DNA of 61,269 nt, the filler included. It is 7 parts of 7 records of this genome, joined end to end, with 100 filler letters (N's around TTAATTAATTAA, not from the genome) between each part and the next. Parts side by side here need not be neighbours in the genome. Positions count along the whole stretch, not along the records: positions 1 to 7,142 come from DRR723986_16083; 6 more parts are not named here. One strand, given 5' to 3'. This document shows, one piece after another, positions 1 through 61,269 of the stretch. The notes under the pieces were generated by a model. It saw only the letters and a list, made by a program, of their open reading frames with translations, was not told the DNA's origin and ran no database searches. Made by a program: the position numbers and the translations under genes. How positions within the stretch are numbered: the first letter of the stretch is position 1; each line of letters opens with the position of its first letter.

Positions 1-26
1 ACTCGGTTCGGCAATCTAAAAATTGC

Positions 27-45
27 CTAACTTTAGCCAAACGTT
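27..45 (+). repeat. 19-bp direct repeat CTAACTTTAGCCAAACGTT, copy 1 (promoter-like / recombination-site-like)
   Basis: Identical to 785-803. Contains TAACTTTAG, which resembles the Bacteroidota -7 element TAnnTTTG, and ends in GTT. Confidence 0.85.
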
Positions 46-89
46 AGGGTTAATTGTGGAATCTGAATCTAAAAAGCATCAAAACAAAA

Positions 90-608
90 ATGAAATCATT
101 ATCTGCACTTTGTTTGAGTCTATTTTCAATTCTGACTTTCGGACAGCAAAACATTTTAGCTAAATATGAAATGTCCGAATGTAGTTCTGACGATTTGGAA
201 ATCAAATCAATCGGCAGAATACTTTCCTTCGAATTCAAAAATGATAGAGCTAGACTTATCGTTGAAGGAATTGCTAACTGCGAAGGAGTGCACAATCTCT
301 CGATAAATCTGAGTTCAGACTCATTAATGATTGACTTTACGGAAGGTAAATTAATTACCCACGATTCTATCGAAATTGACAGCCTTTTTGAAATAGAAAT
401 CGAGTCCTCTATTGATGAAGGCATAGTTCTCGTTGAAACAGATCAAGTTGAGGACACTATTTTCGTTAAATCCAAATATGATCACAACGAAAGAAAAGAA
501 ATTTTGACCGCGTTTTGCACCTGCTGTTTCACTTTTACATTTGATATGATTGGTCTAGATCCTAAAAAAGAATACACTGTATTTTACAAAGGGAAGCCAA
601 TAAAATGA
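90..608 (+). CDS. Hypothetical secreted protein (Cys motifs NCEG, CTCC)
   Basis: ORF 54..608; ATG at 90 gives the signal peptide MKSLSALCLSLFSILTFG-QQ, typical of Bacteroidota. Confidence 0.75.
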   Translation: MKSLSALCLSLFSILTFGQQNILAKYEMSECSSDDLEIKSIGRILSFEFKNDRARLIVEGIANCEGVHNLSINLSSDSLMIDFTEGKLITHDSIEIDSLFEIEIESSIDEGIVLVETDQVEDTIFVKSKYDHNERKEILTAFCTCCFTFTFDMIGLDPKKEYTVFYKGKPIK

Positions 609-722
609 ACTAACTAACCCTAACTTAATAAGTAAATATCATTCCTCCCTTTTGTCCATCACTTTTCCCTCCCATATGCTTGTCCAAAGGCCTGGGGTGC
701 CAGTATGGGCAGAATGACTTGT

Positions 723-744
723 ACCTGTCTACCGACAGGCAGGT
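723..744. repeat. REP-like short palindrome ACCTGTCTACCGACAGGCAGGT
   Basis: CCTGTC-tacc-GACAGG hairpin in a GC-rich patch of an AT-rich contig. Resembles, from recall, the CCTGCCTGCCGGCAGGCAGG-type intergenic repeat of Bacteroidota. Confidence 0.55.
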
Positions 745-784
745 CCGGGGGGTTGGCCAGTGCACCTCACGCCACAATAAATTG

Positions 785-803
785 CTAACTTTAGCCAAAC
801 GTT
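785..803 (+). repeat. 19-bp direct repeat CTAACTTTAGCCAAACGTT, copy 2
   Basis: Identical to 27-45. Continues as GTTGAGC (GTTRRRY) and ends 22 bp before the ATG at 826. Confidence 0.85.
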
Positions 804-825
804 GAGCTACATTACGAATTGACAA

Positions 826-1590
826 ATGGGATTATTCAGCAGAAAGAAAATAGAGCCACCAATTAATGAGCAAAATAGGGTTTGGATGGAACAAAATTTT
901 TCGTGGCTTTTACATGAATTTAATGACATTCCTCTTAAAAAAAGAAAAATCTACATTCCGTCAAAAGAAGATTTTCCGTTGAAATTTGAAGATACACCTG
1001 AAACAGCCGAAAAAGTGGTTTCGATCATTGCAGACGCCATGAATATTGAAACCAACAATCTATCTCTTCAAATGTTTTCTAACGGCATTAAAGAATTTAG
1101 TTATGGCTCTTCAATTTTATTTACCGCCAAAGAGAATAATTCCGAAACAGCTGGCTCCTATCTTAAAGGTAAAGATGGAAAGTATACAATAAGCCTTGAC
1201 AAAGCTCTATTGACACAGGGTGAAAAGTTAATTGCAACAGTTGCTCATGAACTCGCTCATGTTAAATTACTAGGAGAAGAAAGAATCGAAGAAAATGATG
1301 AGCCGCTAACAGATTTAACTACAATCCTTTTTGGATTTGGAATATTCAATGCAAATTCTTCATTCAATTTTACTGCAAATCATTACTCTTGGGGCTATTC
1401 AAAGCTAGGATATTTACCACAAAACGAATGGGGCTATGCCTTGGCTCTTCTAGCTTATTGCAGAGAGGAAGATAATCCCAGTTGGGTACAATATCTTAAT
1501 AAACAAAGTCAAGCAGATTTTAAAAAATCAATGAAATTCATTCTTGCCAATGAGGATTTAATCTGGAAAATACCAGATGGTGAAAACTAG
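826..1590 (+). CDS. Hypothetical protein with HExxH zinc-metallopeptidase motif
   Basis: 254-aa ORF containing ATVAHELAHVKL and a downstream acidic NDEPLTD. Confidence 0.75.
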   Translation: MGLFSRKKIEPPINEQNRVWMEQNFSWLLHEFNDIPLKKRKIYIPSKEDFPLKFEDTPETAEKVVSIIADAMNIETNNLSLQMFSNGIKEFSYGSSILFTAKENNSETAGSYLKGKDGKYTISLDKALLTQGEKLIATVAHELAHVKLLGEERIEENDEPLTDLTTILFGFGIFNANSSFNFTANHYSWGYSKLGYLPQNEWGYALALLAYCREEDNPSWVQYLNKQSQADFKKSMKFILANEDLIWKIPDGEN

Positions 1591-1688
1591 GCGTTACAAA
1601 TTGACTGATTTAAGTTGCCAAAGACCTGCTCACACTCAAACCCAACCCACCATTAATTTGCTATTTTAGTCAAAATCAATTCTAATCA

Positions 1689-2414
1689 ATGAAAGTATTT
1701 ATTCAAACAGATGAGGCCGGGGAATTCTACAATGTCAATGCTTACGTTGCAGCCACAGGTTTTAAATCTCTCGGATTTGAAGTACACAAATACATTGATG
1801 CTGAAGAAGTTTCAGACAAAGATCCTTCTTCAATTTTTGTAGGAGGCGTTGGAATGGTGCGCAAACGCCTGACCAATCTTGGTATTGACAAACCAGATGA
1901 AAAAGAATATCCTGCCGAGTTGCAGCATTTTCTAAACCGAAAAGTTTGGACATCCACCCTCAACGAATTGATTCAAAATGAACAGACCGGCATTTTTATT
2001 AAACCCACCCAAACCAAACTGTTTCAAGGTAAAGTTATCAAGCGATTTGGAGATTATATTGGCTTAAAATATGATGAAGAGGTGGAAGTTTGGTGTTCAG
2101 AAATAGTTGAACTACTGACCGAATGGAGATGTTTCATTCGCTATAAAGAAATCTTAGATATCAGGTATTATAAAGGAAATTGGGACAGTCGCTTAGACCT
2201 TGAAATTGTGCGAGACGCCATATCCAAGTATACAAGCCAACCGCATGCCTATTGTTTAGATTTTGGCGTTGATGCTGATGGAAAACATTACTTGGTTGAA
2301 GTGAATGATGGACACAGCTTAGGCACTTACGGAATGGGAGCTATTTCTTATGCTAAATTCTTATCGGCCCGTTGGGCGGAGCTAACTGAAACCGAAGACC
2401 CTTTAAATTTTTGA
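1689..2414 (+). CDS. ATP-grasp domain protein (DUF4343/R2K-like)
   Basis: Motifs FIKP, EWRCFI, YCLDFG and LVEVND. Confidence 0.8.
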   Translation: MKVFIQTDEAGEFYNVNAYVAATGFKSLGFEVHKYIDAEEVSDKDPSSIFVGGVGMVRKRLTNLGIDKPDEKEYPAELQHFLNRKVWTSTLNELIQNEQTGIFIKPTQTKLFQGKVIKRFGDYIGLKYDEEVEVWCSEIVELLTEWRCFIRYKEILDIRYYKGNWDSRLDLEIVRDAISKYTSQPHAYCLDFGVDADGKHYLVEVNDGHSLGTYGMGAISYAKFLSARWAELTETEDPLNF

Positions 2415-2476
2415 AAATCAGATGTATACTGAAAGCTTTATATTTGACGCATCCGAGAATTATTAATTATCAATTA

Positions 2477-2530
2477 ATGTCAAGATTTGTTTTAGTCATT
2501 TTAGCTTCATTATGTTGTCTGCAACTTTGA
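2477..2530 (+). pseudogene. Possible gene remnant: signal-peptide-only ORF MSRFVLVILASLCCLQL*
   Basis: Consensus TATATTTG (-7 element) at 2439-2446, then an ATG and a hydrophobic signal-like peptide ending at a TGA. Confidence 0.35.
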
Positions 2531-2566
2531 GCAAACAAATGTCAATGCCGATTTTCAAGACTTTTC

Positions 2567-3412
2567 TTAAAGGAAACTCCAACTTAAACCAACCCCTCCA
2601 GTCATACCGATAATTTCATCTCCAAACATATCTCTTTTATCAGCTGGTATTGAAAATCCTAAATGATATTTAAATCCGAATCTTCCTTTTCTATTCCAAA
2701 CCGTAGCGTTTCCATCAATATAGATTCTAAAACCATAATTATTCGTATTGGCAACACTTATAGCTTCGTATTCATCAGGAGTGTAACTTGCGTGACTCCC
2801 AGGATAAGAATGGTTGAAAAACCAAAGGAAATCTGCGTGAAGGGCAACAATTTTATGTCCTCTTCTTGAAGCATATTTAGAGCTAATTCCATAGTTTCCG
2901 TGTTTGACTCTTAAAAAAGTAAATCCAGTGGCCATAGAACTAGCCCAGTGCTCAAAATTACTTGATTGATACACTTGCTGTTTAAAATGGCTGTATCCAA
3001 GATGCGGACCTATTGAAAATCCTTTTTTAATAGGTAAATCTGCAACATACTTGGTTGCAATACCACTTTTACTAAAATCAATTGATTGTCTCATAGTCTT
3101 ATCCTTGGTCCAAGATTTAATAAAATAATTACCATCTACACCGGCTCCAAGTCCAAAGTAGCTGTTAATTAAAAATTTATCCGGTTGATAATATGAAACA
3201 CCTGCGAAACTCATTCTGTCAGCACCAACAATTCCTCCCACCCAAAAATTGAGCTTCTGAATATCTTTATAACTATCGGATAAAACAAAAACTCTATATT
3301 TTTTACCGCTTCCTTCGTAGTATAGCGTGTCTTTTATATCTATCTGTGAAAACGCCTTATTCACAGAAAAAATCAATAAAAAAAGTACAATTGAAAATTT
3401 TAATGTGCTCAT
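2567..3412 (-). CDS. Hypothetical secreted / outer-membrane protein
   Basis: 281 aa, signal peptide ...AFS-Q, aromatic- and Gly-rich beta strands, ends GLSWSFL. Confidence 0.75.
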   Translation of the reverse strand: MSTLKFSIVLFLLIFSVNKAFSQIDIKDTLYYEGSGKKYRVFVLSDSYKDIQKLNFWVGGIVGADRMSFAGVSYYQPDKFLINSYFGLGAGVDGNYFIKSWTKDKTMRQSIDFSKSGIATKYVADLPIKKGFSIGPHLGYSHFKQQVYQSSNFEHWASSMATGFTFLRVKHGNYGISSKYASRRGHKIVALHADFLWFFNHSYPGSHASYTPDEYEAISVANTNNYGFRIYIDGNATVWNRKGRFGFKYHLGFSIPADKRDMFGDEIIGMTGGVGLSWSFL

Positions 3413-3429
3413 AACAATTAGATCTTCGT

Positions 3430-3437
3430 CAAAGGTA
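3430..3437 (-). promoter_or_regulatory. Bacteroidota -7 promoter element TACCTTTG
   Basis: Matches TAnnTTTG about 18 bp upstream of the ATG at 3412. Confidence 0.6.
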
Positions 3438-3661
3438 GTATTAAAACCCCTGATTTTATTCGGTTTTAATCAAAGTCTTGTTATCAAAAGGTCAAAAACA
3501 ATATCATTATCGCTTTGTACAATTTTCAGATGTTAATAGACTTTGAGTCAAATTGATTTACTGAATATTCGTATAGATTCTGAAAAAGACAGCACCGGTG
3601 GGCCCAACTGACCTATATAAATAATAATCAGTATCTTGGGATTGAATCAAAACTTATAAAT

Positions 3662-4633
3662 ATGTCAAAAATTTACTTTTTTGCTGCAGGAATTCTTGTA
3701 GCCGGAGCTTTATCAGCTCAACCTACCCTAACTCAGGCTAACCACGCTCCTACCATAGGAGAAACCTTTACAAACGTTCAAGGTACATGGGATGGCACTA
3801 TTCCGGCATCAGGCGCAAATCAAACCTGGGATTTTAGTGGATTAACCATGTCTTCAACTCAAATGTTAGAATATAAGGCACCTGTAAATTGTACAGCCTA
3901 TATGGATTTTCCTGGTGCAACCATTGGTGGTGATGCGGATGCCGGAGCGACATTTTCTTATTCAGACTATACAAGCACGCAACAAGAGAATTATGGTTAT
4001 CATATTACTTCTCAAGGAGTATCGCAGTTCTATAATAATCCTGAAGTAATGATGGTTTATCCATTTACAATGGGAACAACAAATTCAGATTACTTTGAAT
4101 CTACTTTTTTTAGTGGTGTTACCTGGTATAGAAGCGGAACAACAACTATTGAGGCGATAGGATATGGAGAAGTTATTCTGCCAACAGGTACAATATCTAA
4201 CGTTTTACTCTATAAGTTAGAGCAAGATTACCAGGACAGTAGTACTTCATTGACTAACCAATATCAAAGTGAAATTTATTTGTGGGCTAAACCTGGCTAT
4301 CACAATACAGTATTAGGCTTAACTAAATTCACTTTTGGAGGTAACTCAAGTTATACGTCCACCTATGATTCAAACCCATCTTTAGGGAATAGTGAAATTG
4401 AGTCAACAAGTTTAACAATTTTCCCTAACCCTGTAGAGGACGTTTTAAACTTGAACTATAGTAATTCAGCGGATATCACGGAAGTTTTAATAACCAACGT
4501 AGCGGGACAAAATGTGTATTCATCACAATATTTCGAAAACAAAATTAATTTAGAACACCTTATTGAAGGAATCTATTTTATTGAATTATCGGTAGGAGAA
4601 GATAAAGTGGTCAAAAAATTCGTCAAGAAATAG
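3662..4633 (+). CDS. T9SS type A sorting domain-containing protein
   Basis: Signal peptide plus C-terminal IFPNPV...GIYFIEL...KKFVKK. Confidence 0.9.
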   Translation: MSKIYFFAAGILVAGALSAQPTLTQANHAPTIGETFTNVQGTWDGTIPASGANQTWDFSGLTMSSTQMLEYKAPVNCTAYMDFPGATIGGDADAGATFSYSDYTSTQQENYGYHITSQGVSQFYNNPEVMMVYPFTMGTTNSDYFESTFFSGVTWYRSGTTTIEAIGYGEVILPTGTISNVLLYKLEQDYQDSSTSLTNQYQSEIYLWAKPGYHNTVLGLTKFTFGGNSSYTSTYDSNPSLGNSEIESTSLTIFPNPVEDVLNLNYSNSADITEVLITNVAGQNVYSSQYFENKINLEHLIEGIYFIELSVGEDKVVKKFVKK

Positions 4634-4649
4634 ACAAAGTCAACTATTG

Positions 4650-4680
4650 AAAACCAGCCGCTCGGCTGGTTTTTTTTTTG
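4650..4680 (+). terminator. Rho-independent terminator
   Basis: AAAACCAGCCG-ct-CGGCTGGTTTT followed by a long T run. Confidence 0.85.
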
Positions 4681-4808
4681 CTTTTTTTTAGGTTGGTAAA
4701 GATTGAACTAAAATCGGAACATGGATTCAAATTAGCATTGTTCTTTTTGCATCAATTTAAACCCGTATCAAAAATAATTTCTATCTTTTGACAAGTCCAA
4801 TTGCCCGA

Positions 4809-7106
4809 ATGTTAAAAACGATAGTATTACCACTTGCCCTTGTTTTCTGTTGCACACAGACTTATGGTCAAATTGATTCACTAAAAAATCAGTTGGACTC
4901 AGAAAAAGATGCGAAAAAGAAATTCGATCTCTTCATTGAAATCGGCAATCAATACCGATCACAGCAAATCGACTCATCAATTTATTTTCATCAAGAAGGT
5001 TTAAGTCATTCTGATCAGGCATTAACATCTGAATTGAATTTATGTGCAGAAAATGAATTGGCTTACAACAAAGTACTTGCCGGAGAAGTTGATCTGGGTA
5101 AGAGCGAATTGATCAAAATCAATGCCGCGATTAATGAAGAACTAGATAAAAAAAATCGCCCTACTTACGCATTTGACCTTCAAAAATCCTTAGCCCTTAA
5201 CTTTAAATACCAGGCGCATGTTGCTCAAAAACAAGACAGTTTATTATTGGCTGTGGGTTATTTTGAAGCAGCCATTGACGCCGCCTTTATCATTCAAGAC
5301 TTAGATATTTTATCGAAGTTATTTGATGAAGTGGCACGAACACATTACATGTTAGGTGCCTTTCCACGATCATTGGAGTACTGCCTCAAAGGCATAAAAA
5401 TCAATGAAACTCGAGGTGATAAAAAAGGAGTAGCCTCAAGTACTGGCAATGCCGGAATTCTCTTTAAAGAAATGGGAGAATTTGAAAGTGCCCTTGAGTA
5501 TTTTCAATTAGCATTGTCATTAAACGAAGAATTAGGGCACGAACGCTCAATCGCCATCAATTTAGGAAATATCGGAGTGGCCTATGATAAATTGGAGCAA
5601 TATGATTTGGCTTATGAATACTTTAACCGTGCCGCGAAGATGCATCAGGAACTCGGAAGTACGGAAGGCCTGATTTACAACTTCAATAACATGGCCCTCA
5701 TTCATCAAAAACGCGAAGAATATCAACAGGCGATAGATTTTTTTGAAAAGGCGTTGAACTATTCTTTAGAGAATGAAAATCATTACACTTATGCACATAC
5801 ATGTATTTATTTGGGAGGTGTCTATAAAGATCAATTGCTTTATTCTAAAGCACAATTCTATTTAGATGAGGCTGGCGACTACTGCAAGAAAATTGGTGCG
5901 CTAGATCTCTTGTCAGAATATTATCAATTGCAAAGTGTAGTTTATGAAAAAACCGGTAAATACGCCTTGTCCTTAGAAAACTTTAAAAGATACACTGAGG
6001 TCAAAGATTCTATTCTAAATGAAAACAACTTGCGAAAAGTATTTCAACTTGAAAACAACTATAAAATGGATCAGCGGATTGCACAGGACAGTGTCACTCA
6101 CGCTAAAGAAATTTTATTGCACCAAGCTGAATCAGATCAGAGAAAGGCTGAGTTAAAAGCAGCCAGGTTATCCCAGTTCGGATTGGTCATAGGCTTATTA
6201 TTTCTTGTTGGATTTATCATCCTCATTTATAAAAGATTCCAAACCTCAAGAAAACAAAACCGCATCATTCTCAAGCAAAAAGAAGAGCTTCATTTTCAAA
6301 AAGACCAAGTTGAATCTCAAAAAGAAGCGCTAGAATCTAAGCAAAAGGAAATTGTGGATTCCATTAATTATGCGAAGCGAATTCAAACGGCAATTCTGCC
6401 TCCTATGAAATTGTTTAAATCAGTTTTTCCTGAGAGTTTTATTCTTTATAAACCAAAGGATATTGTAGCGGGAGATTTTTATTGGCTCGAAAAGAAAGAC
6501 GATCTGATTTTTGTTGCTGCTGCAGATTGCACCGGTCATGGTGTGCCTGGAGCCATGGTATCCGTAATATGCCATAGTGCGCTTAACAGAAGCGTACGTG
6601 AATTAAAATTAACAGAACCAGGCGAAATTCTTGACGCTACTAAAAAAATGGTGATTGAAGAATTTGAAAAATCTGAGGATGACGTAAGAGATGGTATGGA
6701 TATTTGTTTGTGTGTGATAAAACCAGATGCTAATGGAGGTGCATCAATAAAAATGGCAGGAGCCAACAATGCCCTACTGGTTATTCGAAAAAATGCAGCT
6801 GAATTAGAAGAAGTAAAAGCAGATCGACAACCTGTAGGAAAGCATTTCATTGATAAACCATTTACATCAACGGCTTTATCGCTCAATAAAGGAGACCAAA
6901 TTTACCTATCAACTGATGGATTCTACGACCAATTCGGAGGAGAAGATAGAAAGAAGTTTAAGGTCTTAAATTTCAGAAAACTACTTATTAAAGTGAGTGG
7001 GAATGAACCTGATGAACAGATGGAAAAACTCGATCATGAGTTTGAAACTTGGCGTGGGGAATACGAACAAATTGATGATGTCTGCGTGATGGGAATACGC
7101 TTCTAG
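4809..7106 (+). CDS. TPR-repeat sensor with TM helix and SpoIIE/PP2C (RsbU-like) phosphatase domain
   Basis: TPR repeats, TM segment FGLVIGLLFLVGFIILIY, motifs VAGDFYW, AADCTGHGVPGA, DGMD, TDGFYDQFGG, QIDD. ATG at 4809 preferred. Confidence 0.92.
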   Translation: MLKTIVLPLALVFCCTQTYGQIDSLKNQLDSEKDAKKKFDLFIEIGNQYRSQQIDSSIYFHQEGLSHSDQALTSELNLCAENELAYNKVLAGEVDLGKSELIKINAAINEELDKKNRPTYAFDLQKSLALNFKYQAHVAQKQDSLLLAVGYFEAAIDAAFIIQDLDILSKLFDEVARTHYMLGAFPRSLEYCLKGIKINETRGDKKGVASSTGNAGILFKEMGEFESALEYFQLALSLNEELGHERSIAINLGNIGVAYDKLEQYDLAYEYFNRAAKMHQELGSTEGLIYNFNNMALIHQKREEYQQAIDFFEKALNYSLENENHYTYAHTCIYLGGVYKDQLLYSKAQFYLDEAGDYCKKIGALDLLSEYYQLQSVVYEKTGKYALSLENFKRYTEVKDSILNENNLRKVFQLENNYKMDQRIAQDSVTHAKEILLHQAESDQRKAELKAARLSQFGLVIGLLFLVGFIILIYKRFQTSRKQNRIILKQKEELHFQKDQVESQKEALESKQKEIVDSINYAKRIQTAILPPMKLFKSVFPESFILYKPKDIVAGDFYWLEKKDDLIFVAAADCTGHGVPGAMVSVICHSALNRSVRELKLTEPGEILDATKKMVIEEFEKSEDDVRDGMDICLCVIKPDANGGASIKMAGANNALLVIRKNAAELEEVKADRQPVGKHFIDKPFTSTALSLNKGDQIYLSTDGFYDQFGGEDRKKFKVLNFRKLLIKVSGNEPDEQMEKLDHEFETWRGEYEQIDDVCVMGIRF

Positions 7107-7142
7107 TTTATTAGTATCGTTCTATAAAAGCACCGATCAATT

Positions 7143-7242
7143 NNNNNNNNNNNNNNNNNNNNNNNNNNNNNNNNNNNNNNNNNNNNTTAATTAATTAANN
7201 NNNNNNNNNNNNNNNNNNNNNNNNNNNNNNNNNNNNNNNNNN
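7143..7242. other. Artificial contig linker
   Basis: 44 N + TTAATTAATTAA (stops in all six frames) + 44 N. Confidence 0.99.
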
Positions 7243-7305
7243 GATTCGAACCTACGACCCTCTGCTCCCAAAGCAGATGCGCTAGCCAGGCTGCGCTACA
7301 CCCCG
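7243..7305 (-). tRNA. tRNA-Pro(TGG), 3' end cut by contig edge
   Basis: Reverse complement CGGGGTGTAGCGCAGCCTGGCTAGCGCATCTGCTTTGGGAGCAGAGGGTCGTAGGTTCGAATC shows the D arm, TGG anticodon and TTCGAA T-loop. Confidence 0.95.
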
Positions 7306-7798
7306 AGCGGTTCAAACTTTATACGAAGACTCCCAGCATGGCAATGCAGGCTGGTTGGAAAACTTTTGTCTTCTGTATGGCCGCCAAAATTCGGCCTGCA
7401 TAACCCGAACTGCTAGATATGGACCCCGATCGACCGCCTTAAGTTCGCGGCGACAGTGCAGAATGATTCGCCCGACGAGTCCTGTTGACGATCGCCTCAG
7501 TCAAAACCGTGTCCCACACTGCCGAATCCTCACCACAAGTTCATTGATGAAAAGGACTTACGGCCAGGACGCCCAGCTCTGGTTCTAGTTCGATCGGCCA
7601 GGGATGAAACGGACTCGATACATCCCTGCCAACCCAGTCCGCTGGGGACGATCGTGGATTGCTAGCAACTTTGCGTTTGGCGGAGCCACATCACCTGTGA
7701 GGACTGACGAGTTAAAATTTTGGATGGACTTACCCAACGAATGCGGGACCGCTAGCTTGGAACGACGCTTCTCACGATTCGAGACCGCAGGAAATGAC

Positions 7799-8884
7799 AT
7801 GGCTAAGCAAGTAAATTGTGCTCACCGCGAGCCGATCGCTCGAAGAACACTCTTGGGTCGTGCAGCGGTCTTTGCTGGAACAGCCTACTTATCAACGCCA
7901 CGCGTGGAGGCGCAAGGGCAAAGTCGCATCAGGCCGCGACGCGATCTGGATGCGACGTACAACGAAAAGGCAGATACCGCCATTTGCCGAGGACTGGAGT
8001 TGTTGATCGATCGCCAAAAGCCCGACGGCTCGTTCATGACCGAAGAGCAGGGGCAGTGGATCGGAGTCTCCGCCCTAGCCGGACTATCCTGGCTGAGTCG
8101 CGGTGTGCGACCGGGTGTCGGCACCGCTGGACTGGCGCTTGAGCGGACCGCCAAGTTCATCGCATCCAACTGCCAAAGCAATGGTCTCGTGACCGGCAAG
8201 CAAACCAGCCGCGGACCGATGTACGACCACGGATTCGGCACTTTGTTTCTAGCAGAGTACTTTGGAACCGGGAAAGGCACATCGGTTCGACAACAATTGT
8301 CGGCGGCGGTTCAGTTGATCGTTCGAACACAGAATCGCGACGGGGGTTGGCGTTACGACCCCGTCCCTAAGAACGCAGATCTTTCCATTACAGTGGCTCA
8401 GATGATGGCGCTGCGAGCGGCTCGTAATGCTGGAATTGGTGTTCCTAAGGAAACGGTTGACCGAGCGATTGAGTACATCAAGGGAAGCCAAAACCCAGAC
8501 GGCGGATTCATGTACCAGATCACTGGTGGTCCAAGTCGATTCCCTTTGACTGCCGCGGGAGTTGTAGCACTGTACAGCGCGGGGATTTACGAAGGCATCG
8601 AGATCGACCAGGCAATTGGCTTCCTTCAAGAGAACATCAAAGCCAACCGCTCTCCCGGGCGCGACAAGTTTTTCTACTACGCCCACTACTATTCATCGCA
8701 GGCGTTCCTGCAGACGAGCGGAAAGAGTTTCAGTAGCTGGTATCGTCCGCTGCGAGACGTGTTGCTCAGCCATCAGAACGACAAAGGCGGCTGGTTCGAC
8801 TTTCACGGCATCGAGTACGCCACGGCCATGTCGTGCTTGATCCTCAATATGCCACGAAGCCTACTTCCCATTTTCCAAAAGTAA
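7799..8884 (+). CDS. Prenyltransferase/squalene-cyclase repeat protein with probable Tat signal
   Basis: QW-type repeats (QKPDGSF, QNRDGGWRY, QNPDGGFMY, QNDKGGW). ATG at 7799 follows GCAGGA and gives an ARRTLL twin-Arg leader. Confidence 0.85.
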   Translation: MAKQVNCAHREPIARRTLLGRAAVFAGTAYLSTPRVEAQGQSRIRPRRDLDATYNEKADTAICRGLELLIDRQKPDGSFMTEEQGQWIGVSALAGLSWLSRGVRPGVGTAGLALERTAKFIASNCQSNGLVTGKQTSRGPMYDHGFGTLFLAEYFGTGKGTSVRQQLSAAVQLIVRTQNRDGGWRYDPVPKNADLSITVAQMMALRAARNAGIGVPKETVDRAIEYIKGSQNPDGGFMYQITGGPSRFPLTAAGVVALYSAGIYEGIEIDQAIGFLQENIKANRSPGRDKFFYYAHYYSSQAFLQTSGKSFSSWYRPLRDVLLSHQNDKGGWFDFHGIEYATAMSCLILNMPRSLLPIFQK

Positions 8885-9057
8885 CAATGGCTCGTTGGTG
8901 CTACGCCAGCGCTACCATTCGGTGTGGCAGGCAGTCGGCGTTAGCCGGTGTTGCCAGTTTCTCTGCTGACTTGCCGCGGTCGTATGGCTAGAATAAGTGG
9001 GTTGGTCAATCAACCAGCAAATCCAAAGCAAATCAACTCAATAAAGGATGGATCGCT

Positions 9058-10842
9058 GTGCTGCGAAACACCCAAATAGATTCGATGAAACACGTTGCTC
9101 GAGCAGTCGCGGTTTTCGCTTGCGCGTTGACGCTGGTCAACCAAGGGGGCGTCACAAGACCGGCGGCCGCGGCGGACAACAGCAAGATACTTTCCGAATT
9201 CTCAATGGCGAACAACTATGGACGCGTTGTCCCGTTGAGCGAGTTTGATGATTCGCGAGCAATCGTTCTGGCCTTTATCGGTACCGAGTGCCCACTGGCG
9301 AAACTCTATGGCCCACGACTGGATGCGATTGCGAAAAAGTATGCCGAAGACGGTGTGACGGTACTCGGCATTTCGTCGAACAAGCAAGACAGCCTTACTG
9401 AACTGACCGCTTATGTCCACCGGTACAAAATATCGTTCCCCGTGCTAAAAGACGTCGGAAACCGGTTGGCAGATCGCATGTCTGCAACTCGAACCCCGGA
9501 AGTATTCGTACTCGATGAGAATCGCCAAGTGCGATATCAGGGTCGAATTGACGATCAATACGGCGTTGGATACTCCCGCGACGAAGCGAAGCAATCTGAT
9601 CTTGAGACTGCTCTGGACGAGTTGCTTGCCGGCAAGCCCGTCACGATTCCATTCACCGAACCAATTGGTTGTTTGATTGGCAGAGTCAAGAACGCCACGC
9701 CGACGGGTAACATCACCTACACCAAGAACATTGCTCCAATCTTGAACGAGCACTGTGTTTCGTGCCATCGCAAGGGAGAGATTGGTCCCTTTACATTAAC
9801 GAGCTACGAAGACGTTCAGGGCTGGGAAGACACAATTCTCGAAGTCATCGATGACCAACGAATGCCACCGTGGAATGCCAATCCGAAGTTCGGCCATTTT
9901 TCAAATGATCCGAGACTCTCGGAGAAGGAAATCGAAACGCTTCGACAGTGGGTTGCTTCTGGGATGCCTAAGGGTGATGACAGCGATCTACCGGAGCCTC
10001 CCGTGTTCGCCCAAGGATGGAGAATTCCAGAACCCGACCAACAATTCAAGATGCGGGAGAGCGGGGAGCCATTTGACGTCCCCGCCGAGGGTGTTGTCGA
10101 CTACAAACGCTTCCTGGTCGACCCGGGCTGGGATGAAGACAAGTACATTTATGCTGCAGAAGCCAGACCAGATAATCGCAGCGTTGTGCACCATATCCTC
10201 GTTTATGTCATCGCACCGGGCGAAAGACGCAAGAGTTTGGGAAGAGTGTTGGTCGGCTATGCCCCCGGGACGGAACCCGTGCACTACACCGACGGACTGG
10301 CAATGCGTGTTCCGGCGGGATCGAAGCTACTGTTCGAGATGCACTACACTCCCAACGGCTCACCTCAGACGGACCTTAGTTATGCGGGTGTCTGCTTCAT
10401 GGACAAGGCAGACGTCAAGACGATCGTCAGCGGTCGAGCCATCCTTGAACCACGACTCAACATCCCGCCGCACGACGACGACTACTCGATCACCGCTGAA
10501 CCGTACGTTGCCCGTCGAGGCGAGTACTTACTGTCGATGACGCCTCACATGCACCTGCGTGGAAAGTCTTTCCAGTACAACGCAGTGTTTCCCGATGGGA
10601 AAAAGGAAACGCTTCTGGACGTACCAAACTACGATTTCAACTGGCAATTGAAGTACACACTTGCCAAGCCGCGTTACTTACCGCGTGGAACGAAGATCTA
10701 CTGCACCGCGGTTTACGACAATTCGGAAGACAACCTGGTGAACCCCGATCCGACAAAACGTGTCGGCTGGGGTGATCAAAGCTGGGACGAAATGATGATC
10801 GGCTTCTTCGTTACAACGCCACGATTGCCGGGCGGCCAATAG
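9058..10842 (+). CDS. Redoxin + cytochrome c + copper type II (PHM/DBH-like) monooxygenase-domain protein
   Basis: AhpC/TSA-like N-domain (TECP, RTPEVFVLD, YQGRIDD), heme motif CVSCH, Cu-ligand motifs VHHIL, EMHY, PHMH and DEMM. Confidence 0.8.
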   Translation: MLRNTQIDSMKHVARAVAVFACALTLVNQGGVTRPAAAADNSKILSEFSMANNYGRVVPLSEFDDSRAIVLAFIGTECPLAKLYGPRLDAIAKKYAEDGVTVLGISSNKQDSLTELTAYVHRYKISFPVLKDVGNRLADRMSATRTPEVFVLDENRQVRYQGRIDDQYGVGYSRDEAKQSDLETALDELLAGKPVTIPFTEPIGCLIGRVKNATPTGNITYTKNIAPILNEHCVSCHRKGEIGPFTLTSYEDVQGWEDTILEVIDDQRMPPWNANPKFGHFSNDPRLSEKEIETLRQWVASGMPKGDDSDLPEPPVFAQGWRIPEPDQQFKMRESGEPFDVPAEGVVDYKRFLVDPGWDEDKYIYAAEARPDNRSVVHHILVYVIAPGERRKSLGRVLVGYAPGTEPVHYTDGLAMRVPAGSKLLFEMHYTPNGSPQTDLSYAGVCFMDKADVKTIVSGRAILEPRLNIPPHDDDYSITAEPYVARRGEYLLSMTPHMHLRGKSFQYNAVFPDGKKETLLDVPNYDFNWQLKYTLAKPRYLPRGTKIYCTAVYDNSEDNLVNPDPTKRVGWGDQSWDEMMIGFFVTTPRLPGGQ

Positions 10843-10986
10843 AAAATTGCCTGGCGTCTGATGGAAAGATCATAGATAGGCAAGCCGCTGAACTGGGATG
10901 GCCGAACGAGCAGGCCCCGGCTAGCTTGCCTGAAGAAGCGTCGGGGACAAAGCCCCAGCGGAACTGAGGCTAGTTCCACCCGCGCA

Positions 10987-11613
10987 CTAGAACGATGCAG
11001 CTATCTGCTCTGCCTTCGCTATGGCAGCTTCCTCGGTCGCCTTGACTTCGTCAGGTGAAGCCATGGTTGGCTCGATGATGATTTCGCTGATCTCGGTAAA
11101 ACCGATGAATCCAAGCAGCAAATTCAGATGCGAACGCTGAATATCAAGCCCCTTGGTTTCGTCGCTGCCGTACGCTCCGCCCCGAGCGTAAATGGTTGCA
11201 ACCGGCTTACCAGCAACCAGTCCAGTGTAGCCGGTGTCCGGTGAGTAGCTGAAGGTTTGTCCGGGCTGTGCAAGCACATCGAAGTAGTGCTTGAGCTTGT
11301 ATGGCAATCCGAAATTCCACATTGGCAGACTGAATACGTACTTGTCCGCCGACTTGAATTCGTCGCAGACATCGACCACCTCTTGCCAAGCTGCTTGCTG
11401 ATCGGCATCAAAATCCTGACCATGCAAGACCTGATACTTTGCATCGATGGTGTAGCCGTCAAATTCAGGCAAAGACTTCTGCCACAAATCCAAAGTGACA
11501 ACTTCGTCTTGGGGGTTTGCTGCTTTGTAAGCGTCCAGGAACTTGCGCGCGACCGCAATCGACTTCGAACGGGCTTTTCGTGGTGATGATTCGATGTAAA
11601 GAAGCTTCGCCAT
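10987..11613 (-). CDS. azoR: FMN-dependent NADH-azoreductase
   Basis: SSPR, PMWNFGLPYKLKHYFD, ARGGAY and LGFIGF. Confidence 0.92.
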   Translation of the reverse strand: MAKLLYIESSPRKARSKSIAVARKFLDAYKAANPQDEVVTLDLWQKSLPEFDGYTIDAKYQVLHGQDFDADQQAAWQEVVDVCDEFKSADKYVFSLPMWNFGLPYKLKHYFDVLAQPGQTFSYSPDTGYTGLVAGKPVATIYARGGAYGSDETKGLDIQRSHLNLLLGFIGFTEISEIIIEPTMASPDEVKATEEAAIAKAEQIAASF

Positions 11614-11709
11614 CTTGGTATCCTACTGTCTTGCTTAAGGGTTCAGTTTGTTGTTTATCGTGTATTGTTTATCTTGGATCGATCTGGCACGTTGCCAATA
11701 CTCGACCTT

Positions 11710-12147
11710 CTACTCGCCGGTTTTTGCTTCCGACGCACTTGAGCGCAAGGCCAGGCCGTCAAGACTCAGCTCGCCAGGCCCACGGGCGACAATCATGAGC
11801 ATTGCCCCCATGAGCGCCAGGTTTTTCATAAAGGCGATCATCTGCTGTTGAGCTGCTTCGCCTTCGAAATTCCAAAAATCATGAAAATAGTATGTCGCCA
11901 AGATAAGGAAGACCAGCAGCAGTACAGCCCCAGCCTTGGCTTTTAATCCAAGAATTATGCTGATACTACCGGCGACTAAAAAAACGATACCACCGAATAG
12001 CATCAGCGATGGCATCGGCACACCCTCGCTGGCAATGTATTCACTCACTGAGCTGAAGTTGGGAATCTTGTTTCCAACCGCACTCATGAAGAATATCAGT
12101 GACAACAGAACTCGACCAGCGACGTTCAATATGGCTGCAAAATTCAC
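11710..12147 (-). CDS. DoxX family membrane protein
   Basis: GRVLLSLIF, FHDFW, FMKNLALMG, GPGELSLD. Confidence 0.9.
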   Translation of the reverse strand: MNFAAILNVAGRVLLSLIFFMSAVGNKIPNFSSVSEYIASEGVPMPSLMLFGGIVFLVAGSISIILGLKAKAGAVLLLVFLILATYYFHDFWNFEGEAAQQQMIAFMKNLALMGAMLMIVARGPGELSLDGLALRSSASEAKTGE

Positions 12148-12270
12148 GATTCTTCTCTCTGTTCTATGTTATCTCGGGCCAGTTAGGTTTTCGCCAAGCG
12201 CGTTTGGCGGTGGGAGTCCCGCCAGCGGACTGACGGGAGACGTGTAAAAATACGGCTTAACCGACTGAGA

Positions 12271-13035
12271 TCAGGCCATGTCGAATAGCATGATTTCGGC
12301 GGTGGAGCTGCTGCTGAACTGCAGAAGAATGTCTTCTGCTTCGCCTCGGACGCCATCGCCACCTTGCGCGTGGACTGATGACTCGATGGCGACCCCGTCT
12401 CCACTGGTAAGCGTCGGTACAGGGCTACCTTCGGAACGGATGTCGAGTTCACCACGCAGCACCTGAATCCAGACACCTCGCGCGGCCTTTGCACGGAAGT
12501 CCACCGATTGACCTGCTCGCAAGTTTGCCAGGTGTATCTGAACATCTTGATGAATCTTCAAAGCACCATTTTCACCATTGGGTGAGGCGACCAACTGAAG
12601 GCTACCATCACGCTGGCTTTCCGCAAACTGCTTCTGTTCGTAGCTTGGCTCAAGACCACGCTGCTGCGGCGTAAGCCATATCTGATACAGATGGACTGGT
12701 TCATCGGCCGAAGGATTAAACTCGCTGTGCGTGATTCCCGAACCGGCGGTCATTCGCTGGAACTCACCGGGACGAAGGATCTCTCCATTGCCCATTGAAT
12801 CGCGATGCTCAAGCGCACCTTCGAGCACATATGTGACGATCTCCATATCACGATGTGGGTGCGTTCCAAACCCCTTGCCAGGTGCGACCCAATCCTCGTT
12901 CATCACCCGCAGTGACCGGAAACGAACGTGCTCGGGATCCTGATAGGACGCAAACGAAAACGTATGGTAAGTATCCAACCAGCCATGATTGGCGTGTCCG
13001 CGCTTGTCTGCCTTACGAACAGTAAACATCTTCAC
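12271..13035 (-). CDS. Pirin family protein (YhhW-like quercetin 2,3-dioxygenase)
   Basis: RGHANHGWL, GFGTHPHRDMEIVTY, MTAGSGITHSEFN, QIW. Confidence 0.93.
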   Translation of the reverse strand: MKMFTVRKADKRGHANHGWLDTYHTFSFASYQDPEHVRFRSLRVMNEDWVAPGKGFGTHPHRDMEIVTYVLEGALEHRDSMGNGEILRPGEFQRMTAGSGITHSEFNPSADEPVHLYQIWLTPQQRGLEPSYEQKQFAESQRDGSLQLVASPNGENGALKIHQDVQIHLANLRAGQSVDFRAKAARGVWIQVLRGELDIRSEGSPVPTLTSGDGVAIESSVHAQGGDGVRGEAEDILLQFSSSSTAEIMLFDMA

Positions 13036-13114
13036 AACCCTTCAAATTCGAGCGTAAGCTACCGGCAATTCCGAAAATTGCCTCCAACGCCACGGTAGAC
13101 GATCGACACGTAAA

Positions 13115-13132
13115 TAGTTTACACGTAAACTA
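13115..13132. promoter_or_regulatory. Candidate MarR operator TAGTTTAC-ac-GTAAACTA
   Basis: Perfect 8-bp inverted repeat in an AT-rich patch between the divergent pirin and marR genes. Confidence 0.6.
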
Positions 13133-13239
13133 AAATTATTTACAAGTCTCCTATTAAGCTCGCCGGGACGTTGGAATTGGCACGCTCGATCGAAGCAAGA
13201 TAGCCACGCTAGCAACATCCCGGTGAGGACAGACAGCAG

Positions 13240-13710
13240 ATGGGAAAAAGCAAACTGCAGCAGGAGCTGAAGAAACGCCAGCCGTTTGAATCCCTCGAGC
13301 AGGAGGCAATGCTGAGCATTCTGCGGACGCACGACCAACTGCACAATCAACTCGGCAAGTTGTTTCGCAGATACGAACTGACGCCCTCGCAGTACAATGT
13401 CCTGCGTATTCTGCGTGGTGAAGGAGCACCCCTGGCATCGCTAGAGCTGGCGTCGCGACTCATTCAGGTCGTACCGGCCATAACCGGATTGATCGACCGA
13501 CTGGAAAAACGCGAGCTCGTATCCAGATGTCGTGACGAAGAGGATCGTCGCGTCGTCCGCGTTGCGATCACAAAACAGGGGCGTTCTCTGCTTGGCCGAA
13601 TTGACCGACCACTGGAGCAGTTGCACAGCCAGCTGCTCGGGCACCTGGATTCATCCGAGCTAGCGCGCCTCGTCCAGCTTCTCGAAAAGGTACGAGAAGT
13701 GGACGATTAG
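13240..13710 (+). CDS. MarR family transcriptional regulator
   Basis: LTPSQYNVLRIL, ITGLIDRLEK, EDRRVVRVAITKQG. Confidence 0.93.
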   Translation: MGKSKLQQELKKRQPFESLEQEAMLSILRTHDQLHNQLGKLFRRYELTPSQYNVLRILRGEGAPLASLELASRLIQVVPAITGLIDRLEKRELVSRCRDEEDRRVVRVAITKQGRSLLGRIDRPLEQLHSQLLGHLDSSELARLVQLLEKVREVDD

Positions 13711-13741
13711 CTAACTCGCCTCAGGTGTAATGAGGTGCGTC

Positions 13742-14329
13742 CTAGGCGGATCTTAGTGCCGCCTTGGCTTTGTTGACTTTCGATACTGTCATGAACAATA
13801 GAATTGGAAATGCCAGAATGCTGAGACACGGCACGAAGATCGAGATTGCTGTGAAAAGGCCAAGTTGCTCGCCACAATCACCGTGTGACGTATCACCTCT
13901 AGCTGCGAGTGCCTTCGCGAGTGATCTTGGCGTTTTCATTAGCGCGATGAAGTTGACGACGAGCTGGACAAGCGGCACAAGCATTAGCCACGGAATCCAT
14001 GGCTCAATCTCACGAAACTCTTCAGGTACTGCGGACAGAGCATCGTACAGAGAATAGGCAGCATAAATTGCCAGCAGTAGAAACACCGCTGAGACGAGCA
14101 TCGCAACGATAAACACTCCACCACTGAACAGCGCGACGGCTGCTTCAGCATCTTCAGAAAGGTCGTCCTGTGTGAATTCTGGTTCACCAAAATCTGAAAA
14201 CTCGGAGTCGTCGAAGTTGAAGTCCATATCTGGTCCCGCATCCTGGGCTCGAGCGTTTTGAGTCGCCAGTGCGGTTGTGAGACCAAGTAGCATCACTACG
14301 AGGAGTGAAACCGAAAGTCGTGGGAGCAT
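13742..14329 (-). CDS. Hypothetical membrane protein
   Basis: Signal peptide from ATG 14329, an acidic linker and 3 hydrophobic segments. Confidence 0.7.
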   Translation of the reverse strand: MLPRLSVSLLVVMLLGLTTALATQNARAQDAGPDMDFNFDDSEFSDFGEPEFTQDDLSEDAEAAVALFSGGVFIVAMLVSAVFLLLAIYAAYSLYDALSAVPEEFREIEPWIPWLMLVPLVQLVVNFIALMKTPRSLAKALAARGDTSHGDCGEQLGLFTAISIFVPCLSILAFPILLFMTVSKVNKAKAALRSA

Positions 14330-14551
14330 CTTCCATTCCTTTGCTGAACAATCCACACTCCGGCAGAGCAACCCCGACCGAAGAATCCAAGTGCAATACG
14401 TGCAATCAACCTATTGCTGTTATACTCGATTCTCAATGTTGAGCGTGATACGAATATGGGCCATTTTGGCCGATCCAAGGCGACTATTGCGTCCGGTAGG
14501 CGATTTCACGCCACCATTTAGGGCCGCCTCAGTAGTTAGGTAATTTGCAGC

Positions 14552-16468
14552 ATGTGCGGTATCGCAGGCGGAGTATGGTTTCGAGAGGATCGCGTGATCC
14601 AGTCACAGACGCTCGACAAGATGGTCGACAGTCTGACGCATCGCGGCCCGGACGATCGTGGTACGCACATCGAACGACTTCACCAGGATGCGGTGGGTCC
14701 AACGCCGGGCGTTGCGCTCGGTTTTCGGCGGTTGTCCATTATCGATCTCGCAGCCGGTCATCAGCCGATCAGTAACGAAGACGAATCGGTATGGATGGTC
14801 TTCAATGGCGAGATCTACAACTTCGAAACTCTCCGCAAACGGCTTGAGGGTTCCGGACACCACTTCCGCACACAAAGCGACTCCGAGACGATCGTCCATC
14901 TTTACGAAGACCTTGGGACGGAGTGCTTTGAGCACCTCAACGGGATGTTTGCGATTGCGATTTGGGATCGCAACAAGAAACGCTTGATTCTGGCCCGCGA
15001 TCGACTTGGCAAAAAGCCACTCTTTTACCAAGCCCTCGACAGCCAAGTCATTTTTGGGAGCGAGCTGAAAGCGCTGACGTGTTGCCCTTCCTTCCGCAGT
15101 GAGATTTCTCCAGCGGCAATCGACCAATTCCTAACTTATCAGTACGTTCCGCATCCCAAGACGATTTACGAGCATTCACGTAAAGTTCCACCGGGGCACT
15201 ACGCGGTCATCGAAGACGAATCCGTTAGCGTCCATCGCTACTGGAACGTTGATTGGACGCGGGAGCAGTCCATGGATCGCCGCGCCGCCAGCGAACGTCT
15301 GGAGGAACTGTTGAGCGATTCGATCCGTCTTCGTCTCCGCAGCGATGTTCCGTTAGGTGCATTTCTTAGCGGCGGTATCGATTCGTCGCTGATTGTTGCC
15401 CTGGCGAGTGGACAACTCGACCGACCGCTGCACACCTTCAGCATCGGTTTCGAAGAGGCTGATTTTGATGAAACCAAGTACGCCAGGCAGGTAGCCGGAT
15501 GGGTCAAGAGCGAGCACCGCGAGTACAAGGTCACGCCAGACGCGGTCAGCATGCTCGATGACTTGGTCTGGCACTATGACGAGCCCTTTGGTGACAGCTC
15601 TGCAATTCCGACTTGGCATCTTTGCAAGTGGACTCGTGAACATGTTACTGTTGCGCTCAGCGGCGACGGCGGCGACGAGTTGTTTGCCGGCTACGATCGC
15701 TACCGTGCGCTGTGGCTAAGCCGCGTGATGGATCGCGTGCTTCCGATCCAACCCGTCCTGGGCAGTAGTTTTGTTAAGTCCTTGCCGGCGTCCAATCGCC
15801 AGCGATCGTTTGTCCGGCGACTTCAGCGTTTCGGTGAAGCGCTCAACGAACCGCTGGCTCGTCGTTACATGAACTGGATCCAAATTTTCCCAGAACGCAT
15901 GCGAGCGGGTTTGTACAACGATGCCTTCGTGGAAAGGCTGCCCGAGGAAGATCCATTTGAGTTCTTCGAATCAGCTTGGAAAATGACGGGCAAACGCGAC
16001 TTGGTAACGAAAGCCTCCATCGGCGATCTGTTGACGTACCTGCCCTGCGACCTGCTCAACAAAGTCGACATTGCCTCGATGGCCCACAGCTTGGAATGTC
16101 GCCAGCCCTTCTTGGATTACCGACTGGTTGAATTTGCCGCAAGCTTACCAGTTGGCCTCAAGCAGCGTGGCACACGGTCGCGCGGCAAGCGGTTGTTGCA
16201 AGACACCTACGGAAGTTTGCTGCCACGACAAATCTGGACGCGAAAGAAGATGGGCTTCGGCGTGCCACTCGGCAGTTGGTTTATGAACGAATTGCGGGAG
16301 ACCACCGAATCCCGCTTGCTAGGCACCGATGCTCGGCTTCATACCTACTTTCGCCCTGACGCTCTGCAGGAGATCGTGACCCAGCATATGACCGGTAAGG
16401 TGAATCACTGCTACCGTCTGTGGAATTTATTGGTGTTCGAGACTTGGTTGCGTCGATGGATGCAATAG
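14552..16468 (+). CDS. asnB: Asparagine synthase (glutamine-hydrolysing) family amidotransferase
   Basis: N-terminal MCGIAG, HRGPD, FNGEIYN, FLSGGIDSS, SGDGGDELF. Confidence 0.93.
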   Translation: MCGIAGGVWFREDRVIQSQTLDKMVDSLTHRGPDDRGTHIERLHQDAVGPTPGVALGFRRLSIIDLAAGHQPISNEDESVWMVFNGEIYNFETLRKRLEGSGHHFRTQSDSETIVHLYEDLGTECFEHLNGMFAIAIWDRNKKRLILARDRLGKKPLFYQALDSQVIFGSELKALTCCPSFRSEISPAAIDQFLTYQYVPHPKTIYEHSRKVPPGHYAVIEDESVSVHRYWNVDWTREQSMDRRAASERLEELLSDSIRLRLRSDVPLGAFLSGGIDSSLIVALASGQLDRPLHTFSIGFEEADFDETKYARQVAGWVKSEHREYKVTPDAVSMLDDLVWHYDEPFGDSSAIPTWHLCKWTREHVTVALSGDGGDELFAGYDRYRALWLSRVMDRVLPIQPVLGSSFVKSLPASNRQRSFVRRLQRFGEALNEPLARRYMNWIQIFPERMRAGLYNDAFVERLPEEDPFEFFESAWKMTGKRDLVTKASIGDLLTYLPCDLLNKVDIASMAHSLECRQPFLDYRLVEFAASLPVGLKQRGTRSRGKRLLQDTYGSLLPRQIWTRKKMGFGVPLGSWFMNELRETTESRLLGTDARLHTYFRPDALQEIVTQHMTGKVNHCYRLWNLLVFETWLRRWMQ

Positions 16469-16566
16469 CCACGCACCAGTTTTGACACAAAACCTGTTAT
16501 GCTAAAACGCGTCGGCTCGTTCGACGCCCAATCGGTATCAGCGCGAATAAACAGCAGGAGGCGAAA

Positions 16567-17844
16567 ATGCTGCGAAACACAACGGCAGTAGTGCTTGCCG
16601 GCGGCAAGGGCACACGACTTGAACCGCTAACACTTGACCGCGCGAAACCCGCTGTGCCTTTTGGCGGCGAGTACCGAATCGTCGATTTCGTGCTTTCCAA
16701 TGCTATCAATTCTGGGTTGCGACGGATGCTGGTCCTGACCCAGTACAAAGCGCTCAGCTTGGACCGGCACATCAACCTTGGATGGCGGAAGTACTTCTGC
16801 TCAGAGCTTGGCGAGTTTCTTGACGTCGTGCCGCCACAACAGCGCATCGACGAACAGTGGTACCAGGGTACCGCCGACGCCGTCTACCAAAACATCTTTG
16901 TGATCGAAAAAGACCGACCAGAATACGTGGTCATCCTGGCCGGTGATCATATCTACAAGATGAACTATGAATCGATGGTCAACTTCCACAAAGAGAACGA
17001 AGCGGATTTGACCGTGGGCGCTCTGACGGTTGATCGCGAATCGGCCAAGCAGTTCGGCGTGATTCAGGCCAACGAGAATAATCAGATCGTCGGCTTTGAA
17101 GAAAAACCCAACAACCCGAAACCGATGCCTGGCAATGAAGAACACTGCTTTGCATCGATGGGGATTTACGTCTTCACAGCAAGATTCCTTTTTGAACAGC
17201 TCTGCCGCGATGCCACTGATCCCAACAGTGCGCACGACTTTGGCAAGAACATCATCCCTTCGATTATCGATACCAATCGAGTTTTCGCGTTTCCGTTCCG
17301 TGACGAAAATCGTAAGCAGCAGGCATACTGGCGCGACGTCGGGACCATTGATGCCTACTACGAAGCCAATATGGATCTGATCGACGTTGATCCGCAGCTC
17401 AACCTGTACGATCAAGATTGGCCGATTCGTACACTGCACCCAAATCTTCCGCCACCGAAGTTCGTCTTTGGAAGTGATGGCGACGAGGAACGCCGCGGCC
17501 AGGCGATCGACAGTATCGTTTGCTCAGGAACCGTGATCAGCGGCGGGCAGGTGCGGCGCAGTGTTGTCAGCCCAGACGTTCGTGTGAACAGTTACGCTAG
17601 CGTCGATGAGAGCATTCTGTTTCAGGGTGTAAACGTCGGACGCCACGCGAAGATTCGGCGGGCCATCATCGATAAAGACGTGCATATTCCAGCGAACATG
17701 GAAATCGGGTACGACCTGGAACTGGATCGTCGTCGCGGCTTCACTGTCAGCCCGAGCGGGATTGTGATTATTTCTCGCAATGATTCGCCCAGTACCGCTG
17801 ACCAAATGATGCTCGCCGATCCGCCAACAAGCCTGCTTCGGTAG
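16567..17844 (+). CDS. glgC: Glucose-1-phosphate adenylyltransferase
   Basis: LAGGKGTRL, RAKPAVPFGG, WYQGTADA, FEEKP, YWRDVGT. Confidence 0.97.
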   Translation: MLRNTTAVVLAGGKGTRLEPLTLDRAKPAVPFGGEYRIVDFVLSNAINSGLRRMLVLTQYKALSLDRHINLGWRKYFCSELGEFLDVVPPQQRIDEQWYQGTADAVYQNIFVIEKDRPEYVVILAGDHIYKMNYESMVNFHKENEADLTVGALTVDRESAKQFGVIQANENNQIVGFEEKPNNPKPMPGNEEHCFASMGIYVFTARFLFEQLCRDATDPNSAHDFGKNIIPSIIDTNRVFAFPFRDENRKQQAYWRDVGTIDAYYEANMDLIDVDPQLNLYDQDWPIRTLHPNLPPPKFVFGSDGDEERRGQAIDSIVCSGTVISGGQVRRSVVSPDVRVNSYASVDESILFQGVNVGRHAKIRRAIIDKDVHIPANMEIGYDLELDRRRGFTVSPSGIVIISRNDSPSTADQMMLADPPTSLLR

Positions 17845-17854
17845 GGTATTAGCT

Positions 17855-18880
17855 GTGCCAGAAAACGCCAACATCTTTCTTATTGGCTTGGGGCTAGGTA
17901 CAGTCCTGCTGGTGCTGGGTGGAATCATCGGATTTATCGCCGGACGCCGCCTTTCCGCCAAAAACACCGTCGACAAGAAGCAGTTTCTTGATTTCTTGCG
18001 TGAACTGTCCGCTTGGACAAGTGATTTCTCCGGTGACGTGTCCAAGTACCAATCGCAACTCTCCTCCTTGAGTGCTGAGGTTGGTCCAAAGGGTGCGGTC
18101 AGCAACGACAAATTGCAAGCGTTGTTGTCTCGCATTATGAACATCAACGAGCAACTACAGAACCGCTTGGACAATGCTGAAGAACGACTGGAAGAACAAA
18201 CCGGCCAAATTTCAAGCTACTTAACAGAGGCCCGCACCGACGCACTGACCGGTTTGCTCAACCGACGCGCCTTCGATCGGTCGACCGACGAACTCTACAA
18301 TGCTTGGTCGAAGTCCAACGAATCGTTTTCGCTGTGCCTGATGGACATCGATCACTTCAAACGCATCAACGACACGATGGGGCACCAGGCTGGTGATGAA
18401 GTTCTTCGCCAACTCGGCAGATTCCTACAGTCCGAGTTCCCCTCAGTGAAGTGCATCGCTCGTTACGGTGGAGAAGAATTTGCCATCCTGACGACAGACG
18501 GCGGTGAGATGGCAGCGAAGAAGATGGATGAGTTTCGTGATGCTGTTCATAAGCTGGACATCACCTTCGAAGACAAGAAAATCCCCGTAACAATCAGCGT
18601 GGGATGCGCTCAAATTGATGCCGAAGACAGAATCGGCAATCTGGTTCGTCGCGCTGATGAAGCGCTCTACGCGTCGAAACTAGGCGGACGCAATCGAGTA
18701 CACCTGCACGATTCAACCCTTTGTAGATTGATCACACAGATTGCCGAGCCCGCTCAAGCAGAGTCGCCGACGACGAATACGCCTGCAGAAGAACGTGATA
18801 AGCAGCAACAGCAAGATCGCATTCAAGAGCGTTTGCAGCGGATTGTTGCCGAAGAGTCGCGCCGCGTCTACGATCGCTGA
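17855..18880 (+). CDS. Membrane-anchored diguanylate cyclase (GGDEF)
   Basis: N-terminal TM helix, coiled coil, DALTGLLNRR, DIDHFK, RYGGEEF. Confidence 0.93.
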   Translation: MPENANIFLIGLGLGTVLLVLGGIIGFIAGRRLSAKNTVDKKQFLDFLRELSAWTSDFSGDVSKYQSQLSSLSAEVGPKGAVSNDKLQALLSRIMNINEQLQNRLDNAEERLEEQTGQISSYLTEARTDALTGLLNRRAFDRSTDELYNAWSKSNESFSLCLMDIDHFKRINDTMGHQAGDEVLRQLGRFLQSEFPSVKCIARYGGEEFAILTTDGGEMAAKKMDEFRDAVHKLDITFEDKKIPVTISVGCAQIDAEDRIGNLVRRADEALYASKLGGRNRVHLHDSTLCRLITQIAEPAQAESPTTNTPAEERDKQQQQDRIQERLQRIVAEESRRVYDR

Positions 18881-18905
18881 TCTGACCAATCTCCAGGGAA
18901 CGAGC

Positions 18906-18953
18906 CTGTCCACTAAGCGACTGTGTTGACTGTCCACTAAGCGACTGTGTTGA
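18906..18953. repeat. Perfect 24-bp tandem duplication CTGTCCACTAAGCGACTGTGTTGA x2
   Basis: 18906-18929 equals 18930-18953 and overlaps the stop codon of the minus-strand gene. Confidence 0.95.
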
Positions 18954-19722
18954 GACGCGTTCCGGTCAGCGGAACGCTCTTGGCGAACGGATTCTGCCGA
19001 GCATTAAGGGCTTGATCCTGCGTCTCTTGGCGGAGCTGCGAAAGAGCTTGCAGTTCCATCTGAGTCGCAGCAATCGCGCGTCGAAGATCCTGCACCGTCG
19101 GTTCAGATGGAGCCAAAGCGGCCGCTCGAACAAGCTGTGCTTTTCGCGCCGTCGCTCGAGGGTCTCCTTCGACCGGCGACGTGTCAATCTTGACCTTGCC
19201 GCCGACAGCATAACGCTTTCCATCTGGGCCCTGAGCGTACGTGTAGCTAGGGCCGCTCTTTGCGTAACGACCAGCAGTCGCCAATCGGGCCCGCTCGTGC
19301 GCACGAACTTGGCGGTCTCTGGCTTCGAGCTTCTTAATCTGCTCGATCTCTTCAGGCGTCAGTTCGGAATCAAGTTTCGGTGGCTCGGATTCTTCTTGCG
19401 ACGCACGCGTGACTCGCTTGGCTGCTTCAGAATCCTCACCGGATTTCCCACTGGGACGCCGATCCGCCGCGGCCGATCGATCTTCGCGCCCCGGCAATCC
19501 AGTTAGAGTCTCCTCGGACTCGGCCTTACCAGGTTGTTCTGGTGATTGTTCGGAGGAAACACCAGCCAACCTGAGTCGTGCTTCTTCTGAGAAATCAACC
19601 CGGTCCTCGATCGCTGGTCGCGGCGCAACCGGTGCAGCAGCTTGCTGAGGGCTGGTCCCCTCGCTTCCAGCCGAAGGCGTGGAGCTCGGAGGGAGCGTCG
19701 ATATGAACCTATTGATTTCCAT
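18937..19722 (-). CDS. SprA-related family protein (CJM1_0395-like), degenerate HExxH
   Basis: RDRQVRAHE, GPDGKRYAVGG, IDTSP, AALAPSEP..QD. Confidence 0.85.
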   Translation of the reverse strand: MEINRFISTLPPSSTPSAGSEGTSPQQAAAPVAPRPAIEDRVDFSEEARLRLAGVSSEQSPEQPGKAESEETLTGLPGREDRSAAADRRPSGKSGEDSEAAKRVTRASQEESEPPKLDSELTPEEIEQIKKLEARDRQVRAHERARLATAGRYAKSGPSYTYAQGPDGKRYAVGGKVKIDTSPVEGDPRATARKAQLVRAAALAPSEPTVQDLRRAIAATQMELQALSQLRQETQDQALNARQNPFAKSVPLTGTRLNTVA

Positions 19723-19869
19723 ATCGGAAACCTATCATATCTCCCTCACTGGAAACCCGCTGCGGCTTGAACCAATTCGCGGCGGCAACGGATAAACACC
19801 GCCAACACTGCCGGTTGTAACGACCATACCGCCTCTACGCACCAAATTCTGGCCGAATCGCAATTGCCA

Positions 19870-19905
19870 GACTCGCGATTGGGGACTCGCGATTGGGGAC
19901 TCGCG
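19870..19905. repeat. 14-bp tandem repeat GACTCGCGATTGGG x2.6
   Basis: Read directly from the sequence. Confidence 0.9.
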
Positions 19906-20348
19906 GCTAACTACGGTGACTGCACCTAAGGCAGAGCCAGCTCAGAAATCACCGCAAAATAGCCATGCAACTGCCGCGGTTGAGACGGTGATGTTTCCGA
20001 TGTGCAACAATGCGTTCTCTGGCGAGCACCACAACTGGGGCGCTCACGCTAGCTTCGAGTGGGGTTAGCCATTGAAATCACGAACTGAAGGCTGCTGGTC
20101 GCGGACAGCGCTTCGGCCTCCTCCAATTGGGTGTTCTGATGAAGTTTCCAGCTCTCTTGAGACTCGCGATCGCGATAGTCTGCCTGTTTCGCCTCACCGA
20201 ATCGCAGATGACGATCGCCTCTGAGACTATCACTCTACAACCGCCCAACCCCAGCTACAGCAAAGTCGGTTGGGCGGCGACTCTTGTGAGAAAACAACCG
20301 TAGACAATTCGAGCTAAACGATCTACCGCATCGAACTTGCCACGAGCG

Positions 20349-20846
20349 TTAGGTTATCTTCTTTTCGTAGAACATCGCGCGTCCCATTTTGGGATCAAGC
20401 TCATAGGCCGCGAAGCCGAACTTTTTGTAAACGTGTTGAGCGACATGGTTTCCTTCGAGTACCTCAAGTGTCAACTTGCAGCACCCCCGCCGTTTCGCTT
20501 CGCTTTCGATTTCGGCCAGCAGCTTCACTGAAATACCTTGACCACGAAATGCCGGTGCGACCACAAAATCATGAATGTTCATGATCGGGCGGCAAGCGAA
20601 CGTGGAAAAGCCTTCGAAACAAATCGCCAATGCGACTGGCACTTGATCTTCCCAAGCCATCAGCACGCAGCAGTTGTTACGCTTGCGGAGCTCTTCAACC
20701 AAGTGAGTCTGAGTGTACTCAGGCAGAGGCTCACCACCGCCCATAATATCGGTAGCGTAATCGCACAGTAGAGCGAGAGCGCCCTCGGCGACTTTGTCAG
20801 ACTCTAGGTCTGCAACTCCAAACTCAAGCATGCTGTCCCTTCCCAC
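20349..20846 (-). CDS. GNAT family N-acetyltransferase
   Basis: GFSTF, IHDFVVAPAFRGQGI, KLTLEVLEGN, YKKFGF. Confidence 0.9.
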   Translation of the reverse strand: MGRDSMLEFGVADLESDKVAEGALALLCDYATDIMGGGEPLPEYTQTHLVEELRKRNNCCVLMAWEDQVPVALAICFEGFSTFACRPIMNIHDFVVAPAFRGQGISVKLLAEIESEAKRRGCCKLTLEVLEGNHVAQHVYKKFGFAAYELDPKMGRAMFYEKKIT

Positions 20847-21030
20847 TTTGTTCGCACGTCAAATGCACCCGTGCACCGATCTTGTAAGGCGTAGCCTATT
20901 CCACGTCATCCTTGCGACAACCACCATTCGATCAAGGTTCGCGTGTTTTGGCGTGGGTCTGTGAAAGTGCATTCATCGGCAGCAGGGCGAGTGCCAAGAC
21001 GGCGATGCACTCCTCTGCTGGCTGCCAACC

Positions 21031-21081
21031 GATTCCACTCCGCCAAGGGATTCCACTCCGCCAAGGGATTCCACTCCTCCA
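21031..21081. repeat. 18-bp tandem repeat GATTCCACTCCGCCAAGG x2.8
   Basis: Read directly from the sequence. Confidence 0.9.
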
Positions 21082-21332
21082 GCCCAGCATGTCACCTCTC
21101 GCTTTGGGCCGTTTGGAAAAGGACGGACGTTTGCCTGGCAGAGGGCTCCTCTTAGCCCCTGGATTTCGTAACTCAAGCGCAGGCCCGAGGATGCGCTCTT
21201 GCATGGGTTTGCGCGGACTGGTGCGACGGCTATTGTCGGTGGTGGCCTGGGACATAAAGTAGTGCGTCCTGTGAAGGGTCAGCGTTGAGGAATTCCACAA
21301 GAATCGCGACAGGTAAAAAAGACGGAAGTGCA

Positions 21333-22646
21333 ATGAACGAACGGAAACGCTTGCAAGAATCGGTCCGCAGAGAGGCAAATTGGCAGCGTTGGGGGCCATA
21401 CCTGTCCGAACGACAATGGGGAACCGTACGAGAAGACTACTCGGACAATCAGGATGCTTGGCGGTATTTCCCTCACGATCACGCTCGCAGCCGGGCTTAT
21501 CGATGGGGCGAAGATGGCTTGCTGGGTATCACGGATCGGCAATGCCGCCTGTGCTTTTCGTTCGCATTCTGGAACGGAAATGATCCAATTCTGAAAGAGC
21601 GGCTGTTTGGGTTGACCGGTCCCGAAGGAAATCACGCCGAGGATGTAAAGGAATGCTACTACTACGTCGACAGCACACCAACGCACTCCTACATGAAGGG
21701 GCTTTACAAGTACCCGCATCGCAGCTTCCCCTACGAGGACCTTGTCAAGCAGAATCGAGACCGCGGCCTACAGGACCTTGAATACGAGCTGGTCGACACG
21801 GGCGTCTTTGAACACGGTTACTTCGACTGCGAAATCGAATATTGCAAAGCCGGACCCAACGACATTCTGATTCGAATGACCGCCACGAACCGCGGACAGC
21901 AAGCTGCACCGCTACATGTTCTACCGCAATGGTGGTACCGCAACACTTGGACATGGGATTGCACGCACGAAGGCTGTACTCCGAAGCCGACCATGCGTAG
22001 CGCACAAAGTGCACCGGAACTCAACTTGCCCGAGCAGGCGATCGTACTCAACCACACTACACTGGGTAAGTGGGCCGTTGCGACGGACACCGACGGCGAT
22101 GGCAGTTCCGCTGAAGTTCTATTCACTGATAACGAAACGAACCCTCATTTACATCCTGAAGTGCCTGTAACGAGCACGCATTACAAAGACGCCTTCCACC
22201 GCTACGTGATCGCTGGCGAGCGACAAAGTGTAAACGAGAAGAATACTGGCACCAAAGTAGCCGCGGTAACATCACACCAAGTTGCTCCAGGTGAAAGCGT
22301 GGTCATTCGAGCGCGTATGTGCGCGGTGGACGAAGCCCCAAGCGAGTGGTTTGGGGCTGCATTTGAGGATGTGTTCGCGGACCGGAAGGCGGAAGCGGAT
22401 GAGTTCTACGACGATTGCATCCCGGCCAAGCTGTCGCGCGAAGAGCACGAGGTCTCACGTCAGGCCTACGCTGGTCTGTTGTGGACGAAGCAGTTTTATC
22501 ATTACGTTGTCGACGCTTGGCTGAAGGGCGACAACAACTATGAAGTGAACACGAACTCGCGACGGCATGGCCGAAACCATGACTGGAAACACCTGTTCAA
22601 TCGCGACGTCATTAGCATGCCTGACAAGTGGGAGTACCCTTGGTAC
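21333..22646 (+). CDS. GH63 / MGH1-like glucosidase, 3'-partial
   Basis: WGPYLSERQWGTVREDYS, AYRWGEDG, LKERLFGLT, SMPDKWEYPWY. Runs into the linker. Confidence 0.9.
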
Positions 22647-22746
22647 NNNNNNNNNNNNNNNNNNNNNNNNNNNNNNNNNNNNNNNNNNNNTTAATTAATT
22701 AANNNNNNNNNNNNNNNNNNNNNNNNNNNNNNNNNNNNNNNNNNNN
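22647..22746. other. Artificial contig linker
   Basis: 44 N + TTAATTAATTAA + 44 N. Confidence 0.99.
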
Positions 22747-22747
22747 T

Positions 22748-22987
22748 ATTCCGCTCGCGAGTGCCACGCCCGTCACGCTAAATTCAGGACTTAACACTTT
22801 TGACTTTAGCCAGGCAGTCAATGTAACCGGCAGTTTACTGTGGCTGACTGACTTGCCCGGCAATGTTAAAGGCGCTCTCAGCGGCGAACTTAACGCCGAT
22901 AATTCGATTAGCGCTGACGACTTCGTGCAACTGTTTACACCTAACTTTGGGATTGTTAATCCCGGACAGGTTCCGGCGCTGGATTAA
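22748..22987 (+). CDS. 5'-partial CDS missing from the ORF track; shares its C-terminal domain with the downstream large protein
   Basis: Open frame IPLASATPVTLNSGLNTFDFSQ...GELNADNSISADDFVQLFTPNFGIVNPGQVPALD*; the last 34 aa are 26/34 identical to the tail of 23594..28402. Confidence 0.9.
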   Translation: MPLASATPVTLNSGLNTFDFSQAVNVTGSLLWLTDLPGNVKGALSGELNADNSISADDFVQLFTPNFGIVNPGQVPALD

Positions 22988-23000
22988 ACCTCTTCCGCTG

Positions 23001-23030
23001 GGGAGCTGGTTTTTCCGTCGCTCCCTTTTG
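23001..23030 (+). terminator. Probable terminator
   Basis: GGGAGC...GCTCCC stem followed by TTTT just after the stop at 22987. Confidence 0.5.
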
Positions 23031-23047
23031 TCCAAAATGTGGGGTGG

Positions 23048-23106
23048 CGCTTTGAGCTGCTTTTTGCCTTGGCACGTGCCGGCGGCAAGGACGCATCTCA
23101 GGCTTG
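23048..23106. repeat. Bipartite hairpin element CGCTTTGAGCTGC...GCATCTCAGGCTTG, copy 1
   Basis: Both arms recur exactly at 28545-28583. Confidence 0.75.
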
Positions 23107-23286
23107 GGTGTTTTTTATGTTAGTCTCTTAGCCCCAAGCCTCCGGCTCTTGATTCTCAGGACTTGATTGTCATTGAGACTGCCGGCCGGCAGCCCGCCAT
23201 AAGTCAAAAAGCCTCAAGGACCTGAGTCTGTCATTGAAAGGCCCGTCTGCAGTCTTGAACGCTTCAGAATCTGAGAACTCAAGTTT

Positions 23287-23325
23287 TCCCCATAGCTGTT
23301 AGCCTTAGGCTAACAGCTATGGGGA
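23287..23325. repeat. 39-bp palindrome with perfect 19-bp arms
   Basis: TCCCCATAGCTGTTAGCCT-T-AGGCTAACAGCTATGGGGA. Confidence 0.95.
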
Positions 23326-23593
23326 TCGCCGCCCAACTCCAAGCCTCGACACCCGACTCCCATTGCGTATTTATAGAGTACTTTTTGCGTAACGACACCA
23401 CTTCTTGCCTAGAGTATCTTTGTTGCTGTGACTGGCGACAAGCTCTATTGGCCATTGCCGGCACACATGTAGCAACTCTGCGCTTGGCTCGCTAATACGC
23501 AAATCAGTTGACCTTCCGGCGGCTACCGACGGCGATTTCAGCTTGGCGCTCACACAGTCAGATTTCACATCTCGTAAAAACTATCGGGGATCA

Positions 23594-26500
23594 ATGATGG
23601 CACTGCAAGCTTTCAGATACCTTCTCCTGGCATCGTTCCTGTGCCTACTGTCTCCAGTCACGAGTTTGGCAGCCAATGTTTTCTGGGATGCTGCCGTAAG
23701 CGGTGACTGGGACGACCCAACAAAGTGGACCGGCGGAGCTGTTCCGCAAGCCGGTGATGATGTTTTCATTGACGTTGCGGGGACGTACACGGTAACCCTG
23801 GATCATGCGAATGTTGGTGTCAACAGCCTGACGGTTGGCGGGGCCAGTGGTGAACAAACCCTAGAATTAAGGTTTCGGACTTTAACACTGGACGCTGCGA
23901 GTGAAATTGGTGCGAACGGTATATTGCAGATGCGCTCGGCGACCATAAATGGTGCCGGCAACCTTGATCTTAAAGGTCAGACGCGGCTGCTACAAACGAA
24001 CCAACTTTTTAACATTTGCACCAATTTTGCGGGCGCGCGCATTGTAATTGAAGGCTCGACTTTTGGCAATTCTGACCTGCGTGTTGAAAATGAATTAGAG
24101 AACCGCGGAGCGATCGTCCTGACCAATACGGACGCAGGAACAGCACGTTTTGCAGCGTTGTCAGTCCGCAGTAACGACATGTTTATCAACGGAACCGGCG
24201 CGACATTTACAGTCATAGAAGGCGCCCGTTCAGGCTTGCGGCAGTTAACAGTTGAAGCGGGTGCGGAAGTTCAAAACTTCGGCTCAATTCATATTGCACA
24301 TGCCACCACTTTTGACCCAGGTTCCAATGCAGAAATAGATAACCGCGGAACGATTCTCGCCACTGGTGGAACACTAACCGTCTCACAGGTCGCCAACTCT
24401 GAATTTCAAAACCCGGGTGCTATTAGTGTAGGTGCAGGGCATAGCGTTGTGTTTACCAACGGGCGTTTTGTGCACGATGGTGGCCAATACACAGGCACCG
24501 GAATCTTAAACTTCAGTTTCGTGACGGTTAATGGTGCAGGCACATTTGATCCGGAAATGGATAGTTTCATGCGTTCCTGTACCTTTAACTCAAAGGTCGA
24601 AAATTCGCAAATGATGAGTTTGAGTGGCACAAACACTTTTAATGCTTTGTTAGAAAATACGCTCACAGGTGTGCTGGGGATTATAGGTGGTACTAATGGG
24701 AATGCAGAGCTGCGCGCCAATGCCAAAGTTGAGAACCGTGGACTGATTCGTTTAACAAACGAGCATCCAACTATCGCACGCACAGCTATCGTCCGGCTCA
24801 ATAATGCCGCCGCACATTTTGTTAACGAAACTGGCGCTTCAATTCAAATTGTCAATGGAACGGTGGCCGGCCAGCGCATTCTTGTGAATGGTTCAGGGTC
24901 CGAATTTGAAAACTTTGCAGAAATCACTGGTGATGCTGACTATATTATTGACAGTGACGGCACATCCGAGTTCCGAAACGCCGGTACGCTGAGCATCACA
25001 TCTTCCAACGTTGAATTGCAAAACCAAAGCCAGGCTCAGTTCTTTAATAATGGTGCAATCAATGTCAGTGCAGGACAGCAATTCTCCGCCGCTAACGGCA
25101 AGTATGTTCAGCAGGGCGGAACACTGAGCGGCGCTGGTTCGGCTGAATTTGAATTTGTGACTCTTAACGGCAACGTGGAGTTTGTCAACGAACTTTCTTC
25201 AGTTTTTCGTGCCTGTACGTTTAACGCAGCGTTTAAGAACGAAGGCGTAGCGATTTTGCGCGCTTTAGCCAGGTTTAATGCACGCTTCCTGAATACTGTA
25301 AACGCACGTACGATTGTCCAGGCAAGCGCAAATGGTAATGGTGAACTACGCATCGAAGACCGCGGAATTAATCAGGGACTGGTAATCTATGAAAATGTTG
25401 ATAACAACACCGCCCGCACCGCTCGTATAAGTGTCCAGGCGACGCATCGTTTCACAAATGCGACAGGTGCTGAAATCTCAATTCGTCAAGGTCTGAGTGG
25501 CGGGCTGCGCGATATCTTAGTGGAAAATGATGGAAACTTCCTGAATTTTGGTGAGATAAATAACAATGTTGAATATACGATTGATCTTAACAACGGCGTT
25601 TTTGACAACAACGCTGATCTGACTTTAACCAATGCCACCGTTACGATCAGTCAGACGGCGCAGTCGCAGTTTACGAATTCAGGTGTCATCGCCGTTGCAA
25701 CGGGCCTGACGCTTTCCTTTAACAACGGTGCCTTGGGCAGTGACGGTGGCCGCATTGAAGGTGGCGGTCTGCTCTCGCTTGAGTTTGCAGACCTCGAAGG
25801 TGATTCCTTTATTACCAACATCTTAACTGACTTGCGGTCGGCCGATGTCGACGTCGCCTACGAAAACAGGTTAACAACCAACCTGTTCGGCACAAATACT
25901 TTTAACAAGCCGCTCGTAAACGGTAGCGGTGCAACCCTTAATGTGGTGGGCTCCGATGCCGCTGGGGCGGCCCTGGCGCGTATAAACAGCAGCCTCAAGA
26001 ATTTTGGACTGATCCGTATATCCAGCTCACATCCACTTCTGCCACAAACGGCATCCATTCAGGTGAATACCCCAGGCAGTAGCTTTGAAAACTGTACCGG
26101 CGCTACAATTCAGTTTTTAAGCGGCAGCAACGGCGGTGCCAGGCAAATCACGCTCGAAAGCGGCAAAGTATTGCGCAATTTTGGCACGATTGAAAATGAT
26201 GTAGAGGCGATCATTGACAACAACAACGGCACCGTTGCGAATCATGGCCTCCTGCGCGCCAGTGGCGCAAACCTAGACGTACAGCAGGCCGGTCTGGCAG
26301 GGCGGGTGATCAACTCAGGGCAGATAAACATCAGCCCCGGGCGACTTCTGGAAATCTCCAACGGAACTTTTGAGTCCGCCGGCGGTACAGTTCAGGGTGG
26401 CGGTGAGTTACTTCTGGAGTTCGGAGACATCGATGGAGCCAGTCCCTTCGTTATTGGCACGCCAACTCGCGTCAGAGGCAAAACCGTAAAAGTGCCACTT

Positions 26501-28402
26501 GTTAATAACTCAACGTTCAGAATCAATGGACTCTGCACTTTTGAGGAAGCCGTTGAGAATGCTACAGGAGCCACACTTGAAGTAGAAGGTAATGCCAACG
26601 GCGGCAACGCGCGCATGGAAGCCGATAAAGACTTCTCAAACTTCGGAACTTTTGAGCTGTTAAACAGTGACGTGGTGTCACGCAGTGTGCAGATCGATAT
26701 CGCGAAAGAGTTCTTAAATACAAGTAATGCCACCATTAAATTTGGCCAAGGAGTAGCCGCTAGTACCCGCCGAATAAATATCTTAACAGGTGCTGAATTA
26801 TTGAACTTTGGCATGATCGAATCCGCCAGCACCGCTACGATTGATAACCAAAGTGCGCTGTTTATTCAGCAGGGCGATTTGCAGGTCTCTGGTGGGACTC
26901 TCACAGTCGACCAGACAGTAACGGCCGAACTCCGATTGGGTGGCCAGCCGCATATCGCGTCAAATGCAACGCTCTTTGTGGATGATGGTAATGTTCGCAT
27001 GAAAAGCCCGCAGTTAAGCGGCGGTGGTCTACTCGAGATTTTGGATGCTGAAATTCTTGGGAATCAAACCTTTACCAACAGTATCCATACGCGCTTACGC
27101 GAAAGTTCAGTGAATCCGCCGGTTGTTAACGAAGGACTGCTGGGCTTACGCGGCGATATAGACCTGCTCTCCTTCTTCGAAAATACGAGCACGGCAACAC
27201 TTGCACTGGAAAGTACGGCGGACGACCTTAGCTCTGAAGTCCGCGTGCATACAGGCATGCTAAACTCCGGTATCCTGTTAATGGACAACCTGGACCCAGG
27301 TGTTGCGTTTGAAACTGAAATCATTCTTGAAGAGGGTGTGACAATTACAAGTGCTACCGGAGCGACGATTAACGCATTGGCGACTGTAGGCGGCAGCAGA
27401 GCTTTTACCTTCGTTTCAACTGGCACACTTCAGTCATTTGGCGACATATTTGTAGCCTCCGGCGCGACCTTAAGGTCCTTTGGTTTTGAGGGCTCAAGAA
27501 TTGTAATCGGTACTACAGCTACGGCCGGCCCGCCTGCAATCATCAGTGGCTTTGGTATAATTGATTTGAACCCAGGACTGCTCCAAGTCTTTGCCTCCGT
27601 AACTCCTGGTGCTTCCGCCGGTGCTTTACAATATCAAGGTTCTTTTACGGTCAGAAATCGCCGTTCGGTGGTTGAAATTGAATTGGGTGGCACAACGCCT
27701 GGCACGCAACACGATCAATTTAACGTGACAGGGACAATGCGCTTCGGCGGCATCCTGGATATTCAGTTGATTGACGGATTTGTACCGCAGGCGGGCGACG
27801 AGTTTGTAATTTTGACCTATGCAAATCACGTCGGAGAATTTGAACAAATCCGCGGACTGGATCTCGGGAATGGTGAGTTTTTAACTGCAGAATACCGCTC
27901 CGATAAACTCGTCCTCTTTATCTCCAGTGAAACGATCGTGGATGTTGATGTCTACATGCACGGCCTCTGGAATGGTTCGACGCACAAACGCTCAGCGGCA
28001 ATTGTTGAACTGCGCGAAGGTGCTGACCTGGCGACGTCCACATTGGCGAGTCGCACCAGCGCATTAATTGATGTTAACGGGCGTGTGCGGGCCGAATTTG
28101 AATCTGTGCAAAGCGGTGACTACTGGGTGATCGTACGTCACGGTGGTAACTTTGCCGTTGCTTCCAAAATACGCCAGACAATTACACAGGGCGAAATTAA
28201 CTCGGTAGACTTTACAAATACCGACGATGTGTTTAACGGCGACAACGCAATGTTCACAGTTCTGTTAAACGGCACAAACTACGATGTAGTCCGCACGGGG
28301 GATTTTAATGCGGACCAGAGTGCTTCGGCAGATGATTTTATCCAGTTCTTCATTCCTAACTTTGGGGTTGTTAACCCTGGTCAGGTGCCTGCGCTGGATT
28401 AA
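23594..28402 (+). CDS. Large secreted beta-solenoid-like repeat protein (adhesin/passenger-like) with C-terminal dockerin-like tail
   Basis: Signal peptide after ATG 23594 (RBS GGGGA), N-cap WDAAVSGDWDDPTKW, six ~210-aa NxG-rich repeats, a GGTTPGTQHDQFNVTG cap domain and C-terminal DFNADQSASADDF. Confidence 0.9.
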   Translation: MMALQAFRYLLLASFLCLLSPVTSLAANVFWDAAVSGDWDDPTKWTGGAVPQAGDDVFIDVAGTYTVTLDHANVGVNSLTVGGASGEQTLELRFRTLTLDAASEIGANGILQMRSATINGAGNLDLKGQTRLLQTNQLFNICTNFAGARIVIEGSTFGNSDLRVENELENRGAIVLTNTDAGTARFAALSVRSNDMFINGTGATFTVIEGARSGLRQLTVEAGAEVQNFGSIHIAHATTFDPGSNAEIDNRGTILATGGTLTVSQVANSEFQNPGAISVGAGHSVVFTNGRFVHDGGQYTGTGILNFSFVTVNGAGTFDPEMDSFMRSCTFNSKVENSQMMSLSGTNTFNALLENTLTGVLGIIGGTNGNAELRANAKVENRGLIRLTNEHPTIARTAIVRLNNAAAHFVNETGASIQIVNGTVAGQRILVNGSGSEFENFAEITGDADYIIDSDGTSEFRNAGTLSITSSNVELQNQSQAQFFNNGAINVSAGQQFSAANGKYVQQGGTLSGAGSAEFEFVTLNGNVEFVNELSSVFRACTFNAAFKNEGVAILRALARFNARFLNTVNARTIVQASANGNGELRIEDRGINQGLVIYENVDNNTARTARISVQATHRFTNATGAEISIRQGLSGGLRDILVENDGNFLNFGEINNNVEYTIDLNNGVFDNNADLTLTNATVTISQTAQSQFTNSGVIAVATGLTLSFNNGALGSDGGRIEGGGLLSLEFADLEGDSFITNILTDLRSADVDVAYENRLTTNLFGTNTFNKPLVNGSGATLNVVGSDAAGAALARINSSLKNFGLIRISSSHPLLPQTASIQVNTPGSSFENCTGATIQFLSGSNGGARQITLESGKVLRNFGTIENDVEAIIDNNNGTVANHGLLRASGANLDVQQAGLAGRVINSGQINISPGRLLEISNGTFESAGGTVQGGGELLLEFGDIDGASPFVIGTPTRVRGKTVKVPLVNNSTFRINGLCTFEEAVENATGATLEVEGNANGGNARMEADKDFSNFGTFELLNSDVVSRSVQIDIAKEFLNTSNATIKFGQGVAASTRRINILTGAELLNFGMIESASTATIDNQSALFIQQGDLQVSGGTLTVDQTVTAELRLGGQPHIASNATLFVDDGNVRMKSPQLSGGGLLEILDAEILGNQTFTNSIHTRLRESSVNPPVVNEGLLGLRGDIDLLSFFENTSTATLALESTADDLSSEVRVHTGMLNSGILLMDNLDPGVAFETEIILEEGVTITSATGATINALATVGGSRAFTFVSTGTLQSFGDIFVASGATLRSFGFEGSRIVIGTTATAGPPAIISGFGIIDLNPGLLQVFASVTPGASAGALQYQGSFTVRNRRSVVEIELGGTTPGTQHDQFNVTGTMRFGGILDIQLIDGFVPQAGDEFVILTYANHVGEFEQIRGLDLGNGEFLTAEYRSDKLVLFISSETIVDVDVYMHGLWNGSTHKRSAAIVELREGADLATSTLASRTSALIDVNGRVRAEFESVQSGDYWVIVRHGGNFAVASKIRQTITQGEINSVDFTNTDDVFNGDNAMFTVLLNGTNYDVVRTGDFNADQSASADDFIQFFIPNFGVVNPGQVPALD

Positions 28403-28440
28403 CTGCAAATGTCTGTTGTGTGTAAAGTGTTTCGATTCAG

Positions 28441-28472
28441 AAGTGGCGGGGCCGCAAGGTTCCGCCACTTTT
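28441..28472 (+). terminator. Rho-independent terminator
   Basis: AAGTGGCGG...CCGCCACTT followed by TT. Confidence 0.75.
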
Positions 28473-28544
28473 AGCTGCAAAAATTCAGCGAATGTCTACC
28501 GTGGGATTACGTCGCGCTTACAAATTTGACTGAGTCACGAGCGA

Positions 28545-28583
28545 CGCTTTGAGCTGCCGCGTTGCACTTGCATCTCAGGCTTG
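28545..28583. repeat. Bipartite hairpin element, copy 2
   Basis: Same 13-bp and 14-bp arms as 23048-23106 with a shorter loop. Confidence 0.75.
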
Positions 28584-28706
28584 TAGTTTGTTTTTGTTTA
28601 TCGCTGAGTCACACGTTTTCAGTAATTGAGACCATTTCAAGACCGGACCCAAACAATTCAGCCTACAGCTCCTGAACCCCCAAGTCTGTTTTTGAGTCTG
28701 GAGCCG

Positions 28707-28790
28707 GGAATTGCGCCCGAAGATGCGCCCAAAAACGCGCTCAAAGATGCGCCCAGAGACGCGGCCAAAGATGCGCCCAAAGACGCGCCC
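28707..28790. repeat. Degenerate 12-bp tandem array (AAAGAYGCGCCC) x7
   Basis: Read directly from the sequence. Confidence 0.9.
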
Positions 28791-29053
28791 TGAATTGTCT
28801 CCTGAGTTATCGATTGTGGTGCGGCAATTAATCATCACCAGGGTCGAGTCTCCAATCGCTGATGGTGGAGGCTCGGCCCTTAATTTTTGCGACAAATTCT
28901 CGTGTCTCTCAGGCCGCCTTCAAGCTAAAAGTCTCAAGAGTTTGAGACAGGCTCAAGTAATTGTGGCCGAGGATTCAGCGCCTAACATGGGTAAAAAAGA
29001 GTAAGCCACCGAACGAAGTGGGAGGGGCGCAGCGCTGCCTTTTGCGCCAATAC

Positions 29054-29105
29054 CGCCCGCCAGAATCGCCCGCCAGAATTGTCCGCCAGAATCGCCCGCC
29101 AATAT
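29054..29105. repeat. 13-bp tandem array CGCCCGCCAGAAT x4
   Basis: Two exact and two variant copies. Confidence 0.9.
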
Positions 29106-29250
29106 CGGCCGAACCACGCCAAAGCAACACCACAGAATTGAGTTTGGGGTTCAAAAACAGGTCAGGAGCGCCCAAAACACCAGCCAAAATTCAGGTATAC
29201 CACCAGAAATAACGTGTAGTTACTCCACTTTGGGAGTGTGCACGCCCGCC

Positions 29251-29279
29251 AAAAACTAGCAAAAACTAGCAAAAACTAG
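29251..29279. repeat. 10-bp tandem array AAAAACTAGC x3 at contig end
   Basis: Read directly; truncated by the linker. Confidence 0.9.
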
Positions 29280-29379
29280 NNNNNNNNNNNNNNNNNNNNN
29301 NNNNNNNNNNNNNNNNNNNNNNNTTAATTAATTAANNNNNNNNNNNNNNNNNNNNNNNNNNNNNNNNNNNNNNNNNNNN
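29280..29379. other. Artificial contig linker
   Basis: 44 N + TTAATTAATTAA + 44 N. Confidence 0.99.
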
Positions 29380-29380
29380 C

Positions 29381-29539
29381 GTGCGTCAGCGCGGCACCAA
29401 GTTTTGGCCGGGCGAAGGCGTAGGCCTTGGTAAAGATCACACGATCTTTGCAACTGTTGAAGGTGCTGTCACCTTCCACAAGGGTCTCAAAAACCGCACC
29501 TTCATTTCGGTTCTGCCAGTGGCGGAAGCCGCAGAATAA
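29381..29539 (+). CDS. rpmA: 50S ribosomal protein L27, 5'-partial
   Basis: [24 protein letters not shown]...VLPVAEAAE*; not in the ORF track; lies upstream of obgE. Confidence 0.95.
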
Positions 29540-29568
29540 GCCGTAACCTGAAGGTTAAGAAAAAATTC

Positions 29569-29600
29569 AGGGGGATCGGCGATAAACGCCGGTCCCCTTT
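29569..29600 (+). terminator. Probable terminator after rpmA
   Basis: GGGGATCGGC-gataaac-GCCGGTCCCC-TTT. Confidence 0.65.
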
Positions 29601-29626
29601 CTCGTTTCACCCATTTGTTACCCTGA

Positions 29627-30244
29627 GTGAGTATCATGGTCGTAGCCGCCGCCAGTTTCCTGATTTTTGCCGCCAGTCAAGTCGGTACACCGGGCCCGGC
29701 CAATATGGCTTTGCTCGCGACTGGGGCGCGGTTTGGGTTTCGGGCCGCCTTGCCCTTTGTGGTTGGAGTGGCTTTGGGGAAACAGCTTGTGATCTGGCCC
29801 GTCGGGTTTGGTTTGATGACGTTGGCGGATCAGGTGCCGTGGTTGTTTGAGGCGTTGAAGTACATTTCCGCAGCCTACATCTTTTGGCTGGCGTGGAAGG
29901 TTGCAAATTTGCGCCTCAGCAGTGCTGGAGGGCCAGAGAAGGCCCCAGGATTTGCGGCTGGTCTATTGGTGCACCCGCTAAACCCCAAAGCCTGGGGAAT
30001 GATCATTGCAGGATTTACTGGGTTTGTTGAACCTGGAACGCCTGTTTTGCAGGCAACAGCGGTTATAGCTCTCGTTTTGTTGAGCTGTCAGGTGGTTTTA
30101 CACCCCATTTGGACTTTTGCTGGGGATCGGATCGCGCATGCGGTTGAAGGTCGGCCCTCGGAGAAATATTTGATGTGGACACTGGCGGGGTTAACCGTCG
30201 CCTCTGTTCTTTTTGTGTTGTTCGGAGGAGGAGCGCACACATGA
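29627..30244 (+). CDS. LysE family translocator
   Basis: TPGPANM, FRAALPF, NPKAW and multiple TM segments. Confidence 0.9.
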   Translation: MSIMVVAAASFLIFAASQVGTPGPANMALLATGARFGFRAALPFVVGVALGKQLVIWPVGFGLMTLADQVPWLFEALKYISAAYIFWLAWKVANLRLSSAGGPEKAPGFAAGLLVHPLNPKAWGMIIAGFTGFVEPGTPVLQATAVIALVLLSCQVVLHPIWTFAGDRIAHAVEGRPSEKYLMWTLAGLTVASVLFVLFGGGAHT

Positions 30245-30780
30245 AACTTGATGCAATAATAAATCAGCCCGTGATTGAAACGGAACGGTTTGATCTGCGT
30301 CCATTGCGCCGGTCGGATTTAGGTCTGATCGAGCATTATGCATCGGATGAACGGGTGGCGCGAATGACCACGTCTATTCCTCATCCATTGCCACCTGGAT
30401 TGATCGAGGGATTCATTGCGCGAGCAATGACTGAGACCCGTGACGAAGATGTTTGGGCCATTGATGGATCCAAAGATGGCGGGAACGAGCTGAAGGGTGT
30501 GATCTCTTTGAAAAAGCTTGATCGCAACCAATCTGAGGTCGCCTATTGGGTCGCTCCGATCTTTTGGAACAGCGGCATTGCATCTTTGGCTGTCGAAGCG
30601 TTGGTTTCGGCAAATCCCATGAACAACGATACGATGTTTGCCAGTGTGTTTCAGGATAATCCCGCCTCGGCGCGGGTCCTGACGCATTGTGGGTTCCAAT
30701 ATCTGGGTGACGCCGAAAGCTTTGCTGTTGCGCGAGATGCGACTGTTCCGACATGGACGTACAGTCACAAGCTAAGCTGA
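30241..30780 (+). CDS. GNAT (RimJ/RimL-like) acetyltransferase
   Basis: IETERFDLRP, EVAYWV, NPASARVLTHCGF; ATGA overlap with the LysE gene. Confidence 0.88.
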   Translation: MKLDAIINQPVIETERFDLRPLRRSDLGLIEHYASDERVARMTTSIPHPLPPGLIEGFIARAMTETRDEDVWAIDGSKDGGNELKGVISLKKLDRNQSEVAYWVAPIFWNSGIASLAVEALVSANPMNNDTMFASVFQDNPASARVLTHCGFQYLGDAESFAVARDATVPTWTYSHKLS

Positions 30781-30952
30781 GCGAGGGCTGTCATCCTTCA
30801 ACGCACGCAGAAACACTCTAAAACAGGTACTGGCGTACTTGGGTTCCCGATAGCCTAAGGCGCCAGCGCTGCAAGAGACGGGAAAAACAGAGTTGACGCT
30901 TTGCCGCCTCCGTCTTAAACCCGCTTTTTCCATTGGTTCAGGGGCCTAAGCG

Positions 30953-31987
30953 ATGAAATTTCTCGATCTTGCAAAGGTCTACATTCGGTCCGGGGCCGGT
31001 GGCGGCGGCTGTGTCAGTTTCCGGCGTGAAAAGTTTATGGAATATGGCGGCCCTGATGGCGGCGACGGTGGTACCGGCGGATCAGTCTGGGCCGAAGTGG
31101 TTGATGGGCTGAATACGCTGATCGATTTCCGGTATCAGCAGCATTTCTTTGCCAACAATGGTCAACCCGGCAAAGGGCAGCAACGGACGGGCAAAGATGG
31201 TGATGACATCATTTTGCGTGTTCCTGTTGGCACCGAAATCCTGGACGAAGACCAAGAAACTGTTATCGCGGATCTGACCGAAGTCGGTCAGCGCATTTTG
31301 CTGGCGCGTGGCGGGAACGGTGGATTTGGGAACCTCCACTTTAAGTCCTCTACCAACCAAGCCCCGCGCCGTTCTAACCCTGGTCAAGAAGCGGTGGAAC
31401 GCACGCTCTGGCTGCGACTGAAGTTGATTGCCGATGTTGGTTTGTTGGGCTTACCAAATGCTGGGAAGTCAACGTTCTTGGCTGCAACGTCCAATGCGCG
31501 ACCGAAAATTGCAGATTACCCGTTCACGACCCTTCACCCCAATTTGGGCGTTGTAGGCATCGACGGTGTGGAATTCGTAATTGCGGATATCCCCGGCTTG
31601 ATTGCTGGCGCGCACGAAGGGCGCGGGATCGGAGATCGGTTCTTGGGTCACGTCGAACGGTGTGCCGTGTTGCTACACCTCGTGGATGGCACATCGGAAA
31701 CCGTCGCAGAGGATTACCATACCATCATTGGTGAACTCGAAGCCTATGGCGGGCATTTAGCGGATAAATCCCGCATCACTGTGCTCAATAAGATTGACGC
31801 CTTGGACGAAGACGAACTTGCCGAGGCCAAAGCAGAACTTGAAGAGGCAGTTGGCGCGCCTGTGATGGTCATGTCGGGGGTCGCAAAGCTGGGTGTTCCT
31901 GAGGTTCTGCGCGCCTTGCGTTCAGAAATCGACGAAGATCGATTGCGTTCTAAACCTGTGGAGGAGGCCCCTAAGTGGCATCCCTAA
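30953..31987 (+). CDS. obgE: GTPase ObgE/CgtA
   Basis: Gly-rich Obg domain, [23 protein letters not shown]. Confidence 0.98.
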
Positions 31988-33081
31988 AACAAGCCAAACG
32001 CTTAGTGGTGAAAATTGGCTCGGCCTTGCTTGTTGATCGTAACACCGGGGCGCTGAAATCTGATTGGCTGCATTCTCTGGCAGCCGATGTGACCTGGCTC
32101 AAGTCGATGGGCACAGACGTGATTTTGGTGTCCTCTGGATCGATCGCCCTTGGCCGGGGCGTTTTGGGTTTGCCAGCCATGGAATTGCCCTTGGAGCAAT
32201 CCCAAGCTGCCGCCGCAGTTGGGCAAATTCGATTGGCGCGCGCCTATGAAGAGGCGCTGGCGCCTCATGGGATCAAAACCGCACAAATACTTGTTACGCT
32301 CGAAGACAGTGCCGATCGACGTCGGTATTTGAATTCTCGGGCTACAATGGAAACCTTGCTCGGGTTGGGTGTGGTTCCGATTGTTAACGAGAATGACACC
32401 ATCGCAACGGATGAAATCCGATATGGTGACAATGATCGTTTGGCGGCGCAGGTTGCGGTTACCGCCGGGGCAGATCAGTTGATCTTATTGTCGGATGTTG
32501 ATGGGTTCTATACCGGGAACCCTGCCGAGGATCCGACCGCGACACGGTATGATGAGATTCATGAAATCACACCTGAAATCGAAGCTATGGCTGGCGACGC
32601 GGGATCGGGTTTATCCAAAGGTGGGATGAAAACAAAACTGCTTGCCGCCAAAATGGCGACGGCGGCTGGCTGCGATATGGCGATCACCGAAGGATCACCT
32701 CTCAACCCATTGAAAACACTTGAATCTGGTGCGCATTCGACTTGGTTTGGGGCCACCGAAGATCCACAAGCTGCGCGAAAGCGCTGGATCGCTGCGATGA
32801 AACCGCGTGGTGAGGTTCATGTGGATTTGGGTGCAGCGAGGGCGCTCGGGAATGGGAAAAGCCTGCTGCCAGCAGGTGTTTCAAAAGTGAATGGCAAATT
32901 TGGGCGCGGTGATCCGGTGGCAATTGTTGATCCTGATGGGCGTATTTTGGGGCAGGGCTTAACGCGCTACACTGCGCAAGAGGCCCAAGCGATCAAAGGT
33001 CGCAAGTCTGCGGACATCGAGCCAACACTTGGGTACCCGGGACGCGCGGCTTTGGTCCATCGCGACGACATGGCGCTGTAA
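31975..33081 (+). CDS. proB: Glutamate 5-kinase
   Basis: VVKIGS, VSSGSI, NEND, GDND, GGMKTK and a PUA domain. Confidence 0.97.
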
Positions 33082-33162
33082 ACTGTTCCTCTCAAACGCT
33101 TTCTCTTTTCTTTCTGGCGGCATAAAGTTCAGGTGCCCCAACTCAGACCTAAGGCGCACGAT

Positions 33163-34425
33163 ATGAAAGATCTCGACAACATTCCCGCCCTGATGGCCGA
33201 CATTGGTACACGGGCAAAAGAAGCTTCCAAAGATTTGGCTTTTGCTACCGCTGAACGCAAACACGCAGCGCTCATTTCGGCTGCTGATGCGGTTTGGCGC
33301 AATCGTGCAGACATTATTGCGGCCAATGCCAAGGACCTTGAGTTTGGTCGTGACAAGGGGTTGAGCCCGGCGATGATGGATCGTCTGATGTTGGACGAAA
33401 CACGCATTCAGGGGATGGTTGATGGGCTGCGCACAGTTGCAGAACAGGCCGATCCTGTGGGCGAGGTTTTGGCCGAATGGGACATGCCTTCGGGTTTGAA
33501 TATCCAGCGGGTGCGCACGCCTTTGGGTGTGATCGGTGTGATCTATGAAAGCCGCCCCAATGTAACGGCGGATGCCGGGGCACTCTGCTTGAAGTCTGGG
33601 AATGCCGTCATCTTGCGCGGCGGTTCCGAGAGCTTTCATTCCTCCGGTGCGATCCACGCGTGTTTGGTCGAGGGTCTCAAGGCGGCTGGCCTGCCTGAAG
33701 GGGCCATTCAATTGGTCCCAACACGGGACCGCGCCGCCGTTCAAGAGCTATTGACGATGACGGATACCGTTGATGTGATTGTACCGCGTGGCGGCAAAGG
33801 TTTAGTCGGGCTTGTTCAACGCGAAGCGCGCGTTCCCGTTTTTGCCCATCTCGAAGGCATCGTGCACATTTACATCGACAAAGCAGCCGATTTGCAAAAA
33901 ACGATGGACGTGGTGCTGAACGCCAAAACGCGGCGCACCGGGATCTGTGGAGCCGCCGAATGTTTGCTTGTTCACCAAGATGTCGTTGAAACCATTGGGC
34001 AGGATATTATTGCCGCGCTGGTTGCTGCGGGCGTGGAGGTACATGCCCAAGGTTCATTGGCACAGGATGGAACTACGCCTGCAAGTGATGCGGATTGGGG
34101 GCAAGAATTCCTCGATATGATCATCGCAGCCAAGCCTGTTGCGAACGTGGACGAAGCCATTGAGCACATCCGGGCCTATGGATCAAGCCATACCGATTGC
34201 ATTTTGACCGAGGACACGGCAACCGCAGCTCGGTTCTTTGAGCGTCTGGATAGTGCGATATTGATGCACAATGCCTCAACCCAGTTTGCGGATGGCGGTG
34301 AATTTGGGATGGGGGCAGAAATCGGGATCGCAACGGGTAAAATGCATGCGCGTGGCCCAGTTGGGGCGTCTCAGCTTACCAGCTTCAAATACCTGGTGCG
34401 CGGAAACGGTACTGTCCGTAAATAA
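33163..34425 (+). CDS. proA: Glutamate-5-semialdehyde dehydrogenase
   Basis: [36 protein letters not shown]. Confidence 0.97.
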
Positions 34426-34466
34426 AACGCTTTAGTGAGCACCCGGTCACAGGCCGGGTGCAGATC

Positions 34467-35063
34467 CTAAAAACGAATTGTCACGGTGGTATCGGTGATA
34501 TCTGTCGTAACCCCCCGGCCAAGGTCGGCTGCATGGGTTGGCAACAATGCAAACTGTACCTGTGCAGGGGTCACATTTTGCGTATTTTCAGGTGTACCGA
34601 GGCCGCCCCAAAGGATGGGGTCGATTTTCAATTTCTCGGCTGTTCCCATGATCATCCACTTTCCAGCGTCATACATGAGATGCACGGTGCCTCCAAAAGG
34701 CATGGCGGTTTCGCAGCATTGCAGCGCCAGAAAGGCCAATCGCACTTCGGATCTTGGATGGGCCTCTTGGGACGTCCACTGGGTGTCCAAGCGACTGCCG
34801 GCCCTAAGATCTTGCAAAATGCTCACCACTTCGGCGCGTCCTACGGGTTGTTCGCTGGCCCCACCATAAGCAATACGAAAAAATCGGATACGCGCCCCTG
34901 CATTCCCAACACTATCGGCAATCAGGTCCATTTCAGGGCCTTGGGTGCTTCCGCCCATGCCCAGCAGTTCCAACCCGTTGTTTATTGCCCCGATAGGGCT
35001 GATCAGATCATGACAGATCCGTGACCCAATCAATGCCGCCAGGTTGACGTTGCTTTCACCCAT
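34467..35063 (-). CDS. chpT: Histidine phosphotransferase ChpT
   Basis: SRICHDLISPIGAINNGLELL and RFFRIAYG. Confidence 0.92.
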   Translation of the reverse strand: MGESNVNLAALIGSRICHDLISPIGAINNGLELLGMGGSTQGPEMDLIADSVGNAGARIRFFRIAYGGASEQPVGRAEVVSILQDLRAGSRLDTQWTSQEAHPRSEVRLAFLALQCCETAMPFGGTVHLMYDAGKWMIMGTAEKLKIDPILWGGLGTPENTQNVTPAQVQFALLPTHAADLGRGVTTDITDTTVTIRF

Positions 35064-35110
35064 GCGTTACCTCCTACTCGTGTATCCATCTCTTCGGCCA
35101 GGAGCCGCAT

Positions 35111-35293
35111 ATGACAGACCTCAATGCTATCTTTGCACCTGGCATGTTCGTGCGCCATCCCGATTTCCATGATTGGGGGATTGGGCAAGTCCAATCCAAC
35201 ATCGGTGGTAAGATTACCGTGAATTTCCGCGATCAGGGGAAAGTAGTGATTGATGGAGCACGCGTTGCCTTGTTACCTGTCTTTGATCTGTGA
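35111..35293 (+). CDS. DUF3553 family small protein
   Basis: PGMFVRHP..DWGIGQVQS..ITVNF...GKVVID. Confidence 0.85.
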   Translation: MTDLNAIFAPGMFVRHPDFHDWGIGQVQSNIGGKITVNFRDQGKVVIDGARVALLPVFDL

Positions 35294-35401
35294 AACTGGT
35301 TGATGAAAAGTTAACGAAAGCAAGGAACTTGCGTTGGTGTGTTGCCAATTCCGACAATATTGAGGTATCAGCACGCAACCTCTCTGATGTAGTGAAACCC
35401 C

Positions 35402-36157
35402 ATGGCGAATGACGGTCCTGACATTACCATCAAAATCGCTGAAACCGATGATGAACTGCGAGCGGCGCAGCGTCTACGCTATGATGTTTTTGTTCAAGAG
35501 CTTGGCGGCGGCGGAGAGATGGTCGACCATGATCAAAAGTTAGAGCAAGACCGCTTTGATCCTTTTTTTGACCACATGCTGGCCACCGACACGGAAACCG
35601 GCGCAGTTATCGGCGTTTACCGTCTGTTGCGTGGTGAGCAAGCACAGGCCATGGGGCAATTTTATTCAGAAGACGAATATGACCTTAGCATTCTCAGAAA
35701 CAGTGGCCGTAAGCTGTTGGAATTGGGACGTTCCTGCTTGCACCCAGATTATCGCGGTGGCACGGCGATGTTTCATTTGTGGAATGGTCTGGCCCAATAT
35801 GTTGCCCAACACGAGATAGAAATCCTGTTTGGGGTCGCTAGCTTTCATGGAACTGATCTCCAAACTCTGGCGCAGCCGCTTTCGATGCTGCATCACAATC
35901 ATCTTGCACCCGAAGATCTGCGTGTCCGAACCCAGCCGGATCATTATGTGGATATGAACAGGCTTGCCGCTACGGATTTAGATCGACGTAAGGCGATGTT
36001 AGAGGTGCCAGCACTGATAAAAGCATACCTACGGTTGGGGGGATTTGTGGGTGATGGCGCTTTTTTGGATCATGCCTTTAACACCACTGATGTGTGTTTA
36101 GTGTTGGACACAAACCGGATGAATGCTCGCCAACGACGCATTTATAGCGGAGCATAA
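35402..36157 (+). CDS. olsB: L-ornithine N-alpha-acyltransferase
   Basis: AQRLRYDVF, FYSEDEY, ELGRSC, LIKAYLRLG; adjacent to an acyltransferase. Confidence 0.88.
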   Translation: MANDGPDITIKIAETDDELRAAQRLRYDVFVQELGGGGEMVDHDQKLEQDRFDPFFDHMLATDTETGAVIGVYRLLRGEQAQAMGQFYSEDEYDLSILRNSGRKLLELGRSCLHPDYRGGTAMFHLWNGLAQYVAQHEIEILFGVASFHGTDLQTLAQPLSMLHHNHLAPEDLRVRTQPDHYVDMNRLAATDLDRRKAMLEVPALIKAYLRLGGFVGDGAFLDHAFNTTDVCLVLDTNRMNARQRRIYSGA

Positions 36158-36159
36158 GA

Positions 36160-37011
36160 ATGGCGCCCTTGTGGGATAGTGAAGAGGCTGCAGATCCAAT
36201 CGTAATCGGCCCGCTTGGCTGGGTGTTGGTGGGGCTGCGCGGTGTGCCGCTTGCTGTGTTGGTTTTCGGCGGATTGGTTATTCTGCTATTGATTCGACTT
36301 GTTGAACGGCCGATTTGCGGACTGCAGCGCCCTGTAACGCCATTCATCACCCAGTTTGTGTGTCGCAATGCATTTCGAATTCTGGGGGTTGGATTCAAAT
36401 CGACCGGCGAATTGATGAAACAACGCGGCGCCGTGGTCGCAAATCACACGTCCTGGCTCGATATTTTTGCCTTGAATGCGCGCAAGCGGATTTACTTTGT
36501 GTCGAAATCCGAAGTTGCAAATTGGCCGGGCATTGGCTGGTTGGCGCGCGCAACGGGGACTGTCTTCATCGAACGCAACCCCAAGAAGGCGCGGGAACAA
36601 ACAGCAGTTTTCGAAGATCGATTGAAAGCTGGCCACAAATTGTTGTTCTTTCCCGAAGGAACTTCGACAGATGGTTTGCGGGTTCTTCCTTTTAAAACAA
36701 CGCTTTTCGCCGCGTTTTTTTCTGATCAGATCCGCGACTTCATGTATGTTCAACCCGTTTCTGCGGTCTTTCATGCCCCACAAGGGGAACCGGACCGTTT
36801 TTACGGATGGTGGGGCGATATGGAGTTTGCTCCTCATCTTCTAAAGACCCTTGCTGCGCCACGACAGGGATGGATTGAGCTGATTTACCATAACCCGGCC
36901 AAGGTTTCCGACTTTGCCAACCGCAAGGCGCTTGCGGCGCACTGCGAAGCAGCGGTACGCCAAGGCCATGAGATGGCACGCGCAACTGAGAAAGACATCT
37001 CTAAGGCCTGA
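36160..37011 (+). CDS. olsA: Lyso-ornithine lipid O-acyltransferase (PlsC family)
   Basis: NHTSWLD and FPEGTS; follows olsB. Confidence 0.85.
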   Translation: MAPLWDSEEAADPIVIGPLGWVLVGLRGVPLAVLVFGGLVILLLIRLVERPICGLQRPVTPFITQFVCRNAFRILGVGFKSTGELMKQRGAVVANHTSWLDIFALNARKRIYFVSKSEVANWPGIGWLARATGTVFIERNPKKAREQTAVFEDRLKAGHKLLFFPEGTSTDGLRVLPFKTTLFAAFFSDQIRDFMYVQPVSAVFHAPQGEPDRFYGWWGDMEFAPHLLKTLAAPRQGWIELIYHNPAKVSDFANRKALAAHCEAAVRQGHEMARATEKDISKA

Positions 37012-37057
37012 ATGTCCCTTGTGCCTTTGACCAACCTGTCGTATATGCGCGCCATTC

Positions 37058-37160
37058 AAACCCGCAGGCGGGGTTTGGGTCTGTTCAGGGGAGACATCCC
37101 TGACGTGACCGCCGGTTGGAGCATCCGCTCTGAACCCCCGCCGAGGCGCAAACCGGAAAA
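37058..37160 (+). promoter_or_regulatory. Structured rpsB 5' leader (probable S2 autoregulatory RNA)
   Basis: GGCGGGG...CCCCGCC pairing with internal hairpins directly upstream of rpsB. Confidence 0.45.
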
Positions 37161-37172
37161 AGGATATTGAGC

Positions 37173-37224
37173 ATGGCTCTTCCCGAGTTCACATTGCGTC
37201 AGCTGCTCGAAGCTGGCGTTCACT
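37173..37224 (+). CDS. rpsB: 30S ribosomal protein S2, N-terminal fragment
   Basis: MALPEFTLRQLLEAGVH after an AAGGA RBS. Confidence 0.93.
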
Positions 37225-37324
37225 NNNNNNNNNNNNNNNNNNNNNNNNNNNNNNNNNNNNNNNNNNNNTTAATTAATTAANNNNNNNNNNNNNNNNNNNN
37301 NNNNNNNNNNNNNNNNNNNNNNNN
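37225..37324. other. Artificial contig linker
   Basis: 44 N + TTAATTAATTAA + 44 N. Confidence 0.99.
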
Positions 37325-37519
37325 ACAGCTCTTTTTATACACCGCTCGCAATCCAAGCCGCTGCGGGACTCGACGCAGTCTCAAAGCCTTTGGGATTGTG
37401 ACTCAGCGCCAAACATGATCATCAAAAAAGCCTGAGGACGCAGACAGACCGCAGGGATGGCCAGAACTCAAAGCGCTCAAGGGAAGAGTTGACAATTTGT
37501 GGCGCTGAGCCGTAAACGA

Positions 37520-37552
37520 AAAAAGCCGCCCTCAATCATGAGAACGGCTTTT
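37520..37552 (-). terminator. Probable (bidirectional) terminator
   Basis: AAAAAGCCG...CGGCTTTTT downstream of the hydrolase gene. Confidence 0.65.
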
Positions 37553-37590
37553 ATTTCTAAACACCCGGCTTAAACAACGAACCAGAAGTG

Positions 37591-38277
37591 TTATTTTGTT
37601 AACTCGTGTGAGGCACCGACGTCCAGCAGGATCAGATTTTTATCGGCAGCGGCCATTGTGTTTTTAGCCGCAGCTTTATCGATTTCAATCCAGGGAAAGG
37701 TATCGTAATGCATGCCCAGCACGTCGCGACAGTTCATGAATTTAGCGGCCTCAGCAGCATCAGCGGCGTCCATTGTGAAGTTGCCACCGATTGGCATAAT
37801 TGCCAGATCAACATTGTGATATTCGCCAAGGAAGCGCATGTCGGGGCTAAGGGCCGTGTCACCTGCAAAGTAGATGCAGCCTTCGTCATTCGTGACAACA
37901 AAACCAGCCGGCGCACCTGCGTAGGAACCGTCCGGGAAGGAATTGGAATGCACGGCATTCACCATTTTAACACGTCCAAAATCGAAGTCCCACGCACCAC
38001 CAATATTCATTGGATGCACGTTTTCGACGCCCTGTGCAGCACACCAATTTGTCAACTCATAGATGCCGACAACTTTGGCGCCCGTGCGTTTGGCAATTGG
38101 AACCAAGTCAGCAACGTGGTCTTCGTGCCCGTGTGAAGCCAGGATGTAATCACATTCGATTTCATCGATGTTAATATTTGACGCCAAAGCGTTTGGAGTG
38201 ATAAATGGATCGAAGAGAATCTTCTTGCCACCAGTTTCCAGCAGGAAACTCGAATGACCGAAATATGTTAATTTCAT
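37591..38277 (-). CDS. Metal-dependent hydrolase (UPF0173, metallo-beta-lactamase fold)
   Basis: GHSSF, DPF, SHGHEDH, AGDT, PIGGNFTM, MHYDTF. Confidence 0.92.
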   Translation of the reverse strand: MKLTYFGHSSFLLETGGKKILFDPFITPNALASNINIDEIECDYILASHGHEDHVADLVPIAKRTGAKVVGIYELTNWCAAQGVENVHPMNIGGAWDFDFGRVKMVNAVHSNSFPDGSYAGAPAGFVVTNDEGCIYFAGDTALSPDMRFLGEYHNVDLAIMPIGGNFTMDAADAAEAAKFMNCRDVLGMHYDTFPWIEIDKAAAKNTMAAADKNLILLDVGASHELTK

Positions 38278-38331
38278 AATAAAATAGTGTTTTGTATGAG
38301 GGCGATAAAAATAGATCCGGAAACTGCATGA

Positions 38332-39021
38332 TCAGTTAAACGGATCCGAAACTTTGGTGGCCTTTACTACCAGGTCATCCTTTTGGCCTGCTGCAGCCGC
38401 AACAACCTTGAGGCGACGGTTAACGATGCGGCCCTTGGACTTCATATATTCGGAAACGGCTTTAACATGTGCGCCGCCTTTGCCTACACTGAGCTGGACA
38501 TTAACCTGACGGTTACTCATTAACATCTTGGCGACTTTATCCAGATTGCGTTTACCTTCAGCAGAAAGTGAAGCACCACTGAAGAGCTGAGCTTCCATCA
38601 AAACATTTCCGGCTTTGATAACACGTACCGTGCGCTCGCGTTCGGCAATATAGTACTCGCCATTATCCTGAATGTGAACTGTATCTTCGGAAGATAAAAT
38701 ATCGAGGCCGGAGAACTTGATAGTATAAGTCTTGCCCTGATCCATCACCTGTTTAATCAGGCCTTCCTTGGGAGTTGTCCGTCCTTTAACAACACTATTA
38801 CCTTCACTGTCCAGAATCTTGTATTCAACAACGATTGGTTTATTGGTTGCTTTATCTTTAACATAACAGAGAAACAAGGAAGAGTTTTTGCCTTGAGCAT
38901 TAAGCTGAGCAGGATTAACAGCCTGCAGGGAAAGCGTCAAAGCACAGCAAATTACAGCAGCAAACAAGGTCCGCACGAGTTGGCCGGCTGGTTTAGTCAT
39001 TTTTGACATGGAAGTATTCAC
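38332..39021 (-). CDS. Secreted protein with an Ig-like domain and a degenerate OmpA-like domain
   Basis: Signal-like N-terminus, VKDKATNKPI, LSAEGKRNLDKVAKML; no GHTD/LSxxRA motif. Confidence 0.65.
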   Translation of the reverse strand: MNTSMSKMTKPAGQLVRTLFAAVICCALTLSLQAVNPAQLNAQGKNSSLFLCYVKDKATNKPIVVEYKILDSEGNSVVKGRTTPKEGLIKQVMDQGKTYTIKFSGLDILSSEDTVHIQDNGEYYIAERERTVRVIKAGNVLMEAQLFSGASLSAEGKRNLDKVAKMLMSNRQVNVQLSVGKGGAHVKAVSEYMKSKGRIVNRRLKVVAAAAGQKDDLVVKATKVSDPFN

Positions 39022-39041
39022 TTTAAAATATTGTAGAATGT

Positions 39042-39806
39042 TTATTTCGATTTTTTGAGAAAGGCGGCAATGCCTTCGCGGCAGTCGTCCGTCATGCGTG
39101 CCAGTGCATTCATCGACGTTGCGTACTGCAGGCCTGCGTCGAGTGACATCCCCTGCAGCGCATTGAGCATTTCTTTGCTGAGTGCCAATGCCGAAGAACT
39201 GTGGCCGGCCAATTTTTGTGCCAGCGCGTCAGTTGCCTCATCGATTTTTTCATCATCCACAACGTGGCTGATGAGTCCCAGGTGCTCGGCTTCTTCGGCC
39301 TTGATAATATCCGCCGTAAGTATCAAGCGGCGTGCACGCGTGTCACCCAACTTGCGAATCAGGTAGACCATGACGATAGCAGGGATAAAACCAATGCGCA
39401 CTTCTGAATAGCCAAAACGCGCTCCCGATCGTGCCGCCACCACAAAGTCGCACACCGTTGCCAATCCACATCCTCCGGCAATCGCCGGGCCGTGTACTTT
39501 GGCAATCACGGGCTTGGGACATGTATAAATACTGCGGAAAGCGGCCTCAAGTTGGGCGGAGTCGGCTTTATTTTCCAGAATGGAGAAATCTGCCAGCTGC
39601 TGAATGTAGCCCAGATCGGCACCGGCACAGAATGCGGGCCCCTTGCCTTCCAGAATTACAGCGCGCACGGCCGGGTCGGTCGAAACCTTTTCTATGGCAG
39701 CGTGCAACTCAGCCACCAGTTCGGCGCTGAGGGCGTTGCGTTTTTCGGGACGGTTTAGCGCGATGCGCGCAATAGCATTATCAATCTGCAGTTCAATCAG
39801 ACTCAT
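39042..39806 (-). CDS. Enoyl-CoA hydratase family (methylglutaconyl-CoA hydratase-like)
   Basis: LNRPEKRNAL, FCAGADL, AIAGGCGL, SEVRIG. Confidence 0.92.
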   Translation of the reverse strand: MSLIELQIDNAIARIALNRPEKRNALSAELVAELHAAIEKVSTDPAVRAVILEGKGPAFCAGADLGYIQQLADFSILENKADSAQLEAAFRSIYTCPKPVIAKVHGPAIAGGCGLATVCDFVVAARSGARFGYSEVRIGFIPAIVMVYLIRKLGDTRARRLILTADIIKAEEAEHLGLISHVVDDEKIDEATDALAQKLAGHSSSALALSKEMLNALQGMSLDAGLQYATSMNALARMTDDCREGIAAFLKKSK

Positions 39807-40189
39807 AGTGAGTGCTACCAGGCTGGGATGCGTTGAATGACAAAGTTCTGAATTAGACGAGGCATCTGGGTTAAAAAGGGGGAAGAGAGCACCGGAAGGA
39901 CGCGCGGCAGCCAGAATCCAGATTCCGATCGGACCGCAGGCAGAAGCTCTGCTCCACCATGATGCGAGTTTTCAGGCGCCTCTTTAGCCGGGGAAATGGA
40001 GACGAAGACAAATGGCATGACGGACAAGGCAAACAAATCCGTGTACCAGCCAAGGCCAAAATTACGAATTTTCGCCAAAATCTACCGACACACAATGCCA
40101 GCGGTCGGGCACGATCCGACAGGGTAGCTTTGCAATAGTTTGCAGCAAAAATGCCGGGCGCTATGGCCCGCTAGATTTCAATGAGACAC

Positions 40190-43138
40190 TTATTGAGCTC
40201 CTACAATCAGCGGCAGCAGCTCTATGCCGGAAGCACTCTGCAGACGCAGGAAGTAGGCACCGGGGCGAAGCATACTGCAGTCAATCGTGCCAAACTCGCC
40301 ACCGACAGGCAGGCTTGCAGATATTCCGCTGCTGCGTCCCAGGACGTCGAGCACATCAACGCGCAACTCTTGACTGAGCGCCGGGCCACGCAATTGTGCA
40401 TGTGAACGCACCGGATTTGGGTGTACGGTCCAGGCGCTAAGCTTGCGATCCAACCGGGATTCGGCAACACTTGAGGTCTGTGCGTTGACCGCCAGTTCGA
40501 CTGCGGCTTCGACATCATCAATTGCATCCACTGCGCCAAACAAAATGCTCAACTCACGCTCGTCACCGGGTACCCAATTGCCTTCAAAGAGGAGCCCCAC
40601 AACCGTCGCAATTTCGCCGCGGTCATCAAAGGTCAGAGTTACGCCGCTGCTGAGTGAACGAAATTTTTCCTGGTTCGAAAAGCCGTCGTACGTGCCAAAA
40701 GGTGTGCCGCTGACTTCGTTGTCATTATGAAAAATGGCCAGCTGCGGATCGACGGTTTCGTCGCGACTGTACGCGCCAAAGACGGCAACCGGGTAATCGC
40801 TGGTATTTTCGACTATACCAATAGCGCCGGTTGACGTGGCGTCGCCGGGAATCTCTCCACTCAGGAACAGCTCACCGAAGTCGCCATTGCCCTGCGGGCC
40901 AACATCCCAATCCAGGTACACACCAATTGCGGCATCACGTAGATTGTTGTCGCTGATATTTGTCACACGCAGGTCCAGGCGCACAATCGGCGAATTGTCC
41001 TGCTTGTATTGCAAGGTCTGTTCGATGCGCAGGCCCAGGCGTCGCGAGGCGGGCGCTTTTGAGTCTTCAATCACCGAGCGGCCAGTCGCCGGGTTCCAGG
41101 ACTCAATGACTGTGAAGTCATCGGACGAGATGCGGGGATCGACGCTCTTGACGGCGCTGACGATTTCCGTAGCCGAGCGCGCAGCCATCAATCCACCCTG
41201 GAACAAAATCGAGCCGGCACGTGCCGGGCCGTACTGAAAACCAATTCCGTTATCGGCGCGCGTCAATCCGGCAAATCCAATCGAGCCGCGGTCGCCCATC
41301 GAAAAACGAATGCGGTCGTTGGCATAGGTCGTAAAACCCTGCAGCTCCGAAGCATCCGGGTTGAATGGCAGCAGGAAGAAGTCGCGGTATCCGCCCTCCT
41401 GCTCGTCGCTGATGTCAACACGGAAGAACAGGCGCTGCGGTTCGTCCACCGTCTTGCGCATTCTAAAACTTAGTTTATCCAAAACCAGGTCGGAATTGGC
41501 GGCAAATTCATCTACGACGGTTTCAGAGTTCATCACGACCAGTACTTCGTCCGTGTCGTCAACCACGGAAAGACTGAAGCGCAGATTGCTGCCCGCACCC
41601 AGGTGATTGCGCAGCGTAATCGCAAGCAGCGTTTCTTCGCCAAAGTCGGGAAAACGCACCAGGCCTTCGCCGTTGCGGAATTCATATTCGAGAGCTACAA
41701 TTGAGGGCGTTGCAAAAGGATCGCGCGTTACCACATTCAGCATGTCGACACGCCCGGGCAGAAGCTGCGCGTATTCCGGATCGGGATTGCGCTCCAGGAT
41801 TGGCACGGCACTCTGACGCACAAACTCAAGAGCCTGTACCGCAGTCAGCTGCGGGTGCATTCCGCGCGCATGAGCAACCACGCCGGAGACAATTGGTGTT
41901 GCTGCCGAGGTAAGATCAAAACGGCCGTAAAGATTTTGGTTGTTGGTTGTCAGTGAGCGCTGGCCGGGGGCCATGATGCGCACGTTAGGACCAAAGGCAG
42001 ATTCGGCGGCAACGTCGTCGTCATCCCAGGTCAGGCCCACTCCCAGCACCCCCGGATATCCGGCCGGATAGTGCGGGCGCGTGTCACCGTGGTTGCCACC
42101 ACCGGCGACGATTGCCACGTCGCGACTGATTGCGTAGGCAATGATCGCGCGATTGATTTCCGACGAATTAAAGCTGCCCCAGGAGCAGTTGAGAACGTCA
42201 AAACCCATGTTGGCCGCATAAACCACCGACTCCCACAGGTAGATGGGTCCACTGCCGGCCGGCTGTGTTTTCATTGGAAAGATGCGGCATTTATTGCCGG
42301 TTCCAACCATGCCGATTTCATTATTGGCGGTTGCACCCACAATTCCGGCTACGGCCGTGCCATGACCGTCACCAATTGTGACGCCGGGGTCTGTGTTGTC
42401 ATCATTTGCACCAAAGTTGCAGCCCTGCCAGTCATCGATGTAGCCGTTGCCGTCATCGTCGATATCATTATCGGGTATTTCACCTGGATTCTGCCACAGG
42501 TTGTCTTTTAAGTCTTCGTGCCCCTGGAAAACACCGCTGTCGCTCACCCCGATCACGATTGCGGGATCACCGTCGTAAATCTCCCAGGCTTCCAGCGCGC
42601 GGATAGTCCCAAGTAATTCCTGCTCAGAGACGCGTGGGTCATTGGGCACACCATCGCCCATCAACAGGCTGGGAACGTAATAGGGTTCGGCAATTTCAAT
42701 TTCTGGGAAGTTGCGCAGGAGGCGCTGCGCATAATGTTCGGGCAATTCATCGGGTGTGTAGGTCAGGCGGTAAGTGCGCAGCAGCGGCGCTTCGGCGGCC
42801 ATCAATTCTTCCAGGCTGCGGCCACCACGCTGAACTCTGTCCTGCGCGCGCAGTTTAACATTGTGCGTCACCGACTGTTCCGGCGCAAGTAGCGGCCGGA
42901 TTGAACTGACTTCGGGCATGTGCAGCACGGACTGCAGTGCCGCAGGCAAAACCTGCCGCGCGTCCAGGCGCACTAAAATAGTCTTGGCTACTACGGCGTC
43001 ATGACGCCCGATCTCCGGCGCAGGTGCGAGAATCTCTATGCGGTTTGCGGCTTCCGACCCAGTGCAAAACATAAAAAAACTCATAAAGACAAGCCAGAGC
43101 GCCGTCGTCGGCTGTTTTATCGGGATCATCATTGCCAT
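40190..43138 (-). CDS. S8 subtilisin-like serine peptidase with T9SS-type C-terminal domain
   Basis: VSDSG (Asp), HGTAVAG (His), AGGN, TSAATP (Ser); C-terminal HPNP...DVLGR...GAYFLRL. Confidence 0.9.
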   Translation of the reverse strand: MAMMIPIKQPTTALWLVFMSFFMFCTGSEAANRIEILAPAPEIGRHDAVVAKTILVRLDARQVLPAALQSVLHMPEVSSIRPLLAPEQSVTHNVKLRAQDRVQRGGRSLEELMAAEAPLLRTYRLTYTPDELPEHYAQRLLRNFPEIEIAEPYYVPSLLMGDGVPNDPRVSEQELLGTIRALEAWEIYDGDPAIVIGVSDSGVFQGHEDLKDNLWQNPGEIPDNDIDDDGNGYIDDWQGCNFGANDDNTDPGVTIGDGHGTAVAGIVGATANNEIGMVGTGNKCRIFPMKTQPAGSGPIYLWESVVYAANMGFDVLNCSWGSFNSSEINRAIIAYAISRDVAIVAGGGNHGDTRPHYPAGYPGVLGVGLTWDDDDVAAESAFGPNVRIMAPGQRSLTTNNQNLYGRFDLTSAATPIVSGVVAHARGMHPQLTAVQALEFVRQSAVPILERNPDPEYAQLLPGRVDMLNVVTRDPFATPSIVALEYEFRNGEGLVRFPDFGEETLLAITLRNHLGAGSNLRFSLSVVDDTDEVLVVMNSETVVDEFAANSDLVLDKLSFRMRKTVDEPQRLFFRVDISDEQEGGYRDFFLLPFNPDASELQGFTTYANDRIRFSMGDRGSIGFAGLTRADNGIGFQYGPARAGSILFQGGLMAARSATEIVSAVKSVDPRISSDDFTVIESWNPATGRSVIEDSKAPASRRLGLRIEQTLQYKQDNSPIVRLDLRVTNISDNNLRDAAIGVYLDWDVGPQGNGDFGELFLSGEIPGDATSTGAIGIVENTSDYPVAVFGAYSRDETVDPQLAIFHNDNEVSGTPFGTYDGFSNQEKFRSLSSGVTLTFDDRGEIATVVGLLFEGNWVPGDERELSILFGAVDAIDDVEAAVELAVNAQTSSVAESRLDRKLSAWTVHPNPVRSHAQLRGPALSQELRVDVLDVLGRSSGISASLPVGGEFGTIDCSMLRPGAYFLRLQSASGIELLPLIVGAQ

Positions 43139-43446
43139 CGCCTTGAATGATTGTGTTCGGGATGCGAACCTTGCGGAACCTTTGCCGGCGCAGCACGCCG
43201 ATCAGAACAATTTACGATATACGCTCAAAAACACGCACCGCGCTGCCAAGTCGCAAGTTTACAACACAGAATAATATTTGCGGCCGGCGATTTCACAGCA
43301 CCACAAAGGTACGCCAGATACAACTCAGCAAAACCATGCTCCCCAAGGCTTTACGCGGAAATGACCCAAACATCGGTCAAAACTGATGGCGACATTAATA
43401 TTTAAAGTCTTTGGATCGTATCACAGAATAATTTTAAGTTTGCACT

Positions 43447-43989
43447 ATGAAATTCGATCAAAAAATGCCGGTTTTACTTCTGGACGACGTCGATCGCAGC
43501 CTGTGTGAGGCCCTGCAAGCCAACGGACGGGCGCACTATTCCGACCTTGCGGAATTGGTCAAACTCTCCGTACCTGCCGTTCGCGAACGCATCATGAAGT
43601 TGGAACAACGCGGCATTATCAGCGGATTCAGCGCTGTGCTAAACGCCGAGGCTTTTGGTCTGGATCTGACGGTGTTTGTTTACGTCAACCTGGCCGGCAG
43701 CGATAACTTTAACGATTTCATTGAGCTGTGCCGCACGCGGCGTGAGATTCAGGAATGCCACGCGATAACCGGGCAGGCCAGTCACCTGCTTAAAATTCGC
43801 GCGCGCAACCGTGCAGCGCTGGAGAGCATTCTCTCCGAGATCCAGCGCTGGCCGGGCGTGCAGGGCACGCAGACACACATGGTGCTTTCCACACATACGG
43901 AAACACATGCCATCGATACGCGCCTGCCCGCAGAATCCGGTGCGGAGCGCACAACACAGCCACGCAAAAATGGCAGCGTAAAAGCCTAA
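43447..43989 (+). CDS. Lrp/AsnC family transcriptional regulator
   Basis: LDDVDR, LSVPAVRERIMKLEQRGII, ECHAITG. Confidence 0.93.
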   Translation: MKFDQKMPVLLLDDVDRSLCEALQANGRAHYSDLAELVKLSVPAVRERIMKLEQRGIISGFSAVLNAEAFGLDLTVFVYVNLAGSDNFNDFIELCRTRREIQECHAITGQASHLLKIRARNRAALESILSEIQRWPGVQGTQTHMVLSTHTETHAIDTRLPAESGAERTTQPRKNGSVKA

Positions 43990-44133
43990 ACGGCTCAGGC
44001 GGCAATCGGCTGCCGGGTGCGTTTTCTCCAACTGAAATTTTCAAGCCCAGAGCATAACCCCAATACCTAAGCCCGTACATAAACGGTATTTCGAGCATTC
44101 AACTCGTTTCAAAGCGGAATCGGACATACTCCT

Positions 44134-46377
44134 ATGCAAGCTAACAACGTGAACTTCGATCGTCTCCAGCCCCTAGCCTCAAACCTTGGTAACACCAATG
44201 GAAATGCCAACGGCAGCTCCAATGGTTACTCCAACGGCAGCTTGCGACAGACCGGAGGCCAGACGCAGACAGCAGACATCAATTCAATCTTCGGTATGCA
44301 TACACTGACGGTAGAAATGATGCGGGAAACTCTGCCGCGCGACGTCTACAAAAAATTGCTCGCTACGGTCGAAGACGGTGCAAAACTCGACATCTCCGTT
44401 GCCGACGCCGTTGCCGTCGCCATGAAAACCTGGGCGATAGAACGCGGTGCGACCCACTTCACGCACTGGTTCCAACCGCTGACGGGCAGCACGGCCGAAA
44501 AACACGACAGTTTCGTGACGCCCAACAAAGGCGGCGGAGCCATGTACGAATTCTCCGGCAAGGAGCTGATTCAGGGTGAACCCGACGCTTCCTCCTTCCC
44601 CAACGGTGGCCTGCGTGCTACGTTTGAAGCACGTGGTTACACGGCCTGGGATCCAACCTCGCCGGTCTTTATCGTCGAAAATCCACGCGGAGCCACACTC
44701 TGCATCCCAACGGCATTTGCCTCGTGGACCGGTGAAGCGCTTGACCACAAGACGCCGCTGCTGCGCTCAATCGATGCGCTTTCCCGCGAAGCACTCAAGG
44801 CGCTCAAGCTCTTCGGCATGGATGAGGTCAAGAAAGTTGTCACAACCGTCGGTGCGGAACAGGAATACTTCCTCGTCGATCGCGAGTTCTACTATCGCCG
44901 TCCCGACCTGGTCGCTTGCGGCCGCACATTGTTTGGTGCGCCACCGCCACGTGGCCAGGAACTGAGCGACCACTACTTCGGATCAATTCCCGATCGCGTT
45001 CTGGCCTATATGTCGGACGTTGAATACGAACTCTACCGCCTGGGCATCCCCGTCAAAACACGACATAATGAAGTTGCTCCAGGGCAATACGAGCTGGCGC
45101 CAATCTTTGAGCACAGCAATATTGCTGCCGATCACCAGCATCAGATTATGCAGACCCTGCGCAACCAGGCCAGCAAATACGGTCTGGTCTGCCTGATGCA
45201 CGAAAAACCATTTGCGGGCCTCAACGGTAGCGGTAAACACAACAACTGGTCGATGAGCACGGACACGGGCGTCAACCTGCTTGAGCCTGGTGATACGCCG
45301 CATTCCAACCGTCTCTTCCTCTTTTTCTGTACAGCAGTTCTGGCAGCGGCGGACAGGCATCAGGATATTCTGCGCGCCGTAGTCGCCAGCGCCGGCAACG
45401 ACCACAGACTTGGTGGGCACGAAGCGCCACCGGCAATTATTTCGGCCTTCCTGGGTGAGCAGCTCAGCGAAATCTTTGGCAATATTGTTAAGGGCACGGA
45501 AGGTCAGGCAATGGAAGCGGGCCTCCTGGGTCTGGGTGTTCCATCACTGCCACCGCTGCCGCGCCACGCCGGCGACCGCAACCGTACTTCTCCATTCGCC
45601 TTTACCGGCAACAAGTTTGAGTTCCGCGCAGTTGGCTCCAGCCAAACGATTTCCTTCGTGAACGTGGCGCTTAACACAATGGTCGCTGAGGCAATTGCCG
45701 ATCTGACGGCTGATGTGGAAGAACTCATGCTCGGCGGCAAAGCCCTCGGCTCGGCCCTGCGCACAGTCATCAAACGCTACATTTCCAAGCACGAACGCAT
45801 CATCTTTGACGGCGACGGCTACTCACAGGAATGGCTGGACATGGCTCGCGACCGCGGCCTGCTCAATTTGGTGAATTCGCTTGACGCTTACGCCGCACTC
45901 GGCACACAAAAGAATGTTGAGTTGTTCGACAAGTTCGAGGTTCTCAACAAACGCGAGCTGGATGCACGTGTAGAGATCATGTTCGACCAGTACTTCAAAA
46001 CAATCAGCATCGAAGTCGACTCGAGCCTTTCAATCGCCCAGCGCATCATCCTGCCGGCCGCAATTCGGACAATGAATGAGATTGGCAGCACATTGCGCCA
46101 CACCGAAAACATTGGCCTCAAAGCTAAAAACACACATGCGCTACTCAAACGCATAACCGGCCACGCCAATGATCTGCAAGAAGCGATTGATCATTTGCGC
46201 GAAACAGCTCGCATTTTCGATACCGACTGCGGCGTCGAAGAACTTTCGGGCCACACGACGTCAAAAATCCTACCTGCGATGGAGCGCGTCCGTCAAATCG
46301 CCGACACACTCGAAACCTTGGTTCCGTCCGACTTATGGCCACTGCCGAGCTACGAGGAAATGCTCTTCGTCAAATAA
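44134..46377 (+). CDS. glnA: Glutamine synthetase type III
   Basis: [58 protein letters not shown]. Confidence 0.96.
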
Positions 46378-46427
46378 TGCATTCACGCTGTATGGTTTGA
46401 CGTTTTTCTGGCACGGAATGTACGTTT

Positions 46428-46462
46428 AAAGGCTGTCGGGCTCAGATCCGGCAGCCTTTTTT
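46428..46462 (+). terminator. Rho-independent terminator
   Basis: AAAGGCTGTCGG...CCGGCAGCCTTTTTT. Confidence 0.8.
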
Positions 46463-46511
46463 GTTTTGGTGATTTTCCTGAGGCAGAGCGCTGCGCCCCT
46501 CCCATTGCATT

Positions 46512-46611
46512 NNNNNNNNNNNNNNNNNNNNNNNNNNNNNNNNNNNNNNNNNNNNTTAATTAATTAANNNNNNNNNNNNNNNNNNNNNNNNNNNNNNNNN
46601 NNNNNNNNNNN
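46512..46611. other. Artificial contig linker
   Basis: 44 N + TTAATTAATTAA + 44 N. Confidence 0.99.
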
Positions 46612-47100
46612 GATGGACGGCGGGATGATCTGGCCCAGCGTACCGGTGGCGCAGATGCTGCCCGCTGCGATCGAGGGCTTGTAGCCGCTGCGCAGCATGC
46701 TGGGCAGCGACAGCAGGCCCATGGTAACCACGGTGGCACCAACGATGCCGGTGCTGGCCGCCAGCAGCATACCCACCAGTACCACGGAGATCGCCAGGCC
46801 ACCGCGCAGGCGCCCGAAGACTTTCGCCATATTACCCAGCAACTCCTCGGCGACCCGGGACTTTTCCAGGATGACGCCCATCAGGATAAACAGGGGCACG
46901 GCAATCAGGGTGGCGTTGCTGATGGTCCCGAACAGGCGTCCGGGTAAAGCGGAAAGGAAAGCCGGGTCAAAGCCTCCCGCGAGGATGCCGGCGGCGGCGA
47001 AGGCCAGAGCGGTACCCGCCAGAGTGAAGGCTACCGGGTAGCCAAGCATCAGTAGCGCGCAGACCGCGAAAAACATCCACAGGGCGATGGTGCCGTCCAT
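46612..47100 (-). CDS. dctM: TRAP transporter large permease, 3'-partial
   Basis: GYPVAFTL, AVPLFILMG, AASTGIVGA, GTLGQIIPPS. Confidence 0.92.
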
Positions 47101-47624
47101 CAGTTATCGCCCTCAACCAGCGACAGCGTATTGCGCAGGATTTCCGCCAGGCCCTGCAACAGCAGGTTCACCGCCAGCAACAGCAGCAGCGTTTTCAACA
47201 GGAACACCGCCGGTATGCCGCCGGGCTCCGGTGAGACTTCCCGGATTGACCAGGACTCCGCGACATAGCTCCAGCTGACCCCGAGAATGAACAGCGACAC
47301 CGGCAGCAGGAACACGATGCCGCCCAGGCTGTTGATCCAGGCCTTGGTTCGCGGGCTGAACTCGCGGTAGAAGATATCCACCCGGACATGGCCATCGACC
47401 TTCAGGGTGTAGGCGGCGCCAAGCATGAACAGGCAGCCGTGCATGTAGGTCACGGCTTCCTGCGCCGCGATCGAACCGATGTTGAAGCCGTAGCGTAAAA
47501 TCACTACCAGGGCGGTGACCGCCGCCATGGCCAGTGACAGCCAGGCGAGAGATCGTCCTAAGCTCTCGGTGAATGCATCGAGGCCCCTAACGAGGGCATG
47601 CAGAAACGGCATGGGCTTGCGCAA
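47100..47624 (-). CDS. dctQ: TRAP transporter small permease
   Basis: VVILRY, GHVRVDIFY and 4 TM segments. Confidence 0.92.
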   Translation of the reverse strand: MRKPMPFLHALVRGLDAFTESLGRSLAWLSLAMAAVTALVVILRYGFNIGSIAAQEAVTYMHGCLFMLGAAYTLKVDGHVRVDIFYREFSPRTKAWINSLGGIVFLLPVSLFILGVSWSYVAESWSIREVSPEPGGIPAVFLLKTLLLLLAVNLLLQGLAEILRNTLSLVEGDN

Positions 47625-47715
47625 ACTTTTTGATTATTGGTGCGCAGAGTATCATAGCCGACCGCTGTGACGCAGATTGTCGCAAGAGCCGCCAACGAGC
47701 AATGGAAGACCCGCA

Positions 47716-48498
47716 ATGCTGACCGTGATATCACCGGCGAAGACGCTGGATTTTGACACCCCGCCGCTTACCAGGCGCAAGACACAACCCGAGTTTATGG
47801 CCCAGGCGGGCGAGCTGGTGGAAGATGCCAGGCGCCTGTCGCCGGAGCAGATCGGCAGTCTTATGGGCGTGAGCGATGCGATTGCCAACCTCAATCACGC
47901 GCGGTTCATGAACTGGTCGCCACCATTTGCCCTGGGCAATGCCAAGCAGGCCTTGCTGGCCTTTCGCGGCGATGTTTACACCGGGCTCGATGCTGACAGC
48001 CTGTCTGCGGATGAGCTGGGCTTTGCCCAGCAGCACCTGCGTATCCTGTCGGGGCTGTATGGTCTGCTGCGCCCGCTGGACCTGATGCAGGCCTACCGTC
48101 TGGAGATGGGCCTGAAATTCGCCAATCGCGGGGGCGATAACCTGTACCAGTTCTGGGGTGACCGCATTACCCGCAGCCTGAACCGTGATCTGGCCAAGTC
48201 CGGTTCGCCGGTGCTGGTCAACCTGGCCTCGAACGAGTACTTCAGGGCAGTGCAGCCCGGGGCGCTGGAGGCTGACATAATCACCCCGGTGTTCAAGGAC
48301 CTGCGCGGTGGCAAGTACAAAGTGATCAGCTTCTTTGCCAAGAAGGCCCGTGGCCAGATGGCCCGCTACATCATCGAGAAGTCCTTGAACCAGCCGGCCG
48401 AGCTGAAGAAATTCCGGCGCGGTGGTTATCGGTATAACGCCGCCGAGTCCAGTGCCCGCGAACTGGTGTTCACTCGCGATGCGCCGCCTGCGGAATAA
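47716..48498 (+). CDS. yaaA: Peroxide stress protein YaaA
   Basis: ISPAKTLD, LSGLYGLLRPLD, YRLEMG, NLASNEY, AKKARG. Confidence 0.95.
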   Translation: MLTVISPAKTLDFDTPPLTRRKTQPEFMAQAGELVEDARRLSPEQIGSLMGVSDAIANLNHARFMNWSPPFALGNAKQALLAFRGDVYTGLDADSLSADELGFAQQHLRILSGLYGLLRPLDLMQAYRLEMGLKFANRGGDNLYQFWGDRITRSLNRDLAKSGSPVLVNLASNEYFRAVQPGALEADIITPVFKDLRGGKYKVISFFAKKARGQMARYIIEKSLNQPAELKKFRRGGYRYNAAESSARELVFTRDAPPAE

Positions 48499-48504
48499 GA
48501 GCTG

Positions 48505-49974
48505 ATGACCGAGCAGGACAAGGTTTACCAGGTCGCCATCATCGGTGCCGGCATGTCCGGCATCTGCATGGGGATCAAGTTGCGCCAGCGAGGTATCGAC
48601 GATTTCGTGATCCTCGAAAAATCGCCCGATGTCGGAGGCACCTGGCACGACAACACCTACCCCGGGGCCTGTTGCGATGTGCCCTCGGTGCTGTACAGCT
48701 ATTCCTTCGAGCCCAATCCCAACTGGTCGCGCAAGTATTCACCGCATGACGAGATCAAGGCCTACTTTGCCCACTGTGCCGACAAGTATGGCCTGCGGCC
48801 CAGGATGCGTCTGGGGGTGGAAGTCACCTCGGCCCGCTTCGATGAGTCTGCCGGGGTCTGGCGACTGACCCTGGGCGGTGGGCAGCGCATTGTCGCGCGG
48901 GCCCTGGTCAGCGGCCTGGGGCAGCTAAACGTCCCCAATATTCCCGAGTTTCCCGGGGCCGACCAGTTCAGGGGAACGGCATTTCACTCCGCGCGCTGGA
49001 ACCATGCCGCCGACCTGCGTGGCAGGCGGGTGGCGGTGATCGGCAATGCCGCCAGTGCCCTGCAGTTCATTCCCCACCTTGCCCGTGAAGCCGGGCAGCT
49101 ATATATCTACCAGCGCAGCGCCAACTATGTACTCAAGCGCGATGACCGGCCGTATACGCCGGCGGAAAAACGCCGCTTTGCCCGCTGCCCCTGGCTGCAG
49201 AAGGCCCTCCGGGCACTGGTCTACCTGCAAAACGAGTTCCTGTTCTACCCGGTTTTGCGCAACCGCAGCCTGCTGCGGCCCTGGCTGGAGAAAGCCGCTC
49301 GCCAGAATCTGGAGGACCACATCCAGGACCCCGCGCTGAGAGAGAAACTCACCCCCGATTATCCCGCCGGCTGCAAGCGCGTCCTGGTGTCGGACGATTA
49401 CTACCAGGCGTTCAATCGGCCCGGGGTGGAGCTGGTTACAGCGCCGATTACCGGCATCGATGAGCGGGGTGTCGTCGCCGGTGACGGCGTCGATCGTCCG
49501 GCCGATGTCATTATCTACGGGACCGGCTTCAAGACCTCCGAGATGCTGGCAGCGGTTGATTTCCATGGCGTGGCCGACAAGTCGCTGCGCGAGGCCTGGC
49601 GAGATGGTGCGGAGGCCTATCACGGTGTCTGCGTGGCGGGCTTCCCCAATTTCTTCATGTTGTACGGGCCCAATACCAACCTGGGCAGTAACTCGATCAT
49701 TTTCATGGTGGAACGGCAGTGTGACTACGCACTGCGCTGCATCGACAAGCTACTCAGCCACGGCCTGAGCAGCCTCGACGTGGACACCCGGGTGATGCGG
49801 GCTTACAACGAACGCATGCAGCGGGAACTGGAAGGGACCGTCTGGGTGGCCCGCTGTGATAGCTGGTACAAGAATGCCGCGGGCAAGGTGGTCAACAATT
49901 GGCCCCGCTCCACCCTGGCCTACTGGTGGCATATGCGCGCGCCGGATTTCACCGACTTCAATATGCGGGGCTGA
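48505..49974 (+). CDS. Flavin-containing monooxygenase (Baeyer-Villiger type)
   Basis: GAGMSG, GGTWHDNTYPGACCD, FxGxxFHSARW, GTGF. Confidence 0.92.
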   Translation: MTEQDKVYQVAIIGAGMSGICMGIKLRQRGIDDFVILEKSPDVGGTWHDNTYPGACCDVPSVLYSYSFEPNPNWSRKYSPHDEIKAYFAHCADKYGLRPRMRLGVEVTSARFDESAGVWRLTLGGGQRIVARALVSGLGQLNVPNIPEFPGADQFRGTAFHSARWNHAADLRGRRVAVIGNAASALQFIPHLAREAGQLYIYQRSANYVLKRDDRPYTPAEKRRFARCPWLQKALRALVYLQNEFLFYPVLRNRSLLRPWLEKAARQNLEDHIQDPALREKLTPDYPAGCKRVLVSDDYYQAFNRPGVELVTAPITGIDERGVVAGDGVDRPADVIIYGTGFKTSEMLAAVDFHGVADKSLREAWRDGAEAYHGVCVAGFPNFFMLYGPNTNLGSNSIIFMVERQCDYALRCIDKLLSHGLSSLDVDTRVMRAYNERMQRELEGTVWVARCDSWYKNAAGKVVNNWPRSTLAYWWHMRAPDFTDFNMRG

Positions 49975-49979
49975 GCCGG

Positions 49980-50603
49980 GTGGACGGACTGCCCTGCTCG
50001 CAGGCCTGTGAAAATAACAAGGGTGTGATCCTGGGGCACCTGCAGCGCCTGCTTGCAGATGTGGACGAAGTGCTGGAAGTGGGTGCCGGCACCGGCCAGC
50101 ATGCCTGCCACTTCGCCGCCGCCATGCCGTGGTTGCGTTGGCGACCAACTGAACTGGCGCAGAACTTGCCGGTGCTGGCGCCACGCTGCGCCGGCTACCC
50201 GGGAACCAACCTGGCCAAACCCGCCGCCCTGGATGTGTGCCAGCGGCCCTGGCCCTGCCCGGTGCCGGCGGGCATGTTCTCCGCCAATACCCTGCACATC
50301 ATGCCCTGGCCGGCCGTCGAGGCGCTGTTCGACGCGCTGGCCCGCTTCGCCCCGCCCCGTTTCAGCCTGGTGGTCTATGGGCCCTTCAATTACGGCGGGC
50401 AATACACCTCCGAAAGCAATGCTCGCTTTGATTGCTGGCTGGCGGAGCGCGATCCGCACAGTGCCATAAGGGATTTTGAGCAGGTGGATGCACTGGCCGC
50501 CAGCGCCGGCCTGGCCCTGGCCGAAGACAATACGATGCCGGCCAATAACCGGCTGCTGGTCTGGCAGCGTCGGCCCGGGTCAGTCGCCGCGGCGAAACGG
50601 TAA
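49980..50603 (+). CDS. DUF938 SAM-dependent methyltransferase
   Basis: ACENNK, LEVGAGTGQH, YGPF, SNARFD, MPANN; GTG start at 49980. Confidence 0.9.
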   Translation: MDGLPCSQACENNKGVILGHLQRLLADVDEVLEVGAGTGQHACHFAAAMPWLRWRPTELAQNLPVLAPRCAGYPGTNLAKPAALDVCQRPWPCPVPAGMFSANTLHIMPWPAVEALFDALARFAPPRFSLVVYGPFNYGGQYTSESNARFDCWLAERDPHSAIRDFEQVDALAASAGLALAEDNTMPANNRLLVWQRRPGSVAAAKR

Positions 50604-51719
50604 TAACGTGGCCGCTTCGCGGCGGTAGTCTTCCACGTGGTCCGCCTCCCGGCGGGTGAACTCCTCCACTGCCCGCGCCAGTTCCGGCGCGGCGATCCAG
50701 TGGCTGGAACGGGTCTGGATTGGCTCGAAACCGCGCTGGATCTTGTGTTCGCCCTGGGCGCCGGGGTCAAAGCGGCTCAGTCCTTCACGGATGCAGTACT
50801 CGATGCCCTGGTAATAGCAGGTCTCGAAATGCAGGCAGTCGAATTCGTACTCGCAACCCCAGTAGCGTCCGTAGAGCGTATCCTCAGAGCGGAAGTACAG
50901 TGCCGCAGCAACGGGCCGCTGCTCGTGGCCGGCGATTACCATCACCACCTGCTCGCCCAGTGCGGCCGCCGTTTCGGTAAAGAACTCGCGGGTCAGATAG
51001 CCACCGTGGCCACTGCGCTTGGCGTAAGTAAGCTGGTAGAAGCGGTGAAACTGGTCCCACTGCCGGGCGGAAATGTCCGGCCCGGCCAGGGTTTCCAACT
51101 CCAGCCCCTGCTCCCCGATGCGGCTGCGCTCGCGGCGCAGGTTTTTGCGCTTGCGACTGCTGAAGGTCGCGAGAAAGTCATCGAAGCTCGAATAATCCCG
51201 GTTGAACCAGTGAAACTGGGTGGCCAGGCGCTGGGCCATACCCAGCTCGGTGAGCAAGTCCGCCAGCTCCGGCTCCGGGAACAGCACATGCCAGGAGGAG
51301 ACGTCACGCTCAGCGGCCCACTGCTTTACGCCGTTGAGCAGGCCTGCCGCAGCGTGCCTGGGACTGACCCCCGGTGCCAGCAGCAGGCGCGGCCCGGTGG
51401 CCGGGGTAAAGGGGATCGCGGTCACCAGTTTTGGGTAATAGGACAGGCCGCTGCGTTGCCAGGCATCGGCCCAGGACCAGTCGAATACATACTCGCCGTA
51501 GGAGTGAGACTTCAGGTAGGCCGGCATGAAGGCCAGGGTGTCCGCGCCCTCCCGCAGGTGCAGGTGGCAGGGCTGCCAACCGCTTTCCGCGGTGGTGCAG
51601 CCGGTGGTCTCCAGGCCCAGCAGGAAGTCGTGGCGAAGGAAAGGGTAAGCGTCCGGCCGTAGCGCGTCCCAGCGCTCGGCAGGGATGTGCCGAAGGCTGG
51701 TTACCAGCTCCAGTTCCAT
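50580..51719 (-). CDS. GNAT/FemAB-like protein (DUF482)
   Basis: HSYGEYVFD, PFTPATG, LYGRYWG, GAQGEHK. Confidence 0.92.
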   Translation of the reverse strand: MELELVTSLRHIPAERWDALRPDAYPFLRHDFLLGLETTGCTTAESGWQPCHLHLREGADTLAFMPAYLKSHSYGEYVFDWSWADAWQRSGLSYYPKLVTAIPFTPATGPRLLLAPGVSPRHAAAGLLNGVKQWAAERDVSSWHVLFPEPELADLLTELGMAQRLATQFHWFNRDYSSFDDFLATFSSRKRKNLRRERSRIGEQGLELETLAGPDISARQWDQFHRFYQLTYAKRSGHGGYLTREFFTETAAALGEQVVMVIAGHEQRPVAAALYFRSEDTLYGRYWGCEYEFDCLHFETCYYQGIEYCIREGLSRFDPGAQGEHKIQRGFEPIQTRSSHWIAAPELARAVEEFTRREADHVEDYRREAATLLPFRRGD

Positions 51720-51746
51720 CCGGGGAGCCCGCCCGTCAGGCCGCAG

Positions 51747-52646
51747 TCACACCGGATTCGCCAGGGCGAAGTCCAGGGCGATGCCGATGAACAGGGTCAG
51801 TCCGACCCAGTTGTTGTGGCGGAACGCGCGGAAGCATGCATCGCGATCCTGGTGGCGAATGAGGTACAGGTGATAGCCGAATAACGCGGCCACAACAAGC
51901 AGGCTGAGCTGATACGGCAGCCCCAGGCCAAAATGTGTACCCACCAGCCACAGGCTGCCCAGGCAGAGCACTTGCAGCAAGGCGATAATGAGTCGGTCTG
52001 CCCGGCCGAACAGGATGGCGGTGGACTTGATGCCAACCACCAGATCATCGTCACGGTCCACCATGGCGTACTTGGTGTCGTAAATCACGGTCCACAGGAA
52101 ATTGGCCAGGAACAGCAACGAGAGTCCGGCGGGCAGGCTTCCGGTCTGGGCTGCGAAGGCCATCGGGATTCCCCAGGAAAAGGCCAGCCCCAGCACCAGT
52201 TGCGGCAGGTGGGTCACCCGTTTCATGAACGGGTACGTGGCTGCCAACAGGACGCCCGCTACTGAAAGTTCCACGGTCAGGGTATTGGTCATCAATACCA
52301 GGCCGAAAGCCAGTGCAATCAGCAGCAGGAAAACCAGCCGGGCCTCGCCGACGGTGACCGCCCCGGTTACCAGCGGTCGCTGGCTGGTGCGGGCTACGCT
52401 ACCGTCCAGGTGGCGGTCCGCCAGGTCATTGATGATGCAGCCGGCGGAGCGCATCAGGAAGGTCCCGATGGTGAAGATCAGCAGCAGGTCCAGGGCGGGT
52501 ACACCGCGGGCGGCGATCCATAACGCCCACAGGGTGGGCCAGAGCAGAAGCAAGGTACCGATCGGCTTGTCAAAGCGGATCAGGCTCAGCAGGGCGCTGG
52601 TCTTGTCGGGCGTCGGCATGGTCTGGTCACTGGCGGTGGATTTCAC
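51747..52646 (-). CDS. ubiA: 4-hydroxybenzoate polyprenyltransferase
   Basis: RFDKPIG, NDLADRHLD, YDTKYAMVDRDDD. Confidence 0.96.
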   Translation of the reverse strand: MKSTASDQTMPTPDKTSALLSLIRFDKPIGTLLLLWPTLWALWIAARGVPALDLLLIFTIGTFLMRSAGCIINDLADRHLDGSVARTSQRPLVTGAVTVGEARLVFLLLIALAFGLVLMTNTLTVELSVAGVLLAATYPFMKRVTHLPQLVLGLAFSWGIPMAFAAQTGSLPAGLSLLFLANFLWTVIYDTKYAMVDRDDDLVVGIKSTAILFGRADRLIIALLQVLCLGSLWLVGTHFGLGLPYQLSLLVVAALFGYHLYLIRHQDRDACFRAFRHNNWVGLTLFIGIALDFALANPV

Positions 52647-52650
52647 AAGC

Positions 52651-53265
52651 TTACTGCCTTGGCTGGCGGATTGCAGTTACCACCCGGCCACGCTGGCTGC
52701 GGTGTACCGGCAGCAGGGCCGGCCACGGGCGGAAAGCCTGCAGGAAGACTTCGCTGACCATCAGGCGCTTGCCCAGTAGTTCGAAGCAGGAGCGTCGCCC
52801 CCAGGCGGGTATGTCCTGATGCAGCGCGCCGGGAAGGTAGTTGCTGTCACCGGCGATTTCCGCCAGCTCGAAGGGCGTGCGCCGCATACCCGGATGGCTG
52901 AACAGGATGGCTCCGAGGGACTTGTTCTGCAGCTGCCGCAGGTGGCCGAGCTCGCCCCCCAGGCTGGCAACCGGGAATACGCTGCGGGCAAAGACCACGG
53001 CTCGCCCATCCAGCCTGAGCACGACCTCCCGCACCAGTGCGCGCTGGCGCTGTGGAATCTCCAGCAGGCGCGCTTCGCTGGGACGGACGAATTCCCAGCA
53101 CTGGCGCAGGCGCTCGACGCTGAACCGGCCCTGGCCCGACTGTACCAGTCGACTGGTCAGGGAACCGTCATCCAGCAGCCAGTTGCGCCGGGTCCACGGC
53201 AATTGGGTTGCGGTGAAGCGGTCAGCGGGTTGCCATCTGGGCTCTTGGAGATCGGGGTGGTGCAA
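52651..53265 (-). CDS. ubiC: Chorismate pyruvate-lyase (start uncertain)
   Basis: WLLDDGSLTSRL, VREVVL, VFARS, WGRRS, VSEVFL; lies upstream of ubiA. Confidence 0.9.
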   Translation of the reverse strand: MHHPDLQEPRWQPADRFTATQLPWTRRNWLLDDGSLTSRLVQSGQGRFSVERLRQCWEFVRPSEARLLEIPQRQRALVREVVLRLDGRAVVFARSVFPVASLGGELGHLRQLQNKSLGAILFSHPGMRRTPFELAEIAGDSNYLPGALHQDIPAWGRRSCFELLGKRLMVSEVFLQAFRPWPALLPVHRSQRGRVVTAIRQPRQ

Positions 53266-53508
53266 GGTGTGCAGCTGGGACCGGGCGGGTGGCAGGAGGG
53301 GCGAGAATGCGCCAGATGGCGGGTCGATGCAAGTCTCGCCCGGTGGCGGGAAATGCCAACTGTGGCGACGTAATCTGGCCTTGCACATTTTTCACACAAC
53401 CCTATAGTGGTGCCTCCAAATTTTTGGCCTGTCTTTCCGAGGTCCCGCATAGCGGGTCTGGCGGCTATGGTGGGCATTGAGTGCAACGGTAATAAAGAGA
53501 GAAACGGC

Positions 53509-53651
53509 ATGAGCAAGTGGGAATGTATCGTCTGTGGCCTGATTTATGATGAGAAGGAAGGCTGGCCTGATGATGGCATTGCCCCCGGCACTCGTTGGGA
53601 AGACGTGCCCGCAGACTGGCTGTGCCCGGACTGCGGTGTGGGCAAGGAAGA
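53509..53651 (+). CDS. Rubredoxin, 3'-partial
   Basis: [10 protein letters not shown]...WLCPDCG. Confidence 0.95.
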
Positions 53652-53751
53652 NNNNNNNNNNNNNNNNNNNNNNNNNNNNNNNNNNNNNNNNNNNNTTAAT
53701 TAATTAANNNNNNNNNNNNNNNNNNNNNNNNNNNNNNNNNNNNNNNNNNNN
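53652..53751. other. Artificial contig linker
   Basis: 44 N + TTAATTAATTAA + 44 N. Confidence 0.99.
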
Positions 53752-56700
53752 AAACTGGGCTTTACCACCCAATGGTTGCTGTGTCACCAACGAGTAAGGT
53801 CCGGTTGAACGGGCGTGCATCTTATCGTCCACCAAGTGGTGCAGTTTCAGCACATGCTTGTAACCGACAGTAACCTTGCGATCGAATGCATCACCGGTGC
53901 GACCGTCGTACAAGGTCACCTGGGTTTTCGATTCATTCAAGCCAAGAGCCTGCACGCGTGGGTCCTCGTCGGGGTAAGCCAAGCGAAGCATCTCGAGAAT
54001 GTCTTCTTCGTTCGCACCGTCAAATACCGGCGTGGCGAAAGGCATACCCTTGGTCAGGTTTTTACCCATGTTGATAATTTCCTGGTCAGTCAGGGAATCG
54101 AGGTCAACCGTGGTGCCTGTGCCGTTGTACACCTTGTGCAAGTATTCACGAAGGCGGGCTACCGCATTTTGTTCGCGCAACATTTCATTGATACGATCGC
54201 CGATGCCCTTGGCAGCCCAACCCAAGTGGGTTTCCAGAATTTGGCCCACGTTCATACGCGAGGGAACACCCAAGGGGTTCAACACGATGTCCACGGGACG
54301 ACCATCGGCCATATGCGGCAGATCTTCCACAGGAACGATCTTGGAAACCACACCCTTGTTACCGTGACGACCGGCCATTTTGTCACCGGGCTGCAAGCGA
54401 CGCTTCACTGCCAGATACACCTTGACCATTTTCAGAACTCCCGGGGGCAGTTCATCACCTTGCGTCAACTTTTTGCGCTTTTCCTCAAAGGCCAGATCAA
54501 ACTGATGGCGCTTGTCCTCGATTGACTTCTTCAGTGTTTCGAGTTGACCAGCAGCTTCCTCTTCGGCCAGACGAATGTCGAACCAATGGTGATGATCAAC
54601 TTCTTTCAGGTACTCAGCGGTAATCTTGCTGCCCTTGGCCAACTTGGCGGGTCCACCATTGGCAACTTTACCAATCAAGAAACGCTCAATACGACTGAAG
54701 GCGTCAGCCTCAACAATACGCATCTGGTCATTCAAATCGAGGCGATAGCGCTTGAGTTCATCATCAATAATGGACTGCGCACGCTTGTCGCGAACGATGC
54801 CTTCGCGGGTGAACACCTGAACGTCGATCACCGTGCCTGTCATGCCAGAAGGCACGCGCAACGACGTGTCTTTCACATCAGATGCTTTCTCACCGAAAAT
54901 TGCGCGAAGCAGTTTTTCTTCAGGAGTCAACTGGGTTTCGCCTTTTGGCGTGACCTTGCCAACCATCACATCACCAGCCTGAACTTCTGCGCCGATGTAC
55001 ACGATGCCGGATTCATCCAGACGTGACAACTGCGCTTCGGAAAGATTGGAAATGTCGCGGGTAATTTCTTCGGAACCCAACTTGGTGTCGCGGGCAACCA
55101 CTGACAGTTCTTCAATGTGAATTGAAGTGTAGCGATCCTCGGCAACTACGCGCTCGGAGATCAAAATTGAGTCTTCGAAGTTGTAGCCGTTCCAGGGCAT
55201 AAACGCGACCAGCATGTTCTGGCCCAAGGCCAATTCACCGAGGTCGGTGGATGCACCGTCAGCGATTACATCACCTTTTGCAATGATGTCACCCTTGTTG
55301 ACAATCGGACGCTGGTTGATGTTGGTGTTCTGGTTAGAACGTGTGTACTTGGTCAGGTTGTAGATGTCTACGCCCACAGAACCGGGCTCCACCTCGTTGT
55401 CATTGACTCGAATCACGATGCGGTTTGCATCCACGTAATCAACAACACCGCCATGATCAGCAACGATCACGGTGCCTGAGTCAACAGCCACAGTGCGTTC
55501 AATGCCTGTGCCCGCGAAAGGCTTTTCAGGACGCAGACAAGGAACGGCCTGACGCTGCATGTTTGCACCCATCAAGGCACGGTTCGCATCGTCGTGTTCC
55601 AGGAATGGGATGAGAGATGCCGCAACAGAAACAATCTGGCCCGGCGCCACGTCCATCAGCTCAACGCCTGACGGATCCATCAATTCGAATTCACCAGCTA
55701 CACGACAGGACACCAAATCGCCGACCAGTCGCTTCTTGTCGTCGATCTCCGCGTTCGCCTGAGCGATTACGAAACGGCCTTCTTCAATCGCAGACAGGTA
55801 AACGATTTCATCCGACACCACACCGCCTTCCACTTTGCGGTAAGGCGTCTCCAGGAACCCGTACTCGTTCAAACGAGCAAACATCGCCATGGAGTTGATC
55901 AAACCGATGTTTGGACCTTCCGGTGTTTCGATCGGGCACACCCGACCGTAGTGAGTGGTGTGTACGTCACGAACCTCAAAGCCAGCGCGCTCACGAGTCA
56001 AACCACCAGGACCCAACGCGGATACGCGACGCTTGTGAGTGATTTCAGACAAGGGGTTGGTTTGATCCATGAACTGAGACAGCTGGGATGAACCAAAAAA
56101 CTCCTTGATTGCTGCGGAGATCGGCTTGGAGTTGATTAGATCGTGGGGCATCAGGTTCTCGGCTTCAGCCTGACCCAAACGCTCTTTCACTGCACGCTCC
56201 ACACGCACCAGACCGGCCCGGAACTGGTTTTCAGCCAATTCGCCTACGCATCGCACACGACGGTTACCCAGGTGATCGATATCGTCGATTTCGCCATTGC
56301 CGTTGCGCAAGTCGACCAGAATCTTGATCACGGCAAGAATATCGTCGTCTTGCAAAACCATCGCGCCTTCCACTTCTGGACGGCCAACACGACGGTTGAA
56401 TTTCATGCGACCCACACGCGACAAGTCGTAGGAATCTTCACTGTAGAACAGACGGTTGAACAACATTTCAACTGCCTCTTCCGTGGGCGGTTCGCCTGGG
56501 CGCATCATGCGATAGATGGCTACACGGGCAGCAGTTTGATCCGCTGTTTCGTCAGTACGCAGGGTTTGAGAAATGTAAGCACCATGATCCAGCTCGTTCG
56601 TGAAAATTGTCTCAACAACTTTCACGCCTGCATCACGGATTTTGCCCATGATTTCTTCGGTGATTTCATCGTTGGCGGAGGCTACAACCTCGCCAGTGCT

Positions 56701-57627
56701 TGCATCTACGATGTTCTTGGCCAATGTTCGGCCGATCAGGAAGTCTTCAGGAACCGAAATCTTCTTCAAGCCAGCAGCTTCGATGTCGCGAATGTGCTTG
56801 GCATTAATACGCTTGTCTTTCTGAACCAGAACCTTGCCCGTTTTGTCCACGATATCAAACTTGGCAACTTCACCTTTCAAACGCGAAGTGACCAGATCCA
56901 TGGATGCGCCCTCGGATTTGATTTCGAACTGATCGAACTCAAAGAAGGTGGACAAGATCTGCTCATTGTTCATGCCAATGGCTTTGAGCAATATTGTCAC
57001 CGGCATCTTGCGACGACGGTCTACGCGGAAATACAAGATGTCTTTGGGATCGAATTCGAAATCGAGCCAAGAGCCGCGATAAGGAATGATACGGGCCGAG
57101 AACAGCAACTTGCCAGAACTGTGGGTTTTACCACGGTCGTGTTCGAAAAAGACGCCAGGTGAACGATGCAACTGAGACACGATAACGCGTTCAGTGCCGT
57201 TGATCACGAATGAACCGTTTTGTGTCATGAGTGGTAATTCACCCATGTACACTTCTTGCTCCTTCACTTCTTTCACAGTGGGCTTGCTGGCTTCACGATC
57301 CAGAAGTACCAGGCGCACACGGGCACGCAAAGGTGAGCAGAAAGTCAGGCCACGCTGTTGACATTCTTTGACGTCAAAAGCGGGTTCGCCCAATGCGTAC
57401 TGTACGAATTCCAAGCGAGCGTAACCGTTGTGCGAAACAATTGGAAATACAGACTGAAATGCTGCCTGTAACCCTTGTTCTGCGCGTTTTTCAACGGGAA
57501 CACCCAATTGAAGAAAGTCAGTGTAAGAGTCAAGTTGAGTGGTGAGAAGATACGGAACATCCAAAACTGGAGGCCGTTTCGCAAAGCTTTTGCGTATGCG
57601 TTTTTTCTCGGTGGCAGAGTAAGACAT
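53752..57627 (-). CDS. rpoB: RNA polymerase beta subunit, 3'-partial
   Basis: [35 protein letters not shown]. Confidence 0.99.
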
Positions 57628-57720
57628 ATTTTCTGTCCTGATGTCGAGCGGATTAAGCGATATGCATGTGTTCTACACATGGCTTAACACACTCTAGTTT
57701 GTAATCGCTCTTTCAAGCGC

Positions 57721-57753
57721 AAAAAGCCCGGAGGCAAAAACCCCCGGGCATTT
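57721..57753 (-). terminator. Terminator/attenuator between rplL and rpoB
   Basis: GCCCGGGGG...CCTCCGGGC followed by TTTTT on the minus strand. Confidence 0.7.
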
Positions 57754-57765
57754 CAAAAACCGACA

Positions 57766-58143
57766 TTACTTAACGTCGACTTTTGCACCAGCTTCTTCAA
57801 GTTGCTTCTTGACGTCATCAGCTTCAGCTTTAGAAACGCCTTCCTTAACAGCTTTAGGTGCGCCGTCAACCAGGTCTTTCGCTTCTTTCAGGCCAAGACC
57901 TGTCAGAGCACGAACAACCTTAATTACGTTCACTTTGCTTTCGCCAGCTGCGGTCAGAATTACGTCGAATTCTGTCTTCTCTTCTGCGGCGGCAGCACCA
58001 CCAGCAGCAGGAGCAGCAGCAACTGCAACAGCAGCAGCAGCGGCAGAAACGCCAAACTTCTCTTCCATTTCTTTGATCAGTTCGGACAGTTCGAGTACGG
58101 TCATGCCAGCGATGGCGTCGAGGATTTCGGCTTTAGTTGCCAT
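57766..58143 (-). CDS. rplL: 50S ribosomal protein L7/L12
   Basis: [26 protein letters not shown]; true ATG at 58143. Confidence 0.98.
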
Positions 58144-58189
58144 TGAGTATTCTCCAGTTAAAAGTTTGATTCGGCTATCTTGAAAAAAG

Positions 58190-58720
58190 TTAGGCAGCTT
58201 GCGATTCTTTCTGATCACGAACGGCAGCAACACCGCGAACAAACTTCGTAGGTACTTCGTTAAGCGTACGTACGAATGTCGCGATAGGTGCTTGCATCGT
58301 GCCCAGCAATTTCGACAGAAGCTCTTCACGACTAGGCATGGTGGCCAGGGCCTTCACACCGTCCGCACCCATTACCTGACCGGGCAGCGCACCGCCGGTT
58401 AGAACGAGTTTGTCGTTAGTCTTCGCAAAATTGACCAACACTTTGGCTGCTGCAACGGGATCAGCACTGATACCGTAAATCAGCGGGCCAGCCATTTTGC
58501 TGGACAAACCTTCAAAGGCTGTACCGGCAATGGCTCGCTTTGCCAAAGTGTTCTTCAGAACACGCAAATAAACACCTGCTGCACGAGCATCCTTGCGGAG
58601 CTGCGTCACACTTTCTACAGACAGACCACGATATTCAGCAACAACCACTGCCTGAGCACTGGCCAATTGACCCGTGATCTCTTCAATGACTGCTGCTTTC
58701 TCTTGGCGATTCAATGCCAC
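58190..58720 (-). CDS. rplJ: 50S ribosomal protein L10
   Basis: [22 protein letters not shown]. Confidence 0.98.
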
Positions 58721-58759
58721 GGTCTTTCTCCAAAAAGAAGCGCTTATTGCACTGTTTAA

Positions 58760-58890
58760 AACAGGCGACCGAAATCAAGCTTTGAACATACATTCATTAC
58801 TTTTACTCGGGACCGCCATCTAGGTTGGATGGTTTTTTAAAAAATCGGACCGAAACTACTAGCCCTCAATTTCCAACGGTCTTTGACAAC
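58760..58890 (-). promoter_or_regulatory. L10 ribosomal leader RNA
   Basis: AAAGACCGTTGG...CCAACCTAGATGG paired motif in the rplA-rplJ spacer. Confidence 0.6.
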
Positions 58891-58931
58891 CTGTAATCCC
58901 CGACTAGTCAGGGATCACAGCCCAAAGTTCT

Positions 58932-59630
58932 TTATTGACCCAATACCGAAGTTTGGTCAATGCGTACACCACCACCCATGGTGCTGGATACGGCAATCTT
59001 TCTCAGGTATACACCCTTGGACGATGCTGGCTTGGATTTGTTCAACGCGTCCAGCAAAGCGGACAGATTGGACTTCAACTTTTCAACATCGAAGGAGGCG
59101 CGACCGATAGTGCAGTGGATAATACCGGCCTTGTCGGTACGGAACTGCACTTGACCGGCCTTGGCGTTTTTAACCGCTGTAGCCACGTCAGGCGTTACAG
59201 TACCAACCTTTGGGTTTGGCATCAGACCACGTGGGCCCAGAATTTGACCCAAAGTGCCCACGATACGCATGGTATCGGGAGAGGCAATCACAACATCGAA
59301 GTTCATGTTGCCAGCTTTGACTTCTGCGGCCAGATCATCCATACCTACGATGTCCGCGCCAGCAGCTTTAGCCTCTTCGGCCTTGGCGCCCTGCGCAAAT
59401 ACAGCCACACGAACCGTTTTGCCCGTGCCAGCAGGCAGAACTACCGAGCCACGAACCACTTGATCCGATTTACGTGCATCAACACCCAATTGGATGGCAG
59501 CATCAACAGATTCATCAAACTTGGCAGTCGCAGTTTCCTTGATCAGACCCAAGGCTTGATCCACTGGGTATACGGCGTTGCGATCGATTTTTGCGCGCAA
59601 TGCCTGAGTACGTTTAGACAACTTAGCCAT
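58932..59630 (-). CDS. rplA: 50S ribosomal protein L1
   Basis: [22 protein letters not shown]. Confidence 0.98.
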
Positions 59631-60062
59631 TTATAGACCCTCCACCACGATGCCCATACTGCGAGCAGAGCCAGCGATGGTGCGCACGGCAGCATCCATG
59701 TCAGCAGCCGTCAGATCAGGCATTTTTGTTTTTGCGATTTCTTCAGCTTGTTCACGAGTGATCTTGCCAACCTTGTCCAAATGAGGACGTGGTGAACCCT
59801 TCGTGATTTTTGCTGCCTTCTTGATCAGCACGGTCGCAGGTGGAGTCTTCATGATGAACGTGAAAGACTTGTCCGCGAAAGCAGTGATCACCACTGGAAT
59901 TGGCAAACCAGGCTCCATGCCCTGAGTTTGGGCATTGAATGCTTTACAGAATTCCATGATGTTCAAACCACGCTGGCCCAATGCAGGGCCAATGGGTGGG
60001 GATGGGTTCGCCTTACCAGCCGGTACTTGCAGCTTGATAAAGCCAATAATTTTCTTGGCCAT
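59631..60062 (-). CDS. rplK: 50S ribosomal protein L11
   Basis: [15 protein letters not shown]. Confidence 0.98.
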
Positions 60063-60075
60063 TGAAATTTCTCCG

Positions 60076-60108
60076 TGAGTTCAAACGCAGCCAGAGGCCG
60101 CTCCTCTC
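60076..60108 (-). promoter_or_regulatory. Probable L1-binding site in the rplK leader
   Basis: GAGGAGCG-hairpin-GCGTTTGAACTC just upstream of the rplK RBS. Confidence 0.4.
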
Positions 60109-60177
60109 ATTGCTTGAATAACCGTAAGCCCTGTCAGCAATCAAATACAGGCGGCAGGAAAACCAAATGTCCTCAGA

Positions 60178-60711
60178 TCAAACTTTTTCGACCTGATGAA
60201 AGTCCAACTCAACGGGCGTCGCTCGACCAAAAATGGTGACTGACACACGCAGCTTGCTTTTCTCGTAATTAATTTCTTCAACATTGCCATTGAAGTCTGC
60301 GAACGGACCCTCTTTGACCCGAACCATTTCACCCACTTCATACAGCACCTTCGGACGCGGCTTTTCAGCACCCTCTTGCATTTGCTGCATGATTTTGTCG
60401 ACTTCCTTCTGGGAAATCGGAGTTGGGCGATTGCCAGTGCCACCCACAAAACCGGTGACCTTGGGCGTGTTCTTGACCAAATGCCAAGAATCATCGGTCA
60501 TTTCCATCTCAACGAGCACGTAACCAGGAAAGAAACGACGCTCGGAAATCGATTTTTGACCACCCTTGATTTCAACCACTTCTTCAGAAGGAACGAGAAT
60601 TTGGCCAAACAAGTCCGAAAACTCGGAACGGTCAATGCGCTCCTGCAGTGCTCGCTGCACACTCTTCTCAAGTCCTGAGTAGGCGTGCACCACGTACCAG
60701 CGTTTTGACAT
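60178..60711 (-). CDS. nusG: Transcription factor NusG
   Basis: [18 protein letters not shown] and a KOW motif; TAATG overlap with secE. Confidence 0.98.
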
Positions 60712-61094
60712 TATATTGTCCACCCTAAAATCAGATCGTAGAACACCCACTCAAGCGTTTTGTCCACCAAAAGAAGATAGATCGACATGATCAAGACAAA
60801 CACAAAGACCACACCGGTCATTTGCATACCTTCTTTTCGGGTGGGCCAAACAACGCGCTTGGCTTCGTTCACGGAATCTTTGGCGAAGCCCACAAACCGC
60901 TTGCCGGTTTGGGAGAGCAGAAAACTACCAATCGCCAGAACAACACCCAACAAGACAACGCCAAGGCGAATGAAGAAATCTTCTGCTGACAAAACCTGGT
61001 AAGCCACCGCGCCGCCGATTGCAAAGGCAACCGCCAGCACAAGCATCAGCTTGTCCTGCCCTGTAGATACTGTTTGAATGTCGTTTTGTGCCAT
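60711..61094 (-). CDS. secE: Preprotein translocase SecE
   Basis: [12 protein letters not shown] and 3 TM segments; ATG at 61094. Confidence 0.95.
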
Positions 61095-61151
61095 ATTCTT
61101 AAAATGTAAGCCGCCGCTGAATCGCTTCAGCGGCGACGGTCCTACCAAATT

Positions 61152-61227
61152 TGGCAGGGCAAGAGGGAATCGAACCCACAACCTTCGGTTTTGGAGACCG
61201 ACGCTCTGCCAATTGAGCTATTGCCCT
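61152..61227 (-). tRNA. tRNA-Trp(CCA)
   Basis: AGGGCAATAGCTCAATTGGCAGAGCGTCGGTCTCCAAAACCGAAGGTTGTGGGTTCGATTCCCTCTTGCCCTGCCA, 76 nt with encoded CCA end. Confidence 0.97.
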
Positions 61228-61241
61228 AAAAAACTCGAATA

Positions 61242-61269
61242 TTACTTGGTGATTTTGGCAACTACGCCA
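61242..61269 (-). CDS. tuf: Elongation factor Tu, C-terminal fragment
   Basis: GVVAKITK* in the canonical position upstream of tRNA-Trp and secE. Confidence 0.85.

Follow-up and report, generated by a model that had tools for sequence, protein, structure and literature searches.

Sedentary chromosomal integrons, such as the Vibrio cholerae array with its VCR-type attC sites, are the closest described counterparts of the locus analysed here, and integrons are in practice defined by an integrase with a special insertion. The Xer/dif-dependent modules (pdif modules, IMEX) share with the present system an Xer-like tyrosine recombinase and use ~28-bp double-stranded dif-like sites; to our knowledge they lack long folded sites, R-box complementarity specific to each cassette, and arrays that sit next to a dedicated recombinase. 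Clusters of attC sites without an integron integrase are termed CALIN in the available text of the IntegronFinder papers (PMC9024848). As far as that text extends, Bacteroidota earlier had only In0 elements, plus one complete integron, in Salinibacter ruber (IntegronFinder 2.0), and integrons defined by an insertion-bearing integrase appear close to absent from Bacteroidota. Searches of the literature outside subscription journals yielded nothing on cassette arrays of Crocinitomicaceae or Flavobacteriales and no account of an integron-like system whose recombinase lacks the insertion; the sole paper containing both 'Crocinitomicaceae' and 'integron' is devoted, in its accessible part, to metallo-beta-lactamases (PMC13616975).

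The locus lies at the left end of the window (the whole stretch of DNA analysed, 61,269 nt with filler), and we consider, with a probability of roughly 85%, that positions 1-803 form the distal end of an integron-type array of gene cassettes in a member of the Crocinitomicaceae, served by a recombinase without the IntI insertion. Like sedentary chromosomal integrons, the relatives of this bacterium carry long arrays in which the cassettes share one orientation, mostly hold a single ORF and are each followed by an imperfect palindrome that folds, with R''/L''/L'/R' boxes, conserved AAC...GTT triplets and an unpaired central spacer; the boundary is G|TT, the R box is complementary within each cassette, the sites of one genome are alike, and a tyrosine recombinase with an attI-like site stands at the array head. 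Unlike in those integrons, the recombinase has no IntI insertion, falls below the TIGR02249 cut-off and carries an extra N-terminal domain, its gene is co-oriented with the array and has the attI at its 3' end, the sites reach ~205 nt with several inner stems, the GTTRRRY core is held only as GTT + R (A or G follows GTT in 53 of 55 sites), and the TAnnTTTA of L' is invariant. Taken alone, the window resembles a CALIN as the available text defines it (PMC9024848), its two sites lying less than 4 kb from each other on a contig that has no recombinase; it differs in the truncation of one site by the contig start and in having sites of a non-IntI system. Archaeal integrons are likewise arrays outside the classical host range, mostly in MAGs; their IntIs, according to the accessible part of the report, retain the IntI-specific additional domain, which the Crocinitomicaceae recombinase lacks (10.1101/2022.02.06.479319).

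The original prediction had inferred cassettes of a poorly described Bacteroidota cassette system on one Bacteroidota contig. Arrays, complementarity and a recombinase in relatives support the inference, whereas the contig proved to be joined contigs: positions 1-7143 form a separate contig of 36% GC from a marine member of the Flavobacteriales (Crocinitomicaceae), and the DNA to the right of the spacer (Table) has 48-65% GC and belongs to another organism. Context beyond 7.1 kb is taken from relatives. ORF and family searches found no recombinase gene in the 7.1-kb contig, and it holds only one complete site, so that membership in an active array is deduced from the relatives; position 1 falls inside a repeat copy, which puts anything to its left out of view. 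At Rfam gathering scores the window contains only a tRNA, with nothing in the cassette region.

Table. Coordinates of the features at the left end of the window
Feature	Position	Strand	Basis or remark
3' end of attC-like site, cut by the contig/window start	1..45	+	profile match 10-55, E 8e-8
TAACTTTA, -7-box-like, inside L'	28..35	+	start site, if a promoter, near 40
Cassette 1: gene 1 and its own attC-like site	44..803	+	begins with the TT of the first GTT, ends with the G of the second
Gene 1, 172 aa, no family match	90..608	+	ORF; signal-peptide-like N-terminus (by eye)
Complete attC-like site of cassette 1	609..803	+	nhmmer E 3.8e-31
Second TAACTTTA box	786..793	+	start near 798 would give gene 2 a ~28-nt 5'UTR
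R' of last site plus 7 nt (GTT GAGCTAC), then conserved ATT 811-813	801..810	+	sequence
Gene 2, 254 aa, HExxH motif	826..1590	+	SprT-like Pfam match below cut-off
Gene 3, R2K-clade ATP-grasp protein; flank or former cassette	1689..2414	+	PF18299, 147 bits
Artificial spacer, N runs around TTAATTAATTAA	7144..7243	.	joins two contigs of different organisms

The 19-mer CTAACTTTAGCCAAACGTT, which had been noticed upstream of two genes, occurs exactly twice in the window (27-45 and 785-803, + strand), with no third copy at up to three mismatches; its chance expectation is 0.03, and two or more copies arose in 0 of 100 shuffles (for a shorter 14-mer at up to two mismatches, which is less telling, in 4 of 100). 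Identity of the two copies ends after GTT, as originally described, and goes on upstream with one indel (AAATTGC). What remains of the truncated first site is a small hairpin (GGCAAT 10-15 / ATTGCC 22-27), followed by L' at 27-37 and, across the CCAAAC spacer, by R' GTT (43-45). We likewise find gene 1 bracketed by a perfect 10-nt inverted repeat, GTTAGGGTTA at 43-52 and TAACCCTAAC at 615-624, the latter beginning 6 nt past the TGA stop at 606-608; the cassette start GTT+AGGGTTA is thus the reverse complement of TAACCCT+AAC at 10 of 10 nt. The GTTGAGC with which gene 2 was said to begin stands before this gene, at 801-807, and the reverse complement of 801..810 does not occur downstream within 4 kb. 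Genes 1-4 have no match in PADLOC or NCBIfam, and gene 1 has none in Pfam; its relatives amount to one 24-residue match in genome contigs, with no exact 34-mer match in metagenome contigs.

The complete site of cassette 1 was matched with an nhmmer profile of 54 sites from relatives, the window row being excluded. Its 5' side comprises R'' (615-624), a spacer (625-630) and L'' (631-639, AGTAAATAT), its middle is variable and GC-rich with an extra hairpin near 728-746 and a small one at 774-785, and its 3' side comprises L' (787-795, AACTTTAGC), a spacer (796-800) and R' GTT (801-803). The partner arm said to be absent between genes 1 and 2 is therefore there, as L'', and it is not missing from the system either, because in relatives L'' is conserved and covaries with L'. 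In the window site, L'' belongs to another site class: the same AGTAAATAT is found in three other sites, each time paired with an L' of CTATATTTACTC, and for this reason only 5 of the 9 L pairs form, the lowest number among the 55 sites, and the attC architecture is only partly present. Folded as bottom-strand ssDNA, the site gives no R/L architecture (z +0.68; 151 of 200 shuffles fold at least as well), whereas the well-formed relative site L048:1746-1928 takes an attC-like ssDNA fold (-28.8 kcal/mol, z -2.17; 7 of 200 shuffles do equally well), and the attC-like folding that had been suggested as a check thus holds for the relative and not for the window's own site. The window site is a structurally defective hybrid of two site classes, and cassette 1 is a true cassette that is probably no longer mobile. 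Half-sites or insertions at dispersed attI-like promoter sites, the two alternatives first offered, give way to a decayed far end of a real array, as the foreign L'' and the 5/9 pairing indicate. Contigs of four sequencing runs contain no joint that skips cassette 1, several parts of the window being uncovered in the DNA runs; other runs do show different cassettes after the same GTT (loose contig ends at 45 and 47).

From Crocinitomicaceae genomes, 59 distinct sites were collected, of which 55 entered the alignment. In these, the 19-mer closes, on the 3' side, a folded element of 72-205 nt with the attC order R''-spacer-L''...L'-spacer-R', and identity stops at G|TT. Another 31 copies of the 19-mer occur in contigs of Crocinitomicaceae/Flavobacteriales, every one with upstream conservation of at least 70 nt up to GTT. 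RNAalifold recovers the R and L stems from the 55 sites, and in a four-helix structure the paired share of cells is 88.9%, falling to 23-42% with slid partners, with 115 double-sided changes against at most 25 in the slid controls and a covariation score that 0 of 500 shuffles reached. The aligned sites have the attC architecture: the R stem is 99.1% and the L stem 94.5% paired, with four covarying pairs and compensatory changes in the L stem. As to the extrahelical L-box bases that set strand choice in integrons, the two sides of the L stem align 9 against 9 without a bulge, and the spacer is asymmetric, with 6 against 5 nt.

Relatives also supply the arrays and the recombinase whose presence beside an array had been proposed as a check. 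Genome G001 has at least 39 co-oriented sites over 39 kb behind a recombinase gene (205487-206647) and an attI-like site. The start of a G001 cassette (GTT+7) is the reverse complement of its own R'' (7'+AAC) in 30 of 39 cases and of that of a neighbouring cassette in 0 of 37; an exact complement of the own core is wanting in 9 of the 39. Among repeat-family copies more widely, where most loci end 2 kb past the match, the GTT+7 reverse complement lies downstream in 16 of 33, against 0 of 3 unrelated copies. On a 4.37-Mb contig of G009, 27 sites with the 3' end ...AAACGTT stand behind the recombinase and attI-like site, and the gene and attI-like site recur in G003 and on three contigs of G005. 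The putative attI, recognised from its sequence beside the recombinase gene, consists of a hairpin, RAASGTT| and a cassette-type start, and lies 30-70 nt past the stop in G001, G003, G005 (three contigs), G009 and G058. Indirect evidence of mobility comes from cassettes duplicated at separate places in an array, which are 100% identical over 595 nt save for one C/G difference in L', and whose identity starts and stops inside CCAAACGTT; as this L' difference lies within the unit, it places the presumed crossover point no more precisely than in the CCAAACGTT stretch. The motif is thus dispersed in arrays of many Crocinitomicaceae genomes, complementarity of start and end recurs there, and gene 2 has a different neighbourhood in a relative, the opposite of the three outcomes that the original prediction had named as telling against it (motif only twice, no complementarity elsewhere, conserved gene order).

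The array-adjacent tyrosine recombinase of G001 is XerA-like and closest to archaeal XerA. It reaches 201.3 bits with TIGR02249 (integron integrase; cut-off 265) and 245.7 with NF040815 (the XerA/integron-integrase model; cut-off 220), and it lacks the IntI-specific additional domain around patch III: in an alignment made in two stretches, 28 aa of it face 70 aa of VchIntIA (2a3v). Of the 121 family genomes, 68 have a homolog of the gene, some homologs having 35-47% identity, and 24 of the 36 minus-strand matches have their 3' end no more than 2.2 kb from the first base of the contig, as expected if repeat arrays break assemblies there. The G004 copy (45% identity) has no array-type site within 16 kb downstream, and the G112 copy likewise has none. 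For G102 (59% identical recombinase), a search for the 3'-end motif of the sites came back empty, and a repeat search gave a variant 3' end, TATTTTAGCCTAAACGTT. The extra N-terminal domain (~100 aa) belongs to no Pfam family and has Atlas scores of at most 0.86. Its model is confident (block-mean pLDDT 89-95, residues 11-80), and its fold matches, which are a lead only because they lie under the tool's meaningful level, are best with the T4 UvsW N-terminal domain (Z 6.3, rmsd 2.2, 62 aligned) and extend to XPB N-terminal domains (Z 5.2-5.4).

A cassette unit opens with the TT of one ...CCAAAC-G|TT, closes with the G of the following one and usually contains one co-oriented ORF and a site of 72-205 nt. 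The site folds as a single strand, like attC, into an R stem (seven cassette-specific nucleotides together with AAC/GTT), an unpaired spacer of 6x5 nt and an L stem of 9 bp around a variable region. In the mechanism that we propose, the arrays, which in relatives start 30-70 nt past the stop of the co-oriented XerA-like recombinase, at the attI-like site, would be its substrate: the enzyme would exchange strands at G|TT, between two folded sites or between a site and attI, and would in this way excise and insert cassettes as integron integrases do, despite the missing IntI insertion.

Part of the evidence could be read in terms of transcription. The published Bacteroidota -7 consensus is TAnnTTTG, a box located at -12 to -5 in Flavobacterium psychrophilum in the available text of PMC9723704. 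The TAnnTTTA of L' agrees with it at seven of eight positions, with A for G in 55/55 sites; it is invariant in all 55, including T251 and A252 of the alignment, which need not pair (T251 is mostly unpaired). Upstream of ordinary genes TAnnTTTG is strongly enriched (16 of 61 regions) and TAnnTTTA mildly (8 of 61), and cassette ORFs begin a median of 17 nt after GTT. All this would suit a repeat that is mainly a transcription module, a sigma-A -7 box perhaps with a terminator-like structure, spread intergenically and not a recombination site. Such a module leaves unexplained the same-gene complementarity between GTT+7 and 7+AAC (30/39 vs 0/37), the long-range L''/L' covariation, the arrays starting at a recombinase gene and the exact-boundary duplicates; we give it a very slim chance as the sole function of the repeat, although a role in transcription could be a second one. 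A promoter within the repeat is plausible, and its predicted geometry fits. That L' in every site is also a sigma-A -7 promoter, so that a cassette arrives with the promoter of its upstream site and is transcribed from it with a start ~5 nt before the crossover, is a tentative reading that we hold at somewhat less than even odds. Contigs of the RNA run X3, which show neither start, strand nor true transcription and are neutral on the promoter, cover 65-350, 1155-1415, 1720-1948, 2837-3120, 3703-3965 and 4085-4628 at 100% identity, and none lies on 629-785.

MITE- or REP-like selfish palindromes, inserted between genes without any cassette logic, would also be structured, GC-rich, highly repeated and intergenic, as these 70-205-nt repeats are. 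However, the array copies all face the same way (100 kb of G001 contains 39 on the + strand and none on the - strand) and alternate one-to-one with ORFs, they have neither terminal inverted repeats nor target duplications of their own, and their ends are paired with the beginning of the gene unit before them and not with each other's flanks; an origin of this kind is scarcely credible. The anatomy of the sites (AAC...GTT, R/L boxes, unpaired spacer) is equally that of attC in an ordinary integron, whose classical IntI might be encoded elsewhere in the genome, with the neighbouring Xer-like gene a bystander, and an intI could have been missed in incomplete MAGs. Yet TIGR02249 is above cut-off in none of the five array-bearing genomes, where the array-adjacent genes themselves score best, and in every genome with an attI-like site listed above the Xer-like gene and this site head an array or face a contig end. 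We regard a classical integron as highly unlikely and favour a cassette array served by the insertion-less, XerA-like recombinase.

On this reading, a whole marine and freshwater Flavobacteriales family would keep arrays of 30-40 cassettes behind an insertion-less Xer-like enzyme. If the XerA-like enzyme is indeed the array recombinase, the IntI insertion is no general requirement for hairpin-site cassette recombination, surveys keyed to IntI undercount such systems, and a large pool of cassette genes, most of them unknown, comes within reach of study in aquatic bacteria that are abundant. If, moreover, a promoter is built into each L', the usual picture of array gene expression changes: the whole array would be expressed instead of being silently stored behind one Pc promoter, and the promoter-bearing 3' half could be selected after recombination is lost, as in the window's hybrid site. 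The same reading would have an Xer-type enzyme without the IntI insertion recombine hairpin sites, its N-terminal domain perhaps reading the folded DNA.

Beyond the last site, gene 2 has no recognisable attC-like site of its own in the profile search. A candidate decayed site at 1582-1685 (GAAAAC-N7-TAC...TTTGCTATTTTAGTCAAAATC), picked out by eye, was rejected, the profile remaining silent even at E 100, and no decayed site was found after gene 3 either. The ortholog of gene 2 in another Crocinitomix genome (71% identical) shares no neighbours with it and has no L'-R' motif (the 3' end of the sites) within 6 kb. The flank in the window and the far flank of the G001 array have nothing in common except SpoIIE-type paralogs. 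One contig of the DNA runs X1 and X2 matches the window from 1633 rightwards, and its left part is 1461 nt of other DNA that ends in attC-like sequence.

The 19-mer CTAACTTTAGCCAAACGTT occurs exactly twice in the window, just before genes 1 and 2 as originally described, and no third copy is found there at up to three mismatches (0.03 expected; two copies in 0 of 100 shuffles). The bracketing of gene 1 by GTTAGGGTTA and its exact reverse complement TAACCCTAAC, which begins 6 nt past the stop codon, was likewise confirmed, as was GTTGAGC ahead of gene 2. The motif is not confined to these two occurrences. A 19-mer scan of species-representative genomes returned 36 loci, of which five (L009, L023, L024, L029, L032) were rejected as chance matches within genes of unrelated bacteria; the other 31 distinct copies lie in Crocinitomicaceae/Flavobacteriales MAGs, one being on a 4-kb contig that was binned under a Lentisphaeria MAG. 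Upstream, all 31 have 70 nt or more of GC-rich sequence in common, and conservation ends exactly after GTT, to be followed by seven variable nucleotides and then ATT. Complementarity of the GTT.../...AAC kind also extends beyond gene 1: 16 of 33 repeat-family copies have the exact reverse complement of GTT+7 150–1900 nt downstream (0 of 3 unrelated copies tested), and the next repeat, where visible, follows 170–185 nt after it.

In relatives, these repeats form arrays adjoining a tyrosine recombinase gene, the neighbour that the original prediction proposed to look for. On a 778-kb contig of relative G001, ...GGAATAAAACCCATGGGTTTTATTCAAACGTT/ATGAATA (slash, boundary) stands about 30–50 nt past the recombinase stop codon, and after it come at least 39 site ends in one orientation, up to position 246100, while the opposite strand has none over 100 kb; the exact reverse complement of each cassette's own GTT+7 is found inside 30 of 39 cassettes, compared with 0 of 37 in a neighbouring-cassette control. 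Relative G009 carries, on a 4.37-Mb contig, the recombinase gene with an attI-like site, and 27 sites whose last bases are ...AAACGTT extend across about 31 kb. The same gene is followed by a hairpin with RAASGTT/ and a cassette-type start in G003 and on three contigs of G005, mostly at contig ends. Homologs at E 1e-60 or better are present in 68 of 121 genomes of the family. Of 36 minus-strand matches, 24 have their 3′ end no more than 2.2 kb from the first base of the contig, which is the expected outcome of repeat arrays breaking assemblies. The G004 and G112 homologs have no array close by, and G102 has a variant site. The G009 recombinase contains one in-frame TAA; its array may be frozen, or the TAA may be a sequencing error.

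Coordinates of the features discussed (window positions unless a genome or locus is named)
Feature	Sequence	Position	Remark
19-mer copies	window	27–45; 785–803	
Bracket of gene 1	window	43–52; 615–624	
Gene 1	window	90–608	+ strand
Gene 2	window	826–1590	+ strand
Gene 3	window	1689–2414	+ strand
Matches to profile of 54 relatives' sites	window	612–812; 10–55	E 3.8e-31; E 8e-8
Small hairpin 5′ of L′	window	774–785; 10–27	
Predicted, putative transcription starts	window	near 40; near 798	
Artificial N/TTAATTAATTAA spacer	window	7144–7243	joins contigs of different organisms
rpoB	window	53704–57627	other organism
Recombinase gene	G001	205487–206647	
Recombinase gene	G009 (L071)	C1:2329872–2331026	in-frame TAA
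Starts of recurrent 468–469-nt cassette	G001 (L047)	208976, 211454, 213549, 217654, 218123	
Start of recurrent 468–469-nt cassette	G001 (L048)	239073	
Copies of one cassette compared over 595 nt	G001	221323; 229308	
C/G difference between these copies	G001	221908; 229893	L048 near 1905 and 9890
Starts of cassettes with putative toxin-like ORFs	G001 (L048)	229903, 233436, 242420	
Half-site-like end of gene 2 ortholog	L057	6755–6800	

The recombinase has SAM_4 and Phage_integrase domains and scores 245.7 bits against the XerA/integron-integrase model NF040815, above the cut-off of 220. With TIGR02249, which it matches in two stretches, it stays below the cut-off (201.3 versus 265 bits), at the same level as its XerD score (200.2 bits). 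A search with the integron-integrase model exceeded the cut-off in none of five array-bearing genomes, the best sub-cut-off match in each being one gene adjoining the repeats. In alignment with VchIntIA (2a3v), recombinase residues 284–311 (28 aa) stand opposite chain residues 177–246 (70 aa), and the IntI-specific insertion is thus absent. The closest solved structures, by sequence and by fold, are of archaeal XerA (4a8e, 5hxy). An additional conserved domain at the N-terminus (about 100 aa), confidently modelled, gives only weak fold matches (T4 UvsW N-terminal domain, Z 6.3; XPB, Z 5.2–5.4), a predicted resemblance that we regard as a lead rather than a finding.

The site itself was reconstructed from 59 complete distinct examples of 72–205 nt, of which 55 were aligned; the alignment excluded one site that ran past the end of its locus and three repeats of the 104-nt class with identical lengths. 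Its 5′ half, seen after each reverse complement, reads AAAAC-N7-AAC-AYAGTAG-STAAAGTT..., and the overall order is R″ (N7+AAC), a 6-nt spacer, L″ (e.g. GCTAAAGTT) and a middle part that is GC-rich and variable; then come a small hairpin (GCAA-TAAA-TTGC), L′ (AACTTTAGC), CAAAC as the other spacer and finally R′ (GTT). RNAalifold on its own finds the R and L stems, with compensatory changes at four L positions (e.g. GC 38/AU 11, CG 33/GC 18). In a hand-written four-helix structure, 88.9% of cells pair against 23–42% for slid partners, double-sided changes number 115 versus at most 25 in slid controls, and the covariation score is reached by 0 of 500 shuffles. One well-formed site, folded as single-stranded DNA, takes this shape at -28.8 kcal/mol (z -2.17; 7 of 200 shuffles did as well). 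The architecture is that of an integron attC. The small hairpin just 5′ of L′ (alignment columns 205–208 with 246–249) is kept paired by double changes (GGCA/TGCC, GCCA/TGGC, GCCAATT/AATTGGC).

Judged by its anatomy and putative function, the system is an integron; current definitions would not admit it to that class. The recombinase lacks the insertion that defines the integrase and scores under the curated cut-off, its gene is co-oriented with the array, which counts as a departure from those definitions, and its sites exceed the usual attC in length and branching. A survey of tyrosine recombinases, in the part available to us, calls the insertion 'not fully conserved' in an integron-like subgroup (PMC8138268). 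For Bacteroidetes, the accessible portion of another source reports nothing beyond In0 elements and a single complete integron, in Salinibacter ruber (PMC9024848), and two reviews, in the portions available, place Bacteroidota among integron-bearing phyla with no detail. No description of these arrays was found in the literature searched.

Several observations point to cassette mobility. Cassettes recur at other array positions within G001 and G009, and two of them are also present elsewhere in the same genome, on a second contig. Two G001 copies with different neighbours share 595 nt that are identical bar one C/G difference, from inside CCAAACGTT before the cassette to inside CCAAACGTT of its own site. 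Contigs from other public runs match the window to 45 or 47 and then run into other cassette starts; on one, gene 2 comes after a different site end (...CAAACGTTAGCATT), and in two runs gene 3 is preceded on its contigs by 1461 nt of other DNA that ends in attC-like sequence. No joint skipping cassette 1 was seen among these contigs. The C/G difference falls at a covarying position of L′ and leaves the L stem of one copy mispaired; it could be a mutation or the trace of an exchange left of the CCAAAC spacer.

The original placement in a Bacteroidota contig holds for the first piece of the window. Positions 1–7143 are Bacteroidota-like, gene 5 carrying a T9SS sorting domain and gene 2 having an ortholog of 71% identity in a Crocinitomix MAG; the window as a whole joins several pieces, the first at 34–37% GC and the remainder at 45–65% GC with genes of another organism, so the array finding concerns the 7.1-kb contig. 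This small, 36% GC, Crocinitomicaceae-like array-end contig is probably mis-binned. The 4-kb array contig under the Lentisphaeria MAG (L006) looks like mis-binning of the same sort.

Position 1 falls within a repeat copy, the left neighbour being out of view, and the site profile finds nothing in the 7.1-kb contig beyond its two matches. The partner arm thought to be absent between genes 1 and 2 is present: L″ is TAAGTAAATATCA, which in three other sites pairs 9/9 with L′ CTATATTTACTC. Because L′ here is CTAACTTTAGCC, only 5/9 pairs form, the lowest among the 55 sites (nine in 33, eight in 19, seven in two), and the small hairpin has one mismatch. The bottom strand does not form the R/L shape (z +0.68; 151 of 200 shuffles fold at least as well). 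We read this site as a putative hybrid of two site classes that would no longer be recombination-proficient, perhaps born of homologous exchange in the shared middle, and its hybrid nature explains why the arm was missed. Searches for the GTT+7 reverse complement and with the profile reveal no site belonging to gene 2, and no site 3′ end lies within 6 kb of the gene 2 ortholog elsewhere; what is visible is therefore a decaying far array end, one true cassette followed by a former cassette or flank. Of the suggested domesticated cassettes reduced to half-sites, gene 1 turns out to be a true cassette with a complete but mispaired site, and gene 2 follows the last site.

Whether the L′ box doubles as a putative promoter must be weighed against recombinase binding, which could equally account for its invariance. 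TA..TTTA is present in 55/55 sites, including alignment columns T251 and A252, whose pairing partners vary, and this fits a promoter. The flavobacterial sigma-A −7 box is TAnnTTTG at −12 to −5, with a median 5′UTR of 24 nt (PMC9723704, in the part available). Regions upstream of ordinary genes at these loci (n=61) contain TAnnTTTG in 16 and TAnnTTTA in 8 cases, with a background of about 0.5–0.6 per kb. In 75 of 113 distinct cassette starts, an ORF of 50 aa or more in the same orientation begins within 60 nt after GTT (median 17 nt), and the leader would be about 22 nt for a start 5 nt past the box. The reading is weakened by the consensus G always being A in the sites and by the alignment having no TTG at the usual −33 distance; short leaders are, moreover, usual in integron cassettes anyway. 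TTTATTC is common to the attI-like sites, as recombinase binding would have it. A promoter role is tentative, and we rate it somewhat below even.

Some cassettes merit separate mention. One of 468–469 nt (GTTATGAATA...) with a short 104-nt site occurs six times in G001 at 91–100% identity, and between attI and the first site there seems to be yet another copy. Its ORFs are unconvincing (+ strand, 49 aa; − strand, 58–68 aa), and it may be a non-coding or small-protein cassette multiplying inside the array. Several ORFs of three other G001 cassettes look, by eye, like toxin–antitoxin genes or zeta-toxin-like ATPases; toxin–antitoxin-type genes are common in chromosomal integrons. Gene 2 has an HExxH motif and an SprT-like match of 22.6 bits, under the cut-off of 25.6, and gene 3 encodes an R2K-clade ATP-grasp protein (147 bits). 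The two could be a functional pair; at L057, in the Crocinitomix MAG, the gene 2 ortholog has no gene 3 after it. That ortholog ends TGAAAAC-CAAACAT-AAC-AAAAAGTAATTTTAC, like an R″-spacer-L″ half-site, which may be a relic of cassette origin.
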